Shown one piece after another: positions 1-64,000 of a DNA stretch of 64,000 nucleotides. A program made the position numbers and the translations under genes. The stretch spans positions 32,001-96,000 of IMG/VR virus record IMGVR_UViG_3300027906_000003; one strand, 5' to 3'. The notes below the pieces were generated by a model. That model made no database searches and was not told the DNA's origin. It saw only the letters and a program-made list of their open reading frames with translations. This stretch comes from a virus. Position 1 is the first letter of the stretch. Each line of letters begins with the position of its first letter.

Positions 1-2
1 TC

Positions 3-3000
3 CAAAAAGATTTCTTACCATCGATTGATTTATCAAAACTAAAAAACAAAAGATTAACAATCAAAAATATTTCTGATTTATATCAGAGAAAAGGAAGTGA
101 AGAGTCAATCAAATTCTTAATGAGACTCTTATACGGTCAGGATGCAGAAGTTAGATATCCTGACAACGAAACAATTTATGTATCTGAATCAAATTACAAC
201 GAAGAAAGAAGATTAGTTTTACAGATGCCTGATGAAAAGGTACCTGCAGAAACAGATAGACTAACTTACTTAGATTCAGATGGCAAGACTATACTTGCAG
301 AAGCAAATATAGAAAGAATAAACACACTTGCAACCAATATTTACTCATGTAGTATATCCAGAAATCACTATGGAACTTTTGTAGAAAACACAACAGTTAA
401 TGTTTTAGATAGAGATGGTATTACAAGTTATACAGGAACAGTTCTAGGTGTTAATACAGGAATTAATACATCAGGTGGTTCATCTACTTATGTGGGTCAA
501 TTCAATGATGACGATGGCCATGGTATTCTCTTAGCAGAAGATGGTTCTGGTATTCTTATGGAGAAATCTACAATAGGTTCTCTATATTCAATGAATGACA
601 ATATCATCTTTACAGGTTCTAAAGATGATGCAGGAGTTGTAGACTCAACTGCAAGAGTTGATATACTATCAGACGGACCTGTTAAAGAAATTATTGTTGA
701 AGCTGGTGGTATAAATTACGAAGCTGGTGAAATGGTCGTCTTTGATGAGACTAACACAGGTGGTAATTCTGCAGAGGGAATCATTGGTGCAACTGGTGAT
801 GAAATCATATTAGAGAATGCTACACTTTGGGGTCAATTTGAATTTATTGCAACAGCTGGTCAAACTTTATTTGGTGGTGCAGGTGTAAAAGATGTCAACG
901 GAAGATATGTATTCTTTAATGACCACACTGTTAAAGTCTATAGAGATGGTTTAATACAAACAGACCCAGGTGATGGTTCAGTCTTTACACTTAAAAACGA
1001 TAGAGTCACATTTGCAGCTGGTCAATCTGCAGGAACAAAAATTGAAATTGTTACCGAATCAAATAGACTATTACACGAAACAGGAAAACCAATAACACTA
1101 GATGCCTACGATGATGGTGGAACTATCGTCTCAGATGACGGAAGAATTAGAAGAGTTGAAATCTTAAATGGTGGTGTAGGATATCAACAAGTTCCAGAAG
1201 TAAGTCCTGGTGGTTATTTATATTTTGATAAAGGTGTTGCCGAGACATATACAATTGGTGAAACAGTCACAGGTTCAATATCAAATGCAACTGCAATAGT
1301 TCTTAGAACAGATGCTAAAAACAAAAGAATAGTAGTAAAAAGAAGTCATACAGACCCAAATGCTTTTCAAACCAACGAACAAATAACAGGTTCACTTTCA
1401 TTAGTTGCAAAGATAAACAGAAAATCTACTGTTGCAACAGGAACAGGTGCAAAACTTCTTTCATATTCAGATGAAATTGGTGGTGCTGAATCAATTAACA
1501 TAATAGGACAAGGTTATAACTTTGATTCAGATGGTATTGTTTCATCAGAATCAGACTTCCCTATGTTGATTTCTACACCTAGTGCAACACCTACAAGAGA
1601 CACAGTAATAACAGGTGCTACATCAGCCACAACTGCAAAGGTTGTGAGTTATAACGCAGCGAGACAGATTTTAACATATAAAGATTTATCAGGTGAGTTC
1701 TTAGAAGGAGAAACAATAACATATAATGTTAATGATAAGTTCTCCGTCTTTAAATCAGACCCAATTTCAGGAAGAGGAAGATTTGCTGGAGAGGGAAATA
1801 TAAATGAAGGACTATTAGGTGATAAAGGAACATTAGACGCTTCTGCAGCTAATATACAAGACGGTTATTATTATCAAACACATTCATATGTTGTTAAAGT
1901 TGGTGAATCAATTAACAGTTGGAGAAGTGTATTAAAAGACTTAATACATCCATCTGGTCATATCTTCTTTGGTGAAGTTGCAATTAACTCATCAATCAAT
2001 ACAGTTGCAGATGAACAATTTAGATTTAGACCAACACTTATAATGAACTTAGATGTTGGTATTGCAGTTCCAAATGCCTTTGCAAATTCTTCAAGAGTTG
2101 TAAATCTTTGGACTACAGACAGTGAAGTCACAGCTGCTGGTGCAATGATGCAATTATTAGAAGCAGGTATTCCTGGAATAAATGTAGATACATCAGGTAT
2201 ATTAAACACAACAGATACAACAAATAGTGCAGGACAAAGTTTAGGTGCAAGGTCAGAATTCTATGACACTTCACATAGGTCAAGACACATCAACCTTAAT
2301 ATTATAAACTCTTTTGCAACAGTGACAACAAATCATGCAAAAGGTTCCAATGCTGGTCTACCAACAGCATTATCATTAGATTCTTCGGACCATGATTACT
2401 TAATAAGAAGTCCAGAAAGAAGACCTGCAGACCAAGGTAAAATTTTCCAACTTGGTTCTCTAGTTGATGAACAACTAATACTTGAAGATGGTGGTCTTAT
2501 TGAATTAGAAGAAGAAGTATGTAAAGTGAGAATGGAACCTGATGAAAATGCAAGAGTTAAAGGAGATTATGGTGATGTCTTCACAATGGAAGACGGAAGT
2601 ATATTCAGACTTGAAAGTGCAACTACAGATGAACCTGTTCATTACTTTACGACTGAAAGGTCTATAGAATTGGCAGGAAAATATCTTAGAATGGAAGATA
2701 ATGAAAGAATCTGTATGGAAGATGGAGACATACTAATTGATGAAGAGAACTCAGAAAATGGCATAGTCAGTTTCGTTCCTTTAGGGTCTCGATTTAACAC
2801 TATAAATACAATTAGTGAACAAGACACTTATCGAATATCATATCATATGAGGCAAGAATCTGGTAACGCAGCTAACAATAGTGGTGGTATTAATATAGAA
2901 GGCCAAGGTAGTGGAACAAATCCATCTTATAATGGTGACAATATAATAATGGAAGATAATTCAGGTAGTGTATTGATGGAAGAGTCAATAAAAGAGGGAT

Positions 3001-3119
3001 TGAGAATATCAGACTTAGAAACTTATTATCCTAAGTTCTATGTATCAGAATACGACAATCACAGAAATTTAAGAACAAATTTAACATTTAATGCTTATGT
3101 TAAGTCGGCCACGACATAA
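3..3119 (+). CDS. gp7: Baseplate wedge protein, T4 gp7-like (5'-partial)
   Basis: Frame is open from the window edge (QKDFLPSIDL...KNISDLYQRKGSEESIKFLMRLLYG). Contains IQDGYYYQTHSYVVK and LIHPSG motifs of marine T4-like gp7. Lies directly upstream of gp8. Confidence 0.8.
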   Translation, partial: QKDFLPSIDLSKLKNKRLTIKNISDLYQRKGSEESIKFLMRLLYGQDAEVRYPDNETIYVSESNYNEERRLVLQMPDEKVPAETDRLTYLDSDGKTILAEANIERINTLATNIYSCSISRNHYGTFVENTTVNVLDRDGITSYTGTVLGVNTGINTSGGSSTYVGQFNDDDGHGILLAEDGSGILMEKSTIGSLYSMNDNIIFTGSKDDAGVVDSTARVDILSDGPVKEIIVEAGGINYEAGEMVVFDETNTGGNSAEGIIGATGDEIILENATLWGQFEFIATAGQTLFGGAGVKDVNGRYVFFNDHTVKVYRDGLIQTDPGDGSVFTLKNDRVTFAAGQSAGTKIEIVTESNRLLHETGKPITLDAYDDGGTIVSDDGRIRRVEILNGGVGYQQVPEVSPGGYLYFDKGVAETYTIGETVTGSISNATAIVLRTDAKNKRIVVKRSHTDPNAFQTNEQITGSLSLVAKINRKSTVATGTGAKLLSYSDEIGGAESINIIGQGYNFDSDGIVSSESDFPMLISTPSATPTRDTVITGATSATTAKVVSYNAARQILTYKDLSGEFLEGETITYNVNDKFSVFKSDPISGRGRFAGEGNINEGLLGDKGTLDASAANIQDGYYYQTHSYVVKVGESINSWRSVLKDLIHPSGHIFFGEVAINSSINTVADEQFRFRPTLIMNLDVGIAVPNAFANSSRVVNLWTTDSEVTAAGAMMQLLEAGIPGINVDTSGILNTTDTTNSAGQSLGARSEFYDTSHRSRHINLNIINSFATVTTNHAKGSNAGLPTALSLDSSDHDYLIRSPERRPADQGKIFQLGSLVDEQLILEDGGLIELEEEVCKVRMEPDENARVKGDYGDVFTMEDGSIFRLESATTDEPVHYFTTERSIELAGKYLRMEDNERICMEDGDILIDEENSENGIVSFVPLGSRFNTINTISEQDTYRISYHMRQESGNAANNSGGINIEGQGSGTNPSYNGDNIIMEDNSGSVLMEESIKEGLRISDLETYYPKFYVSEYDNHRNLRTNLTFNAYVKSATT

Positions 3120-3159
3120 ATAGTATTAAAGAAAATTATAATCTGAGGAGATTAAGAAA

Positions 3160-4629
3160 ATGGCAGCAATAATAACAGAGAAGTTTCGTGTTCATAATGC
3201 GAGACAATTCAAAGAAGACTTTGGTGAAGCAGAATCATCAACATATGTTTTCATAGGTCGTTCATCATCATGGGCAGACGATAATAGTCCACCAGCACCT
3301 GCAAACGGAGTCGGTGAAGAAATACAAGCATGGGAAGACATGTTGGCACTTAAAAAAGTTGACCCAGCAGATGTATCTCATGGTATAACAAGATATAACT
3401 GGACATCAGGAACAAAATACGATGAGTATTCACATGATTACAGTGCAACAAATAAAACACCTGCAACAAACAAAGATAGTTTGTATGAAGGAAGATTTTA
3501 TGTGATGACTGATGAATATCATGTCTACAAATGTATCAGAACAGGAAGAGATAGTTCAGGTGCAGTTGTAAACTCAGTAAACAAACCAACAGGAACAGAT
3601 GTATCAGTTCTATTTGAAGGAACACCAGCTGATGAGGGTGGAACAGACGGAATGCCTTATCTTTGGAAGTATATGTATACTATATCTGCTTCAGATACAA
3701 TCAAGTTCGTGACTAACGACTTTATACCTGTTAAGACATTAGGTGCAAAGACAGGTATTTTTGGAACTCATACAAACGGTGGTCTGAACTCCTCAGCAGA
3801 CAACGATAGTTCACAACAATATCAAGTAGAGACAAATGCTGTCGATGGTTCAATCTTACATATTAAAGTTGACAATCCAGGTTCTGGATATACAGATGGA
3901 ACTTACACGAATGTCGATATCGATGGAGATGGTTCATCTGGAAAATGCACTGTTAAGGTAGTTTCAGGTGGTCTAAGAGAAATCGATGTGACTAACCGAG
4001 GAAGTTTATATAAACAAGCATCTATTGATGTTGCGGGTATATCAAGCATCGGTGGTGGTTCAGGTGGAGTTGCAACTCCAGTAATATCACCTCAGTTCGG
4101 ACATGGTGCTGACCCTGTAGAAGAATTAGGTGGAAACTACATCATCGTTAATTCAAGATTAGAATTCAATGAGGGTGCAGGAGATTTCCCTGTAGATAAC
4201 GATTTCAGACGAATTGGTCTATGTCAAGACCCATTTGCATTTGGAACAACAAACAGAGCAACTGCAGCTACTATGTTTGCTTATGGCAAAATGACTTTAT
4301 CTGCAATTGGTTCACTTGGTGTAGATGACTTAATACATAGTGCATCATCTGATGGTTCTGGTGTGGCTGCGGCTAGAGTAGTTTCAATTTCAGGAACAGT
4401 AGTATCATTTTTACCAATCGCAAACAGTGCGGGTGGTTATGTAGACTTCGTAGCAGGAAATACAGTTCACAAAATAGGAGTTGGTTCAATCGGAACTATA
4501 AACTCTTCAAGTATGGTGAATCCAGAGGTTGCAAAACATACAGGTAGAATGATGTATATTGAGAATAGAGGTGCGGTAACTCGTGCAAGTGACCAGATTG
4601 AAGATATCAAACTGATTATCGAAATGTAA
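3160..4629 (+). CDS. gp8: Baseplate wedge subunit gp8
   Basis: MAAIITEKFR N-terminus, FYVMTDEYHVYKC, YLWKYMY, GHGADPVEELGG and C-terminal QIEDIKLIIEM. GAGGAG SD and CATAAATA late-promoter variant upstream. Confidence 0.9.
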   Translation: MAAIITEKFRVHNARQFKEDFGEAESSTYVFIGRSSSWADDNSPPAPANGVGEEIQAWEDMLALKKVDPADVSHGITRYNWTSGTKYDEYSHDYSATNKTPATNKDSLYEGRFYVMTDEYHVYKCIRTGRDSSGAVVNSVNKPTGTDVSVLFEGTPADEGGTDGMPYLWKYMYTISASDTIKFVTNDFIPVKTLGAKTGIFGTHTNGGLNSSADNDSSQQYQVETNAVDGSILHIKVDNPGSGYTDGTYTNVDIDGDGSSGKCTVKVVSGGLREIDVTNRGSLYKQASIDVAGISSIGGGSGGVATPVISPQFGHGADPVEELGGNYIIVNSRLEFNEGAGDFPVDNDFRRIGLCQDPFAFGTTNRATAATMFAYGKMTLSAIGSLGVDDLIHSASSDGSGVAAARVVSISGTVVSFLPIANSAGGYVDFVAGNTVHKIGVGSIGTINSSSMVNPEVAKHTGRMMYIENRGAVTRASDQIEDIKLIIEM

Positions 4630-4632
4630 TTC

Positions 4633-4654
4633 ATGGGAGTCAAAGGACTCCCAT
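4633..4654 (+). other. Intergenic 9-bp hairpin without U-tract
   Basis: ATGGGAGTC-AAAG-GACTCCCAT between gp8 and the VrlC-like gene. Confidence 0.6.
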
Positions 4655-4675
4655 ATATAAAATTTAGGACAAACA

Positions 4676-7600
4676 ATGGCAGAGAAAACTGATTTAAATA
4701 TATCACCCTATTACGATGACTATTCAGAAGATAAGAACTTTCAAAAAGTTCTTTATCGTGCTGGTAGACCACTTCAAGCAAGAGAATTAACTCAGTCTCA
4801 ATCAATTTTACAAAATCAAATTGAAAGATTTGGTGACCACTTCTTTAAAGAGGGTTCTATAGTATCTGGTGCTCAATGTGATGTTGACATGGACTTATAC
4901 TATGTTAAAGTAAAGTCTGCTAATCCAAATTCCTCAGGTGATGCAAGTATCGAAACATTCAGAACTGCATCACATGGTTTACATATTCAAGGTAAAACAT
5001 CAGGTGTTGTTGCAAAGATTATAACATCAACTGCTGAAACATCAGATGATAAAGCGACACTATTTGTTTACTACTTACAACAAGGAACAAATACAACCAA
5101 TGATTTTGCATTCACACCAAATGAAGAATTACAACTAGTCACATTAGATGGTTCTGGTAATGTATCAGATATTGGCACAAACAACAATGACTTTCAGGTA
5201 GAAGTTGAAACAGAAACACCAAATGGTCGTGCTTCTATAGCAAACATCTCAGAGGGTGTTGTCTTTAGTAGAGGTTTCTTCCTAAAAGTTGACAAACAAG
5301 AACTCATACTTGAAAAGTATTCAGGTAAACCAAGTTATAAAGTTGGTCTCTCTATTGTAGAATCGTTTGTTGATTCTGCAGAAGATAACACACTAGAAGA
5401 CAATGCAACAGGAACATCAAACGAAAACGCTGCAGGTGCAGATAGATTTAAAGTTGCATTAACCCTAACAAAACAATCATTAACTACCTCAGATGATACA
5501 AACTTCATCGAACTAACAAGAGTTAATCAAGGTGTTATTGAACTACATGTCAATAGACCTGTTTACAATGAAATAGAAAATACACTTGCAAGAAGAACAT
5601 TCGATGCAAATGGTGATTTTGTTGTAAAACAATTCACTCAATCAATGAGAGAACATTTAGATGATACTACTAACAGAGGATTCTATACTGCAACAAATGG
5701 TGGTAAAGAAGACCAATTTGTTATGCAAGTATCTCCAGGTAAAGCATATGTTAAAGGTTACGAAGTAGAGAAGATAGGAACTTCTATAATACCTATAAAC
5801 AAAGCAAGGTCTACTGCAACTTTAACATCAACAAATACTCCTATTAGATTAGGAAACAGATTAAGAGTCACAAAATTACATTCATTACCAGAATTTGGTA
5901 ATGAATCAGGAACAGATGCACAAGACCCATTTCAAACTTGTGAATTATTTCCTAGTGCGGTTGCATCACAAGGTGTAAAGAATAGTGAAAACCCAATTGG
6001 TTATGCAAGAGTAAGAGATGTAGTTCATCATTCAGGTGTAGATTCATCTAATGTCTATGGTGATGATGCACAATTTGATTTATCTATGTTTGACATTAAG
6101 ATGTTTACACAATTGTCTTTCAGTAGTGTAGCTAGTAATACTGAGGTCAAAGTTGGAGATAAAATTACAGAAACAAATAGTGGAGTTCCGACAGGTGCTT
6201 CAGGTATTGTAGCCGTTTGTGACAGCACAAATAATGTCTACATGTTGCACGATGTTATTGGACAATTTACAGTAGGATATGGATTATCTTCCTCAGGACA
6301 AACTGCCCACACTAAATCAAATGCGGCGGGAATAACAGCAGTTAGAAATTATAACATAGATAGAGTTCGTTCTATATATCAAGAACCTTTGGCTACATCT
6401 AGTAGAGAAGAGTTCACTGCAAATGTTATAACAAACTCAGAATTTATATTAACAGGAACAGTTCAATTTACAGCTAGTTCAACTGCATTAACAGGATTTG
6501 GAACTGCATTTACAAGAGAACTAAAAGAAGGAGATGTTGTTTACAATCCTTCAGGTTCAGGTCAAGAAAGAATTGTTGCCTCAGTCACAGATAATACAAC
6601 TGCTGTTCTTACAGCAAATTCAACAGCTGCTTTCCAAGGAAATGTCACAAGACGAAGAGCTGCTTTAATTGACCAAGACCAATCTGCAAGTATATTCAGT
6701 TGGCCTAGAGATTGGGTTAAAGACCATACACCAGACCAAGTAAAAGTAAGAAGACAAAAAGTTGTGACAGTCACTTCAAATTCTTTCACTCTTAATGTTG
6801 GTTCTAGTGAGTCGTTTGATTCAAATCTTCCTACTACTGATGATTTAACGATTGCAGTTATTGAAGCTGGTTCAGGTTCTTCTGCAAAAGCAGTTGGTGA
6901 CTTATTGAATGTAGAAGATTACACTAAAACAGCAGGCACAGGAACATTATCAATTGGTGGTTTTCATTCAGACGATAACGATGCAGTATTAAAAGTCACA
7001 TATACAGTTGACATTAATACACCTGTTAACAGAGATAAAACATTACACAAAAACAGATGTCTGAAAGTAGGAACTGCTTCAGGTAATAATGGTTTCTATG
7101 GAACTAATTACAACGATAAAGAAATATCACTTGGTGTTTCAGATGTATTTAAAGTAAGAGGTATATATGAAGGAGTTGATAATACTCCTCTAACACCAAG
7201 TGCAACATTTACAATCACATCAGGAGCATTTACAAACCATGAAGTAATCATTGGTCAAACATCAGACGCAAGGGCAGTATTAGTCACAAATAATGGTAAT
7301 GCAGCTACAAGTTATTTCTATTATACAACACCAGAAAGATTTATAGATACTGAGGTTATTACTGGTAAAGATTCAAGTGCAACTGCAACACTAACAAATG
7401 TTAATGCAGGTTCTCCAGACATCACAAGTAGATACTTCTTTGATGATGGTCAAAGAGATGGTATGTATGACTTAGCAAAATTAACACTTAAATCTGGTGA
7501 ACCAGTTCCACAAGGACCGATTCTAATAGTATATGATTACTTTACAGCATCAAACGCTGGTGATTTCTATGATGTAAATTCATACAGTAATATTGACTAT

Positions 7601-10600
7601 AAAGATATACCTGTTTACTCTCCAAGTAGAGTTGACTTAGGTGGTTTAGAACCAGACGGAACATTCGAACTATCAGATTGTGCAGACTTTAGACCAAATT
7701 GTGGTCAAGTATTTGCATCTTCAACATTTAAAACCGATTTACAACATAATGTTGCAAGTCCATTAGACTTATCTAATACAACTAATGGTGCAAGGTATTC
7801 TCCATTTTCATATGATGAGGGTCGTTCATTTGCATCTAGTAGAACAAACATAACATCTGCTAATGCAAGTGCTGTAGACTCACCTGTTAATGGTTCAAAT
7901 ATGACTGGTGCTATTGACTTCTATGTTGGAAGAATAGATAAAGTGTTTATGCACAAAACAGGTCAGTTCATGGTATCAACAGGTATTCCTTCGTTGACAC
8001 CAACCAAACCAAAAGCAATCGATGATGCAATCGAAATGTTTGAACTGAGAATACCACCTTACACGAACAATCTAAAAGATATTAGAGTAAGGTCACATGA
8101 CCATAGACGATATACTATGAAAGATATCGGTAAGATTAATAATAGGGTCACAAACTTAGAAAGAATTACTGCATTATCTTTATTAGAAAAAGACACACAA
8201 ACAAAACAAATTTTAGATGCAGACGGATTTGATAGATTCAAATCAGGTTTCTTAGTAGATAACTTTAGAGGTCATAGAGTTGGTGATGTAAATCATCCAG
8301 ACTATAATGTTTCTATTGATGCAAAATTAGGTGCAATGAGACCTAAATCATATTCACAATTCTTTGATTTAGATTTAGATACTACTGCATCATCAAACTA
8401 TACTAAGACTGGTGATTTAATTACATTACCATTCTCAGAATTATCATATGTAAACCAAGATAAAGCATCAAGACAATTGAATGTTAATCCATATCATGTC
8501 TTTGCATTCGATGGTCAACTTAAATTAACACCTGGTACCGATATATGGCAAGACACAGAACAATTACCAGAAGTAAGAGTTAATAGAGAAGGAAACTTTG
8601 ATGCTGTTATGGCTGAAAACGATAATGCCTTAGGAACAGTTTGGAATAACTGGCAAACAACATGGGCAGGAGAACCAACTGCAGTAAGTTCAGAAGTTCA
8701 AGCAACTTCAAATGGTTCTTGGTCAGGAGACCCAGCACAAGGTGGTGAATGGGTTGCAGGTTTACAAGTCACAAGAGAAATTACAGAAACACCTGAAACA
8801 CAAACAAGAACAGGTGTGACAACAAGTGTTGTTGAAGACTTTGTAGAAACAAGAAACGATAGAGTCGTATCAGTATCAATGATACCATTCTGTAGAGCAA
8901 GAACAATTGAAATAGATGCAACGAACTTAAAACCAGGTTCAAATCACTATGTCTTCTTTGATAACATCGATGTAAATAAATTTGTAAGACCTTATAATGC
9001 AAGTTATTCACAAGACGGTGGAACTACAGTATCATCAGGAGTTAAGACAGACGGAAACGGAAGATGTCGTGCATATTTTGAATTGCCTAATAGTAATGCA
9101 CAAAGATTCCCTTCAGGAATGAGGGAGATGATGATTACAACATCTGCATTCAATCTATCTAATCCAGCTTCAAGTGCTAGTGTTATATATCAAGCACAAG
9201 GACTATTACAATCTTCTCAAACAGAAATAGTATCAACAAGAAATGGTCGAGTAATTACAGAAAGAACAAGAGGAGAAAGACAATTTACAAGAAGAGGTGA
9301 GAATATAAACTCAACTGAGTGGGATTCACAAGCACCAGAAATACCAGTAAATGATGTTGTCGTGACTCCACCAAGTTCACCGATAGTTCCACCTCCAGTA
9401 GAACCACCAATTCCTGTGCCAGCACCAATACAACCTCCACAATTGGAGTCATTCCCTGCTACTGGTGTAGACAGAAGATTCATAACCAGATTAGATGGTG
9501 GTGGAAGAGGTGGTTGGAAAGACCCATTAGCACAATCATTCATGTGTGAACCACAAGGTGGAATGTTCTTATCATCAATCGATTTATACTTTGCAACTAA
9601 GTCAGATAACTTACCTGTATCTGTAGAAATCAGAAATATGGTAAACGGATATCCAGGTCAAACAGTATTACCATTCTCAGTAGTCACTAAGAATCCAGGA
9701 GATGTTAATACATCATCAGATGGTTCAGTGGTAACAACATTCACATTCGAATCACCAGTTTATATAGAAGAGGGTGCAGAAATGTGTTTCGTTGTTCTAT
9801 CTAACTCAAATGATTACGAAGTATTCATTTCAAGAATGGGTGAATCAGATATAATTTCTGGTGAGACAATATCAGGACAACCTTATGCAGGTTCTTTATT
9901 CTTATCTCAGAATGCGTCAACATGGACTGCAGAACAAACAGATGATATGAAGTTCAACATGAAGATATGTTCATTCGATACAACAAAAACACCTGATTTA
10001 AGATTTAATAATAGTGCATTACCAACACACACATTACAAAACAATCCAGTAGAAGCATTCTCAGGCAAAAACTTTGTTAAAGTTTATAACTACTCACATG
10101 GAATGTATACACCAAATTCAAGTGTGACACTTGCAGGATTAACAGGAGACAAACAAGGTTCTGCCTTAACTGTTGATACATTTACTACATCAGGAAGTCC
10201 AACTGCATCTTCAACATTTGCTGATAAAGCACAAAGTTCAACATCTGGTCAAGGTTCAGGTATGGTAGTAGAACTTACTACAGATGCTTCTAGTCCACCT
10301 GTAGTCACAGGTGTTAAGATAAAAGACCCAGGTCAAGGACATGTAGTTGGAGATGTTATTACTATCGAGAATTTTGAATCAACACATGATTGCACATTTA
10401 GAATTGCCTCAATCGGAGAGACAATTGGTGGTATGCCAGTAGATGCTATAAACGCATCATTCACTGCCATTAAAGAAATTGGTATTGATTCATTCTGCGT
10501 GACACCAGATGTATCATCATATCACTTCGTATCAAATTATACTGCACCTGCATCAACAGTAAGTGGTGGTTCAGTTGCAACATCAACAAGAAACTATTAC

Positions 10601-11383
10601 TTTGATACACTGCATACTATGATACCTAACATTCAATTTAAAAACACAAGAATATATTCAAGTGTTTATATGTCACCAATGCAATCACCAGAAGGATTTG
10701 TTGGTGGTGGTGCAAACTATGTTAAGAAAACAGTCACAGAATTTATAACACTAAATGATAATAGTCATTTTAGTAATTCACATGTTGTTGCATCTCCAGT
10801 AAATGAATCTGCTTACAATGGTAACACAAAATCATTTACTGCTCAGTTGCAATTACAATCATTTAATTCTAACTTATCACCTGTAGTCGATGTAGGAACA
10901 TTGGGTGCTATTGGTATTATGAATAGATTGAACAATATTGATAGTGCAACAAGTAAGAAAATAGATACAACTACAAATTCATTACCAGAAGGAACAGTAT
11001 ATGTTGCATCAACTGAACCTGAGGGTGATAATAATGCAATGGTATATTGCACAAGAAAAGTTAATTTAAAAACACCTGCAACTGCATTAAGAGTCACAGC
11101 AGATTTATTTAAACCTGCAACAGCAGATATCAAGTTTATGTATAAGATTCTAAAGAATGATGAATCTACTCCTTGGGACGATTTGGGTTGGGAATTCTTC
11201 AACACTGATGGTTCACCAGATGCAACACTTGAATCAGATGCAAGAAACTTTAAAGAATATGATTATACTGCAGAAGGACTTGCAGAGTTTTCATCATTTG
11301 CAATTAAGATTGTAGGACAAGGAACAAATACATGTGAAATACCGTTAGTAGCGGCTTTAAGATGTATTGCATTAGCAACATAA
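4676..11383 (+). CDS. Large virion structural protein (VrlC-like / DUF4815-type)
   Basis: TDLNISPYYDDY...GRPLQARELTQSQSILQNQIE N-terminus, DRFKSGFLVDNF and DPLAQSF motifs. Usual position after gp8 in marine T4-like phages. Confidence 0.85.
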   Translation: MAEKTDLNISPYYDDYSEDKNFQKVLYRAGRPLQARELTQSQSILQNQIERFGDHFFKEGSIVSGAQCDVDMDLYYVKVKSANPNSSGDASIETFRTASHGLHIQGKTSGVVAKIITSTAETSDDKATLFVYYLQQGTNTTNDFAFTPNEELQLVTLDGSGNVSDIGTNNNDFQVEVETETPNGRASIANISEGVVFSRGFFLKVDKQELILEKYSGKPSYKVGLSIVESFVDSAEDNTLEDNATGTSNENAAGADRFKVALTLTKQSLTTSDDTNFIELTRVNQGVIELHVNRPVYNEIENTLARRTFDANGDFVVKQFTQSMREHLDDTTNRGFYTATNGGKEDQFVMQVSPGKAYVKGYEVEKIGTSIIPINKARSTATLTSTNTPIRLGNRLRVTKLHSLPEFGNESGTDAQDPFQTCELFPSAVASQGVKNSENPIGYARVRDVVHHSGVDSSNVYGDDAQFDLSMFDIKMFTQLSFSSVASNTEVKVGDKITETNSGVPTGASGIVAVCDSTNNVYMLHDVIGQFTVGYGLSSSGQTAHTKSNAAGITAVRNYNIDRVRSIYQEPLATSSREEFTANVITNSEFILTGTVQFTASSTALTGFGTAFTRELKEGDVVYNPSGSGQERIVASVTDNTTAVLTANSTAAFQGNVTRRRAALIDQDQSASIFSWPRDWVKDHTPDQVKVRRQKVVTVTSNSFTLNVGSSESFDSNLPTTDDLTIAVIEAGSGSSAKAVGDLLNVEDYTKTAGTGTLSIGGFHSDDNDAVLKVTYTVDINTPVNRDKTLHKNRCLKVGTASGNNGFYGTNYNDKEISLGVSDVFKVRGIYEGVDNTPLTPSATFTITSGAFTNHEVIIGQTSDARAVLVTNNGNAATSYFYYTTPERFIDTEVITGKDSSATATLTNVNAGSPDITSRYFFDDGQRDGMYDLAKLTLKSGEPVPQGPILIVYDYFTASNAGDFYDVNSYSNIDYKDIPVYSPSRVDLGGLEPDGTFELSDCADFRPNCGQVFASSTFKTDLQHNVASPLDLSNTTNGARYSPFSYDEGRSFASSRTNITSANASAVDSPVNGSNMTGAIDFYVGRIDKVFMHKTGQFMVSTGIPSLTPTKPKAIDDAIEMFELRIPPYTNNLKDIRVRSHDHRRYTMKDIGKINNRVTNLERITALSLLEKDTQTKQILDADGFDRFKSGFLVDNFRGHRVGDVNHPDYNVSIDAKLGAMRPKSYSQFFDLDLDTTASSNYTKTGDLITLPFSELSYVNQDKASRQLNVNPYHVFAFDGQLKLTPGTDIWQDTEQLPEVRVNREGNFDAVMAENDNALGTVWNNWQTTWAGEPTAVSSEVQATSNGSWSGDPAQGGEWVAGLQVTREITETPETQTRTGVTTSVVEDFVETRNDRVVSVSMIPFCRARTIEIDATNLKPGSNHYVFFDNIDVNKFVRPYNASYSQDGGTTVSSGVKTDGNGRCRAYFELPNSNAQRFPSGMREMMITTSAFNLSNPASSASVIYQAQGLLQSSQTEIVSTRNGRVITERTRGERQFTRRGENINSTEWDSQAPEIPVNDVVVTPPSSPIVPPPVEPPIPVPAPIQPPQLESFPATGVDRRFITRLDGGGRGGWKDPLAQSFMCEPQGGMFLSSIDLYFATKSDNLPVSVEIRNMVNGYPGQTVLPFSVVTKNPGDVNTSSDGSVVTTFTFESPVYIEEGAEMCFVVLSNSNDYEVFISRMGESDIISGETISGQPYAGSLFLSQNASTWTAEQTDDMKFNMKICSFDTTKTPDLRFNNSALPTHTLQNNPVEAFSGKNFVKVYNYSHGMYTPNSSVTLAGLTGDKQGSALTVDTFTTSGSPTASSTFADKAQSSTSGQGSGMVVELTTDASSPPVVTGVKIKDPGQGHVVGDVITIENFESTHDCTFRIASIGETIGGMPVDAINASFTAIKEIGIDSFCVTPDVSSYHFVSNYTAPASTVSGGSVATSTRNYYFDTLHTMIPNIQFKNTRIYSSVYMSPMQSPEGFVGGGANYVKKTVTEFITLNDNSHFSNSHVVASPVNESAYNGNTKSFTAQLQLQSFNSNLSPVVDVGTLGAIGIMNRLNNIDSATSKKIDTTTNSLPEGTVYVASTEPEGDNNAMVYCTRKVNLKTPATALRVTADLFKPATADIKFMYKILKNDESTPWDDLGWEFFNTDGSPDATLESDARNFKEYDYTAEGLAEFSSFAIKIVGQGTNTCEIPLVAALRCIALAT

Positions 11384-11387
11384 TATT

Positions 11388-11600
11388 ATGGAAGAGTATG
11401 CACAAGTTGAAGGACATTCTAATCTTTTAAGAGATGAAGAATCTTCTGCAATTGTAAATACAGACATTGAACAATGGAAACTTGCAAAACAAAGAAAATT
11501 GCGTTTTCAAAACCAAGCGAAAGAGATAAATAGTTTAAAGAGTGAAGTTGGTGAAATTAAAAACCTACTTAACGATATATTAGGAAAGTTAAATGGCTAA
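11388..11600 (+). CDS. Small coiled-coil protein typically following VrlC-like gene
   Basis: VEGHSNLLRD..S.AIVN motif and C-terminal heptads; overlaps the next start. Confidence 0.7.
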   Translation: MEEYAQVEGHSNLLRDEESSAIVNTDIEQWKLAKQRKLRFQNQAKEINSLKSEVGEIKNLLNDILGKLNG

Positions 11601-13071
11601 AACCGTAGATAATTACAGCACAATAAACGAATTCAGAGAGAGATATAATGAACTTGCCACAGATGTAGGTGAGGTTTCAGGATTAAGACCTGCGTTAGGA
11701 GAAAATCTTGTTGATGCCGTTAACGCAGTAGAAGATAAAGCATTCTATTTTGGAAAGTATAGATATGTTGCAACTGCAGGACAACAAACATTCACAGGTG
11801 CAGATGCAAATGGAAACACTCTTAAATATAAAGGAAATAGAGTTCAAGTATTTAAGAATGGTTCGTTATTAGAAGAACAAACTGATTGGCAGGTTGGTGG
11901 ACTTGCAGGTGCTTTCTATTATGACATACAATTGATATCGGCGGCAAGTGCTAATGATTTAATACAAATCTATGCTTACACAGGTTCTTTTGAAGGAACT
12001 GCTACATCAACTGCAATACTTTCATTCTTTACAGAAACATTACAGAACACAATCTATAACACAAATTCAAATGGTGTTATACTTCAAGGAGATAATTCAT
12101 CTCCTACAACAACCTTACAAGGTGGATATACTTTACAACTTGCAGGTAAAACTTATGCAGAAGATGACCTAACACTTGCAACAGGTAAACTATTAACTGC
12201 ACCTACTATGACTGATGGCACTTTATCAATCGATAATGGTAACATAACAGCTGCGGTCAATGGAACATTCTCAGCACAAGTTCAAGCAGAACACTTAAAA
12301 TCAACAGATGATTTAGAAGTAGCCGAAGATGCAACAATTGGTGGTGACTTAGGAGTCACTGGAACTGCAACAGTAGGAACTTTGTCATCAGGTGGTATAA
12401 CAGGAACAACTGCAAGTTTTACAGGAAATGTAGACTTAGGAAGTGATGCAAATGATACAGTATCAATTCTTGGTGTTGTAGATACAAATATAATGCCTAA
12501 TTCAGATAATACTAGAACATTAGGTTCTTCTACAAAGAGATTTCAGAGTTTACATGCAACAACTATTACTGCAACAACATTAAATGGTGAACTAGTAGGT
12601 AATGTAAAAGGTGATATCCTTAAAGATGACGGAACCAAAATTTTAGAAAACTCAACAGGTGCGTTGACTGGTACCGTTTCTAGTGTTTCAAATCATGCAG
12701 CGTCAGGATTATCAGATATTAATTATACATCATCACCAGCTGCTGGTCAAGTCTTAGCATGGGATGCCTCAAACAATTATTGGGAACCTGTTAACCCTAC
12801 AAATACAACAGACTCAGTATCAGAGGGTTCAAACAATTATTACTTTACAGATGATAGGGTCAATGCAATCATTAATGCTAATGCAGGTTTAGCCAAATCA
12901 TATGCTACCAACACAGGAAATTCTTTGGATGGTGACATAAATATTAGTGTTAACACCGCAGAAGGAGTCAAAATTGATGGTGATAATGTGGTGATGGACA
13001 AAACAATAGTAAGTTCAGCTCCTTCTGGAGTTGGGTCGACATCATCAGGTCACTTATGGTTTGTAGTATAA
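11593..13071 (+). CDS. Tail fibre / whisker-like structural protein
   Basis: Gly/Thr-rich beta repeats, GQVLAWD and TDSVSEGSNNYYFT fibre motifs; ends in ...GHLWFVV. Confidence 0.65.
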   Translation: MAKTVDNYSTINEFRERYNELATDVGEVSGLRPALGENLVDAVNAVEDKAFYFGKYRYVATAGQQTFTGADANGNTLKYKGNRVQVFKNGSLLEEQTDWQVGGLAGAFYYDIQLISAASANDLIQIYAYTGSFEGTATSTAILSFFTETLQNTIYNTNSNGVILQGDNSSPTTTLQGGYTLQLAGKTYAEDDLTLATGKLLTAPTMTDGTLSIDNGNITAAVNGTFSAQVQAEHLKSTDDLEVAEDATIGGDLGVTGTATVGTLSSGGITGTTASFTGNVDLGSDANDTVSILGVVDTNIMPNSDNTRTLGSSTKRFQSLHATTITATTLNGELVGNVKGDILKDDGTKILENSTGALTGTVSSVSNHAASGLSDINYTSSPAAGQVLAWDASNNYWEPVNPTNTTDSVSEGSNNYYFTDDRVNAIINANAGLAKSYATNTGNSLDGDINISVNTAEGVKIDGDNVVMDKTIVSSAPSGVGSTSSGHLWFVV

Positions 13072-13074
13072 ATT

Positions 13075-14469
13075 ATGTCAGAGAAAATTTATGTAAATAC
13101 TGGTTCGACCTTTCAACAACCATTTAATGATAGGTCACCTAAGAATGCTCAGCAACCTTATATAGCTAATGCTCAGACTCCCTATATAGCTAATTCACAA
13201 ACACCCTTTACATATTCAAATAGACAACCTGCAAAGTATCAGAATCCAACTGATGCTCAGCAACCTTATATAGCTAATGCACAACAGTCGTATCCATATA
13301 TTGCTAATGCAAGACAACCTTACATAGCTAACGCACAACAACCTTATCCATATCAGGCAAATAGTCAGAATCCTTATATTGCGAATGCAAGGCAACCTGC
13401 GAAGTATCAACATCCGACATCTTCTCAGACTCCTTACATAGCTAATGCACAGACACCGTATCCTGCTAATGCAAGACAACCTAGTGATTATCAAACACCT
13501 TATATTGCAAATTATCAAACAGCGTATCCTGCAAATGCGAGACAACCTGTAGATGCTCAACAACCTAGTAATAGTCAAACACCATATCCTGCAAATGCTA
13601 GGCAACCTGCAAAATATAGAAACCCATTTACATATAATGCGAGGACTCCAGCATCTTCACAAACTCCTGTAACCTATGATGTGTGGGGTGGGGGAAATGC
13701 TCAATCAACATCACAATTAGAAACCACAACTGATGTGTCAGCACCTATGGCACCCTTTTCACAAACGCCTACTTTTAATTACCAGACTGTAGGTCAACCA
13801 ACATCAATTCATTGGGGTCCAGGTTCAACACATATAAAAAATAGTCCAAATTCATCATATGCTCCAACAACTGCACCTATGATTTGGAGTACCCAGCAAT
13901 ATAACACTTATAATTACAGTTTCGGTTCTTGTTGGGCTCAGTTCTTTATTGGTTATGAATCTAGTTCAGGCAAAGTTTACTACGGTTATGGTGCGGGTAA
14001 TTCTCAATTCGGAGGCACAAGTGTTGGCACCTCTGGTAATAGAGTATATTTACCTTTAACTGAATTAAGTAATAATAATGTTATTGATAGTTCTTGGTCA
14101 ATATCAGTCAAATATACAGTTCAATCACAAAGTATAGTTCAAGGTGGTACATCTTCTCAACATCCAGCTAGTCCGAGTTATGGTACAGGTTTAGCTGCTG
14201 GAACATATGTAAACATATGGGATGGTTCTTCTGTTCAAAGTAGTGGCATTGAAACATTCATGTGGGAGGCGGTATCATCATCTAACCCAGGAAATGGAGA
14301 TGCAAGGGTTTCTGCAAGTGGTGTAGTATTTACAGTTAAGGCACATAAGACTGGTCAAACATCATACTATACACATTATATTGTAGCACAACATGGAGCT
14401 GGTACCAGCTCACCTTTTGGTGAAATATATTTGAGGTCACTCTATGGTAATAACCATGCACCAGTATAA
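13075..14469 (+). CDS. Pro/Tyr/Gln repeat protein A1 (YIAN-type stalk plus C-terminal globular, putative adhesin domain)
   Basis: aa 16-197 are PYIANxQx-type repeats, followed by about 265 aa of non-repetitive aromatic/Ser/Gly-rich sequence. Confidence 0.75.
   Translation: MSEKIYVNTGSTFQQPFNDRSPKNAQQPYIANAQTPYIANSQTPFTYSNRQPAKYQNPTDAQQPYIANAQQSYPYIANARQPYIANAQQPYPYQANSQNPYIANARQPAKYQHPTSSQTPYIANAQTPYPANARQPSDYQTPYIANYQTAYPANARQPVDAQQPSNSQTPYPANARQPAKYRNPFTYNARTPASSQTPVTYDVWGGGNAQSTSQLETTTDVSAPMAPFSQTPTFNYQTVGQPTSIHWGPGSTHIKNSPNSSYAPTTAPMIWSTQQYNTYNYSFGSCWAQFFIGYESSSGKVYYGYGAGNSQFGGTSVGTSGNRVYLPLTELSNNNVIDSSWSISVKYTVQSQSIVQGGTSSQHPASPSYGTGLAAGTYVNIWDGSSVQSSGIETFMWEAVSSSNPGNGDARVSASGVVFTVKAHKTGQTSYYTHYIVAQHGAGTSSPFGEIYLRSLYGNNHAPV
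13120..13665 (+). repeat. Coding tandem repeat, 25 units of 6/8/10 aa (YIAN type)
   Basis: Parsed by hand from the translation; nearly all units begin with Pro. Confidence 0.9.
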
Positions 14470-14483
14470 GGAGATGAGAAGAT

Positions 14484-15200
14484 ATGCCTACAGTTAGTCA
14501 ACCAGTCATAATTCAGCAACCTTATATTGCAAGTGGTCAATCGCCGGTCGATTATAGAGTTCCGTTTACATATCAGGCAAGACAACCTGGAACATATAGA
14601 CACCCCTTTACATATCAAGTTCCGTTTACATATCAGGCAAGACAACCTGGAACATATGATGCAAGGCAACCTGCAAAGTATCAACACCCATTTATATATC
14701 AGGCACGACAGCCTTCTACATATCAGGCAAGACAACCTGCTATATACAGACATCCGGCAGATTATCAAACACCATTTACATATGCTCGTAGACAACCGGC
14801 AACATATGCAAGACAAGGTCAAACTCCGTTTACATATCAAGCAAGAACACCTTTCACATATGATAGACAAGGTCAAACACCATTTACATATCAGGCAAGA
14901 AGTCCGTTTACATACAGAAATCCAACAGACTATCAGACACCTTATATTGCAGATGCAAGACAACCTGGAACATATTCTAATAGACAACCATCCACTTATC
15001 AGAATAGACAACCATTCACATATCAACTTTCGGTTCCAAGCACAAGACCAATAGGTCCTTTGGCAAAAGCAAAACAAGTTTGGGTAAATGATAACGGAAC
15101 TTTAAAAAAGGCAAGTAGTGTATATGTAAATGATGGTGGAACGGCTAAAAAGATACATCAAACACAACCTACAGCACAATTAACAGAACCTAATACCTAG
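14484..15200 (+). CDS. Pro/Tyr/Gln repeat protein B1 (PFTY-type; mirror partner of A1)
   Basis: PFTYQARQ/PGTY repeats; C-terminal VWVNDNG and VYVNDGG motifs; AAGGAG SD upstream. Confidence 0.75.
   Translation: MPTVSQPVIIQQPYIASGQSPVDYRVPFTYQARQPGTYRHPFTYQVPFTYQARQPGTYDARQPAKYQHPFIYQARQPSTYQARQPAIYRHPADYQTPFTYARRQPATYARQGQTPFTYQARTPFTYDRQGQTPFTYQARSPFTYRNPTDYQTPYIADARQPGTYSNRQPSTYQNRQPFTYQLSVPSTRPIGPLAKAKQVWVNDNGTLKKASSVYVNDGGTAKKIHQTQPTAQLTEPNT
14502..15047 (+). repeat. Coding tandem repeat, 25 units of 6/8/10 aa (xTY type)
   Basis: Unit lengths are the reverse of those in 13120-13665. Confidence 0.9.
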
Positions 15201-15213
15201 AGTTCTTTTTTCG

Positions 15214-15221
15214 TATAAATA
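15214..15221 (+). promoter_or_regulatory. T4-type late promoter TATAAATA
   Basis: Exact consensus, 5 nt before ATG 15227. Confidence 0.8.
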
Positions 15222-15226
15222 GTTAT

Positions 15227-15562
15227 ATGGCTATTATCGCAAACTTATATATTGACCAAGGAACAGACTTCACAATTACAGTTGATGTCACAGACGCTGC
15301 TGGAGATGTTCTTAATTTGACTAACTATTCTGCGCTTGCACAAGTAAGAAAAACATATAGTTCTTCTAGTGCTTCAGTAGCATTTACTACTTCGATATCA
15401 GCAGCTCAAGGTCAAGTCACATTAAGTCTAAATGATACACAAACAAAAGCTTTAGAAGCAGGTCGATATGTTTACGATTTAAATATCACAAGTGCTGGTG
15501 GGATAACTACTAGAGTTGTCGAAGGACAAGCAATAGTGACACCAGGAGTAAGTCGGAGTTAA
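15227..15562 (+). CDS. Small Ig-like structural/adaptor protein (BppU-N-like)
   Basis: NLYIDQGTDF...GRYVYDL...TRVVEG..VTPGV pattern common in phage structural modules. Confidence 0.65.
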   Translation: MAIIANLYIDQGTDFTITVDVTDAAGDVLNLTNYSALAQVRKTYSSSSASVAFTTSISAAQGQVTLSLNDTQTKALEAGRYVYDLNITSAGGITTRVVEGQAIVTPGVSRS

Positions 15563-15564
15563 TT

Positions 15565-15807
15565 ATGTCGAACATTAAAGGAACAGTTTCAAGAGTTGTA
15601 GGTATCTCAGGTAGAGTTGGAGGCACAGGAAACATTCGTGCTAAACAAGTCCAAGTTGGTTCAGGTGGAGGTGCAGACTTATCAGCAAAATCTATAAATG
15701 AACTTGCAGATGTTAATGCAACTGAAACAGATGATGGTCTTCTTTCATATGACCAAGCATCAGATAAATGGACAACCACTACTACGATAGACGGCGGAAC
15801 ATTTTAA
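15565..15807 (+). CDS. Small fibre-associated protein ending in DGGTF
   Basis: LADVN...DGLLSYD....KW fibre motif; C-terminus TIDGGTF. Confidence 0.65.
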   Translation: MSNIKGTVSRVVGISGRVGGTGNIRAKQVQVGSGGGADLSAKSINELADVNATETDDGLLSYDQASDKWTTTTTIDGGTF

Positions 15808-15823
15808 AAAGTTTTAATATATT

Positions 15824-16687
15824 ATGGATGAATGGTCACCTTTGCGTGAAATCATTGTAGGCACACTTCAAGGTTTCGAAGAACATAATCACTATTCATC
15901 ATATCATTCCTCAAATAAATTCATTAAATCATTATATGATGAAGCAGAAGAGGGTCTACAAACATTTCAAAAACTATTAGAGAAAGAGGGTGTAATTGTT
16001 CATCGTCCTCGTGGTTTTTGTTATAATGTAAGAGATTGTGCTGTAGTATTAGGTGATACTATTGTTGAGGGTTCTATGAGATATGAAGAAGAGTATCTTT
16101 GGTTGGAATCTTTAAGACCAATATTCTTAGAAAGTGATTTAAATTATTTGATAGGTCCTAAACCCACATGGAAAAATGACGAACCCATATTTGATGGTGC
16201 AAATCTTTGTAAACTAGGAGATAGTGTTCTAATTGCAATTAATGAAACTGCAAATGATAAAGGAAAAATGTGGTTAGAGAAAACATTTCCAAATATAAAC
16301 TTCAATTCAATAAATCTAAAAGAAGATGTATCTCATATAGATACAACTATAGTTCCTATATCTTCTAATACTGTTTTATTAAACTCAAATAGATTAGACG
16401 AAGATACACTTCCATCTGTATTGAATGATTGGAATAAAATATGGGTTAAAGAAGAAGATTTAGTAGATGAAGCTAAAATGTTTGGATTTAAATATGGTGC
16501 AAGTAAGTGGATAGGTATGAATACTCTTTCTCTTAATGAGAATACACTATTCATTAGTGAAGGACAAGTAAAACTTATAGACATATTAGAGAGTAAGAAC
16601 TTTAATTGTATACCTGTTCCTTTAAGATATACCAGAGAACTTTGTGGTGGTTTACATTGTTGCACTTTAGACCTGGTTAGAGAATAG
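15824..16687 (+). CDS. Amidinotransferase (glycine/inosamine-phosphate amidinotransferase family)
   Basis: DEWSPLREIIVG, RD, FDGAN, HIDTT and GGLHCCTLDL motifs supply the Asp-His-Cys catalytic set of the pentein fold. Confidence 0.85.
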   Translation: MDEWSPLREIIVGTLQGFEEHNHYSSYHSSNKFIKSLYDEAEEGLQTFQKLLEKEGVIVHRPRGFCYNVRDCAVVLGDTIVEGSMRYEEEYLWLESLRPIFLESDLNYLIGPKPTWKNDEPIFDGANLCKLGDSVLIAINETANDKGKMWLEKTFPNINFNSINLKEDVSHIDTTIVPISSNTVLLNSNRLDEDTLPSVLNDWNKIWVKEEDLVDEAKMFGFKYGASKWIGMNTLSLNENTLFISEGQVKLIDILESKNFNCIPVPLRYTRELCGGLHCCTLDLVRE

Positions 16688-16693
16688 GATTTG

Positions 16694-16701
16694 TATAAAT
16701 A
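16694..16701 (+). promoter_or_regulatory. T4-type late promoter TATAAATA
   Basis: Exact consensus upstream of a long structured leader. Confidence 0.8.
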
Positions 16702-16715
16702 CTAATACAATCAAT

Positions 16716-16791
16716 GTGCCATTCAGTGAGGCACGAACCTCATAGTGAGAGGATAGCATATATGATTTCAATCTAGGGATAGTGAACTAGA
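16716..16791 (+). ncRNA. Candidate cis-regulatory RNA: three hairpins with AGUGA loops
   Basis: GTGCC-attcAGTGA-GGCAC; CCTC-atAGTGA-GAGG; TCTAG-ggatAGTGAa-CTAGA. Confidence 0.55.
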
Positions 16792-16835
16792 ATTTTGCAA
16801 AATTTTATTAAATATATTTTCTTTAGGAGAGAAAA

Positions 16836-18476
16836 ATGGCAACAGTAATTCAAATCAAACGAAGCACAGGAGTATCCGCACCAGCAGTCTCAGACTTAGC
16901 TGAAGGCGAATTAGCTTATGTGCAGGATAGGTCGAATTCAGGTGCTGGTGCTAAACTATACATCGAATCAGTAGATTCTGATAACTCTACTCCATTAATT
17001 CAAGCAATTGGTGGTAAGTATTATACAGATATCTTAGCTGGTTCAGCTGCGACTCCTGCCAACTTTAAAGTTGGTAATGGTTCAACAGCAGGTGCAAGTT
17101 TACAACTATTAGAAGACAGTGACAACGGAACACATTTCGTTGGATTAAAAGCTGCCGATACAATAGCTTCATCAGTTACCTTTACACTTCCAGCTGCCGA
17201 CGGTTCTGCTAACCAAGTGTTAGGAACAGACGGCTCAGGAACACTTTCGTTCTTATCAACAACATCTACGCTCGCAGGTGCAAGTGATACTAATATCACA
17301 ACACCAGCTGATGCGTCAATGCTTTTATATGACACAGGAACATCGAAATGGATAGACAATGTTATGTCCGGCGATGCTACTATGACAGATGGTGGTGTTT
17401 TAACAATCGCAAACGATGCCGTTGAACAGGCTATGATTGCAGACGACGCTGTTGGTGCAGACCAACTTGCGGCTTCAGCAGTTGTATTTGGTTCATTAGC
17501 AGGTGCGATGGTACAAACATCAGGTGAATCATTTAGTGATGACGATGTCTCATTAATGACTTCAGCTGCAATCTTGGACAAAATCCAAGCAACTGCAACA
17601 CTAGAAGACTTAGATGTCGCTGGTGATTCAGGAACAGGTGCAGTAGATTTAGACTCACAATCATTAACAATCGCTGGTACAGCGAACGAGATTGAAACAT
17701 CTGCTAGTGGACAAACTATAACAGTTGGTCTTCCTAACAATGTGACAGTCGCAAACAATTTAACCGTTTCAGGAAACTTAATATCAGACGATATTACAAC
17801 TGCAACTTTAACAACATCTGGTAACTTAACAGTCACAGGAAACTTGGCCGTTAACGGAACTACAACTACAGTAAACTCAACAACAGTAAATATTGCTGAC
17901 CCTGTATTTGAAATTGGTGACGATTCATCAGATGACAACCTAGACAGAGGTATTAAATTTAAATACAACTCTGGTGGTGCAAAGATTGGTTTCTTCGGAA
18001 TGGATGATACTGACGGTTCTTTTGTTGCTCTATCAAGTGCAACAGATAGTTCATCAGTATTCTCTGGAACTGCAATGGCAGGTAAATTCGGCAACTTAAC
18101 AGCTGCTGGTTTAGCAATGTCAGGAAGTATTTCTTCTTATGCAGGTTCAGCTCCAACAGATGGACAGTTATTAATAGGTGATACAGCTTCAGGAATAATG
18201 GACGCTGCTACTCTTACTGCTGGTGATGGTATTGACATCACTAACGGTGCAGGTGCAATTACGATTGCTACCGAAGTGGGTACTGCTTCTAACTTAGGTT
18301 CTGTAATTATCGCAGTTGGGGAAGGCATGGATGTGGCTTACTCAGGTGGTACTGCTACTCTTTCAGGAGAGGATGCAACTACAACCAATAAAGGTATTGC
18401 AAGTTTTGCTACAGCAAACTTTACAGTATCAAGTGGTGCGGTTTCTATCACAGGTATCGATGGCGGTACATTTTAA
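16836..18476 (+). CDS. Major fibre/filament subunit (IQIKRS N-domain, DGGTF C-terminus)
   Basis: MATVIQIKRS...LAEGELA N-terminus, GNLTVTGNLAVNGTTTTVNST fibre motif, strong AGGAG SD. Confidence 0.7.
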   Translation: MATVIQIKRSTGVSAPAVSDLAEGELAYVQDRSNSGAGAKLYIESVDSDNSTPLIQAIGGKYYTDILAGSAATPANFKVGNGSTAGASLQLLEDSDNGTHFVGLKAADTIASSVTFTLPAADGSANQVLGTDGSGTLSFLSTTSTLAGASDTNITTPADASMLLYDTGTSKWIDNVMSGDATMTDGGVLTIANDAVEQAMIADDAVGADQLAASAVVFGSLAGAMVQTSGESFSDDDVSLMTSAAILDKIQATATLEDLDVAGDSGTGAVDLDSQSLTIAGTANEIETSASGQTITVGLPNNVTVANNLTVSGNLISDDITTATLTTSGNLTVTGNLAVNGTTTTVNSTTVNIADPVFEIGDDSSDDNLDRGIKFKYNSGGAKIGFFGMDDTDGSFVALSSATDSSSVFSGTAMAGKFGNLTAAGLAMSGSISSYAGSAPTDGQLLIGDTASGIMDAATLTAGDGIDITNGAGAITIATEVGTASNLGSVIIAVGEGMDVAYSGGTATLSGEDATTTNKGIASFATANFTVSSGAVSITGIDGGTF

Positions 18477-18503
18477 TAACGCTTAATCTAACGGAGAATT
18501 CAG

Positions 18504-19331
18504 ATGGCAACAGTAATACAATTCAAAAGAAGTTCTACTCAGAATAGTGTTCCTGCTACTAGTGATTTAGCACTAGGTGAATTAGCAGTCAACACTTACC
18601 ACGGTAGATTCTATACTGAAAAGAACGATGGTTCTGCTTCAGTTGTAGAAGTTGGGTCTAACCCAGCATCTCTTACTGTTAACGACGCATTCTCATTCCC
18701 AACTGCTGACGGTTCTTCGAATCAGGTCTTAAAGACTAATGGTTCAGGAACTTTAGCGTGGTCAGACCAACCAAGTTCAGGCATGGTAGTATTTACATAT
18801 ACAATGTCTGGCACTACAACATCAATCACAGGTAATGATGATAGTTCAAACTCATTATCATATACAAGTGGTTCAGAATCAGTATACATCAACGGTGTTA
18901 AATTAGTTGGAGGTGGTGCAGACTATACTGCAACTAGCTCAACAGTTATAACACTTGCTGAGAATGCTGTATCTGGTGATGTTGTTCAGGTTGTTGCAAT
19001 AACAGCGGCTAGTAATCTAGTCCAAGGTTTCTTCACAACAGGAAGCTTTACAGCTACTACTGCAGACCAGGTCTTATCATCAAACGCAGTTGCGAACAAG
19101 GCAGTTAAGTATGTTATTAACGCCACACACGCGTCAGCAGGAACTCACGCAGCTGAGGTCCTACTGATTAATAATGGTACAAATTCATATTTTGTGCAAT
19201 ACGGTGATGTTTATTCATCATCTTCATTGTTTACTTTGAGTTCAGATATTGATTCAGGAAACATGAGATTACTCGTGACTCCTGCCAATACTAACACAAC
19301 GATAGACACTTTCCAAATTAGACATAGTTAA
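18504..19331 (+). CDS. Fibre subunit (IQFKRS N-domain, C-terminal beta-sandwich)
   Basis: N-terminus paralogous to 16836; C-domain paralogous to 19342 and 19844. Confidence 0.7.
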   Translation: MATVIQFKRSSTQNSVPATSDLALGELAVNTYHGRFYTEKNDGSASVVEVGSNPASLTVNDAFSFPTADGSSNQVLKTNGSGTLAWSDQPSSGMVVFTYTMSGTTTSITGNDDSSNSLSYTSGSESVYINGVKLVGGGADYTATSSTVITLAENAVSGDVVQVVAITAASNLVQGFFTTGSFTATTADQVLSSNAVANKAVKYVINATHASAGTHAAEVLLINNGTNSYFVQYGDVYSSSSLFTLSSDIDSGNMRLLVTPANTNTTIDTFQIRHS

Positions 19332-19341
19332 GGAGTAGAAA

Positions 19342-19752
19342 ATGGCTAAAACAAACGCATTTAAAATCGCTGAGTTAATAAGAGTTTTCTCTTATGATTC
19401 ATCTGCTGATGTTATCACTACTTCTAAGGAACTAGATACTAAACATAGAACTTCAAGTTCTTTGACAACAACTGCAACTACAGAGGTAAATTTAGATACC
19501 TTTGCTCATGCTTCTTATAGAGCAGCGAGATACATTGTGGCAATGTCAAAGGGTTCTGATTTCCATTCTACAGAGATAGTATTAGTTCATGACGGAAGTG
19601 CGGTGACAATGACTCAGTATGGCACACTCAAATCGGCCACTTTGGCATCATTTGATTCAGATATTTCTGGTTCAGATGCACGATTGAGGGTAACTCCAGC
19701 GTCAAGCAGTTCTACGGTTATTAATATTCATAGAGTATTAGTTTCAGCGTAA
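19342..19752 (+). CDS. Small structural protein (YRAARY...VHDG...TQYG domain)
   Basis: Paralogous to the C-domains of 18504 and 19844; AAGGAG SD. Confidence 0.65.
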   Translation: MAKTNAFKIAELIRVFSYDSSADVITTSKELDTKHRTSSSLTTTATTEVNLDTFAHASYRAARYIVAMSKGSDFHSTEIVLVHDGSAVTMTQYGTLKSATLASFDSDISGSDARLRVTPASSSSTVINIHRVLVSA

Positions 19753-19771
19753 GACTTCTTTATATTATTCG

Positions 19772-19798
19772 AAAGGGGAACTTAGTTCCCCTTTTTTT
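19772..19798 (+). terminator. Rho-independent terminator
   Basis: AAAGGGGAAC-TTA-GTTCCCC followed by a T run. Confidence 0.85.
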
Positions 19799-19811
19799 GG
19801 TCTACAAATCT

Positions 19812-19819
19812 TATAAATA
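19812..19819 (+). promoter_or_regulatory. T4-type late promoter TATAAATA
   Basis: Exact consensus just after the terminator. Confidence 0.8.
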
Positions 19820-19843
19820 GTATAACACAAGAGATTCTTTTAT

Positions 19844-20680
19844 ATGGCAACAAAATCTAAATTTTATGCAGACTTAGGATTAGAATCAGCAAGTAATTTG
19901 CAAGTTGATGGTAATGCAACCATTACAGGTAATTTAACTGTAAACGGAACAACCGTGACAGTTAATAGTGCCACAACTTCTGTTGCTGATTCAATGTTAG
20001 AACTTGCAAACGGCAATACATCGTCAGATACACTAGACATTGGGTTCTACGGAAACTATAATGACGGTATTGGTAGTGAAAGTGGTGTTTCAGAATATAC
20101 AGGACTCTTTAGAGATGCAAGTGATTCAACATGGAAACTATTTGATGGTTTAGAAGTAGAACCAACTTCAACTGTTAATGTTTCAGGAACAAATTATGCA
20201 CTTGCAGACATGCAGGTAGGTGACTTGACAGCAACAACTCTTACTGCAACAAACAGTATTACAGGTGCTTCGATAGTCTTTCCAACCAGTGACGGAACTA
20301 GTGGACAAGCTATTGTGACTAATGGTTCAGGAACTTTATCATTTGAGACCGTCTCAGGTGGTTTAGATGGTGGAACATTGACAACAACTTCAACTTCTGA
20401 AACTACAATGGATAGTTTTGTAATATCAACATATAGAAGTGGAAAATACCAAATCTCAATATCAGATTCAACTAGTGGAGATTATCAACAAACAGAAATC
20501 TCAGTAGTTCATGACGGAACGAGTGCCTACTTTACCCAATACGGAACGATAACAACAGATACAAGTGAATTGGCAACATTTGGAGTTGATATAAATATCA
20601 ATACCTTACGAATCAGGATAACTCCTGCTTCATCTAATTCAACTGTATTTAAATTTAAGAAAATACTTGTAGATATTTAA
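19844..20680 (+). CDS. Fibre subunit
   Basis: GNLTVNGTTVTVNS motif, FRDASD..WKLF, C-terminal YRSGKY...VVHDG...TQYG domain. Confidence 0.7.
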   Translation: MATKSKFYADLGLESASNLQVDGNATITGNLTVNGTTVTVNSATTSVADSMLELANGNTSSDTLDIGFYGNYNDGIGSESGVSEYTGLFRDASDSTWKLFDGLEVEPTSTVNVSGTNYALADMQVGDLTATTLTATNSITGASIVFPTSDGTSGQAIVTNGSGTLSFETVSGGLDGGTLTTTSTSETTMDSFVISTYRSGKYQISISDSTSGDYQQTEISVVHDGTSAYFTQYGTITTDTSELATFGVDININTLRIRITPASSNSTVFKFKKILVDI

Positions 20681-20710
20681 ATTTAGTCCGTGCCGAGAGG
20701 ACACAACTAT

Positions 20711-20718
20711 TATAAATA
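20711..20718 (+). promoter_or_regulatory. T4-type late promoter TATAAATA
   Basis: Exact consensus in an intergenic gap. Confidence 0.75.
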
Positions 20719-20754
20719 TCTGTATACTAACACATTCTAAACTAGGACAGATAT

Positions 20755-21015
20755 ATGGCAACAACAAATACATTTGTAGTAGAATACGGATTGACAGTTG
20801 GAACAACCGAAGTTATAAATTCATCAGGAAAGATACAAGCGGCAGCTATTTCAACCTTAGATTCTGATGACCTTTCGGAAGGTTCTACAAATCAATATTT
20901 TACTAACGCGAGAGCAAGAGGGTCTATATCCTTAGCTTCTGGAGAGACAAATCTCAGTTATAATTCTACATCTGGAGAACTTAGTCTACCAACAGTTAAC
21001 GGAGGTACCATCTAA
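20755..21015 (+). CDS. Short fibre linker protein
   Basis: FVVEYGL N-motif, DDLSEGSTNQYFTNARA motif, NGGTI C-terminus. Confidence 0.65.
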   Translation: MATTNTFVVEYGLTVGTTEVINSSGKIQAAAISTLDSDDLSEGSTNQYFTNARARGSISLASGETNLSYNSTSGELSLPTVNGGTI

Positions 21016-23084
21016 TGGCGGGTGAAAAGAACTTTAATATTAAAAATGGACTATCAGTTCAAGGCGTAGAAGTAATAAACTCGTCTGGTGACTTAGTTGC
21101 CGGCGGAGTTGGAACAGCAGTTCAAGAGGCCATTGCAGATAAAATCGGTGGAATACTCAGTGCAACAGGTGGTGCAACTGCAACATACAATGATGGTGCA
21201 GACACTATCGTTATTGATGTTCCAATTACAGATGAAGATAACATGGCATCAAACAGTGCTACTGCTATTCCTTCACAACAATCAGTCAAAGCATATGTAG
21301 ACTCTCAAATCTTAACAAAAGACAATACAGATGAGATAACAGAGGGTTCAACTAATTTATATTTCACAAACGCAAGAGCAGATGCCAGAATTGCAAACGC
21401 AATCAAAGATGAAGATAACATGGCATCAGATAGTGCAACTCATGTTCCTTCACAACAATCTGTTAAGGCTTTTGTAGCCACACAACTTGCAACTAAAGAC
21501 GCATTATCAGAACTTTCAGGTGATTCAGACGATATCACAGAGGGTACAACAAACTTATTCCATACATCTGAAAGAGTTGCAGATGTTGTTGGAGGAATGG
21601 TGACTTCAAATACCGAATCTGGTATAACAGTCACATATGAGGATGGTGATAACACTTTAGACTTTGCAATAGGAACACTAAACCAAAACACAACAGGTTC
21701 AGCAGCTACTCTAACAACTCCAAGAGCAATTTCAGGTACCAACTTTGATGGTTCTGCAGACATTACTTTAACGACTGCCGGAATAACAGAAAACACAAAT
21801 CTCTACTATACAAACGAAAGAGTTGATGATAGAGTCAACGCATTATTGACTGCTGGTACTAACATAACAACATCATACGATGATGCAAATGGTACCTTAA
21901 CAATTAACTCTTCAGGTAAAACAGAAGAAGAAATTGAAGACATTGTAAACGGATTAGTTGTTGGTGGAACAGGAATATCATCAACATATGATGACGCTGC
22001 TGGAACATTAACACTTGCAACTTCTATTACACAATATGCAGATTCAGATGCTAGAGGTGCTATCTCAGTCACAGATTCAGGTGGAGATGGTAGTTTAGCA
22101 TATAATAACTCAACAGGTGTAATAACTTATACAGGACCAAGTGCATCAGAAGTAAGAGCTCATCTAAGTGCTGGAACTGGTGTATCATATTCAGGTGGTG
22201 CAATCAGTATTGGTCAGGCAGTTTCAACTTCTTCAGATGTCACATTTGGGGATATAGCTGCAACAGATATAACACTATCTGGAAACTTAACAGTTAATGG
22301 TACCACAACAACAGCTGCTTCTACTAACACAGTAATCACAGATAGATTGATTGAGTTAGGAAACGGAACAACAGGAACACCAGCAAATGATATGGGTCTT
22401 GTCTTCGAAAGAGGAAGTTCAGACAATGTATTTGTAGGTTGGGACGAAAGTGCAGACGCTGTTACCGTAGGAACAGGTTCATTTACAGGTGCTAGCACAG
22501 GTGATTTAACACATACAGTAGCTAACTTTACTGCTGGTGTTGGAACATTTGCCTCATTAGATATTTCAGGAAACGCAGACATTGACGGAACAATGGAAGC
22601 AGATGCGTATACAGTTGACGGAACTGCATTAAACGAATACATTGCCGATACAGTTGGTGCAATGGTATCGTCAAATACTGAAAGTGGCATCACAGTTGCT
22701 TATCAAGACGGAGACAATACATTAGACTTTACAATCGGAACACTTAACCAAAACACTACAGGTTCAGCGGCAACATTAACAACAGCCAGAGCAATAGCAT
22801 TAGGTGGAGATTTATCAGGTTCTGCAAACTTTGATGGTTCTGCAGATATAACAATTACTGCTACAGTAGCAGATGATTCACACAATCATACAATTGCAAA
22901 TGTAGATGGACTACAAACTGCATTAGATTCAAAATATGATTCAGGTGATAATATTGCAGCGGGAACAATAACAACAACGAATGCAAGTAATTCGGGTGGA
23001 TATGTAAGAAATGTATATCAGTCAACATCTAATCCAGGCAGTAGTGATGGTGCAGTTGGTGACTTATGGATATTATACAGTTAA
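21015..23084 (+). CDS. Long fibre protein with internal duplications
   Basis: FNIKNGL N-motif. DEDNMAS...PSQQSVKA occurs twice and SNTESGITV...NQNTTGSAATLTT twice. Ends GDLWILYS. Confidence 0.7.
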   Translation: MAGEKNFNIKNGLSVQGVEVINSSGDLVAGGVGTAVQEAIADKIGGILSATGGATATYNDGADTIVIDVPITDEDNMASNSATAIPSQQSVKAYVDSQILTKDNTDEITEGSTNLYFTNARADARIANAIKDEDNMASDSATHVPSQQSVKAFVATQLATKDALSELSGDSDDITEGTTNLFHTSERVADVVGGMVTSNTESGITVTYEDGDNTLDFAIGTLNQNTTGSAATLTTPRAISGTNFDGSADITLTTAGITENTNLYYTNERVDDRVNALLTAGTNITTSYDDANGTLTINSSGKTEEEIEDIVNGLVVGGTGISSTYDDAAGTLTLATSITQYADSDARGAISVTDSGGDGSLAYNNSTGVITYTGPSASEVRAHLSAGTGVSYSGGAISIGQAVSTSSDVTFGDIAATDITLSGNLTVNGTTTTAASTNTVITDRLIELGNGTTGTPANDMGLVFERGSSDNVFVGWDESADAVTVGTGSFTGASTGDLTHTVANFTAGVGTFASLDISGNADIDGTMEADAYTVDGTALNEYIADTVGAMVSSNTESGITVAYQDGDNTLDFTIGTLNQNTTGSAATLTTARAIALGGDLSGSANFDGSADITITATVADDSHNHTIANVDGLQTALDSKYDSGDNIAAGTITTTNASNSGGYVRNVYQSTSNPGSSDGAVGDLWILYS

Positions 23085-23104
23085 TAACTGTAAGGTGAAA
23101 ATAA

Positions 23105-23977
23105 ATGGTAACAGGTAATCAAAAGGTTAAAACCCCAGCTGGTTGGAATTCAACTAGAGGGGCTTGGGTTAAGACTGCATCAGACACATGGACAGATGTT
23201 GACCAGATTTATGTAAAAACTCCAACAGGTTGGAATAATGCGTCAGGTCAGGCAATTACTCAGAACCCTTACCCATATATTGCGAATAATCAAACCCCTT
23301 ATATTGCTAATGCTCAACAGCCTTATCCTTATATTGCGAATAACCAGACTCCATATATTGCAAATGGTCAACAACCATATCCGTATATAGCAAACAGTCA
23401 GACTCCTTATATAGCAAACGGTCAACAACCTTATCCATATCAGGCAAATAGTCAGACTCCTTATATTGCTAACGCACAACAACCGTATCCATATATTGCG
23501 AATAGTCAATCACCATATATTGCTAATGCAAGACAACCTGCAAAATATCAGAATCCTGTAAATGGACAACAACCCTATATTGCAAATGGTCAAAGAAATG
23601 AGTCATACAGAAATCCTGTAAACTATCAGACACCTTATATTGCAAATGCTAGACAACCTGCACATTATAGGAATCCTGTAAGTTATCGTGTGCCTTATAT
23701 TGCAAATGGTCAACAACCATTTACCTATAATGCAAGGTATCCGGCAACATATCCGGCAAATGCTCAGCAACCATTCACCTACAATGCAAGGTATCCTGCA
23801 ACATATCCGGCAAATGCAAGACAACCATTTACATATAATGCAAGATATCCTGCAAATGCAACATATCCTGCAAACGGACAACAACCGTCTACATATCCGT
23901 TCTTGTATAATGCACCTTATCCATTCTTCCAACCATTTGGTGGCGGCGGTGGTTCACCTAACATGAACTTGAAATAA
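23105..23977 (+). CDS. Pro/Tyr/Gln repeat protein A2 (YIAN-type)
   Basis: Three VKT..W motifs at the N-terminus, then 26 repeat units. Confidence 0.75.
   Translation: MVTGNQKVKTPAGWNSTRGAWVKTASDTWTDVDQIYVKTPTGWNNASGQAITQNPYPYIANNQTPYIANAQQPYPYIANNQTPYIANGQQPYPYIANSQTPYIANGQQPYPYQANSQTPYIANAQQPYPYIANSQSPYIANARQPAKYQNPVNGQQPYIANGQRNESYRNPVNYQTPYIANARQPAHYRNPVSYRVPYIANGQQPFTYNARYPATYPANAQQPFTYNARYPATYPANARQPFTYNARYPANATYPANGQQPSTYPFLYNAPYPFFQPFGGGGGSPNMNLK
23267..23884 (+). repeat. Coding tandem repeat, 26 units of 6/8/10 aa
   Basis: (10,8)x5,(6,6,8)x3,8,10,8,10,8,6,6. Confidence 0.9.
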
Positions 23978-24011
23978 TGGAGTATATAATGAATAAAACG
24001 GAGAACACACA

Positions 24012-24749
24012 ATGGCTATAGGATTTTACTGGACAAGTGCTCAAGGTAACACTAGGTCACCGTTTACTTATCAAGTCCCATTTACATATCGTGTGCCTTA
24101 CATTGCAAATGGTAGGTCACCATTTACTTATCAAGCATCATATCGTGTGCCTTATATTGCGAATGGTAGAAGTCCTTTCACATATCAAGCATCATATCGT
24201 GTGCCTTACATTGCAAATGGTAGGTCACCGTTTACATATAATGCAAGGTATCCGGCAGGTTATAGAAATCCGGTAAGTTATCGAGTTCCGTTTACATATT
24301 CAAATAGACAACCTGCATTATATCAGAATCCTGTAATTTATCAAGTTCCGTTTACTTACAACAATAGGTCTCCGTTTACATACAGAAACCCTGTAGATTA
24401 TAGAATACCGTTTACATATCAGTCAAGACAACCAGGCACATATCAGAGAACAGGACAAACTCCATTCACTTATCAGAATAGACAACCTGGAACATATGAA
24501 ACACAAGGTCAAACACCATTTACCTATCAAAACAGGCAACCAGGAACATATGATAGGCAAGGACAGACTCCATTCACTTATCAGAATAGACAACCTGGAA
24601 CATATGCAAGACAAGGTCAGACTCCATTCACTTATCAGAATAGACAACCTGGAACATATGCTACACAAGGTAGAACACCAGTGTCTCGTTGGGATGGAGT
24701 TTTATCACAAACTTGGCCAGCAGCTCCGTTTGATGCTACAAACTCATAA
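24012..24749 (+). CDS. Pro/Tyr/Gln repeat protein B2 (PFTY-type; mirror partner of A2)
   Basis: PFTY/PGTY repeats; GGAG SD upstream. Confidence 0.75.
   Translation: MAIGFYWTSAQGNTRSPFTYQVPFTYRVPYIANGRSPFTYQASYRVPYIANGRSPFTYQASYRVPYIANGRSPFTYNARYPAGYRNPVSYRVPFTYSNRQPALYQNPVIYQVPFTYNNRSPFTYRNPVDYRIPFTYQSRQPGTYQRTGQTPFTYQNRQPGTYETQGQTPFTYQNRQPGTYDRQGQTPFTYQNRQPGTYARQGQTPFTYQNRQPGTYATQGRTPVSRWDGVLSQTWPAAPFDATNS
24060..24677 (+). repeat. Coding tandem repeat, 26 units of 6/8/10 aa
   Basis: 6,6,8,10,8,10,8,(8,6,6)x3,(8,10)x5, the exact reverse of A2. Confidence 0.9.
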
Positions 24750-24808
24750 ATCAACTCATAAAATAACACCTAAATATCTGTATTAAACAAACTTAATACA
24801 GGTATTTT

Positions 24809-26461
24809 ATGGCAGCTGATTCTAAATTTATTGACATCAAAACAGTTGAAGATGTTGATAAGATAAAACAAATAGATTTCTCAGATGTAGAGAACGCATT
24901 CTCTATAAGAAACAAAGAAGATTCTGAACACTATCATTTAGGAAGTCTAAATGTGAATCGTGTTATGAAAGATATCAATCCTTGTTATCAAGTTCTTAAA
25001 AAAGTATTCGAAGAGAAAAAAATACCACCTCTTAAATTATTTACATATGGTGATGTAATAAATGATAGAAGAGGAAATACAATGTTGACTATGCACGGTT
25101 TAAAACACCATTCTCTAGTATATAACGCATTCCTACCTTATGGTTATACTTGTGCTCCAACTCCAGAAATGTTTCCAACAGGAACAAATACATCTGTAAT
25201 TAGAACAGAAGAAGACCCAAATGGAGAAAGGTCTATAAATTATTATGCAGTAGAAAAAGATGAAGAAGATAGTCAATCTCAACCACAAAAAACACTTTGG
25301 GATAGTTCTTACTATCACGCTGCGAAAGCACACTGGTTAACTCAAAGTATAATTGAAGATGGTTTATGGGCACCAATACAAGGAATTATTTTAAAAGATA
25401 CTTCATGGATTGATGAAAACAATCCAGATGAAAAGTATAAATTCTATGTTCATCCAGGTTCTGTTCGTTCAGGTGTTATTGAAGAAATGCAAGACCCTAG
25501 TATGATGTGTCATTTCTTTGACCCACATAACAAGGTTCCTGATGTTGAACCAGCAACAGTAGATGAGTTTTTGGATTATTGGAAAGACTTACTTGAAAAA
25601 AGAAATATAGAACAAGACAATCTATCTTTTATTATAACAGGTGGAGTTATAGAGGTAAGCAGTGAGTTTGCAAATGTGTCTGATTTTAGGCCTAAAATAT
25701 ATGAGTTTAATAAGAAAGTTCATAAACTTGCAAAAGGTAAACCTCTAAACATATACATTGGTTATGACTCAACACATAATCAATTAGAAGAATTAACCAA
25801 GTTCTCCATAGAAGACTCAATTAAACAAAGTTTTTCTGCAAATACAAAAACAAATCGATTCATTCCTGAGATAAAAATGCTTGACTATTCTAAGATTCCA
25901 GTGTATAATAGGGAGTATGCAAATCAATCTACTGCGTTTACATACAGTAGATTTTTGATACCTTACTTAGAGAATTATGAAGGATTCAGTATGTTTCTTG
26001 ATGATGATATTCTTTTTGAAGAGAATTTATTACCAATGTTCTACTATCTAAATCCTGATGATGCGGTTGCGTGTATTCAATACCCACAATATAAACACGA
26101 TTCTGTTAAGTTTAATGGTGAAATAAACATAGATTATCCATGTAAGTTGTGGTCTTCATTAATGATATTTAATAATGGACATGAAGACTGTAAGAAACTA
26201 ACACCAGAAGTTGTTAATACATGGACAGGTGCTCAGTTGCATCAGTTCGAATGGACAGATAAATTGAGTAAGATACCTGAACACTATATTTTTACTGAAG
26301 GATATGATAATCCAGAAACCAAATGGGGTTGTTCTGGTTATCATTATACAAGAGGTGGTCCTTGGATAGATAACATGGACACATCTAATATTAAAAGACT
26401 ATCACACTATGAGAAAATAAAGACTCGTAGAGACAACCTAAATAATTTGAAGAGAGGATAA
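24809..26461 (+). CDS. Two-domain protein with C-terminal GT-A glycosyltransferase
   Basis: IYIGYD, STAFTYSRFLIP, MFLDDD (DxD), WSSLMIFN and HYTRGGPW motifs. N-terminal ~300 aa unassigned. Confidence 0.75.
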   Translation: MAADSKFIDIKTVEDVDKIKQIDFSDVENAFSIRNKEDSEHYHLGSLNVNRVMKDINPCYQVLKKVFEEKKIPPLKLFTYGDVINDRRGNTMLTMHGLKHHSLVYNAFLPYGYTCAPTPEMFPTGTNTSVIRTEEDPNGERSINYYAVEKDEEDSQSQPQKTLWDSSYYHAAKAHWLTQSIIEDGLWAPIQGIILKDTSWIDENNPDEKYKFYVHPGSVRSGVIEEMQDPSMMCHFFDPHNKVPDVEPATVDEFLDYWKDLLEKRNIEQDNLSFIITGGVIEVSSEFANVSDFRPKIYEFNKKVHKLAKGKPLNIYIGYDSTHNQLEELTKFSIEDSIKQSFSANTKTNRFIPEIKMLDYSKIPVYNREYANQSTAFTYSRFLIPYLENYEGFSMFLDDDILFEENLLPMFYYLNPDDAVACIQYPQYKHDSVKFNGEINIDYPCKLWSSLMIFNNGHEDCKKLTPEVVNTWTGAQLHQFEWTDKLSKIPEHYIFTEGYDNPETKWGCSGYHYTRGGPWIDNMDTSNIKRLSHYEKIKTRRDNLNNLKRG

Positions 26462-26464
26462 ATT

Positions 26465-27046
26465 ATGAATGATATAAAAAACGCTTTAGTTTTTTGTGAG
26501 AACAGAAATCTTTGGATAAGAAAACCAAACGGACTTGAATACGAATTTCAGAATGTTGATAAACCTGCATTAGGTTTTGAATTTGATGTTGTAATATATG
26601 ATGAGATGGAAAGTAAAATTCTTAAATGGGACCCAAATAAAAATTTTGACGAACAAGAAATAGTTCCTTTAAATGAAAGTGAGAAAGAACTTTGTGAACA
26701 ATATATTGCAAATTCAGAAGCACCAGAAGGAATAAATCTACACAATCAATATGTAGAAAGACTTGGTGATTATTGCAGACAACAACAAGAAGAAGTTCGA
26801 ATGACTTATGGTTTCCGTGATATGGAAATGGTATTGGTTGCTGGTAGAGAGGGTTCAAATCATCCTATGAGAGGAAATGCCAGAAGAGTATTAGAGTATG
26901 TTGATAATACACATCAAATATTTGCTTCGGTAACTGATGAAATCTTTGCAACTAAAGAAGAACTACTTAAAGATTATGATGTTTATAGAAGACAGATACC
27001 TCAATCGTCTATGGCTACAGGCCATGCCGAATTAGGTAATGCCTAA
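26465..27046 (+). CDS. Hypothetical protein
   Basis: 193-aa ORF tightly packed in the operon. Confidence 0.7.
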   Translation: MNDIKNALVFCENRNLWIRKPNGLEYEFQNVDKPALGFEFDVVIYDEMESKILKWDPNKNFDEQEIVPLNESEKELCEQYIANSEAPEGINLHNQYVERLGDYCRQQQEEVRMTYGFRDMEMVLVAGREGSNHPMRGNARRVLEYVDNTHQIFASVTDEIFATKEELLKDYDVYRRQIPQSSMATGHAELGNA

Positions 27047-27048
27047 AG

Positions 27049-27792
27049 ATGCAAGTCGTTCACATTGATAAACCCTTTAAGATACAGGACATGCCTTTAA
27101 AAGATGTCTATGTATTAGATAATTGGTTATCAACTGAACTACATCAACACTTCGATAAACTAATTTCTAATAATTCTTGGTGGTCTAAAACAAATCAAGT
27201 AGGCAGTAATAGTCCTACAGGTCTTCCACACCATTCTTTTTGGGGTGCGTCTTTCTTTAGAGACAACTATGAAATAGAACATGACATGGAACCTCTACAT
27301 ACATATTTTGTTAAATCTATTATAGAAAGACTTGAAGTTGAATTTGGATTTAAATATACTCGTTTTCAATATGCAGGCCTAAACTCACAAACACAAGGTT
27401 GTCCAGGAACAATACATACAGACTGTTCAAATGATGACGCATGGAATATATCCTTTCTATATTACCCAAATAGATTTTGGAATCCAAAATGGGGTGGGAC
27501 ATTAAGATTGCTTGATGAACCACATCAAGGTTTAGATGGAAGACAAGAACATATTGAGAAACATCAGATAGCCGAAGTAGAGTTTGTTCCAAATCGACTA
27601 GTTATATTTGACGGAAGAATACCTCATGGTGCAGATGCACCAAATGAAAGTGCAAGATATATGGATAGAAAATCTTTAGTAATAAGAGGAGATGAGGTAG
27701 AATTAATAAAAAACACAGAGGTGTTGTATAAATCTTATAGAAGGCCAATGACAGAATGGGCCGCTGGAACACACCTACAACCTTACTTTTAA
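27049..27792 (+). CDS. 2OG-Fe(II) oxygenase (prolyl-hydroxylase-like)
   Basis: HTD...WNPKWGG...PNRLVIFDGRIPH...R.S motifs. Confidence 0.85.
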   Translation: MQVVHIDKPFKIQDMPLKDVYVLDNWLSTELHQHFDKLISNNSWWSKTNQVGSNSPTGLPHHSFWGASFFRDNYEIEHDMEPLHTYFVKSIIERLEVEFGFKYTRFQYAGLNSQTQGCPGTIHTDCSNDDAWNISFLYYPNRFWNPKWGGTLRLLDEPHQGLDGRQEHIEKHQIAEVEFVPNRLVIFDGRIPHGADAPNESARYMDRKSLVIRGDEVELIKNTEVLYKSYRRPMTEWAAGTHLQPYF

Positions 27793-27793
27793 A

Positions 27794-28879
27794 ATGCCAA
27801 CAATAGAATTTACATGTTATAACGATAGAACTCTAAAAGAGACTAGACCTATTCTTGCGTCTAAAGTCCAACCAGAATGGTGGAAAGGGTTGAAAATTAA
27901 TGAGATAGTCAGAGGTGATAAACAACAGACTATTAGAGCATGTCCAGCTATGCAAGATTGGTTGACTATGGGGTATTACCTAATTGCAGAAAAGGATATG
28001 TATGTTCAAATAGGTAGAGACAAATATGATGAGAGTGGAAAGGCTTCTGTTGCATGGTCATATGAAGACCCAAAATTAGGTTCGTCATCTCATCCAGACA
28101 CACAATTTGGAAATGCGTTCGAACCTGAAAAAAGAGCTGGACTTCCAGTGAAAGACGCATTCAAATTTAGGAATGCCTGGAATATAAAAACCCCACCTGG
28201 TTATTCTTGTTTATATCTTGACCCATTTTTACATCAAAACAATTTCTTTAGTGTATGGCCAGGTATAATAGACACTGATAAGTTTAATTTAAATATGGAT
28301 AATTCACAAGTTATATTTTATCCTAAAGTAGACCATTCATTTGTCATAAAGAAAGGAACTCCTTTAACTCAAATCATACCATTTAGAAGAGAAGAATGGA
28401 ATTCTTCTGCTCAGGTTAAAGACCCAAAAACATTTATAGACAATTTATCTGATGTGACATCTGTATATGGACCTGATAAACCAGTCACTTTACATATGGA
28501 ATATGCAGAATGGCAAGAAAAAGATAGGAAAGAAAAAGAAAAATTCAATGAGAGCAGAATTGCAACAGACGCTCTTATGGAAAATGCAAAAGGTAATAAA
28601 ATTAGAAAGTCTGTTCAAGGTGCCATAAACGAGGCAAATCTATTAGAAGCAAATGGATTAGGTCCTTATAGAAAAGTTGGAATGCACATGCCTAAAACTA
28701 AACTATACAAGAATAAAGGTAATGAATTGGATATAGAGATACCACCAGAATGCCCTATGCACAAGAAAACAGAAGAGTCTCCTGAAATTCAATTAGAAAT
28801 GGACTTCAATGATAAACAACGAGAGTTAACAGATTTAAATTGGGACGGTTCGGAGTCAAAGAAAATAGATAGAGATTAG
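27794..28879 (+). CDS. Conserved phage protein (CPAM...W.IKTPPGYS..PGIIDTD family)
   Basis: Motifs typical of a family found next to phage oxygenases; function unknown. Confidence 0.6.
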   Translation: MPTIEFTCYNDRTLKETRPILASKVQPEWWKGLKINEIVRGDKQQTIRACPAMQDWLTMGYYLIAEKDMYVQIGRDKYDESGKASVAWSYEDPKLGSSSHPDTQFGNAFEPEKRAGLPVKDAFKFRNAWNIKTPPGYSCLYLDPFLHQNNFFSVWPGIIDTDKFNLNMDNSQVIFYPKVDHSFVIKKGTPLTQIIPFRREEWNSSAQVKDPKTFIDNLSDVTSVYGPDKPVTLHMEYAEWQEKDRKEKEKFNESRIATDALMENAKGNKIRKSVQGAINEANLLEANGLGPYRKVGMHMPKTKLYKNKGNELDIEIPPECPMHKKTEESPEIQLEMDFNDKQRELTDLNWDGSESKKIDRD

Positions 28880-28882
28880 ATT

Positions 28883-29599
28883 ATGTCAGTTAAATTTTTT
28901 GCACCTCAGATGGTGTTTATAAGAGACTTGTTAGACCCAAGTTTAGGTGACATTGGTGTTGATGATAATTATATAAGTCTTCTTAAAAGAACTATAGATG
29001 AAATGAGGAGTGATGACCCAATAGGAAGAAGAATTTCAAATGCAGATACAGGTTGGCAATCAAATGACGGTTGTGAAGACCATCCAGCCTTTGTAAAATT
29101 AATGAGATGTATAAGAGAATCTCTTTATGAAGAAGTTTGGCCTTTTTGGGGATTAGATAGAAATAAGGGTCATATGGTTGAAATGCACAACTCATGGGCA
29201 AATATAAATGATAAGGGTGCCTGGAATAAACCACACAAACACAATGGTTGTTGGATGTCTGGTGCCTTTTATATAAATGCACAAGGAGATGAGGGTGATT
29301 TCATAGCAATGTCAGATTCAGATAGAGTAATGGGTGATTTTCCACATTCACAAAGAATGCAAGAGACTGAAAATTTAAGACCTAAAACAGGAATGTTGTA
29401 TATGTTTCCTAGTGGTTTGTCTCACATGGTTGCACCAAATACAACTGATAATGATAGATATAGTATATCATTTAATGTAGGATTTAGATACAAAGGAGAA
29501 AGACCAACAGGAGATATTCCAAATTGGCGTTGGGATGAAACTCTTTTTGATATCACACCAGACGGAAAACTTATACAAGTATCTACTGCAGAAGAATAA
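28883..29599 (+). CDS. Putative 2OG-Fe(II) oxygenase (TIGR02466-like)
   Basis: GWQS, WANIN...HKH..SGAFY, FPSGLSHMV, RYSISFN. Confidence 0.85.
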   Translation: MSVKFFAPQMVFIRDLLDPSLGDIGVDDNYISLLKRTIDEMRSDDPIGRRISNADTGWQSNDGCEDHPAFVKLMRCIRESLYEEVWPFWGLDRNKGHMVEMHNSWANINDKGAWNKPHKHNGCWMSGAFYINAQGDEGDFIAMSDSDRVMGDFPHSQRMQETENLRPKTGMLYMFPSGLSHMVAPNTTDNDRYSISFNVGFRYKGERPTGDIPNWRWDETLFDITPDGKLIQVSTAEE

Positions 29600-29617
29600 G
29601 ATTCCATAAATAGTTGT

Positions 29618-29878
29618 ATGGAATTAATCATAGACGCTCATGTAATTTGGAATATACTCTTAACGCTGATATTAGCACCGTTAGGATTTCTTGTAAGGTC
29701 GGTTTTGTCTGAACAAAAACGATTGGACATTCTTGTCAATAAAACAAGAGAAGAAGTTGCTAGAGACTATGTGACTAGACAAGAGATTGAACAAGACTTT
29801 GAACGACTAGCAAGACAACTTCAAAGAATTGATGAGAAAATCGACAGACTTCAAAGTAAAACCTATTTCCAAGATTAG
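29618..29878 (+). CDS. Small membrane/coiled-coil protein
   Basis: N-terminal TM segment, TREEVARDYVT motif; CATAAATA 5 nt upstream. Confidence 0.7.
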   Translation: MELIIDAHVIWNILLTLILAPLGFLVRSVLSEQKRLDILVNKTREEVARDYVTRQEIEQDFERLARQLQRIDEKIDRLQSKTYFQD

Positions 29879-29884
29879 GATTCG

Positions 29885-29892
29885 TATAAATA
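29885..29892 (+). promoter_or_regulatory. T4-type late promoter TATAAATA
   Basis: Exact consensus upstream of gp13. Confidence 0.8.
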
Positions 29893-29920
29893 GTAGTAGA
29901 CCTTAAAATGGAATATTACT

Positions 29921-30736
29921 ATGGCAACACCAAATAGCAAAGCAACTTTCAAAGAATACATCAAAAGAAAACTCGGTGCGCCTGTTCTGGAAATCAATGT
30001 CGATGACGACCAATTTGAAGATAGAATGGATGAGGCAATACAGTGGTTTCAAGAGTATCACTATGATGGTTCTATAAAAACATACTTAAAACATGAGTTA
30101 ACCGACTCAGAACTAACACAAATGAAGACGGATACGAGTATGACATCGTCTCCAGCTGGTTCACACGACTACTCAAACACTGCATTTAAAGAACAACAGA
30201 ATTATATTGTTCTTCCAGAGTTCGTTCTTGCAGTTAATAACATATTTCCTTTCAACGATAAACACAATTTAAATATGTTTGACTTACGATATCAATTAAG
30301 ACTAAATGATATCTATGATTTAACATCAACAAACATTCTAAACTATTCAATGGTTCAACAACACATTAGTATGTTAGATGATATACTAGTTGGAAAAACA
30401 CCAATCAGATATAACACACATCAAAATAGACTATACTTAGATATGGCTACATCAAATGTATCTGCAGGTGAGTATATCATTATTGAATGTTATAGAAAAT
30501 TAGACCCCACAGACATGACAGATATCTATAATGATATGTGGTTGAAAAAATATGCAACTGCATTAGTCAAGTATCAGTGGGCAGAAAACTTATCTAAGTT
30601 CTCAGGAGTTGCACTACCAGGTGGTGTCACACTTGATGCTGAGAGAATGAAAACTGAAGCACAAGAAGAGATTACAAGATTAGAAGAAGAGTCAAGATTA
30701 AATCATCAAATGATGCCAATCGACTTAATGGGATAA
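29921..30736 (+). CDS. gp13: Neck protein gp13
   Basis: LGAPVLEINVDDDQ, YHYDG, WLKKYATAL, LPGGVTL. Confidence 0.92.
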   Translation: MATPNSKATFKEYIKRKLGAPVLEINVDDDQFEDRMDEAIQWFQEYHYDGSIKTYLKHELTDSELTQMKTDTSMTSSPAGSHDYSNTAFKEQQNYIVLPEFVLAVNNIFPFNDKHNLNMFDLRYQLRLNDIYDLTSTNILNYSMVQQHISMLDDILVGKTPIRYNTHQNRLYLDMATSNVSAGEYIIIECYRKLDPTDMTDIYNDMWLKKYATALVKYQWAENLSKFSGVALPGGVTLDAERMKTEAQEEITRLEEESRLNHQMMPIDLMG

Positions 30737-30740
30737 TATT

Positions 30741-31595
30741 ATGCCGACAAATGTATACTTTAACCATGCAGTTAATACTGAACAACACCTCTATGAGGAT
30801 TTAGTTGTTGAATCACTTAGATTCTATGGTCATGAAACATACTATCTACCAAGACAGATAATAGAAGAAGATAGTATTCTTGGTGAAGATGTGCAATCAA
30901 CATTCGGTGATGCGTATTCTGTAGAAATGTATTTAGATAATGTTGAGGGGTTTGAAGGAGAGGACCTATTCTCTAAGTTTGGTATTCAAACACAAGAAGA
31001 ATGCACATTTACACTTGCACTTAGAACATGGGAAAGATTCATTTCATTAGACTCCAACTTAGTCACATCACTTAGACCAAATGAGGGAGACTTAGTATAC
31101 TTCCCTATGTCTGGTTCTATGTTTGAAATCAGATATGTCGAAGACCAAAATCCTTTCTTTCAGATAGGAAAACTTTTTGTATTCAAACTTAAATGCACAT
31201 TATTCGAATACAGTGGAGAAGACTTCGATACAAACATTGATGCAATTGACATTGTTGAAGACCAACAAGCATATACAATTCAATTAACAATGAATTCAAG
31301 TGGTTCAGGTGATTACGCAGCGAATGAATCAATTAAGATTGGTTCAACAGTAATTGGTGAAGTCACATCTTGGAAAGCGTCTACACATCTACTTACAGTT
31401 AAAGATGTCACCACAACGATTCAGGTTGGTGATACGATAGAGGGTGCTGTTAACGGTGCATCTTATACAGTTGCAAGTATTAGAGACATTCTAACTATGA
31501 ATGACGGAACAGGTGCTGATAATGCAGATTTAGAAACTACTGCAGACAACTACTTAGACTTCTCAGAAACAAACCCATTTGGTGAGGTTACATAA
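30741..31595 (+). CDS. gp14: Neck protein gp14
   Basis: EQHLYEDLVVES, FSKFG, RPNEGDLVYFP, DFSETNPFG. Confidence 0.92.
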   Translation: MPTNVYFNHAVNTEQHLYEDLVVESLRFYGHETYYLPRQIIEEDSILGEDVQSTFGDAYSVEMYLDNVEGFEGEDLFSKFGIQTQEECTFTLALRTWERFISLDSNLVTSLRPNEGDLVYFPMSGSMFEIRYVEDQNPFFQIGKLFVFKLKCTLFEYSGEDFDTNIDAIDIVEDQQAYTIQLTMNSSGSGDYAANESIKIGSTVIGEVTSWKASTHLLTVKDVTTTIQVGDTIEGAVNGASYTVASIRDILTMNDGTGADNADLETTADNYLDFSETNPFGEVT

Positions 31596-31810
31596 TGATA
31601 GAAAAAATAATTGCAGATACACTTAATGTAAAAGAAGATGTTATTAAAGACGATTCAAACTTTGTAGAAGATTTAGGTGCAGACTCACTTAACATTGTTG
31701 AACTAGTTATGCAAGTTGAAGAAAACTACGACATGGAAATTTCTGATGATGATGCAGAAACATTACATACAGTTGCAGACTTGAAACAGTATATAGAGGA
31801 CTATTCATAA
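31595..31810 (+). CDS. acpP: Acyl carrier protein
   Basis: FVEDLGADSLNIVELVM with the phosphopantetheine Ser; acidic 71-aa protein. Confidence 0.9.
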   Translation: MIEKIIADTLNVKEDVIKDDSNFVEDLGADSLNIVELVMQVEENYDMEISDDDAETLHTVADLKQYIEDYS

Positions 31811-32853
31811 TGTTTGGTACCTATTTTTATAATGAAACAATCAAAAGGTCTGTTTCTATATTTGGAACTTTGTTTAATAACATAACTCTCAAAAAAATCA
31901 AATCAGATGGAACAATTCTTGGAGAACAGATAGTTCCTATATCATATGGTCCAAAACAAAAATGGTTAGAAAGAATCAATGTTGACCCAAAACAGAGAGA
32001 TGGCAATATTACAGGCATGACATTTCCTCGAATGGCATTCGAGTTATCTGGTATAGAATATGATGCAACTCGTCAACAAAACAAATTAATTAGAAGTCAG
32101 AAAAGCACCTTAGAATCAGATGGTGTTAAAAGAGCATTTCAATATAATCCTGCACCATATACATTAACCTTTAAGTTAAGTATTATGACTAAGAATATGA
32201 ATGATGCACTACAAATTGTAGAACAAATCATACCATATTTTCAACCAGAGTATACAGTCACAATGAAGATGATTGATTCTATGACTGATTATAGAGATGT
32301 TCCAATCACTTTAGAATCTGTTGCATTTGAAGATAACTATGAGAGTGGTTATGAAGAAAGAAGATTTATAGAATATTCTTTAGACTTTAAAATGAAACTA
32401 TACTTCTTTGGACCTGTTTACACTGGTGATGTTATTAAGAGTGTTATCGAAAGAGACTATATTAATACAGATAAGGGTGGATTCACATCAACTCAAATTA
32501 CTGGTTCAGGTCTTGTAAAAGAAGTTAAACACTATGAACCTGCATTCGAAGAAGTTGCAAATGCTGTAAGTAATTCAACTACAGTGACCTTTGCAAATGC
32601 AATAAATAGTAAGATAAGTGCAAACGATGAAGTATTCGGAACAAACTTAACTACGAATCCTACAATATCATCAATTGCAAATGATAAAAAATCAATAGTA
32701 TTGTCGACTGCAGTGACTATTGATGCACTTACGAAGTTATTATTCGTTGGTTCAGTAGACCCAGGTGATACATTCGTAGTTGCAGAAACAGTGAATTTTT
32801 ATGATGATGGAGGTTCTACAACATATAGTGAAGACCTCGCAAGTGATGCTTAA
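31810..32853 (+). CDS. gp15: Tail sheath stabiliser/terminator gp15
   Basis: MFGTYFYNETI, VPISYGPKQK, PRMAFE, QIVEQIIPYFQP. Confidence 0.92.
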   Translation: MFGTYFYNETIKRSVSIFGTLFNNITLKKIKSDGTILGEQIVPISYGPKQKWLERINVDPKQRDGNITGMTFPRMAFELSGIEYDATRQQNKLIRSQKSTLESDGVKRAFQYNPAPYTLTFKLSIMTKNMNDALQIVEQIIPYFQPEYTVTMKMIDSMTDYRDVPITLESVAFEDNYESGYEERRFIEYSLDFKMKLYFFGPVYTGDVIKSVIERDYINTDKGGFTSTQITGSGLVKEVKHYEPAFEEVANAVSNSTTVTFANAINSKISANDEVFGTNLTTNPTISSIANDKKSIVLSTAVTIDALTKLLFVGSVDPGDTFVVAETVNFYDDGGSTTYSEDLASDA

Positions 32854-32855
32854 TT

Positions 32856-33251
32856 ATGCCAAAAGATATAGATAAAAAATTGGATGATGTCCTAGACATT
32901 CAACAAACAATCAAAAAAGAGACAACTGCAGTAGTTGTTCCTAAAGAAAGGTCTCAAAACATTGAGACTGATTACAAATACACTAGAGAAAACTTATATG
33001 GTCTTGTCGAAAGAGGACAAGATGCCATTGAAGGAATCTTAGATGTCTGTAAAGAGACGGAGAATCCTCGTGCATATGAAGTTGCAGGTCAATTAATCAA
33101 AACAGTCGGTGAAACTGCAGAGAAACTCATCGATGTTCAACAAAAACTTAAAAAATTAGAAGATGAAAATGAAAGTATTAAGACACAACACAATCACTTG
33201 TATGTCGGAAATACTGCAGAACTCCAGAAGTTCTTAAAGAAAAACAAATAG
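32856..33251 (+). CDS. gp16: Terminase small subunit gp16
   Basis: DYKYTRENLY, PRAYEVAGQLIK, VGNTAELQKFL. Confidence 0.9.
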   Translation: MPKDIDKKLDDVLDIQQTIKKETTAVVVPKERSQNIETDYKYTRENLYGLVERGQDAIEGILDVCKETENPRAYEVAGQLIKTVGETAEKLIDVQQKLKKLEDENESIKTQHNHLYVGNTAELQKFLKKNK

Positions 33252-34045
33252 TGAAGAAATATTTTTATAATTCCACCAGACAGATGGAACCTACAGTTGA
33301 AAATTGTTTTTGGGACTTTAATAGAACCAATGCCTATGAAAAGTGGATTAAAGAAAATGTTGAAGATAAAGTTGTTTGTGATTTAGGAACAGGAAGTGGT
33401 ATTCTATGTTATCTTGCATACTATTACGGTGCTAAACATGTTTATGGTTGTGAGATAAGAGAAGAGATAGTCGAAGATTTAACTAATAGATTTAAAGATT
33501 TTCCAATAACTATAGTTCATTGTGATGTATTAGAAGATGAATGGCCAGAAGCAGACATATATCTACAAGAATTTATTGCAAGTCCTTTTATAGGTGAGAA
33601 TATAGAATTACTATTCAAAGAAACTGTAAAAAGGGAATTAGAAGATAGATTATATCCAAATATCATATCAATATACAATGGTGAGGGTGATAACGATGGT
33701 TTTAAAATATCAACAAACGATGACTTTTTAGAGGGGTCAAAACACTTTATAGATTACTTAGATTTTGAAGAAAAATCTCCAAGAGAAGGAAGAAAACTTT
33801 GGTCGAATAATGTATCAGAAACATCTCTTCATTGGACTGGTCACTTAAAAGATTGGAATAATAAAGTTTTACATGATATGGGTGTAGTTGAAGAGGATGA
33901 CGGAACAATAACAGGAAAGGTATTGTGGGAAATGTCGTTTGATGGAAAATATCCTATATCTAATTTTTCTCAATCATACAGTCATTGGGCAATAGATAGA
34001 ATGGACACTTTAAGATACAGAAGATTGGAAGCGGGTTTAAGATAA
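33251..34045 (+). CDS. Class I SAM-dependent methyltransferase (PRMT/PrmA-like)
   Basis: R..AY..WI, VCDLGTGSGIL motif I, GAKHVYGCE; GTG start. Confidence 0.75.
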   Translation: MKKYFYNSTRQMEPTVENCFWDFNRTNAYEKWIKENVEDKVVCDLGTGSGILCYLAYYYGAKHVYGCEIREEIVEDLTNRFKDFPITIVHCDVLEDEWPEADIYLQEFIASPFIGENIELLFKETVKRELEDRLYPNIISIYNGEGDNDGFKISTNDDFLEGSKHFIDYLDFEEKSPREGRKLWSNNVSETSLHWTGHLKDWNNKVLHDMGVVEEDDGTITGKVLWEMSFDGKYPISNFSQSYSHWAIDRMDTLRYRRLEAGLR

Positions 34046-35625
34046 TGGTTCAACCAAAAAATGAAGGATACTTAGGTAACACTCTCATTAAAAGAAGTGG
34101 TGTTGAGACTAAGTATTCAGACAAAGAGATGGCAGAGTATGTGAAATGTTCACAAGACCCTTGTCATTTTATAGAAAACTATACACAAATTATCTCACTA
34201 GATGAGGGTATGGTTCCTTTTAAACTTCGTGGGTACCAAGACAAACTTATAGAACATTATAATGCAAATCGTTTTAATATCGTTCTTGCATCTCGTCAAT
34301 CAGGTAAATCTATAACATCTTGTGCATATCTACTATGGTTCTTACTGTTTAATCCAGAAGTCACTGTTGCTGTTTTGGCAAACAAAGGTGCAATTGCAAG
34401 AGAGATGATTGCAAGAATGGTAACCATGTTGGAAAGTGTTCCCTTTTTCCTACAACCTGGTGTAAAAATTCTCAACAAAGGGTCCATAGAATTTGCAAAC
34501 GATTCAAAAGTAGTCGCCGCGGCAACTTCCAGTTCTAGTATCCGTGGATTGTCTATTAACCTCTTGTATCTTGACGAGTTTGCATTCGTTGATGATGCAG
34601 AGACATTTTATACTGCAACATATCCTGTTGTCACATCAGGTAAAGATTCAAAGGTTATCATAACATCTACTGCAAATGGTGTTGGTAATATGTTCTATAA
34701 AATATATCAAAGTGCCGTTCATGACCAATCAGAGTATAAACACTTTACGATTAGTTGGGACGATGTGCCAGGTCGAGATGACGAATGGAAGAAAGAGACA
34801 ATTGCAAACACATCAGAGGCACAATTTGAACAAGAATATGGTAATAGTTTCTTAGGAACAGGTAATACTCTTATAAATGCAAACACATTATTAGGAATGA
34901 TGGCAAAAGAACCTGATTGGAATAAAGATAATGTAAATGTATATGAAAAACCTAAAGAAGGACACTCTTATATTTGCACGGTTGATGTATCTAAAGGTCG
35001 TGGAATAGACTATTCTACATTTACTATTACTGATATATCAGTCAAACCATTCAGAACAGTATGCACATATAGAGATAATATGATATCTCCTATGTTATTT
35101 CCAGACTTAATAGCTAAGTATGCAAGACCATATAACGAAGCATTAGTAATAATAGAGAACAATGCAGAGGGTGGAATGGTTGCAACTCAGATGCACTATG
35201 ACATAGAATATCCAAATGTATTTACACAAGGAATGAGTAAAGCAGAAGATATTGGTGTCACTATGACTAAGAAAATTAAAAGAATTGGTTGTTCTACATT
35301 AAAAGAACTATTAGAAGAGAATAGAATGGAGTTATGTGATAGAAATACCATTACCGAACTTATGACTTTTATAAGTAAAGGTAATAGTTTTGAAGCCGAT
35401 AGAGGGTTTCACGATGATATGGTTATGAACCTAGTCTTATTCTCTTGGTTTGTCACAACAGACCACTTCTTCCACTTAACTGATAGACAAGTTAAAGAAC
35501 TATTATACGCAGAACAACAAAAATTAATTGAAGACGATATACTACCACCAGGAATATTCGATACAGGACAGAACAATACAGAGTCCTTTGTCGATGCAGA
35601 CGGTGATAGATGGTTTTTAGATTAA
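34045..35625 (+). CDS. gp17: Terminase large subunit gp17
   Basis: SRQSGKS Walker A, LYLDEFAF Walker B, ITSTANG, HDDMVM. Confidence 0.95.
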   Translation: MVQPKNEGYLGNTLIKRSGVETKYSDKEMAEYVKCSQDPCHFIENYTQIISLDEGMVPFKLRGYQDKLIEHYNANRFNIVLASRQSGKSITSCAYLLWFLLFNPEVTVAVLANKGAIAREMIARMVTMLESVPFFLQPGVKILNKGSIEFANDSKVVAAATSSSSIRGLSINLLYLDEFAFVDDAETFYTATYPVVTSGKDSKVIITSTANGVGNMFYKIYQSAVHDQSEYKHFTISWDDVPGRDDEWKKETIANTSEAQFEQEYGNSFLGTGNTLINANTLLGMMAKEPDWNKDNVNVYEKPKEGHSYICTVDVSKGRGIDYSTFTITDISVKPFRTVCTYRDNMISPMLFPDLIAKYARPYNEALVIIENNAEGGMVATQMHYDIEYPNVFTQGMSKAEDIGVTMTKKIKRIGCSTLKELLEENRMELCDRNTITELMTFISKGNSFEADRGFHDDMVMNLVLFSWFVTTDHFFHLTDRQVKELLYAEQQKLIEDDILPPGIFDTGQNNTESFVDADGDRWFLD

Positions 35626-35675
35626 CTAAATACAATATAACCATGTAAAAAGGGTTTCATTGGGTATTATAAACT

Positions 35676-35683
35676 TATAAATA
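35676..35683 (+). promoter_or_regulatory. T4-type late promoter TATAAATA
   Basis: Exact consensus upstream of gp18. Confidence 0.8.
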
Positions 35684-35722
35684 ATCTAGTAAACAAACTT
35701 TTTACATTAACAGGAGAAAAGT

Positions 35723-37711
35723 ATGGCATTTCAAGTATCACCAGGAGTTCAAGTCTCAGAGATAGACTTAACAAATGTTGTGCCTGCAGTTTCAAGCACG
35801 ACTGGTGCTTTTGCAGGTCAATTTCAGTGGGGACCTGTTGATGAAGTAAAAACAGTTTCAGATAGTAAGGGTTTGATAGATGAGTTTTCGTCACCTGCAA
35901 ATACCGATGCTGGAGCTGAAGACTTTTATTCAGCAGAAGCATTCTTGAAGTATGGGTCATCATTAAGAGTAGTTAGAATTTCCAACGGAGCAAAAAGTGC
36001 TAACGCGGCTGGAGCAACATCAGCTATTCTTAAAAACGATGCAGAATACACAAGCACCTACAAAGGTGGAACCCAAGCCGGCACAGTCGGTGCGTGGGTA
36101 GCAAGATATGCGGGTTCTCTAGGAAACAATTTAAAAGTTTCCCTTTGTGCGTCAGCGAACGCATATTTTAACGATGCAGTTACCACAGTAAATGGAACTG
36201 AAGCGGTTGGTCAGACTACTATAACAGTCTCAGCTTCTAATGTGTTTAACATTAGAGACCAGGTTAAATTCCAAGGCGACGATAACTTCTATAGAGTTCT
36301 ATCAAAACCAAGTTCAACCACTATAACAATCGAAGCATTAAATCAACCACAAGGAACTGGACTATTAGTTAACCAGACTGCAGGACAAAATATCGATAGA
36401 TATTGGGAATTCCACAATTTGTTTGACAAAACACCAGGAACTTCAGCAGGACAAACCCAAGCGGGTGGAGCTGCAGATGAGGTTCATGTAGTTGTTGTAG
36501 ACGAAGATGGCGGAATAACAGGAACAGCACATAGCGTTTTAGAAACACACGCATTTATGTCATTGGCATCAGATGCAAAAGGTCCTGACGGAAAATCTAA
36601 TTACTACAAAAATGTAATTGAAAGAGAATCTTCATGGATTTGGTGGTCTGGACACGAATCAACAGTTATTGCAAGTGCTGTAGCAAATACAACACACGCG
36701 GCGTCAGTATCAGGAACAGCATTCCTAAGACCAGCATTACCACTAAATGCTTCAATTTCAGGTGGTTCAGATGGACTAAGTCCAACTGCAGGTCTAAAAT
36801 ATGGTGCATGGGATACTTTCTTCTCAGACGGAGATACAGTAGATATCTCTTTCCTAATTTGTGGTTCAACAAGAACTACTACAGGTTCAGCTGACCAAGA
36901 TATACTTGCAGACCATAACACAATAGTAAATCAAGGTATATTACTTGCAGAGTCAAGAAAAGACTGCATGTTTATATGTTCACCAAGAAAAGCATCAATA
37001 GTTGATGTTAGTTCAGAATCAACACAAACAACCAATGTTAAAGCTGATTTTGCAAATGTTTCTTCAAGTTCATATGCAGTGTTAGATTCAGGTTGGGTAT
37101 ATCAATACGACAGATTCAACGACAGATATTGCTGGGTTCCAGGAAACGGACACACAGCAGGTATCATGGCAAGGGCAGACTTACTAAGAGACCCTTGGTT
37201 CTCACCTGCTGGATTCAGCAGAGGTCAATACCTAGGTATTACTAAACTTGCTTACAATCCTAAACAAGCAAGTAGAGATGACTTATATCGTGCAAGAATT
37301 AACCCAATAGTGACATTCCCAGGACAGGGAACAGTTCTATTTGGAGACAAAACTGCATTAACAGTACCATCTGCATTTGATAGAATCAATGTAAGAAGAC
37401 TGTTCATCGTATTAGAAAAGGCAATTTCACAAGCTGCTCAAGCACAACTCTTTGAATTCAACGATGCGTTCACAAGAGCACAGTTTAGAAGTGCTGTAGA
37501 ACCTTTCCTAAGAGATGTGAAAAACAGAAGAGGACTAGTAGACTTCTCAGTATTATGTGATGAAACAAACAACACTGATACAGTTATTGATAGAAATGAA
37601 TTCGTTTGTTCTATCTTTGTAAAACCTGCTCGTTCTATTAACTATATAACATTAAACTTTGTAGCTGCTAGAAGTGGTGTAGAGTTTAGTGAAATCTATT
37701 CAGCAGTTTAA
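35723..37711 (+). CDS. gp18: Tail sheath protein gp18
   Basis: SPGVQVSEIDLT, WFSPAGFSRG, FDRINVRRLF, KPARSINYITLNF. Confidence 0.95.
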   Translation: MAFQVSPGVQVSEIDLTNVVPAVSSTTGAFAGQFQWGPVDEVKTVSDSKGLIDEFSSPANTDAGAEDFYSAEAFLKYGSSLRVVRISNGAKSANAAGATSAILKNDAEYTSTYKGGTQAGTVGAWVARYAGSLGNNLKVSLCASANAYFNDAVTTVNGTEAVGQTTITVSASNVFNIRDQVKFQGDDNFYRVLSKPSSTTITIEALNQPQGTGLLVNQTAGQNIDRYWEFHNLFDKTPGTSAGQTQAGGAADEVHVVVVDEDGGITGTAHSVLETHAFMSLASDAKGPDGKSNYYKNVIERESSWIWWSGHESTVIASAVANTTHAASVSGTAFLRPALPLNASISGGSDGLSPTAGLKYGAWDTFFSDGDTVDISFLICGSTRTTTGSADQDILADHNTIVNQGILLAESRKDCMFICSPRKASIVDVSSESTQTTNVKADFANVSSSSYAVLDSGWVYQYDRFNDRYCWVPGNGHTAGIMARADLLRDPWFSPAGFSRGQYLGITKLAYNPKQASRDDLYRARINPIVTFPGQGTVLFGDKTALTVPSAFDRINVRRLFIVLEKAISQAAQAQLFEFNDAFTRAQFRSAVEPFLRDVKNRRGLVDFSVLCDETNNTDTVIDRNEFVCSIFVKPARSINYITLNFVAARSGVEFSEIYSAV

Positions 37712-37725
37712 CAGGAGTATAAAGA

Positions 37726-38223
37726 ATGGCAACAATAGACCAATTTAAAGCGAACTTAATCGGAGGTGGACCAAGAGCCAACCGATTCAAAGTTTTTGTT
37801 CCTAGAACAGGAAACAAAATTGAATTCTTGTGTAAAGCTTCTACTCTACCAGGTTCATCTTTTGGAGAGACGACTGTAAAATATATGGGTAATACTTTAA
37901 AATTACCTGGTGACAGAGCCTTTGAAAATTGGACAACAACAATCATCAATGATGTTAACTTTGAAGTTAGAACAGGTCTTGAATCTTGGATGAATGAGAT
38001 ACAAGGCACTGGAACTGGTGAAGGCTCAACAAGTCTTGACTACTTAGTAGACAGAGCTTTTGTTGAACAATTAGATAAATCGGATGCAGTGTTAGCTCGA
38101 TATGAGTTCTTTAACATGTATCCACAATCAGTTGCACCAATAACATTAGACTATGATAATGGTGACGCGGTACAGACATTTGATGCAGTATTCTCTTTTT
38201 CCCATTGGGAAAGAGTAGTTTAA
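37726..38223 (+). CDS. gp19: Tail tube protein gp19
   Basis: GGPRANRF, LPGDRAFENWTTTIIND. Confidence 0.92.
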   Translation: MATIDQFKANLIGGGPRANRFKVFVPRTGNKIEFLCKASTLPGSSFGETTVKYMGNTLKLPGDRAFENWTTTIINDVNFEVRTGLESWMNEIQGTGTGEGSTSLDYLVDRAFVEQLDKSDAVLARYEFFNMYPQSVAPITLDYDNGDAVQTFDAVFSFSHWERVV

Positions 38224-38250
38224 TAAGTGAGATAACACCTAAAATGGTGT

Positions 38251-38258
38251 TATAAATA
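38251..38258 (+). promoter_or_regulatory. T4-type late promoter TATAAATA
   Basis: Exact consensus, 5 nt before the portal ATG. Confidence 0.8.
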
Positions 38259-38263
38259 ATAGT

Positions 38264-39805
38264 ATGGAATTATTCGGGTTTGAAATCACTCGTAAAAGAG
38301 ACGAGTTAAGAGCAACAGAGGTTGATAAAAAAGCAATCTCTTTTGTGCCTCCAGTCGATGATGATGGCACACCAGTTATACAATCACAACCAGGTGGTTT
38401 TATTACAGGTGGTGCATATGGGTCATACATCGATATGGAAGGCGGTATTAAGAATGAGGCAGAACTCATTCGTAGATACCGTGAGATATCCTTAATACCT
38501 GAATGTGATTCAGCAATAGAGGATATCGTTAATGAGTGTATCACATCTGACACTTCGGATAGGATAGTTTCACTCGACCTCAGAGATGTAAAGCTCTCTG
38601 ATAGCATCAAAGATAAGGTGCAAGACGAGTTTTATCACATCCTAAACATCATGAGATTCAATCAGAACTCTCATGAATTATTCAGAAAATGGTACATCGA
38701 TGGTAGAGTCTACTTCCATAAGGTCGTGGATTCGAAACGACCTAAGGCAGGTATCGTTGACATCAGAAATATTGACCCTATAAAGATTAAGAAAGTTCGT
38801 AATATTGAGAAAGACAGAGACAATAAGACGAATGTTGAAAAGATTACAAAGATGGAAGAGTTCTATCTTTTCAACGATAGAGGTTTTGATAAGAGTGGTT
38901 CTGGAGAAGGAAACACTGTTAAAATTGCACCAGAGGCAGTATGTTATACAACTTCTGGTCTACTAGACTACACTAAAAATGTTGTAGTTGGTTATCTTCA
39001 TAAAGCAATGAAGACTGCAAATCAACTATCTATGATAGAAGATGCACTTGTTATCTATAGGATATCAAGAGCACCAGAAAGAAGAATCTTCTACATCGAT
39101 GTTGGTAACTTGCCAAAAGCAAAGGCAGAACAATACTTATCAGAAGTTATGAACAAGTATAGAAATAAACTTGTTTATAACGCACAGACAGGTGAAATCA
39201 AAGATGATAGAAAACACATGTCTATGATGGAAGATTTTTGGTTACCAAGAAGAGAGGGTGGAAGAGGAACAGAGATATCTACACTCCCAGGTGGTCAGAA
39301 CTTAGATGATATTGCAGATATAGAATACTTCAAAAAGAAACTATATCGTGCATTAAATGTGCCTATATCTCGTATGGAATCAGATAATGGTTTCAATATG
39401 GGTAAGTCATCTGAGATTACGAGAGATGAATTGAAGTTTAATAAATTTACTAATAGACTTCAAAAGAAATTTGCAAGAGTATTCAACGATGTGTTGAGAA
39501 CTCAGTTGATTCTGAAAGAGATTGTTTCTGCAGAAGAGTTTGATAAAATTAAAGATTTTATTCAATACGATTGGGCAACAGACAACCACTTTACAGAATT
39601 AAAAGATGCAGAGATTATACGAGAAAGAATGGACACACTTTCACAAGTAAGTGAGTATGTCGGCAAATATTACTCGAATGAGTATATTAGAAAGTATATC
39701 CTGAATCAAACGGAAGAGGATATCAAAATCATCGATGCTCAGATAGAGCAAGAGGGTGGTTCTGGTGACGATAGTGAAAACGAAGATGACTTCGGAGGAT
39801 TTTAA
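38264..39805 (+). CDS. gp20: Portal protein gp20
   Basis: RAPERRIFYIDVGNLPK, EDFWLPRREGGRGTEI, ITRDELKF. Confidence 0.96.
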   Translation: MELFGFEITRKRDELRATEVDKKAISFVPPVDDDGTPVIQSQPGGFITGGAYGSYIDMEGGIKNEAELIRRYREISLIPECDSAIEDIVNECITSDTSDRIVSLDLRDVKLSDSIKDKVQDEFYHILNIMRFNQNSHELFRKWYIDGRVYFHKVVDSKRPKAGIVDIRNIDPIKIKKVRNIEKDRDNKTNVEKITKMEEFYLFNDRGFDKSGSGEGNTVKIAPEAVCYTTSGLLDYTKNVVVGYLHKAMKTANQLSMIEDALVIYRISRAPERRIFYIDVGNLPKAKAEQYLSEVMNKYRNKLVYNAQTGEIKDDRKHMSMMEDFWLPRREGGRGTEISTLPGGQNLDDIADIEYFKKKLYRALNVPISRMESDNGFNMGKSSEITRDELKFNKFTNRLQKKFARVFNDVLRTQLILKEIVSAEEFDKIKDFIQYDWATDNHFTELKDAEIIRERMDTLSQVSEYVGKYYSNEYIRKYILNQTEEDIKIIDAQIEQEGGSGDDSENEDDFGGF

Positions 39806-39808
39806 TAA

Positions 39809-39973
39809 ATGAATGATATCGCAAAAGAAATAGTAGACCAAATAGAAGATGGTAAAATGGATAATGCCAAAGAAACAATCTTTAAAGGTTTACACCAAAA
39901 GGCTGCTGAGAACATCGACATGAAAAGAGTCGAAACTCAGGTAAATTGGATGGATAAGAAAGAAGAAGAGTAA
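39809..39973 (+). CDS. Small prohead core protein (gp67 position), 54 aa
   Basis: Hand-translated MNDIAKEIVDQIEDGKMDNAKE...KKEEE; TAATG overlap with the next gene. Confidence 0.65.
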   Translation: MNDIAKEIVDQIEDGKMDNAKETIFKGLHQKAAENIDMKRVETQVNWMDKKEEE

Positions 39974-40272
39974 TGAAATCATTTCAACAGATGACAGAAG
40001 AACTAAACGAGGCAAAATCAATGTTGCCTGTTGGTCATAGACAACTTAAAAATGAAGTTGTATCTGTTGGTGATAAGACTTTTAACTTATCTTATTCACA
40101 AAAGGGTAATGATGTCTTTGTATTTTTAGAAGGAATGGACACAGGTGATGTATACGAAGACCTCAAAAGTGCTGAAGCACAAATGAAAGACATAAAAGAT
40201 GTCTTAAAATCTATGGGGGAATCATTTTCCATAGAAGAATTTAAGGAGTTATTCAATGAAACTAATATCTGA
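39973..40272 (+). CDS. Prohead core protein (gp68 position)
   Basis: MKSFQQMTEELNE N-terminus; synteny between gp20 and gp21. Confidence 0.6.
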   Translation: MKSFQQMTEELNEAKSMLPVGHRQLKNEVVSVGDKTFNLSYSQKGNDVFVFLEGMDTGDVYEDLKSAEAQMKDIKDVLKSMGESFSIEEFKELFNETNI

Positions 40273-40909
40273 ATATAACGATTACGCAATATCACCTGTA
40301 ATCATCGAACAAAACGAAAAAGGTGAGAAAGAATACTACATTGAAGGAGTATTCATGCAATCAGAAATTAAAAATAGAAACGGCAGAGTTTATCCAAAGA
40401 ACATAATGGAGAAAGAAGTAGGTCGTTATAGAAAAGAATTCATTGAAAAAGACCGAGCATTCGGTGAGTTGGGACATCCAGAGGGACCAACTATTAATTT
40501 AGACAGAGTTTCCCATTTAATTACATCACTAGAAGAAGATGGTGATAATTATATAGGGAGAGCAAAGATTTTAAGCACTCCAAATGGTCAAATCGTAAGA
40601 AGTTTGATTTCAGATGGTGCTAAATTAGGTGTTTCATCAAGAGGACTAGGTTCACTAGAGTCAAAAGGTGATGCACAATATGTTAAGGGTGACTTTCAGC
40701 TGGCAACAGCTGCGGACATCGTAGCAGACCCAAGTGCTCCAGAGGCCTTCGTTGAAGGAATCTATGAAGGAGTAGAGTGGGTAATGGAGAACGGTTTACT
40801 TAAAGCTGTTGAACTTGAAGCAATGCAGAGAGAAATCCGCACTGTCCAAGCGTCAAAACTAGAGGAAACCAAATTAAATTTATGGAAAAGGTTCGTTGAG
40901 AGTCTATAA
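40256..40909 (+). CDS. gp21: Prohead protease gp21
   Basis: NRNGRVYP, GELGHP, GVSSRGLGS, DIVADPSAP. Confidence 0.95.
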   Translation: MKLISEYNDYAISPVIIEQNEKGEKEYYIEGVFMQSEIKNRNGRVYPKNIMEKEVGRYRKEFIEKDRAFGELGHPEGPTINLDRVSHLITSLEEDGDNYIGRAKILSTPNGQIVRSLISDGAKLGVSSRGLGSLESKGDAQYVKGDFQLATAADIVADPSAPEAFVEGIYEGVEWVMENGLLKAVELEAMQREIRTVQASKLEETKLNLWKRFVESL

Positions 40910-40911
40910 CA

Positions 40912-40938
40912 TATAAATAAAAAAGTAAACTATAAATA
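40912..40938 (+). promoter_or_regulatory. Tandem late promoters (two TATAAATA)
   Basis: TATAAATA at 40912-40919 and 40931-40938 upstream of gp22-gp23. Confidence 0.75.
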
Positions 40939-40965
40939 GTTTAATACTCATAACAGGAGAAAAAA

Positions 40966-42327
40966 ATGGCAGAGTTAGAAAATAACCTAGAATCAACAGA
41001 AGAAGAAACTGTTGAAACAGTTGCGGAGGCAGGTCAACCTGACGCTAAGGCTGAAAAAGGTGACACAAAACCTGTTAAGCAAGGTTCATCCGACGAGGAG
41101 AAAATCGAATCGGGTAAGGGTGAGGTCGTTAAACCTGAAGAAAATCCTGTTGACAAATCAGTAGCATCAGTAAAAAAAGCTGGTGACGAAACTAAACAAG
41201 TTAAAGATGCAGTAAACAAATCTGCACCTGCTCCTGAGAAATCAGAAAAACTTAAAGAAGATGAAGATTCTGCGAAAGACGAAGTTAAAATGTCTAAAAT
41301 GGAATCAATCAAGGCGATTGTCAACAACATGAAGGATATGACCAAAGAGGAACTTCAAAAAACTTTTGGTGAAATGTCAGAAGAAGAAGTTGACGAGACC
41401 TTGACTAAAGCAGAAGTCGCTAGAAAAATCGTTGAAATGCTTAAAGCAATGGATGAAGAAGCAGTTCTTAAAATTGCAGAGAAGTATGAAGACGAAGAAG
41501 AAGAAGACGATGATGACGATGACAATGACGAAATGGAAGAGTCAGTCGACACATCAGACTTAGAATCTTCATTAGTAGAGATAGAAGTTGAAGACGACCT
41601 CAATGCAATCTCAGAAGCACTCGACTTATCAGAAGAGAATGCAGAGAAAGCTAGAACAATCTTTAAAGCAGCTGTTCAATCAAAAGTTGCAGAGATTAAA
41701 GAGTCTTTAGAATCTCAGTATTCAGACGAATTAAAAACCTCAGTAGAAAAAGTCAAAGGTGACCTTGCGGAAGCAGTTGATAAATATCTTACATATTGTG
41801 CAGAAGAGTGGACGAAAGAAAACGAACTTGCAATAGAAAGAGGTTTGAGAGCGGAAATGACTGAAAACTTTATCGAAGGAATGAAAACATTGTTCACTGA
41901 ACACTATGTTGAAGTACCAGAAGATAAGTATAATGTCATGGACGAACTCGCAAATAGACTCGATGAAATGGAACAAAAACTCGATTCAGAAGTTTCCAAG
42001 AATATGGAAGTTTCAGAAGAGTTAGATTCATTGAAGAGAGCAAATGTGGTCAGAGAAGCCTGTGAAGACTTAACTGAATCACAAAAAGAGAAAATGGAAT
42101 CACTTTCAAACGGAGTAGACTTCAAAGATACAGCAGATTTCTCAGAGAAAGTTGCTGAAATCAAAGAAGCTTATTTCGGTCAAGTTGAGGGTGACAACAT
42201 TGCAGAAGAAATGACTGTAGAAGAAGGAACAGGTTCTTTCGAAGATGATTCATCATCAGAAGAAGTTCTTGACCCAACTATTGCAAGATATTCATCTGCT
42301 ATAAGTAAACTAAAACCATTAGGTTAA
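40966..42327 (+). CDS. gp22: Prohead scaffold protein gp22
   Basis: Acidic coiled-coil; VDKYLTYCAEEW..EN.LAIE.GL, F.EHYVEVP. Confidence 0.9.
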   Translation: MAELENNLESTEEETVETVAEAGQPDAKAEKGDTKPVKQGSSDEEKIESGKGEVVKPEENPVDKSVASVKKAGDETKQVKDAVNKSAPAPEKSEKLKEDEDSAKDEVKMSKMESIKAIVNNMKDMTKEELQKTFGEMSEEEVDETLTKAEVARKIVEMLKAMDEEAVLKIAEKYEDEEEEDDDDDDNDEMEESVDTSDLESSLVEIEVEDDLNAISEALDLSEENAEKARTIFKAAVQSKVAEIKESLESQYSDELKTSVEKVKGDLAEAVDKYLTYCAEEWTKENELAIERGLRAEMTENFIEGMKTLFTEHYVEVPEDKYNVMDELANRLDEMEQKLDSEVSKNMEVSEELDSLKRANVVREACEDLTESQKEKMESLSNGVDFKDTADFSEKVAEIKEAYFGQVEGDNIAEEMTVEEGTGSFEDDSSSEEVLDPTIARYSSAISKLKPLG

Positions 42328-42347
42328 TTTAAAGGAAAAATGTAAAA

Positions 42348-43652
42348 ATGTTTTTATCAGAAAATTTACAAGAAAAATGGTCTCCTATACTTGAGCACTC
42401 AGATTTACCAAAAATCGAAGACAACTATAAGAGAGCTGTAACCGCAGTTATCCTTGAAAACCAAGAGAAAGCCCTAAACGAAGATAGAGCAACTCTTGAA
42501 GAAGCTGCACCTTTAAATGCTACTGGTTCTGCAATTAGTAATTGGGACCCAATCCTTATTTCACTAGTTCGTAGAGCTATGCCAAATCTCGTTGCTTACG
42601 ACATTTGTGGTGTTCAACCAATGACAGGTCCAACAGGTCTTATCTTTGCTATGAAAGCAAGATATCATGACGATGTTAACGCGACTAGAGATAATATGTC
42701 AGAAGCTTTATTTAATGAAGCTCGTTCAACATACTCTAATTCGCCTCAAACAACTTCAACTTCTGTAGGTTCTGACCCAATTGGTGACCCATTCGACACA
42801 TCATCTCCTTCATACGCAGACACTACTGGTGCTGGTATGTCAACAGCTAACGCTGAAGCATTAGGTGATGCGGCGGGCAACCATTTTGCAGAAATGGCTT
42901 TCACAATCGAGAAAGCAACTGTGACTGCAAAATCCAGAGCATTAAAAGCTGAGTATACACTCGAATTAGCACAAGACCTCAAAGCAATCCACGGTCTTGA
43001 TGCAGAATCAGAATTGGCAAACATCTTATCATCTGAGATTCTTGCTGAAATCAACCGTGAAGTTATCAGAAATGTTAACATGCAGGCTAAAACAGGTGCG
43101 TCAGCAACTGCTTCAGCAGGTACTTTCAACTTAGATGTTGATGCAAACGGAAGATGGTCAGTTGAGAAATTCAAAGGTTTGATTTTCCAAATCGAAAGAG
43201 AAGCTAATGTAATAGCAAAAGAAACACGAAGAGGTAAAGGTAACTTTATTCTTTGTTCTTCTGATGTTGCATCTGCTCTTTCAATGGCAGGAGTATTAGA
43301 TTACGCACCTGCTTTATCAACTTCTTTAAATGTTGATGACACAGGCAATACATTTGCTGGTGTTCTTAACGGTAAAGTTAAAGTATACATCGACCCTTAT
43401 GCAGGTGTTGATTATATGACAGTTGGTTACAGAGGAAGCAATCCTTATGACGCTGGTCTATTCTATTGCCCATATGTTCCACTTCAAATGGTGAGAGCAG
43501 TTGGCGAGAATACTTTCCAACCGAAAATTGGTTTCAAAACAAGATACGGAATGGTATCTAATCCTTTTGTTGGTGCTACACCAGCTGACGGAATGGCAAC
43601 TGCCGGAACAAACCAATACTACAGAAAGATGGCTGTTTCAAACATTCTATAA
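42348..43652 (+). CDS. gp23: Major capsid protein gp23
   Basis: GVQPMTGPTGLIFAM, KSRALKAEYTLELAQDLKAIHGLDAE, FQPKIGFKTRYG. Confidence 0.97.
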   Translation: MFLSENLQEKWSPILEHSDLPKIEDNYKRAVTAVILENQEKALNEDRATLEEAAPLNATGSAISNWDPILISLVRRAMPNLVAYDICGVQPMTGPTGLIFAMKARYHDDVNATRDNMSEALFNEARSTYSNSPQTTSTSVGSDPIGDPFDTSSPSYADTTGAGMSTANAEALGDAAGNHFAEMAFTIEKATVTAKSRALKAEYTLELAQDLKAIHGLDAESELANILSSEILAEINREVIRNVNMQAKTGASATASAGTFNLDVDANGRWSVEKFKGLIFQIEREANVIAKETRRGKGNFILCSSDVASALSMAGVLDYAPALSTSLNVDDTGNTFAGVLNGKVKVYIDPYAGVDYMTVGYRGSNPYDAGLFYCPYVPLQMVRAVGENTFQPKIGFKTRYGMVSNPFVGATPADGMATAGTNQYYRKMAVSNIL

Positions 43653-43677
43653 TCTGTATAATCGATTTATCGATATT

Positions 43678-43708
43678 AAAATCCCCTCCTTTCGAGGGGA
43701 TTTTTTTT
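43678..43708 (+). terminator. Rho-independent terminator (likely bidirectional)
   Basis: AAAATCCCCTC-CTTTC-GAGGGGA followed by 8 T. Confidence 0.88.
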
Positions 43709-43721
43709 GGTTCAGATAAAC

Positions 43722-43840
43722 GAAACCCCAATCACTTCTAGCTCTTCAGCAGGTTAATTGGGGTCTCTATTCTAGGAACTTCGCACCTCACTATCGTCAT
43801 TAGTTCTTGTGCCTGGTTTACCAGAGAGGTTGACGATTCC
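43722..43840 (-). ncRNA. Candidate structured RNA
   Basis: Several nested stems in a comparatively GC-rich noncoding gap; see findings. Confidence 0.4.
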
Positions 43841-43848
43841 TCGGTTTC

Positions 43849-44316
43849 CTAAAAATCTCCGTCTGCAACTTGGACTACATTAAATCCTTTTGCTCTCCAC
43901 ATATCAACGACTTTATTTCTATCATCGAAGATTAAATCAATCTTACCACCTAAAGCAAAGAACTTGTCTGCTAAATGTGATTTGAACTCAGCATCATCTG
44001 AGAAGTCTCCATCAGGTCTCAAAAAGACTCCTTGATGGCCATCTCCAATCCATTCAGAGATTTGTTTCTCAGTGATAGCTCTTTCAGATTCATTTCTTGC
44101 AGAGAAAAATGCAACATTATCTCCTTGTGCAATAAATCTTTTTGCAATATCACACACCCATTGAACAGGTGTATCATTTACTGTTTCTTTTTTGAAAGAA
44201 TTCCAATCTTTATTACCACCATTAACAAAATGTCTTCTATGTTCGACATCTGCAATAGTGCCGTCAACATCAAAAATGACAGTTTTTGGTGGAATTGTGT
44301 TGAATCTTTTAGTCAT
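43849..44316 (-). CDS. Stand-alone HAD phosphatase (PseT/PNKP 3'-phosphatase domain-like)
   Basis: IFDVDGTIA, FSAR, LRPDGD...D...K, FDDR motifs. Start moved to ATG 44316, directly after a sigma70 promoter. Confidence 0.8.
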   Translation of the reverse strand: MTKRFNTIPPKTVIFDVDGTIADVEHRRHFVNGGNKDWNSFKKETVNDTPVQWVCDIAKRFIAQGDNVAFFSARNESERAITEKQISEWIGDGHQGVFLRPDGDFSDDAEFKSHLADKFFALGGKIDLIFDDRNKVVDMWRAKGFNVVQVADGDF

Positions 44317-44322
44317 GTATAC

Positions 44323-44352
44323 ATTATATAAAAAAAGTGACCGCTTTGTCAA
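44323..44352 (-). promoter_or_regulatory. Sigma70-type early promoter
   Basis: TTGACA-18 bp-TATAAT on the minus strand, 6 nt before the ATG. Confidence 0.8.
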
Positions 44353-44360
44353 CGCATAAA

Positions 44361-44368
44361 TATAAATA
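44361..44368 (+). promoter_or_regulatory. T4-type late promoter TATAAATA
   Basis: Exact consensus, back-to-back with the early promoter. Confidence 0.75.
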
Positions 44369-44371
44369 GTT

Positions 44372-44611
44372 ATGGAGAATACTATGAAACAATATGAAAA
44401 GACTGTTGATGTTTTAGAAGGACCTTGGGAATCGAAATCATTTCCAAAAGGAAAAGAAACAACTAAAAACATAATCAGCAGAAAGATAACAACAGTGTAT
44501 AAAAAAGATGGTTATCTATGTGAAGAAATCAATCTAAGAGAGTATCGAGGTGAAGATTACCATGATACTTCAACAAGCAAGAGGATAATCAAACTTGACA
44601 ACAACGATTAA
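44372..44611 (+). CDS. Hypothetical protein
   Basis: 79-aa ORF after a late promoter; the true start may be the second Met (GGAG SD). Confidence 0.6.
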   Translation: MENTMKQYEKTVDVLEGPWESKSFPKGKETTKNIISRKITTVYKKDGYLCEEINLREYRGEDYHDTSTSKRIIKLDNND

Positions 44612-45134
44612 TAAATCTATTCTAAATAAGAATAACTTTAGATTACTTATAGACAAGATACCAACAGTTGAATACTATGTTCAATCTGTTAATATACCTG
44701 GTCTTGCATTCACTGAACTCAGACAAGGTGCTGGTGTTGGGTTAGACGCATATTTTCCAGGTGATAAAATTGAATTTGGTAAACTAAGTGTCAAATTCTT
44801 AGTAGATGAAGATTTAGAAAACTTCAAAGAAGTTTATGATTGGATGAATGCAATCGTTCCAATAAAAGACCCAGCAGATTATAGTGCCTACACAGCTACT
44901 CAAAAAACTTCATCAGGTTTAATGAGTGGTGTTGATAGTGATTTAAATCAGTATTCTGATATCACATTAGTGACAAATACAAATAAGAACATACCAAACA
45001 AGTTCTTTAGATTTCATGACTGTTTTCCTACATCATTAGGAGAACTAGAATTGATTTCTGGTTCAGATAGTGAACCAGTGACATGCCAAGTAGATTTTAT
45101 ATTCTCGTATTACGATATAGATTCTGGCTCTTAA
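44595..45134 (+). CDS. gp3: Tail completion / tube terminator gp3-like
   Basis: Y.QSVNIPG, FLVDEDLENF.EVYDWM, F.DCFPTSL; synteny before uvsY. Confidence 0.8.
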   Translation: MTTTINKSILNKNNFRLLIDKIPTVEYYVQSVNIPGLAFTELRQGAGVGLDAYFPGDKIEFGKLSVKFLVDEDLENFKEVYDWMNAIVPIKDPADYSAYTATQKTSSGLMSGVDSDLNQYSDITLVTNTNKNIPNKFFRFHDCFPTSLGELELISGSDSEPVTCQVDFIFSYYDIDSGS

Positions 45135-45177
45135 ATCCCCTTATAAATACTAGTATATTATGTTATAATGGTCGTAT

Positions 45178-45621
45178 ATGACTTTAGATGAAATTAAATT
45201 GATGTGGAAAGAAGACTGTATTGTCGATGATATAGAACTCGACAAATCAAGTCTCGATGTCCCTAAACTACATGCAAAGTATTCAGAACTACTTACTGAT
45301 ACTTTGGTCAAACTCAAACAATGCCAGTTTCAATATAACCTTATTCTTAAAGATAAATGGTTGTGGTATAATGGTAAGTTAGATAAAGAGACCATAGAGA
45401 AACATGGTTGGAAAGATGACCCATTTGATGGCATGAGAGTAATGAAAGCTGATATGCACTACTTCTTTAATTCAGATGAAGACTTAACCAAATTAAAAGC
45501 AAGAGAAGATTTACTAAAAATACAAATGGACTTTCTCAAAGAGTGTATGCAAAACATCACTTGGAGACACCAAACGATTAAGAATACAATCGATTGGAGA
45601 AAGTTTATGGCAGGACAATAA
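45178..45621 (+). CDS. uvsY: Recombination mediator UvsY
   Basis: SLDVPKLHAKY, WLWYNGK, IKNTIDWRKF. Confidence 0.9.
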   Translation: MTLDEIKLMWKEDCIVDDIELDKSSLDVPKLHAKYSELLTDTLVKLKQCQFQYNLILKDKWLWYNGKLDKETIEKHGWKDDPFDGMRVMKADMHYFFNSDEDLTKLKAREDLLKIQMDFLKECMQNITWRHQTIKNTIDWRKFMAGQ

Positions 45622-46286
45622 TGTTATATCATAACTATCTATATGGATTACCAGCATTCTTTACAGATGAAGAATGTGAACTACTTATAGATATTGCAAG
45701 TCAAACTGAAATAAAAACAGGACAAGTAGGAAATCCAACCAATAAAAAAGGAGATAAAGGAACTGAAGATAACCGAATAAGAAGTTCTTCAGTATGTTGG
45801 TTTTTAGAAGATATGGTTCCTGCTCATATAGAACAGAAGATACACGATGCAATGTGTTTAGCAAATGAAGACACAGGTTGGAATTTTGATATTGCATATA
45901 GACAATCATATCAATATACAATATATAATTCTCCTGAAACAACTAAAAAGGATAAAGGAGATTTTTATACTTGGCATACAGATTCAGGTCCAGAAAGAGA
46001 CGAACAAAATATGTTAAGAAAATTAAGTTTCACATTACAGTTATCATCTCCAGATGATTATGAGGGTGGTTATTTTCAATGGATGGAACCACAAAGAGCA
46101 TTTGATTGCATGGATGATTCCCCTATTATAGATATGACTGACCACATCAAGACATTACCTTACTCAGTAAAAGATAAAGGTTCAATATTTTTCTTTCCTT
46201 CATATATGCACCATAGAGTCACACCTGTGACAAGAGGCCAAAGAAAATCCTTTGTCGGCTGGTGTGTAGGTAATAGTTATGTCTAA
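45621..46286 (+). CDS. 2OG-Fe(II) oxygenase (PKHD-type)
   Basis: FYTWHTD, RKLSFTLQLS..DYEGG, FPSYMHHRVTPVTRG.RKS.V.W. Confidence 0.88.
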   Translation: MLYHNYLYGLPAFFTDEECELLIDIASQTEIKTGQVGNPTNKKGDKGTEDNRIRSSSVCWFLEDMVPAHIEQKIHDAMCLANEDTGWNFDIAYRQSYQYTIYNSPETTKKDKGDFYTWHTDSGPERDEQNMLRKLSFTLQLSSPDDYEGGYFQWMEPQRAFDCMDDSPIIDMTDHIKTLPYSVKDKGSIFFFPSYMHHRVTPVTRGQRKSFVGWCVGNSYV

Positions 46287-47706
46287 TATAGTAAGAGTTT
46301 CTAAAATAGATGAGGTCTTTTTAAAAGTCCATTGTGATGATGGTCTTGCAAGAGACTTATTTGATTTCTTTTCTTTTACAGTTCCAAATGCAAAGTTCAT
46401 GCCGTCTTATAGAAACAAATTTTGGGATGGTAAAGTTAGACTATTCTCTATCAAAACACATAAAATTTACATAGGTCTATTACCTTATATCGATGAATTC
46501 TGTAAAGAAAGAGGATTTGAATTCGAAGGAGTTGAAGAGGTTTTAGGTATTAAAGAGAGACAGCCTGAATTAGATGAATTTGTCAAGGGGCTTGACTTAC
46601 CATTTGAACCTCGTGGATATCAATTAGAAGCATTAAAATCCAGTGTTCAGTATGGAAGACAACTTCTTTTATCTCCAACTGCATCTGGTAAATCTCTTAT
46701 CATCTATATGTTGGCAAGATACTACAACAAGAAAACAATTATCATAGTGCCAACTACATCACTTGTAGAACAAATGTCAAAGGACTTTATAGATTATGGT
46801 TATAAAGAACCAGTCTGTAAGATATATCATGGTCAAGAAGTATTCGATGCACCTATAACAGTGACAACATGGCAGAGTTTTGCAAAGGCACCTAAAGAAG
46901 TATTACAATCATTTGATGTTGTAGTAGGAGATGAAGCACATCTATTTAAAGCACAAACACTGAAAGGTATCTTAGAGAAGATGAAGACTACTGCAATTAG
47001 AATAGGAACCACAGGAACTTTAGATGGTACCGAAGTTCATAGATTACAACTAGAGGGTCTTTTTGGTCCTGTTAAGAAAGTTATATCTTCTGCAGAGTTG
47101 ATTGAAGAGGGTACGATTGCAAAAATTGACATACAAACCGTCATACTCCGTCATACTAAACAAAAAAAGATGTCATACCAAGATGAAATGAATTATCTAG
47201 TATCACATCAAGGTAGAAATCAGTTTATAACAAATCTAGTAGGAAGTTTAAGAGGTAATACATTAGTATTGTTTCAGTATGTAGAGAAACATGGTCAAGT
47301 CTTGTGGGAGATGTTTAACCCAATGGTAAGTAGAATGAACGGAACATTACACTATGTTTATGGTGGAACAGATACAGAAGATAGAGAAAATGTAAGAGAG
47401 ATAGTAGAGAATAGTAAAAAGAAAAACAATGTTATACTTGCATCATATGGAACATTCTCAACTGGTGTTAATATTAAAAAGATTGATAATGTTGTATTTG
47501 CAAGTCCTTCAAAGTCAAGAATAAGAAACTTGCAATCGATTGGTAGAGGTCTTCGTAAGGCCGATGGTAAAGATAGTATGAGACTGTTTGACATTGCAGA
47601 TGATTTACAATGTGAGAATCATACACTAAATCACTTGAAAGAAAGGATAAATATCTATAACGAGGAAAGTTTTCCTTATACAATCCAACAATTCGATTTA
47701 AAGTAA
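46279..47706 (+). CDS. uvsW: SF2 DNA helicase UvsW
   Basis: WDGKVRLF, SPTASGKS, DEAH, QSIGRGLR. Confidence 0.95.
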   Translation: MSNIVRVSKIDEVFLKVHCDDGLARDLFDFFSFTVPNAKFMPSYRNKFWDGKVRLFSIKTHKIYIGLLPYIDEFCKERGFEFEGVEEVLGIKERQPELDEFVKGLDLPFEPRGYQLEALKSSVQYGRQLLLSPTASGKSLIIYMLARYYNKKTIIIVPTTSLVEQMSKDFIDYGYKEPVCKIYHGQEVFDAPITVTTWQSFAKAPKEVLQSFDVVVGDEAHLFKAQTLKGILEKMKTTAIRIGTTGTLDGTEVHRLQLEGLFGPVKKVISSAELIEEGTIAKIDIQTVILRHTKQKKMSYQDEMNYLVSHQGRNQFITNLVGSLRGNTLVLFQYVEKHGQVLWEMFNPMVSRMNGTLHYVYGGTDTEDRENVREIVENSKKKNNVILASYGTFSTGVNIKKIDNVVFASPSKSRIRNLQSIGRGLRKADGKDSMRLFDIADDLQCENHTLNHLKERINIYNEESFPYTIQQFDLK

Positions 47707-48173
47707 TGACAAGACCATCAGATTTAACACCCAAACAATACGAAGTTTTAAAACTTAGAAATGGGTTAGAAGTAGTTGGTATGACAAGAGATACAGCACA
47801 AGGTATTGAAGTCACATTACCGATGGTATGCAGACTATCGGCAGGTGCCACACCAGTGGAAACACTTGCAACATTTTATCCTTATGCACCATTATCATCA
47901 GATACTACAGTGACAGTTCCTATAGACCACATTCTACATAGAAATGTAATGAATCAACAATACATTCCGTTTTATGATGAAGCAAGTTCTCAGTGGTTAG
48001 ATATGTTAGAAAACAATTCTATACCTTTGATAAACGGAACTGCAAAAAGAAAATACATAGACAAAATTTTAAACAATTTAATTAATGAAGTATCAGAAGA
48101 TTATGATTATGAGGACTTTGATTTAGAATTCGAAGAATCTCTCCCACCAATAGATAAGAAAAAACTACATTAG
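47706..48173 (+). CDS. Conserved T4-like hypothetical protein (between uvsW and gp55)
   Basis: LKL.NG.EVVG N-motif, acidic tail ending KKLH. Confidence 0.65.
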   Translation: MTRPSDLTPKQYEVLKLRNGLEVVGMTRDTAQGIEVTLPMVCRLSAGATPVETLATFYPYAPLSSDTTVTVPIDHILHRNVMNQQYIPFYDEASSQWLDMLENNSIPLINGTAKRKYIDKILNNLINEVSEDYDYEDFDLEFEESLPPIDKKKLH

Positions 48174-48259
48174 GTTTTATTTCCTTCTAAATAAGTGCGT
48201 ATAAATTAGGTCTATATACCATTATACAAAATTTTTATAACTAAACTTTTAGGAAAACC

Positions 48260-48433
48260 ATGACCACAGCAACTTTGATTGCGAAGAGCATGGTGCGAAA
48301 AGCTAGAGAAGTCAATCATATCATTCGACCTCAAAAACGAAAATTGATTGAAACTATCGAATTTCTAGTGCTGATGACTCTTCCGTTTGTAATACCATTT
48401 GTCGTTATATATTTCTCTCGTTGGGGAATATAA
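48260..48433 (+). CDS. Small membrane protein (57 aa)
   Basis: Hand-translated; AGGA SD; C-terminal FLVLMTLPFVIPFVVIYF. Confidence 0.6.
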   Translation: MTTATLIAKSMVRKAREVNHIIRPQKRKLIETIEFLVLMTLPFVIPFVVIYFSRWGI

Positions 48434-48434
48434 A

Positions 48435-48536
48435 ATGTCCAAAAAACAAGTTGAAAAACTTAGAGATACTATGGAGATAACCACTCTTGTGGCTATCTTC
48501 ATGCTCTCTGTTGTTTCAATTACAGGAATATCATAA
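48435..48536 (+). CDS. Small membrane peptide (33 aa)
   Basis: MSKKQVEKLRDTMEITTLVAIFMLSVVSITGIS; starts 1 nt after the previous stop. Confidence 0.5.
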   Translation: MSKKQVEKLRDTMEITTLVAIFMLSVVSITGIS

Positions 48537-48706
48537 TGAAAGAAGAAAAAGTATTGCAAATAGTGAACCTTTCTCCTAGTGAATCAGTAATAGAACGAAT
48601 TGTTGAAGTTCACCCAATGAAACAAATTGCAGTCATGTCAGTAGTGCAAGTTCTTGTATTCGCTTTTATGATGTTATCCTTTTGGTCAATAAACCTATTC
48701 TTATGA
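48536..48706 (+). CDS. Small membrane protein (56 aa)
   Basis: TAATG coupling; C-terminal IAVMSVVQVLVFAFMMLSFW. Confidence 0.55.
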   Translation: MKEEKVLQIVNLSPSESVIERIVEVHPMKQIAVMSVVQVLVFAFMMLSFWSINLFL

Positions 48707-48837
48707 AACACTATATAATATACACAATGATGAGTTTATGTATGTTTTACCTTGCAATTGGTGAAATGGATAGAATGAGTCGTGCTACCGAGTTCATAAC
48801 TACTAGTTATAGAGTTAAAGATGTTATCTCTTCCTAA
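48703..48837 (+). CDS. Small membrane peptide (44 aa)
   Basis: ATGA coupling; N-terminal YIIYTMMSLCMFYLAI. Confidence 0.5.
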   Translation: MKHYIIYTMMSLCMFYLAIGEMDRMSRATEFITTSYRVKDVISS

Positions 48838-48970
48838 TGGTTCCCTAACCGGCAACATATTCATTTTATCATAAATTCCTCCTTTGTATAGTGGTTTTTT
48901 AATAAAAACTTAAAAAAAATAAATATAAAAACCACCTTACAGGACACAGGAAATTGTGTATAATGTATAC

Positions 48971-49519
48971 ATGACTACGAAAAAAGTAAACGAACACTAT
49001 GTAAACAACAAAGAGTTCACTGCGGCTGTTGCTGAATACTCAGCAGGAATCAAAGAAGCCAAGGCCAATGACACTGAACTCCCTAAAATGTCTGAATACA
49101 TAGGTGAATGTATCTACAAAATTGCTACTCGACTATCGACTAGACCCAATTTTATCAATTATACCTACAGAGACGAAATGATATGTGATGCAATCGAAAA
49201 TTGTATTCAGTATATCGGAAACTTCAATGTAGAAAAGTCAAACAACGCATTTGCGTATATCACTCAGATATGCTATTATGCTTTCCTAAGAAGGATTCAA
49301 AAAGAAAAGAAACAAGTCTATATTAAACAGAAGACCATTGAAGAAAGTGGTATCACTATGGATGCTTTTGAAACTATCGATGGCCAACACGACCCAAGTT
49401 TATCGAACACGAATGTTGAATGGATGCAGGAGAACATGAATCGTGTTGAATATGAACCACGCAAGTCTAAAAGAAAGACTGCGGTAAAAAAGAAAAACTT
49501 AGAAAACTTTACTGAATGA
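48971..49519 (+). CDS. gp55: Late-transcription sigma factor gp55
   Basis: HYVNNKEF, RPNFINYTYRDEMICDAIENC, NAFAYITQICYYAFLRRIQKEK. Start set at the ATG after TATAAT (48959-48964). Confidence 0.95.
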   Translation: MTTKKVNEHYVNNKEFTAAVAEYSAGIKEAKANDTELPKMSEYIGECIYKIATRLSTRPNFINYTYRDEMICDAIENCIQYIGNFNVEKSNNAFAYITQICYYAFLRRIQKEKKQVYIKQKTIEESGITMDAFETIDGQHDPSLSNTNVEWMQENMNRVEYEPRKSKRKTAVKKKNLENFTE

Positions 49520-50583
49520 AAATAGCATTGCTGAATGACACACACGCAGGTGTCCGAGGTGATATGGAGGCAATGGCCAAATACCAAGGTCGTTTCTATG
49601 AAGAAATATTCTTCCCATATCTAAAAGAAAACAATATAGACCATATCATTCATTTGGGTGATTACTTCGATAGAAGGAAGTATGTAAACTTTGCAACTCT
49701 AAAAGCCAATAGAGAACACTTTATAGAACCCTTAATAAAAAATGATATCTCTATGGACTTAATCATAGGGAATCATGACACTTATTATAAGTCTACAAAT
49801 GATGTCAATGCACCACAACTATTGTTATTCAATGAGGCAAACATAAATGTAATTACAGAACCTTGTGTAAATGAATACGATGGTTTTAATATTGCAATGG
49901 TACCTTGGATTAATCCTGAAAACTATGCTGAGACTGTAGAATTTTTAAGAGCTGCAGAGGCAAGTTGGTGTATGGGTCATTTTGAGTTCGAAGGAGCTTT
50001 GATGATGCCAGGCATGACATGTCAACATGGATTTGACCACTCTTATGTAAAGAGATTTGAAAAAGTTTTATCAGGTCATTTTCATCAGAAATCAGAGTTT
50101 GCAAATATCAGATATCTAGGAAGTCAAATGCAATTTACTTGGTCAGATTATGGAGACCAAAAGTATTTTCATATCTTTGATACTGATACACAAGAACTAA
50201 CACCAGTTTTAAACCCATTAACATTATTTGAGAAAGCCTTTTATGATGATTCTAAAGAATCATTTGAGACTATTGCAAATGCAGACTACAGTAATTATGC
50301 AGGAAAGTTTACAAAAGTTATTGTAGTTAATAAAGACAACCCTTATTGGTTTGATACTTTCTTAGATAAGATACACGCAGAAGGACCTCTTCATGTTTCT
50401 GTTGTTGATGATAATAAACATATGGACTTCTTCGAAGATGATGAGATAGAAGATGTTGAAGATACTCTTACTATACTTTCAAAGTATGTTGATTCACTAG
50501 ACATACAAGGAAAGAAAAAACCCCTTAACGATATTATGCAAGGGTTATATAATGAAGCACTTGATGAACACTCTTACTTATGA
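49516..50583 (+). CDS. gp47: Recombination endonuclease gp47 (Mre11-like)
   Basis: DTH.G, LGDYFDRRK, GNHD, SGHFH. Confidence 0.95.
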   Translation: MKIALLNDTHAGVRGDMEAMAKYQGRFYEEIFFPYLKENNIDHIIHLGDYFDRRKYVNFATLKANREHFIEPLIKNDISMDLIIGNHDTYYKSTNDVNAPQLLLFNEANINVITEPCVNEYDGFNIAMVPWINPENYAETVEFLRAAEASWCMGHFEFEGALMMPGMTCQHGFDHSYVKRFEKVLSGHFHQKSEFANIRYLGSQMQFTWSDYGDQKYFHIFDTDTQELTPVLNPLTLFEKAFYDDSKESFETIANADYSNYAGKFTKVIVVNKDNPYWFDTFLDKIHAEGPLHVSVVDDNKHMDFFEDDEIEDVEDTLTILSKYVDSLDIQGKKKPLNDIMQGLYNEALDEHSYL

Positions 50584-52295
50584 TAACATTTAGGAATATT
50601 AAATACAAAAATTTACTATCGTCTGGTAATACCTTTACCGAAATATCTTTAGATTCTAATGATACTACACTTATTCTTGGTGAGAATGGTGCAGGTAAAT
50701 CTACCTTACTTGATGCACTATGTTTTGCATTATATGGTAAAGGGTTTAGAAATCTTAAAAAAGACTTATTAGTTAACTCACTTAATCAAAGAGATTTATT
50801 AGTAGAGTTAGAATTTTCAATTGGCAAAAGAGATTACAAAGTAATTCGTGGTGCCAAACCAAACAAGTTTGAATTGTATCTTAATGACACTTTCATTAAT
50901 CAAGATGCAACCGTCAAAGACTACCAAGAACACTTAGAGAAGAACATACTCAAAATGAGTTATCGTTCTTTTACACAGGTGGCAATATTAGGTTCTGCCA
51001 ACTTTACTCCTTTTATGCAGTTAAAAGCATTACATAGAAGAAAGTTAGTTGAAGACCTACTTGATATATCAATCTTTTCAACCATGATGGAGATTCTTCG
51101 TAAGAAGATTGCAAGTCATAAAGTTGAATTGAAAGATACTGAACATGAGATTGACTTATTAGAAGAGAGAGTCTCAGGACTCAATGAACAACTCAATGCA
51201 CTCCGTGAAAATCGTAATGAAAAACTTGAAAAGTTTCAACACAATGTTGATGAAACAGAAACAAACATTACAAAACTTTTAGGAGACATAGATGAAAAGA
51301 CGCAAGATGTGGTGGAGAAAAAATCCTCAATCGATAATAAAGACACGACTGAGACTAGACTCAAACAAGTTGTTGACATGGAGGCTAAACTTGAAGACGC
51401 TAGAAGAAAAGCAATTAAAGACATTAAATTCTATGAAGACAATGACAATTGTCCAACATGCAAACAAGGTTTAGAACATGAACACAAAGAGAAATGTATA
51501 CAGGAAAAACAAACTAAGATTGCAGAAATCAAGGAGGCGGTGTCAACACTCGAAGAGCAAGTCACAGAAATCAATGGTGAACTACAACGAATCAACGGAG
51601 TCCAAGACGACATAAACACTATTCAAAAAGAAATTGGTTTATTACAGGCAGAAATAACATCTAATCAAAAATATACTCAGAAGATTAACAAAGAGATTGA
51701 TGAGTTAAAGAATGAAGTAAATGCAAATGATGATGTTCAGGATAAGATTGATGATGTTGAAGAGAAGTTAAACATACTACATTCTAAAAAAGAATCTATG
51801 GTTGAGAAAGAACATTACTATGATATTGCATCAATGTTATTAAGAGACCAAGGTGTTAAACAAAAGATTATTAAACAGTATGTTCCTATTATGAATAAAC
51901 TTATTAATAAGTATCTTGCACAATTAGAATTCTATGTGGGGTTTGAATTGAATGAGGCATTCGAAGAGACTATTAAGTCCAGATTTAGAGACGAATTCAA
52001 ATACGATAACTTTTCACAAGGAGAAAAGATGAGAATTGACCTTGCATTACTATTCACATGGAGAAGTGTTGCAAGAATGAAGAACTCGGTTAACACTAAC
52101 TTGTTGATATTAGATGAAGTTTTTGATTCTTCACTTGATGCACAAGGTACCGATGACTTCTTTAAGTTGTTGCATACACTTACAGAGAAAACCAATTGTT
52201 TTATTATCTCACATAAAGGTGATGCACTATATGATAAGTTTGAAAATGTTTTAAGATTTGAAAAACATAAGAACTTCTCCAGACTCGCAAGTTAA
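50580..52295 (+). CDS. gp46: Recombination ATPase gp46 (Rad50-like)
   Basis: GENGAGKST, CPTC zinc hook, FSQGEKMRIDLA, LILDEVFD. Confidence 0.95.
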   Translation: MITFRNIKYKNLLSSGNTFTEISLDSNDTTLILGENGAGKSTLLDALCFALYGKGFRNLKKDLLVNSLNQRDLLVELEFSIGKRDYKVIRGAKPNKFELYLNDTFINQDATVKDYQEHLEKNILKMSYRSFTQVAILGSANFTPFMQLKALHRRKLVEDLLDISIFSTMMEILRKKIASHKVELKDTEHEIDLLEERVSGLNEQLNALRENRNEKLEKFQHNVDETETNITKLLGDIDEKTQDVVEKKSSIDNKDTTETRLKQVVDMEAKLEDARRKAIKDIKFYEDNDNCPTCKQGLEHEHKEKCIQEKQTKIAEIKEAVSTLEEQVTEINGELQRINGVQDDINTIQKEIGLLQAEITSNQKYTQKINKEIDELKNEVNANDDVQDKIDDVEEKLNILHSKKESMVEKEHYYDIASMLLRDQGVKQKIIKQYVPIMNKLINKYLAQLEFYVGFELNEAFEETIKSRFRDEFKYDNFSQGEKMRIDLALLFTWRSVARMKNSVNTNLLILDEVFDSSLDAQGTDDFFKLLHTLTEKTNCFIISHKGDALYDKFENVLRFEKHKNFSRLAS

Positions 52296-52303
52296 TATAA
52301 ATA
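52296..52303 (+). promoter_or_regulatory. T4-type late promoter TATAAATA
   Basis: Exact consensus 5 nt before ATG 52309. Confidence 0.75.
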
Positions 52304-52308
52304 GTATT

Positions 52309-53793
52309 ATGAAATCTTTTCAACAATACACCACACCAAAACTAGAAGAAACTAGATTAGACTTACCTAAGCCTAAACTTATGGAAGCTTCTATTCTTAA
52401 ACCTGATTATGTTATAGGTCATAAGTTCTTATATAAAGGTGGAATATCTGAAATGGATAAAGAAGGATTCGTATACGGAGATATCTTTACTGCAGTAAAA
52501 CCAAACAACAATAACATCTTTATAGGAAAAGAAGATGGTGAATTTGAGAAATGGTTAGAATGCAACGGTAAGACCTTTCATATTAAAGGTTCTAAATCAT
52601 ACAAATCAGGTGATTTCAATCATGTAAAAGAAAGTGGTGATACACCAAGTGGTGCTCAGTGGGAAGAACTTATCATCTTTGAATACAATAAACTTAACAG
52701 ACAGAAAAACGAAAAGGAAATAATACAAACTGCAGAAAGATTTGCATTACATTTACCACAGGCAAAAGAAATTGCAAAGAACTTTAATAAGAATCTATCA
52801 GAAAAAAGATTAGTTTCAACAGGTAAGGGTGGAATATCGGTAAGTCTATCTAACATTTATACTAGTGCGGGTGCTTCAAACAAAACACCGAAAACAGATA
52901 TTGCAGGTTCATCCTTTAAAGAAAAGATATCACTTAAAAAAGAGGGTGGTTCTCAGTTAATGTCAGGTTCAAAAGGTGAGGCAATTGCAACTGTAAACGC
53001 TGCCTTATCACAAATGGGTGAACATAAACCTTTTGCAAAGGGGTTAACTAAGGCAATGGAAGAAGGAATGTCTTCTTTAATAACCAGAGAAACAGTCACA
53101 TCATTAAACAAAAGGATAAAAGATGGTGAGTCAGACGAGGCAATCGTTGACTTCCAAAAGAAAGATACAGACAATAGAGAGTTAACTAATCTATTAGGTT
53201 CATACATTAACAATGATAGTGCCGCGAACAAATTATTCTCACTCAATATTATATTAGAGGCCTCAACAGGCAATGTTAAATTTGATGGTGGACAGGCCTC
53301 AGCAAATCTACTAGGTAAGTTTTCAGTTAAAGACTCATCAGTTCAAGTAGAACCAATAACATCTATCAACGATAGTATAATTAAAAAGTATGCAGGTTCA
53401 GTAAGACCTTATGTTGCATTCAAAAAGGGTGGTGGCAATTCAGCAGCTTATTCTGCTATGAGATTATCACTTAGAGAACAAGGTATAGAAAATTTACAGA
53501 CATTGGTATTAAATGAGATAAATGGTATTGACGAATTCAATACTCTTCTTACAGAAGACTTCTTAGAAGAAGGAGCATTAGATATGATTAAGAGAGCAGG
53601 CAGTTGGGCAAAAGATTTAGGTCCTAAGGTTTGGAACAAGTTTCAGAATATGATTAAGAAAGTAATGCAGTCTATTACTAAAGCACTAAATAAAATTGCA
53701 AGTATGGGCAAAAGGATGTTCGAATCATTAATGAATTTTTTAGGACTAGAAATTAGTCATGTTAATAATGTTCCAGTGAATGTAAGTTTATAA
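52309..53793 (+). CDS. Late-expressed hypothetical protein, possible internal head protein with nuclease-like motif
   Basis: MKSFQQY...LEE N-terminus; TPKTDI...KISLKK motif. Confidence 0.55.
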   Translation: MKSFQQYTTPKLEETRLDLPKPKLMEASILKPDYVIGHKFLYKGGISEMDKEGFVYGDIFTAVKPNNNNIFIGKEDGEFEKWLECNGKTFHIKGSKSYKSGDFNHVKESGDTPSGAQWEELIIFEYNKLNRQKNEKEIIQTAERFALHLPQAKEIAKNFNKNLSEKRLVSTGKGGISVSLSNIYTSAGASNKTPKTDIAGSSFKEKISLKKEGGSQLMSGSKGEAIATVNAALSQMGEHKPFAKGLTKAMEEGMSSLITRETVTSLNKRIKDGESDEAIVDFQKKDTDNRELTNLLGSYINNDSAANKLFSLNIILEASTGNVKFDGGQASANLLGKFSVKDSSVQVEPITSINDSIIKKYAGSVRPYVAFKKGGGNSAAYSAMRLSLREQGIENLQTLVLNEINGIDEFNTLLTEDFLEEGALDMIKRAGSWAKDLGPKVWNKFQNMIKKVMQSITKALNKIASMGKRMFESLMNFLGLEISHVNNVPVNVSL

Positions 53794-53796
53794 AAT

Positions 53797-54399
53797 ATGT
53801 ATCAATTAGTAGAAGAAGCCAGTAAAGTATTAAGACAACCACCAGAGATTTTCGATTTTGAAAATCCACCAGAAGACCCAAAAGAAATTGAAAAGAATAT
53901 GGCAGAAGCCATGGATAAATTTGGTGGTCTTGGTTTATCTGCAAATCAGGTTGGACTTCCATACAGAATGTTCGTAATGAGAACACAAGACGGAACTCAG
54001 GCATTCTTCAATCCAGAACTAACAAAAGTATCACAAGAAACAGACCTACTTAAAGAGGGTTGTTTATCATTTCCAGATATTTACTTAATGATTAAAAGAA
54101 GTAAAGTAGTTGAAATGAAATATTATGATGCCGAAGGAGAGGAACATATAACTACACTTGACGGAATAGGTTCAAGATGTGTTCAACATGAGATAGACCA
54201 TTTAAATGGTATACTCTTCTTACAAAGAGCTTCTAAATTGAAGTTAGAAAGAGCATTAAAAGTAAGACCAAAAGAGAGAAGAAAAAGAATAGATTTCGAA
54301 AGACGACAAGCCTTTGCTCGTGCCTTACAAGAAGCACAACAGGAAAAAGAAAATAATGAATCAAGTGAATCCACAGGAGAAAAAGCAGTATCAGCCTGA
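53797..54399 (+). CDS. def: Peptide deformylase
   Basis: GLGLSANQVG, EGCLS, QHEIDHLNG. Confidence 0.95.
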   Translation: MYQLVEEASKVLRQPPEIFDFENPPEDPKEIEKNMAEAMDKFGGLGLSANQVGLPYRMFVMRTQDGTQAFFNPELTKVSQETDLLKEGCLSFPDIYLMIKRSKVVEMKYYDAEGEEHITTLDGIGSRCVQHEIDHLNGILFLQRASKLKLERALKVRPKERRKRIDFERRQAFARALQEAQQEKENNESSESTGEKAVSA

Positions 54400-55045
54400 G
54401 ATTTATCTTGTAGATAGTTTTACACAAGACGAATGTTGGTTTCTGATAGACTGGTTCAAACACAATAGAGACCTATGTTCTGTAGGTTCATCTTTTGATT
54501 ATAGTGCAATCACAAAACACACAATCTTAGATAATCGTGTAAGAAAACTTTTTAATCGTATGACATTCGATAACATATCATTTCTTAACGAACTCTTACA
54601 TAAAAACTATTATCCTGAAATGTCACTATTGGCAGAATGGCCTATCGGAGGTCAACAACACCCACATGTAGATACATATTCCACATATGAAGTTGATAAA
54701 CCAGATGAGGAATTACAAGGTCATTTAGCTAATAATACTGCAAGTTTCGTAAAAAAAGAAGACCCAAATCGTGAATGGACTAGTATAACCTATCTGAATA
54801 CCAACTATAATGGTGGGGAAACATGGTTTCCAGAGTTCGCACAGTCGTTTTATGGTGATTCCTACAGACACAAACCAATACAAGGTCAATCGGTCATCTT
54901 CCGTGGTGTCTCCACGCTACATGGAGTCTCTCCAGTGAGACGGAACAGTCGATATACTATTGCACAATGGTATACTAGCAAACAAGAGAATATACTCACC
55001 GACCTTACTACCGAAGACATTCGTCTAACTCAATTCGACCTTTAA
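54356..55045 (+). CDS. 2OG-Fe(II) oxygenase (prolyl 4-hydroxylase-like)
   Basis: HPHVD, YLNTNYNGGET.F, HGV.PV...RYTIAQW; start approximate. Confidence 0.85.
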   Translation: MNQVNPQEKKQYQPEIYLVDSFTQDECWFLIDWFKHNRDLCSVGSSFDYSAITKHTILDNRVRKLFNRMTFDNISFLNELLHKNYYPEMSLLAEWPIGGQQHPHVDTYSTYEVDKPDEELQGHLANNTASFVKKEDPNREWTSITYLNTNYNGGETWFPEFAQSFYGDSYRHKPIQGQSVIFRGVSTLHGVSPVRRNSRYTIAQWYTSKQENILTDLTTEDIRLTQFDL

Positions 55046-55083
55046 TCTAGGCGTTGCCAATGCGTATCATCTTTTGATACCAT
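55043..55083 (+). promoter_or_regulatory. Early promoter, repeated family copy 1
   Basis: TAATCTAGGCG-TTGCCA-18 bp-TACCAT with internal GTATCA-N5-TGATAC palindrome. Confidence 0.7.
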
Positions 55084-55111
55084 GGTTGCATAGATTGAAA
55101 AAGGAGACGAA

Positions 55112-55306
55112 ATGAGTAATACAGTAAATGACAACATTAAAGAAGGAATCGCAGACGATGTGTGTGCAATGGCCGCTGATGATATATGGAATGTGATTTT
55201 TGCAATCGCAAATGATTATGGAATAGACAAACTTCCATATACCAAAGATAATGATACTTTCATTGATACATTAATTGCACTGAAAGTTGCAGACTTAGGT
55301 ATATAA
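55112..55306 (+). CDS. Hypothetical early protein
   Basis: AAGGAG SD; flanked by two promoter repeats. Confidence 0.7.
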   Translation: MSNTVNDNIKEGIADDVCAMAADDIWNVIFAIANDYGIDKLPYTKDNDTFIDTLIALKVADLGI

Positions 55307-55344
55307 TCTAGGCGTTGACAAAGCATATCACTTTTTGATACCAT
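55304..55344 (+). promoter_or_regulatory. Early promoter, repeated family copy 2
   Basis: TAATCTAGGCG-TTGACA-18 bp-TACCAT, 6 nt before ATG 55351. Confidence 0.8.
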
Positions 55345-55350
55345 ATACAC

Positions 55351-57720
55351 ATGACTGAGAGATTAAAAACCCAAAAAGACAACCTTGCAAAATTACTTGC
55401 AAAGGAAAACTTAACAATTGTGCATAGGAAAGTTCCTACTGCATACTTTGATTTGAAGAATAGACTATTATGTTGTCCTATTCTTAAAGAAGATATATCT
55501 TCTGAACTTTATGACTTGTTTATGGGTCACGAAGTTTCTCATGCACTGAATACTCCTTATGAGGGTGTTCATTCTGCAGTCTCAAAAAACAGAACACTTA
55601 AAGGATATCTTAATGTTGTAGAAGATGTCAGAATTGAGAGAATGATTAAAGACACATATCCTGGTCTTAGAAAATCATTCTTCAAAGCATATAACGAATT
55701 AATGGATATCGATTTCTTCGGTATTAAAGAAAAGAATTTACAAGAACTTTCACTGATTGATAAAATTAATCTGATTACAAAATGTGGTTCAAGGATTCAA
55801 ATAAAACTTTCTAAAGTTGAACAAGAATTTTTAGATTGGGCAATTAGATGTGAGACATGGGAAGAAGTTGAAGAATGTGCAACTGCAATCTATGAATGGT
55901 CAAAAGAAAATGAGACAAGAACTTCTGATGATGAGAAGTTAATTCCTCAAATGTTCGATATTGGTGATGATGAAGAGTCAGATGAAGATGAAGAAGAAAA
56001 CATGGAAGACTTCGGTGAAGATTCAGATTCTTATGAAGACCCTTATGAAGATTCAAATGAAGAAGATGATGATAATCTTCCAGATATAGATGATGGTGAT
56101 TCTGAGGGTGATGAAGAAGCTGAAGAAGAAGAAGTAGAAGAGAGAAAAGCTACTGGTAAAAAAGGTGGTGAGGGTTTCGGTCCAGAAAATTACGATGATG
56201 AAGATGGTGCTAGAGAGTCTATTACAGAACACAATGCACATAACAATGAAGGCCAATTTATTTCAGAAGATAATGTGGTTGTTAGTCACATCAACATGAA
56301 AGAAATCATGAATAGTGAGAACATCAAAGACATTGTTTATCCTTACAAAAAAGTTAGACAAGATTGGAAATGGTTCTTCGAAGGAAAAGACAAGTATGGA
56401 AAAGAGGTTGATTATCAGACTGATAAAGACCTTGCAAAGATTAAAACAATGGCAGAGAGAAGTGCCAAGAAATTAGTTGATAAGAATAAAAAAGTTGTAA
56501 TGCACATGGCAAAAGAGTTCGAAATGAAAGCAGCTGCCTATGCTCAAGCACACGCATTCACTGGTAAGACTGGTAAGTTAGATATGAATAGACTTGCTAA
56601 GTATCAAATCGTTGATGATGTTTTCAAAAGAATGACATATCTTCCAGAAGGAAAGAATCATGGTGTTCAAGTTCTACTTGACTGGTCTGGTTCTATTTCA
56701 AATGAAGTTATGGACTTATTAGAGCAATCATTAGTTCTTGCAATGTTCTGTAAAAAGGTTGATATACCTTTCAGAGTTTATTTGTTCTCAGACCAAATTG
56801 GTTATAATGAGCAGTATGGTTGGGATACTGATAGAAGTAAAGTTGGTCTTGTAGAAATGTTATCAAATGAAATGAAGTCAAAAGAATACTTAGACGCACT
56901 TACAATTATGGGTGGTCTTTATAATGAGTTCTATTGTTCAAACATTGGTAGTTATCATAGCAGACACTTTGAAAAAAAGGCTACAGCATACAATGAGTGG
57001 TTTCATGGTGTTGACTGGATTGACCCCGATGGATATTTCTGGAACACAAGATACAATCACCCAAATGGATATGGATTGGGTGGAACTCCTCTTGACCAGT
57101 GTTTAGTTGGCCTAAGAAGATTGATTCCAGAATTCAACAAGCAGTATGGTATTGAGAAATCAATTTTAACAATCATTACAGATGGTTACAGTCATAGAGC
57201 AGATTGTCTTTATCAAAGTCAAGAAGAGTCAGAACAAATCAAAGAACAATTAGATGGTGCTGACCATTGGGATGTGACAAAGATTAGAAAAATTGTTGAC
57301 CCATATTCTGGTAGAGTCCATGACTATGAACAAACAAGATATTATGGAAGTGATTTCATGAGAACTACAAATCTTTTAGAGTGGTTGAAATCAGAAACAG
57401 GAGTCACAACAACAGGATACTTTGTTTGTGGCAGAAAATCCGACTTTCAAGATTTATTGTCTGCCATAGGAAAACTTGATGCTGATAATCAAGCCAAATG
57501 GTTAGAGACTAGAAGAACTGGTACCGTTTGGGAAACCAAAGGATACGGAAAACTATTCACAACTGCAGCGACAACTTTAGTTGTTGGTGGTGAAGACGAA
57601 CTTGACGATGAATTAGTCGGTGCGAAGAAAGGTAAATTAACAACTGCCTTTAAGAAAAACCAAAAGACTAAAACAACATCAAGATTTTTAACTAACGAAT
57701 TTATCAAGGAGATAGCATAA
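55351..57720 (+). CDS. CobT-like VWA protein with N-terminal HExxH domain
   Basis: GHEVSHAL, NVVED.RIE, acidic linker, LLDWSGS (MIDAS), GGTPL, ITDG. Confidence 0.85.
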   Translation: MTERLKTQKDNLAKLLAKENLTIVHRKVPTAYFDLKNRLLCCPILKEDISSELYDLFMGHEVSHALNTPYEGVHSAVSKNRTLKGYLNVVEDVRIERMIKDTYPGLRKSFFKAYNELMDIDFFGIKEKNLQELSLIDKINLITKCGSRIQIKLSKVEQEFLDWAIRCETWEEVEECATAIYEWSKENETRTSDDEKLIPQMFDIGDDEESDEDEEENMEDFGEDSDSYEDPYEDSNEEDDDNLPDIDDGDSEGDEEAEEEEVEERKATGKKGGEGFGPENYDDEDGARESITEHNAHNNEGQFISEDNVVVSHINMKEIMNSENIKDIVYPYKKVRQDWKWFFEGKDKYGKEVDYQTDKDLAKIKTMAERSAKKLVDKNKKVVMHMAKEFEMKAAAYAQAHAFTGKTGKLDMNRLAKYQIVDDVFKRMTYLPEGKNHGVQVLLDWSGSISNEVMDLLEQSLVLAMFCKKVDIPFRVYLFSDQIGYNEQYGWDTDRSKVGLVEMLSNEMKSKEYLDALTIMGGLYNEFYCSNIGSYHSRHFEKKATAYNEWFHGVDWIDPDGYFWNTRYNHPNGYGLGGTPLDQCLVGLRRLIPEFNKQYGIEKSILTIITDGYSHRADCLYQSQEESEQIKEQLDGADHWDVTKIRKIVDPYSGRVHDYEQTRYYGSDFMRTTNLLEWLKSETGVTTTGYFVCGRKSDFQDLLSAIGKLDADNQAKWLETRRTGTVWETKGYGKLFTTAATTLVVGGEDELDDELVGAKKGKLTTAFKKNQKTKTTSRFLTNEFIKEIA

Positions 57721-57896
57721 TGGAAGTTATATTAAACGAAGACGATTATAGAGAATTTACTCAGAGAGTAGATATCGCATCATCAAAAGGTGTTGATGTT
57801 CCTCACATGGTCGAAACAATAGGTGACAAATTTAAAATCACTTTATTGGAAAAGATTGATGTGGATTTATTAGACGAAATTACAGAGGTTCAGTAA
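57720..57896 (+). CDS. Hypothetical protein (58 aa)
   Basis: Hand-translated MEVILNEDDYREF...EITEVQ; TAATG coupling at both ends; AAGGAG SD. Confidence 0.65.
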   Translation: MEVILNEDDYREFTQRVDIASSKGVDVPHMVETIGDKFKITLLEKIDVDLLDEITEVQ

Positions 57897-58165
57897 TGAG
57901 AGACCCATTAAAGGTAGATGAAGCCTATTATCATAATTTCGATAGTTCATATTCTAAATTTGCCGATGCGGTTATGGATGTTGGAGATAGCCCTTGTGTT
58001 AAATTCGAATGTCCAAGATTTAAGCAATGTGCTGAAGAAAAAGTAGAATGTAAAGCATTCAGATTTTGGGTTAACAATGGAGAAATGGAAACCTATTCTA
58101 AAAAAACTAAAGGTATGGTATCAATTGAAAAAGACTTAGAGAGGATTTTAAGAATCTGTGAATAA
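57896..58165 (+). CDS. Hypothetical Cys-rich protein
   Basis: PC...CP....C......C..F pattern, possibly metal-binding. Confidence 0.65.
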   Translation: MRDPLKVDEAYYHNFDSSYSKFADAVMDVGDSPCVKFECPRFKQCAEEKVECKAFRFWVNNGEMETYSKKTKGMVSIEKDLERILRICE

Positions 58166-58167
58166 GA

Positions 58168-58200
58168 GCGTTGACAATGCGTATCACTTTTTGTTACCAT
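58168..58200 (+). promoter_or_regulatory. Early promoter, repeated family copy 3
   Basis: GCG-TTGACA-ATGCGTATCACTTTTTGT-TACCAT. Confidence 0.8.
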
Positions 58201-58235
58201 ATCCAAATGATGAGAAATAACGAAATGGAGGCTAT

Positions 58236-59471
58236 ATGAGTTATTCAACAATGACGGAATCTGTATCAGTAAATGGTAAAGATTTCAGAATGAGTCCAGA
58301 CAGACAAGAATTTGTCGCGACTCTACAATCGGTCTATCCAGACCAAACTTCGTTCTCTAAAGAAGACTTAGAGAATGTTGGTGCAATACCCTATTGGGTT
58401 AAATCAACCAAATATCCATTCAGGAATTCTGATGCAACGATATTTGATTTATCTGCATTAATGACCAATGTCATTCCAATGCCAGTTAAACCTGCACCAG
58501 TTATGCCGACTTCACCAGCAATACCGTCTCAAATGCCGGTAGCTGCTCAAACTGAGTCGGTCAATATCTTAGAAGACAATGTTAAAATTGTTCCTGAGAA
58601 AATGTCTAATTATGTTCCTTTTGGTCATTTCAAAGATGTCAAAAACATAATCAAATCTGGAATATTCTTTCCAGTGTTTGTGACTGGTCTTTCAGGTAAT
58701 GGTAAAACTCTTATGATTGAACAAGTATGTGCGTCATTAAAGAGGGAACTTTTCAGAGTCAATGTCACTATTGAGACTGATGAAGATGATTTAATGGGTG
58801 GTCACACACTTGTTAATGGTAATATTACTTTCAGAGAGGGTCCTGTTATCAAAGCAATGAGAAAAGGTGCCGTTTTACTTCTTGATGAAGTAGATTTAGG
58901 TTCTAATAAACTCATGTGTTTACAATCAGTTCTTGAAGGAAAAGGTTATCTAATTAAGAAAACTGGAGAGTGGGTGACACCAAAACCAGGTTTCACAATT
59001 CTTGCAACTGCAAATACTAAAGGTCAAGGTTCAGAAGATGGCAAGTTCATAGGAACTCAAATCATGAATGAGGCGATGTTAGAAAGATTTGCAATCACTA
59101 TGCAACAAGAATATCCTCCAGTGACTACTGAGAGAAAAATTCTTGAAAAAGAAATGGCCTTAACAGGTGAAGTTGATTCAGAGTTCACAACCAAGTTGGT
59201 TGATTGGGCAGACATTATCAGAAAAACATTCTACGAGGGTGCTATCGATGATGTGATTACTACAAGAAGACTTGTTCACATAGTCAATGCGTTCAGAATG
59301 TTTAACGACAGAATGAAGTCCATTGAAATGTGTATTTCAAGGTTTGATGAAGAGACAAGAAACAGTATTCTTGACCTCTACACCAAAGTCGATGAGGGTG
59401 TTTCCTTAACAGAGGAAGAAAACCCCATTGACGAAACTGAGTCAGACGAGTATAATGGTTATGATGAGTAA
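58236..59471 (+). CDS. cobS: CobS-like / MoxR AAA+ ATPase
   Basis: GLSGNGKT, ETDEDDLMGG, LLLDEVD, ATANTKG.G, EAMLERF. Confidence 0.88.
   Translation: MSYSTMTESVSVNGKDFRMSPDRQEFVATLQSVYPDQTSFSKEDLENVGAIPYWVKSTKYPFRNSDATIFDLSALMTNVIPMPVKPAPVMPTSPAIPSQMPVAAQTESVNILEDNVKIVPEKMSNYVPFGHFKDVKNIIKSGIFFPVFVTGLSGNGKTLMIEQVCASLKRELFRVNVTIETDEDDLMGGHTLVNGNITFREGPVIKAMRKGAVLLLDEVDLGSNKLMCLQSVLEGKGYLIKKTGEWVTPKPGFTILATANTKGQGSEDGKFIGTQIMNEAMLERFAITMQQEYPPVTTERKILEKEMALTGEVDSEFTTKLVDWADIIRKTFYEGAIDDVITTRRLVHIVNAFRMFNDRMKSIEMCISRFDEETRNSILDLYTKVDEGVSLTEEENPIDETESDEYNGYDE
59428..59456 (+). promoter_or_regulatory. Sigma70-type promoter inside the cobS 3' end
   Basis: TTGACG-17 bp-TATAAT immediately before ATGATG at 59461. 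Confidence 0.6.
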
Positions 59472-59763
59472 TATTGATTACAAGTATAATGAGGACAACT
59501 TGATTAAAGAGTTGTCTTCATATATTGATAACACTTATGACCAACATTACTCACTCAACAAATACCAATCAACTGAGTTTATTATTGACTCAGGTCATGG
59601 TGAGGGTTTCTGTATCGGAAACATAATGAAATATGCACAACGATATGGTAAAAAAGGTGGGAAGAATAGGGCAGACTTACTTAAAGTAATTCATTATGCA
59701 ATATTCATGCTACATGTTCACGACAAAGCGATGAAGGAGGCTAACAGTGATGAAAATAAGTAA
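59461..59763 (+). CDS. DUF3310-like protein
   Basis: TYDQHY, GFCIGNIMKYAQRYGKK, DLLKVIHYA. Confidence 0.8.
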   Translation: MMSNIDYKYNEDNLIKELSSYIDNTYDQHYSLNKYQSTEFIIDSGHGEGFCIGNIMKYAQRYGKKGGKNRADLLKVIHYAIFMLHVHDKAMKEANSDENK

Positions 59764-60415
59764 TGATACGAGGAATGTCTTAAAGAATTTCTCAACAATA
59801 AACTCTGGTATTAAAGTTACCAGTGGTAAACAACTACAGACAATTTCAAATATGAAAAATATTCTGGCAGTTGCAACCGTAGATGAAGAGTTTCCACAGG
59901 ATTTCTCAATCTACAATCTACCTGAATTCTTAGGTGCAACTTCTCTATTAGAAGATGCAGACTTTCAATTCGGAGACGCAAGTGTGACCATATCAGATAG
60001 TAATTCTGCATTGGCATACTTTTATGCAAGTGAAGGAATGGTGACATCACCAGAAAAAATGATAACTATGCCAGACGCAGAGGTATCTTTTGATGTATCA
60101 TCAACACTTCTATCAGATTTAAACAAAGCTGCTAGTGTTCTAGGAGTGAATGATTTGATTCTTAAATCAGACGGAACTACCATGACATTGGAAGTGACAG
60201 ACAAAAAGAATGCAACATCTAATTCATTTAGTAGAACTGTAGGCACAGGTGACGGAACACCATTTACTTTTAATTTCAAGATTGATAATCTAAAAGTATT
60301 AGACGGAAACTATTCAGTTTCAGTATCGTCTAAAGGTATTTCTCACTTCAATAATAAAGATATAGAGTTAGAATACTTTATTGCACTTGAGCCAGACTCA
60401 AAGTATGGTCAGTAG
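59750..60415 (+). CDS. gp45: Sliding clamp gp45
   Basis: LKNFSTINSGI, F.IYNLPEFL, YFIALEPDS. Confidence 0.93.
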   Translation: MKISNDTRNVLKNFSTINSGIKVTSGKQLQTISNMKNILAVATVDEEFPQDFSIYNLPEFLGATSLLEDADFQFGDASVTISDSNSALAYFYASEGMVTSPEKMITMPDAEVSFDVSSTLLSDLNKAASVLGVNDLILKSDGTTMTLEVTDKKNATSNSFSRTVGTGDGTPFTFNFKIDNLKVLDGNYSVSVSSKGISHFNNKDIELEYFIALEPDSKYGQ

Positions 60416-60536
60416 ACATATATATAATAGTGTGAATAGGGTTATAGTCTCAGCTCTATACTCGGGATGTAAGAAATCTCATCAATCTTCAAGGGTTCTT
60501 ACAACAGTTAATTCGGAGGGGTTTTAACATCTTATT

Positions 60537-61478
60537 ATGAATACAGAATTTTTATTTGTTGAAAAGTATCGTCCTCAAAATATTGAGGACACGATACTAC
60601 CTGATTCAATCAAAGCTACTTTTAAAGAGTTCGTTAAACAAGAACAAATACCAAATCTCATGTTATGTGGTTCTGCAGGTTGTGGTAAAACAACCATTGC
60701 AAAGGCATTATGTAATGAACTTGGTGCAGACTTCATTGTTATAAACGGTTCAGATGAAGGAAGATTGATTGATACACTCAGAACTAAAATCAAAAACTTT
60801 GCATCAACAGTATCACTTTCAGGTGGACCTAAAGTTGTGATACTAGATGAGGCAGATTACATATCTGCTGATTCAGTGCAACCTGCATTGAGAAACTTTA
60901 TAGAAGAGTTCTCATCTAATTGCAGATTTATCTTTACTTGTAATTACAAGAACAGGATTATTCCACCTTTACATTCAAGAACAACAGTAATTGATTTTCT
61001 AATCAAACCATCAGACAAACCAGCTCTTGCAAAACAGATGATGAAAAGATGCAGAGAGATTTGTGAAACTGAGGGTATAGAAGCAGACAGCCAAGTCCTT
61101 GCAGAACTTATTATGAAGTTCTTTCCAGATTTCAGAAGATGTCTAAATGAGATTCAAAGATATGGTGCAAGTGGTGTTATTGATAGTGGATTATTATCCA
61201 CATTATCAGAAGAGAAACTTACGCCTCTTATAAATATGATAAAAGACAAGAAATGGTCCGACATGAGAAAATGGGTCGGACAGAATTCAGATAATGACTT
61301 CAATACACTTTATAGAAAGGTGTTTAATTCACTTGAATCTAAATTAGAACCAAGTTCCATACCAGCAGCTGTATTAATCATTGCAGACTATCAATACAAA
61401 TCTGCATTTTCAATGGATAGTGAAATCAATTTCGTTGCATGTCTTACAGAGATTATGTCGGAGTGTAAATTCAAATAA
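60537..61478 (+). CDS. gp44: Clamp loader large subunit gp44
   Basis: VEKYRP, GSAGCGKTT, ILDEAD, PLHSR, FPDFRR. Confidence 0.95.
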   Translation: MNTEFLFVEKYRPQNIEDTILPDSIKATFKEFVKQEQIPNLMLCGSAGCGKTTIAKALCNELGADFIVINGSDEGRLIDTLRTKIKNFASTVSLSGGPKVVILDEADYISADSVQPALRNFIEEFSSNCRFIFTCNYKNRIIPPLHSRTTVIDFLIKPSDKPALAKQMMKRCREICETEGIEADSQVLAELIMKFFPDFRRCLNEIQRYGASGVIDSGLLSTLSEEKLTPLINMIKDKKWSDMRKWVGQNSDNDFNTLYRKVFNSLESKLEPSSIPAAVLIIADYQYKSAFSMDSEINFVACLTEIMSECKFK

Positions 61479-61488
61479 TGGAGAAAAA

Positions 61489-61764
61489 ATGACACAATAT
61501 GATGATAGAGTTCAATTTCAAAGAGACTTATTAGCCGCTGAGGAGTGGGCATGGGGTTTTAAGTCTTTGCAAGTTCACGCATTACAGAGCATGTGGTATG
61601 ACGATAGACCAGAAGATACAGAAGATGGAACTAGTGTCACTGATGTTCAATACAATAACGGTGTGATTGTCAGGTCAAAGCAAGGTGAAGAGATTCATAG
61701 ATTCGGTAAAGCACTGAAAGGTGAAGAATTAGTCCGTTCATATTTAAGACATCAACAAAGATAA
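61489..61764 (+). CDS. Hypothetical protein inserted between gp44 and gp62
   Basis: GGAG SD before ATG 61489; fills the gap exactly. Confidence 0.65.
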   Translation: MTQYDDRVQFQRDLLAAEEWAWGFKSLQVHALQSMWYDDRPEDTEDGTSVTDVQYNNGVIVRSKQGEEIHRFGKALKGEELVRSYLRHQQR

Positions 61765-61765
61765 G

Positions 61766-62158
61766 ATGTCTAAACGAAATCCATTTGATTTTGTCAAGTC
61801 GGTCTCTTACGACAAAAAAGATATCATGGTTGATGATATCGAAGAGAAAGCATATCAACCATTCCTAGTAAATAAATCATTATCTTATCACGAAGATTGT
61901 ATCTTCTTGACCAACGAAATGAATACACGACACTCTACCGAGAGTCGTCTTCAATATGTATTTTTTCTAAATACCCTTAGAAGACGACAAAGGTTCTCCA
62001 AATGGAGTAAACCATATGTCTCAAAGAAACTCGATGTAATCAAACAGTATTATCAGGTATCCACAAGAGAGGCAAAAGAGTATGTTTCACTTTTATCTGA
62101 TAAACAGTATCGTGAGTTGAAGAATAGAATGCACCTTGGTGGTAGAAATAATGAATGA
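61766..62158 (+). CDS. gp62: Clamp loader small subunit gp62
   Basis: YQPFLVNKSLSY..D, NEMN, LQY.F.LN.LR.R.RFSKW. Confidence 0.92.
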   Translation: MSKRNPFDFVKSVSYDKKDIMVDDIEEKAYQPFLVNKSLSYHEDCIFLTNEMNTRHSTESRLQYVFFLNTLRRRQRFSKWSKPYVSKKLDVIKQYYQVSTREAKEYVSLLSDKQYRELKNRMHLGGRNNE

Positions 62159-62561
62159 AATAGACCCTATAGTAGAAACACTAGTAGAAATATCCTTTGA
62201 ACAAGAGGATGACTTCCTAAAAATAAGAGAAACCCTATCCAGAATAGGCGTTGCCTCTCGCAAAGAACAAGAACTTTTTCAATCATGCCATATCTTACAC
62301 AAAAGAGGTAAGTATTATATCGTGCATTTTAAAGAACTATTTGCACTTGATGGTAAACCAACCAACCTAGATGAGAATGATATTGGTAGGAGAAACACTA
62401 TCTGTAATCTACTTCAACAATGGAATCTTATCAAAGTCTTAAATCCTGACATGATAAAAGAACCAGAAGCACCACTTTCACAAGTCAAAATCATACCTTA
62501 TAAAGAAAAAGGTAATTGGAAATTGACAACAAAATACTCAATCGGCAGTAATAAAACCTAA
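62151..62561 (+). CDS. regA: Translational repressor RegA
   Basis: DDFLKIRETLSRIG, QSCHILHKRGKYYIVHFKELFALDG. Confidence 0.95.
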   Translation: MNEIDPIVETLVEISFEQEDDFLKIRETLSRIGVASRKEQELFQSCHILHKRGKYYIVHFKELFALDGKPTNLDENDIGRRNTICNLLQQWNLIKVLNPDMIKEPEAPLSQVKIIPYKEKGNWKLTTKYSIGSNKT

Positions 62562-62596
62562 ATAAACCAGATATTAATCAAATAAAGGAGGCGCAT

Positions 62597-62803
62597 ATGC
62601 TAACAGCAATCGCAGAATTTATTATGGGAATTTGGAATATATTAATGGTAATACCAGTTGTTATCTCTATTTGTAGTGTTATAGTTGCTTTAACTCCAAC
62701 ACCAGCAGACGATAAGATTTGGGCTAAAGTGTATAAATACTTAGAAGTTCTTGCACTAGCAATTGGTAAGGCAAAGGATAAGAATCCTTTGTTGGATAAA
62801 TAA
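62597..62803 (+). CDS. Small membrane protein (holin-like TPTP.DD motif)
   Basis: Hydrophobic N-half, ALTPTPADDK; AAGGAGG SD. Confidence 0.6.
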   Translation: MLTAIAEFIMGIWNILMVIPVVISICSVIVALTPTPADDKIWAKVYKYLEVLALAIGKAKDKNPLLDK

Positions 62804-62826
62804 GTATATAAATTAGAGGAAAAATT

Positions 62827-63081
62827 ATGGAATATGTAATTCTTGTAGTCGTTGGCCTTGCAGCGGTCTATTATTTCTTAGAGAAATCTATGAAAAATGA
62901 TAAACCTGTTGTTAAGAAACCAGCATCTAAGAAGCCTGTAAAAAAAGGTCCTTCACAAGCAGAATTGAAAAAACTAACTAAGGTTCAGTTGATTCAACTT
63001 GCAGAGAAGAACAAACTTAAAGTTAAAGTTTCAGGTTCAAAAGCAGAAGTGATTAAATCAATCCATTCTCAAATGAAATAA
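62827..63081 (+). CDS. Membrane-anchored basic protein with Rho-N/HeH-like C-domain
   Basis: N-terminal TM segment; LKKLTKVQLIQLAEK..L......KAEVIK.I. Confidence 0.6.
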   Translation: MEYVILVVVGLAAVYYFLEKSMKNDKPVVKKPASKKPVKKGPSQAELKKLTKVQLIQLAEKNKLKVKVSGSKAEVIKSIHSQMK

Positions 63082-63097
63082 CTTAGACTACCTAGTC

Positions 63098-63126
63098 AAA
63101 AAAGGGTGCTTATGTGCCCTTTTTTT
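63098..63126 (+). terminator. Rho-independent terminator
   Basis: AAAAAAGGGTGC-TTAT-GTGCCC followed by a T run. Confidence 0.8.
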
Positions 63127-63147
63127 ATGGGATTAGAAAGCCAAAAG

Positions 63148-63155
63148 TATAAATA
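63148..63155 (+). promoter_or_regulatory. T4-type late promoter TATAAATA
   Basis: Exact consensus 5 nt before ATG 63161. Confidence 0.8.
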
Positions 63156-63160
63156 ATGGC

Positions 63161-63457
63161 ATGGAAGATATCTTTGGATTAATAAGTGAAGTCGGAGCCC
63201 CTATTGCTGGAAGTCTAGTTATGGGGTTTTTTATCTTTACAGTAATCAAACAGATATTAGAAGGCGTAGTAGACGATATAAAAACTCTTACTATGTTCTG
63301 TAAGTCACTGGAAAACCGTGCAAGAACCATGTCTAACGAAATGATTAAGATAGATATGTTAGTAAGTTCAGCGTTAGAACTTAGGCCTGATATAGAGCGA
63401 GTCGCAAGGGCAGAGAACTTTATAGAAGACGGCAAAGTAGACGCTAGGAGAGACTAG
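63161..63457 (+). CDS. Membrane protein (paralog 1)
   Basis: LISEVGAPI followed by a TM segment and coiled coil. Confidence 0.7.
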   Translation: MEDIFGLISEVGAPIAGSLVMGFFIFTVIKQILEGVVDDIKTLTMFCKSLENRARTMSNEMIKIDMLVSSALELRPDIERVARAENFIEDGKVDARRD

Positions 63458-63711
63458 TGGAAAACCTGGCACAACTTATATCCGAATACGGATTTCCAAT
63501 CGTTATGATGGTTGGCTTGGGGTATTTTGTATACTACATCTGGTGGTTTGTCGGAGAAAAACTAGAACCAGAAATCGAAGAGCAACATATGGCATTAATA
63601 AGATTGATTGACCAAGTTCGTATGTTAGACCAAGACCTTATTCGACTGCAACAAAAGGTTGATGTAGTTTTAGAATATAGGGAAAATGAAAAGAAGAAGG
63701 AGATAAAATGA
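63457..63711 (+). CDS. Membrane protein (paralog 2)
   Basis: LISEYGFPI, TM segment, LIDQVRMLDQDLIRL; GTG start. Confidence 0.7.
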   Translation: MENLAQLISEYGFPIVMMVGLGYFVYYIWWFVGEKLEPEIEEQHMALIRLIDQVRMLDQDLIRLQQKVDVVLEYRENEKKKEIK

Positions 63712-64000
63712 AGAACACAGAAGGAAGCTTTACAGGTAAGAAACTTGCTTTAATCAAAATGGCAAAATCACCTATAGTTTTTATGTTTGTATGTCTCTTC
63801 CTATTACTTGTATCACTTCCATTATCTTCAACAGAGATAGTTCACAAGTTTAAAAATCCAAGTTTCAGTGGAATAGGAACAGCATCACATTATTTAACCG
63901 TGGAGAACCAAGAGTTTTCGCGTAAGAAAGCAATCGAAGAGGCCTTAGAGGCTGCGAGAAAAGCGGCTGAGAGAGAAGAGAATAACACAACCTTAGCAAA
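63708..64000 (+). CDS. csgF: CsgF-like curli assembly protein (3'-partial)
   Basis: Hand-translated: signal-peptide-like stretch then EIVHKFKNPSFSGIGTASHYLTVENQE, resembling the CsgF F.NP.F.G N-terminus. Confidence 0.6.
   Translation, partial: MKNTEGSFTGKKLALIKMAKSPIVFMFVCLFLLLVSLPLSSTEIVHKFKNPSFSGIGTASHYLTVENQEFSRKKAIEEALEAARKAAEREENNTTLA

What the first reader, a model, noticed from the sequence alone, without database searches (positions are those of the whole stretch)
23267..24677. Pair 2 (A2/B2): 26-unit mirror match including a polarity switch
A2: (10,8)x5,(6,6,8)x3,8,10,8,10,8,6,6 = 206 aa; B2 reversed is identical. One A2 boundary (NESYRN) lacks Pro. In the last third, A2 switches to PFTYNARY x3, and B2 has PYIANGRS x3 at the mirrored positions. 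The fivefold 18-aa block is expanded to the same copy number in both genes using different sequences (PYPYIANxQTPYIANxQQ versus PFTYQNRQPGTYxxQGQT), implying matched expansion in two genes. There is no globular tip. The distal end would be only short aromatic peptides (PFFQPFGGGGG in A2, MAIGFYW in B2), so the stalk itself or a small tip may be the functional surface.
Basis: partly seen in the sequence, partly recalled or inferred. Interest (0 to 1): 0.85.

Follow-up and report, generated by a model that had tools for sequence, protein, structure and literature searches.

The report
Mirror-coded two-protein phage fibre
Two neighbouring genes of an uncultured marine T4-like phage encode proline-punctuated repeat proteins that match unit for unit when one is read backwards, and dozens of related phages keep this match, so the two chains most likely lie head-to-tail in one thin fibre held in register by a pairing code that I did not find described in print.

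Summary
A2 (23105-23977, 290 aa) and B2 (24012-24749, 245 aa) each carry 26 units of 6, 8 or 10 residues (206 aa). B2's unit order is the exact reverse of A2's. The best of 100,000 shuffles reaches 20 shared boundaries, against 27 observed.

The match is not chance, not an inverted DNA repeat and not an assembly accident. Of 35 distinct A2/B2-type pairs from other viral contigs, 31 share at least 90% of boundaries with no sliding. The copy number of the proximal 18-aa block ranges from 0 to 7 and is equal in both genes in 32 of 35.

Facing units are complementary, not alike. Residue couplings lie on antiparallel diagonals. Five natural single-chain forms of the paralogous pair type are self-mirrored with the same code.

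Best reading: the two chains pair antiparallel and in register as a beta ribbon, forming the shaft of an accessory fibre in the host-recognition cluster of a pelagimyophage-like phage. Fold, stoichiometry and function are inferred; both structure predictions gave nothing usable.

There is no Pfam, PHROG or PDB match, and four of my five paper searches looked for and found no description. This scan has reported the same design before, on this genome's other pair and on other phage DNA.

The parts
21015..23084 (+). Upstream fibre protein (689 aa), the likely attachment partner of the pair's proximal end
   Evidence: PHROG hits to structural and tail-fibre families. Found directly upstream of the A2-type gene in relatives; tblastn hit in 52 of 59 loci.
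23105..23977 (+). Gene A2 (290 aa), with a Shine-Dalgarno-like AAGGTGA upstream
   Evidence: no Pfam or PHROG family
23105..23266 (+). A2 N-terminal domain (aa 1-54) with three related VK/GW motifs; the proximal end
   Evidence: Most conserved part of the family in alignment A1. The repeats start immediately after it in all relatives.
23267..23884 (+). A2 repeat tract: 26 units, 206 aa, pattern (10,8)x5,(6,6,8)x3,8,10,8,10,8,6,6
23717..23848 (+). Polarity-switched part of A2 (PFTY-type 8-mers alternating with PATYPA 10-mers)
23885..23974 (+). A2 distal tail: aromatic cluster, five Gly, seven further residues
   Evidence: The same aromatic plus poly-Gly element precedes a Hint domain in 9 distinct relatives.
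24012..24749 (+). Gene B2 (245 aa), with GGAG 9 nt upstream of the ATG
   Evidence: the N-terminus M-A/P-I-G-F is conserved in relatives
24012..24059 (+). B2 distal head (aa 1-16, aromatic MAIGFYW start)
24060..24677 (+). B2 repeat tract: 26 units, 206 aa, the exact reverse of A2's pattern
24096..24251 (+). B2 segment carrying the three PYIA-type 8-mers that face A2's switched PFTY units
24678..24746 (+). B2 C-terminal tail with the conserved RWD...WP motif; the proximal end, next to A2's N-domain under the antiparallel model
   Evidence: Alignment A2. The anchored comparison works with no sliding.
13075..15200 (+). Paralogous pair 1 (A1 13075-14469, B1 14484-15200), with a different, non-cross-matching barcode
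24809..29599 (+). Conserved downstream cassette: GT8-like glycosyltransferase, unknown gene, 2OG-Fe(II) oxygenase (PF13640), unknown gene, second 2OG oxygenase. Context only.

Best explanation
A2 and B2 are the two strands of one fibre shaft. The chains lie side by side in opposite directions and in exact register: unit i of A2 lies against unit 27-i of B2.

Each unit starts with Pro, and every unit length is even. All Pro residues therefore fall on one parity of an extended beta strand, and aromatic residues fall on the other. My inferred picture is a long two-chain antiparallel beta ribbon, alone or as three ribbons around the axis of the upstream trimeric fibre. In it Pro faces Pro, and a YIA-type unit (small residue at position 4) packs against an xTY-type unit (Tyr at position 4).

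The irregular 6/8/10 spacing and the two unit types act as a register and partner code. They prevent slippage in a highly repetitive rod and keep pair 2 from pairing with pair 1.

A2's N-terminal domain and B2's C-terminal RWD..WP tail meet at the proximal end and dock on the fibre protein encoded just upstream. The distal end is a small aromatic/poly-Gly cap.

Shaft length evolves by tandem duplication in one gene followed by a compensating duplication in the other.

Shown: the mirror, the complementarity, their conservation through many different barcodes, the antiparallel residue couplings, and the single-chain self-mirrored forms of the type-1 (pair-1-like) kind.

Inferred: physical pairing, beta conformation, stoichiometry, virion location and function.
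For: 1. Exact 26-unit mirror. 27 of 27 boundaries by length, against a maximum of 20 in 100,000 shuffles. 26 boundaries by Pro, against 15 for the parallel comparison and a shuffle maximum of 16.

2. Conservation through change. Among 42 distinct pair patterns from the window and the 56 of 59 viral-contig loci that hold at least two adjacent repeat ORFs, the mirror score exceeds every one of 200 shuffles in 38 and exceeds the parallel score in 39. With fixed anchors and no sliding, 31 of 35 distinct type-2 pairs share at least 90% of boundaries, although tract lengths range from 162 to 532 aa.

3. Complementarity. Of 719 facing 8-mer pairs, 707 have Tyr/Phe at position 4 on exactly one side and 12 are like-with-like. 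Both polarities occur: 236 and 143 for the YIA/xTY classes.

4. Residue-level coupling. Position 4 of the small-type unit covaries with position 6 of its partner (A with N/A, R with H/Y, G with F). 381 of 406 pairs within mixed loci follow this rule, against a mean of 301.5 and a maximum of 321 in 1000 within-locus shuffles (the rule was read off the same data). Mutual information concentrates at i+j = 8 for 6-mers, 10 for 8-mers and 10/12 for 10-mers. The parallel diagonal is low.

5. Five of the 120 listed longer homologues are single chains with an A1-type N-terminus and a B1-type C-terminus. They are self-mirrored with the same code.

6. Cognate pairs score 26 and 21 shared boundaries. Non-cognate and self pairings score 11-16.

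7. Period-2 pattern. All Pro-Pro spacings inside both tracts of A2 and B2 are even. Aromatic residues sit at even unit positions 3945 times and at odd positions 41 times across 90 distinct proteins.

8. Fibre context. PHROG fibre families on neighbouring genes. The order fibre-A-B is kept, with the two genes swapped in six loci (L031-L035, L055). The region lies between fibre genes and the gp14-like neck gene. That is the host-recognition cluster as defined for pelagimyophages (PMC7029224, passages read).
Against: There is no structural or biochemical evidence. AlphaFold2 on a natural fused form gave mean pLDDT 29.7, so the beta-ribbon picture rests on sequence periodicity alone.

Pro every 6-10 residues is unusual for long beta strands.

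The mirror would also fit a 3+3 bundle, a coiled two-chain solenoid, or a template role for B2.

Three of the distinct pairs (L009, L017, L030) differ by one block. One Logan contig of run X1 joins 24084 to 24193, which would shorten B2 by 36 aa with A2 intact. A 37-nt exact repeat 108 nt apart makes a k-mer collapse likely there, but this is not settled.

No contig laid bridges a whole array pair.

Covariation statistics are not corrected for shared ancestry. Unique unit pairs and within-locus shuffles reduce this problem but do not remove it.
Confidence: 0.8

Rival explanations
1. The same antiparallel pairing, but in a closed six-chain shaft (three A2 plus three B2 alternating around a threefold axis), or a ribbon wound into a compact two-chain beta solenoid, rather than a free two-stranded ribbon.
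For: The upstream fibre proteins are of kinds that form trimers (PHROG hits; trimer formation is general knowledge). The aromatic face of a lone ribbon would be exposed. Blocks of 18 aa (10+8) and 20 aa (6+6+8) are close to typical solenoid coil lengths (recalled). The recalled T4 gp37 needle is a six-strand out-and-back bundle.
Against: Variable unit lengths that pair strictly one-to-one are simplest in a ladder. Pro on both chains would cost hydrogen bonds in a closed barrel. No model could be obtained.
Confidence: 0.35
2. B2 is a matched assembly template or chaperone that pairs with A2 during folding and is absent from the finished virion.
For: Phage fibres commonly need dedicated chaperones encoded next to them (general knowledge; an LtfC-like gene follows pair 1). 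B2 has no domain other than the repeats.
Against: In the five fused forms of the type-1 (pair-1-like) kind the B-type arm is part of the same chain as the A-type arm. B carries its own conserved terminal motif, which abuts A's N-domain. A full-length, stoichiometric, length-matched chaperone would be costly.
Confidence: 0.08
3. A2 and B2 each form their own homomeric fibre or a disordered low-complexity coat, and the mirror is a by-product of common descent, chance or assembly.
For: The Atlas's single-chain ESMFold model is of low confidence (pTM 0.45, mean pLDDT 0.58) and its nearest models include mucin-type proteins, which I take as a sign of an extended chain. The composition (P, Y, Q, N) resembles prion-like domains (recalled).
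Against: Chance is excluded. There is no inverted DNA repeat: only 6 short pairs of 14-31 nt. Both genes are on the same strand and their units have different sequences. The mirror recurs in independent assemblies with dozens of different barcodes. Homomeric in-register packing would put like units together, which facing units almost never do: 12 of 719. A2 against itself in reverse scores 16, the background level.
Confidence: 0.04

Closest known systems
Needle domain of the phage T4 long-tail-fibre tip protein gp37 (recalled from the literature; not fetched or compared here)
   Same: A thin phage fibre segment in which polypeptide runs out to the tip and back, so that outgoing and returning strands lie antiparallel along the shaft. 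The self-mirrored single-chain relatives have that topology.
   Different: gp37 is one chain in a homotrimer held by His-coordinated iron. Here there are two genes, almost no His (one in A2, none in B2, read from the translations), Pro-punctuated 6/8/10 units and a two-type pairing code. There is no sequence similarity to any PDB chain.
Streptococcal antigen I/II stalk
   Same: Two different repeat arrays pair antiparallel to make a long narrow stalk, with matched repeat numbers.
   Different: It is a single chain, pairs an alpha helix with a polyproline-II helix, and is a bacterial adhesin. The even unit lengths here argue for beta strands, not period-3 PPII.
Antiparallel intramolecular coiled-coil arms of SMC/Rad50-type proteins (recalled)
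   Same: N- and C-terminal arms pair antiparallel over tens of nanometres, and their lengths must co-vary.
   Different: These are alpha-helical heptads in one chain. They have no discrete unit barcode and no Pro.
Parallel triple beta-helices of phage spikes and fibres, for example the octapeptide repeats of the T4 gp5 C-terminal domain (recalled)
   Same: Short (about 8-residue) repeats that build a rigid phage fibre from beta strands.
   Different: These are homotrimeric, parallel and in register, with like units packed on like units. Here facing units are unlike and antiparallel.
Hedgehog/BIL-type Hint autoprocessing domains
   Same: Nine distinct A2-type relatives carry a C-terminal Hint module that starts Gly-Cys-Phe and ends His-Asn. 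For L012 the Hint score of 32.0 bits exceeds the Pfam cut-off of 29.7.
   Different: The window's A2 has no Hint domain. It keeps only the aromatic cluster and the poly-Gly that precede it in relatives.

Membership tests
Phage tail-fibre / host-recognition-cluster structural protein | Encoded within the fibre module of a T4-like genome | tested here: met
   Neighbouring genes hit fibre and structural PHROGs. A T4 neck-protein gene lies downstream at 30741. The order fibre-A-B-GT is kept in relatives. The major capsid protein is 67.7% and 66.8% identical to those of phages Melnitz and HTVC008M. PMC7029224 places fibres between VrlC and gp14 (passages read).
Phage tail-fibre / host-recognition-cluster structural protein | Present in the virion and forming a fibre | not testable with these tools
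   Needs virion proteomics or cryo-EM; no cultured carrier was found.
T4 gp37-type needle | Sequence or profile similarity to gp37 or other solved fibre chains | tested here: not met
   phmmer against PDB chains: 0 hits for A2, and one chance hit (E = 0.24, a kinase) for B2. No Pfam family.
T4 gp37-type needle | His-x-His iron-binding motifs along the shaft (feature recalled) | tested here: not met
   A2 has a single His and B2 has none in the translations.
Collagen-like / polyproline-II fibres | Three-residue periodicity (Gly or Pro every third residue) | tested here: not met
   Pro-Pro spacings in both tracts are 2, 4, 6, 8, 10 or 14, never a run of multiples of three. Aromatic residues fall on one parity, 3945 against 41.
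Hint / bacterial intein-like autoprocessing domain | Hint fold with an N-terminal Cys and a C-terminal His-Asn | tested here: not met
   Not met for the window's A2: no Pfam hit and only 7 residues after the poly-Gly. It is met in relatives such as L012.
Curli-type amyloid repeat proteins | Match to the curlin repeat family | tested here: not met
   No Pfam family at E <= 0.01 for A2 or B2.
Mirror-coded A/B fibre pairs (unnamed family seen in this scan) | Adjacent genes whose Pro-bounded unit strings are mutual reverses with unlike unit types facing | tested here: met

The most novel reading that the evidence does not exclude
The pair is a sequence-coded protein duplex. Two different polypeptides recognise each other along their whole length through a small alphabet of complementary units (length 6/8/10, type small or Tyr, plus residue-level pairs such as A:N, R:H and G:F). 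As with complementary nucleic-acid strands, the code sets partner, polarity and register.

The code would be orthogonal between the two pairs of one virion. It would be evolvable by compensated tandem duplications, letting phages tune fibre length from about 160 to more than 530 residues per strand. In some lineages the hairpin end may be processed or sealed by a Hint domain.
Probability: 0.55. Interest if true: 0.92.

Novelty: categorically new. Interest (0 to 1): 0.86.

Why it matters
If the two chains really zip antiparallel by a unit code, this is a building principle for long protein rods that, as far as I could find, has no described precedent: register and partner choice are written in a readable barcode.

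It would explain how a highly repetitive fibre avoids slippage. It would also explain how two such fibres coexist in one virion without mixing, and how fibre length can evolve stepwise.

It offers a natural parts list for designing heterodimeric beta-sheet rods of programmable length.

It also concerns the host-recognition cluster of pelagimyophage-like phages. The cultured relatives with the most similar capsid protein infect SAR11 and OM43, very abundant marine bacteria, and receptor binding in this group is essentially unknown.

The family is abundant in marine viral metagenomes: 59 loci in one scan and 235 longer homologues. It has no name, no Pfam model and no structure.

Tried and rejected
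Complex prediction of A2 with B2, each with a 12-row alignment: no verdict (ipSAE 0.00 in two runs; controls not run). This is no evidence either way.

AlphaFold2 on the natural fused form P0061 with a 5-row alignment: mean pLDDT 29.7 and pTM 0.13, so unusable. No fold search was therefore run.

ESM Atlas look-up of B2: the Atlas's own model has low confidence (pTM 0.45, mean pLDDT 0.58). The nearest clusters are unnamed viral proteins or mucin-like extended chains, with all feature scores below 0.8. These are leads only.

Megablast of 21000-27000 against 50,697 phage records: no match.

tblastn of A2 against the same phage records: only three near-identical Pseudomonas phage records. They cover 49% of A2 at 40.8% identity (E = 5e-4), in a hypothetical gene between the repressor region and other early genes. 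I judged this compositional and did not follow it.

A profile of the B2 family against the whole records of HTVC008M, Melnitz and Mosig: nothing. That call had no positive control; the single-protein search of the phage's own genome did find both pairs.

Inverted-duplication origin: rejected. There are only 6 short inverted pairs, 14-31 nt long and 74-86% complementary.

Read check: Logan contigs of four marine runs were laid on the region. They are short and break in the arrays. None bridges a whole array. Exact pieces in X2 tile 23049-24222. One X1 contig skips 108 nt of B2 where a 37-nt exact repeat lies 108 nt apart. This is inconclusive about copy number, and the runs may include the source sample.

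Prolyl hydroxylation or glycosylation of the repeats by the conserved downstream 2OG oxygenase and GT8-like genes: considered. Only synteny within one phage clade supports it, and PMC7029224 reads such transferases as host-surface modifiers. I kept it as a speculation.

Hint-mediated ligation of A's last Gly to B's N-terminus: considered and untested.

Literature: five searches were run (plus passages). One search searched tail fibre / antiparallel / heterodimer / phage / repeat; I saw the listing and abstract starts only. One search searched Hint domain / tail fibre / phage; listing only. One search searched four motif strings; listing only, unrelated papers. One search searched pelagimyophages / tail fibre. 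None describes these proteins. Supplements were closed and may hold gene tables that I could not see.

One search was a script of mine that stopped on a Python error. One search is the corrected version.

Rows dropped: L007, L019 and L056 hold only one repeat ORF, cut by the contig end. In L036 the A gene is split into two ORFs, so the pair of its second ORF and B was used. Identical protein pairs were counted once. The four distinct patterns that did not beat the shuffles are L036 (its two A halves), L040, L053 and L057, where my Pro-based parser kept only 9-13 units.
Full report
**What is there**

The window is part of a 123,820-base IMG/VR virus record, estimated 69% complete. Its major capsid protein is 67.7% identical to that of Methylophilales phage Melnitz and 66.8% identical to that of Pelagibacter phage HTVC008M. 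It is therefore an uncultured marine T4-like phage of the pelagimyophage kind.

The finding lies in the fibre module. A 689-aa fibre protein (21015-23084, PHROG fibre and structural hits) is followed by A2 (23105-23977, 290 aa), then after 34 nt by B2 (24012-24749, 245 aa). Both genes have Shine-Dalgarno-like sequences.

Next come a GT8-like glycosyltransferase, an unknown gene, a 2OG-Fe(II) oxygenase (PF13640), another unknown gene, a second oxygenase and, further on, the gp14-like neck gene. This is the position that PMC7029224 calls the host-recognition cluster of pelagimyophages (passages read). That paper does not mention these repeat proteins; the word 'proline' occurs 0 times in its text.

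**The observation**

Splitting at Pro, and merging fragments shorter than 6 residues into the next, gives A2 = (10,8)x5, (6,6,8)x3, 8,10,8,10,8,6,6. One boundary lacks Pro (NESYRN). B2 read backwards gives the same 26 units, 206 aa.

- By Pro-marked boundaries, 26 coincide. The same-direction comparison gives 15, and 200 shuffles of unit order give a mean of 12.1 and a maximum of 16.
- By unit length, 27 of 27 boundaries coincide, against a maximum of 20 in 100,000 shuffles. The unit multiset has 4.97e10 possible orders.
- All 11 facing 8-mer pairs put a YIA-type unit opposite an xTY-type unit. This includes the switch where A2 carries PFTYNARY three times and B2 carries PYIANGRS three times.
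- The five 18-aa blocks sit at 23267-23536 and 24408-24677. Their 54-nt DNA copies are only 81% and 82% alike, so collapse or inflation by an assembler is unlikely there.

The two genes share no inverted DNA repeat beyond six pairs of 14-31 nt. The mirror exists at the protein level only.

**Relatives**

One scan of viral contigs with A2 gave 59 loci. Of these, 56 hold at least two adjacent repeat ORFs; the other three are cut by contig ends.

Two pair types exist. Type 2 resembles A2/B2: A starts with three VK..GW motifs and B ends RWD..WP. Type 1 resembles the window's other pair at 13075-15200.

The barcodes differ widely, from 23 to about 70 units, yet A equals B reversed nearly everywhere. 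Among 42 distinct patterns, the mirror score beats all 200 shuffles in 38 and beats the parallel score in 39. The four failures are parser failures or the split A gene of L036.

I then anchored the comparison at A's first PYPY and at the residue before B's RWD motif, with no sliding allowed. Under this test 31 of 35 distinct type-2 pairs share at least 90% of B's boundaries. The proximal (10,8) block has 0, 1, 2, 3, 4, 5 or 7 copies and is equal in both genes in 32 of 35. Two of the three exceptions (L015, L016) have equal totals with shifted Pro positions; the third, L017, also carries a real block difference elsewhere in B.

Real length differences occur in three loci. L009 has A longer by 60 nt, L017 has B longer by 132 nt, and L030 has A shorter by 54 nt. 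Each was compared with a near-identical contig (0-5 mismatches over 1-2 kb) that is matched. In each, the extra block is 88-100% identical to its neighbour copy. These are young variants or assembly slips.

In six loci (L031-L035, L055) the gene order is B then A.

**Pairing code**

Across 48 distinct protein pairs I extracted 1521 facing units, 597 of them unique.

- 8-mers: of 719 facing pairs, 707 have Tyr/Phe at position 4 on exactly one side and 12 do not.
- 6-mers: 454 of 540 facing pairs put a small residue (A/G/S) opposite Tyr at position 4, and 69 are Tyr opposite Tyr.
- 10-mers: PYPYIA-type units face PxTY..(Q/T)G(Q/R)T-type units.

Within the 8-mers, position 4 of the small-type unit covaries with position 6 of its partner:

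| Pair (position 4 : position 6) | Unique pairs |
|---|---|
| R:H | 107 |
| A:N | 58 |
| A:A | 33 |
| G:F | 13 |

Inside loci that mix these flavours, 381 of 406 pairs follow the rule. One thousand within-locus shuffles give a mean of 301.5 and a maximum of 321. I read the rule off the same data, so the shuffle tests the association, not a prior prediction.

Mutual information, corrected by shuffling partners, concentrates on anti-diagonals. The largest sum is at i+j = 8 for 6-mers (1.37 bits), at 10 for 8-mers (2.20) and at 10 and 12 for 10-mers (1.00, 0.77). The parallel diagonal i = j carries 0.35, 0.57 and 0.39. The N-terminal half of one unit therefore couples with the C-terminal half of its partner, as expected if Pro faces Pro in an antiparallel ladder.

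The variable positions are all even, and aromatic residues sit at even unit positions 3945 times against 41 at odd positions. All Pro-Pro spacings inside A2's and B2's tracts are even. This period-2 pattern argues for extended beta strands with one aromatic face. It argues against period-3 polyproline or collagen-type helices.

**Single-chain forms**

A search for longer homologues of B2 found 235 proteins at E <= 1e-5, of which 120 were listed. Five of the 120 (P0058, P0061, P0073, P0084, P0114; about 485 aa; several sources) have the type-1 A N-terminus and the type-1 B C-terminus in one chain. Each is self-mirrored around a middle domain, with 6-13 facing units that obey the same code. These are natural hairpins. 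The split pairs are the same architecture cut at the turn.

**Specificity**

In this phage the cognate pairs share 26 boundaries (A2/B2) and 21 (A1/B1). A2/B1, A1/B2, A2/A2, B2/B2, A2/A1 and B2/B1 share 11-16, the shuffle background. The two barcodes of one virion are thus orthogonal, and neither chain is a palindrome.

**The ends**

A2's repeats begin directly after its conserved 54-aa N-domain, and B2's end directly before its conserved tail. The anchored comparison needs no offset. These two elements would therefore meet at one end, next to the upstream fibre.

At the other end, A2 has an aromatic cluster, five Gly and seven more residues. B2 starts MAIGFYW.

In nine distinct relatives (L012, L015, L022, L031, L038, L039, L042, L050, L058) the same aromatic-plus-poly-Gly element runs straight into Cys-Phe and a Hint domain ending His-Asn. 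For L012 the Pfam Hint score is 32.0 bits against a cut-off of 29.7; Intein_splicing is below its cut-off. Gly-Cys-Phe is the Hedgehog-type cleavage junction (recalled). After self-cleavage those chains would end much as A2 does. Other relatives carry a non-Hint globular end (L005, L006).

**What I could not get**

The complex prediction returned no verdict. AlphaFold2 on a fused form returned a pLDDT of 29.7. No PDB chain, Pfam family or PHROG family matches.

Contigs of four public marine runs tile A2 exactly but do not bridge the arrays. One contig skips 108 nt of B2 at a 37-nt exact repeat.

No cultured phage with the pair was found.

Conformation, stoichiometry (1:1 or 3:3), virion location and function all remain inferences.

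**Verdict**

The most likely mechanism is a register-coded two-chain beta fibre shaft of the host-recognition apparatus.

The nearest known things share the out-and-back principle but not the two-gene, Pro-barcoded, complementary-unit design. They are the T4 gp37 needle, the antigen I/II stalk and the SMC arms, all recalled rather than tested.

Earlier notes of this scan reported the same design for this genome's pair 1 and for pairs on other phage genomes. I treated them as leads and re-derived the statistics here. Their existence does not count as evidence.

Noticed in passing
L012:1788-3017, L015, L022, L031, L038, L039, L042, L050, L058 (A-type genes): Nine distinct A2-type relatives end in a Hint/intein-like domain that starts Gly-Cys-Phe directly after the poly-Gly and ends His-Asn with no Cys/Ser/Thr after it. 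The domain sits at the distal end, where B's N-terminus would lie. Self-cleavage is likely; ligation to B is an untested idea.
   Followed up: partly
P0058, P0061, P0073, P0084, P0114 (about 485 aa): Single-chain proteins with the type-1 A start and the type-1 B end, self-mirrored around a middle domain of about 130 aa. They are natural hairpin versions of the split pairs.
   Followed up: yes
window 24809-29599: A GT8-like transferase, an unknown gene, a PF13640 2OG-Fe(II) oxygenase, an unknown gene and a second oxygenase follow B2. They recur in the same order downstream of the pair (tblastn hits in 44, 44, 43, 41 and 29 of 59 loci respectively). Modification of the Pro-rich repeats is conceivable but not shown.
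   Followed up: partly
window 24085-24192: One Logan contig of run X1 joins 24084 to 24193, removing two 18-aa blocks of B2 while A2 is intact in that run. Copies 1 and 3 of this array share an exact 37-nt stretch 108 nt apart, so a k-mer collapse is likely.
   Followed up: partly
L031-L035 and L055: The gene order is reversed (B-type gene first, then A-type) with the mirror intact, so the pairing does not depend on gene order.
   Followed up: no
L036:5724-7466: The A-type gene is split into two ORFs (286 and 294 aa). The second half still mirrors the distal part of B (27 shared boundaries against a shuffle maximum of 18). This is a frameshift, a sequencing error or a real three-piece form.
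   Followed up: no
window 13216-13605, 14442-15077, 23243-23509, 23603-23932 (minus strand): Long Cys/Arg/Ile-rich ORFs on the opposite strand of all four repeat tracts. I read them as mechanical by-products of the repeats' codon pattern, not as genes.
   Followed up: no
window 23105-23266; 13075-13120; 15050-15200: Three related short motifs (hydrophobic-Y/W-V-K/N...G) sit at the proximal end of each pair. All three are in A2 for pair 2. For pair 1, one is in A1 and two are in B1, and in the fused forms they are split between the two termini. This fits the two termini meeting at the proximal end.
   Followed up: partly
L060 (PQ287279.1 32413-33735): A hypothetical 440-aa protein in the early/lysogeny region of three near-identical Pseudomonas phage records (one opened) gives a weak match to the repeat part of A2 (40.8% identity, E = 5e-4). 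This is probably compositional.
   Followed up: no
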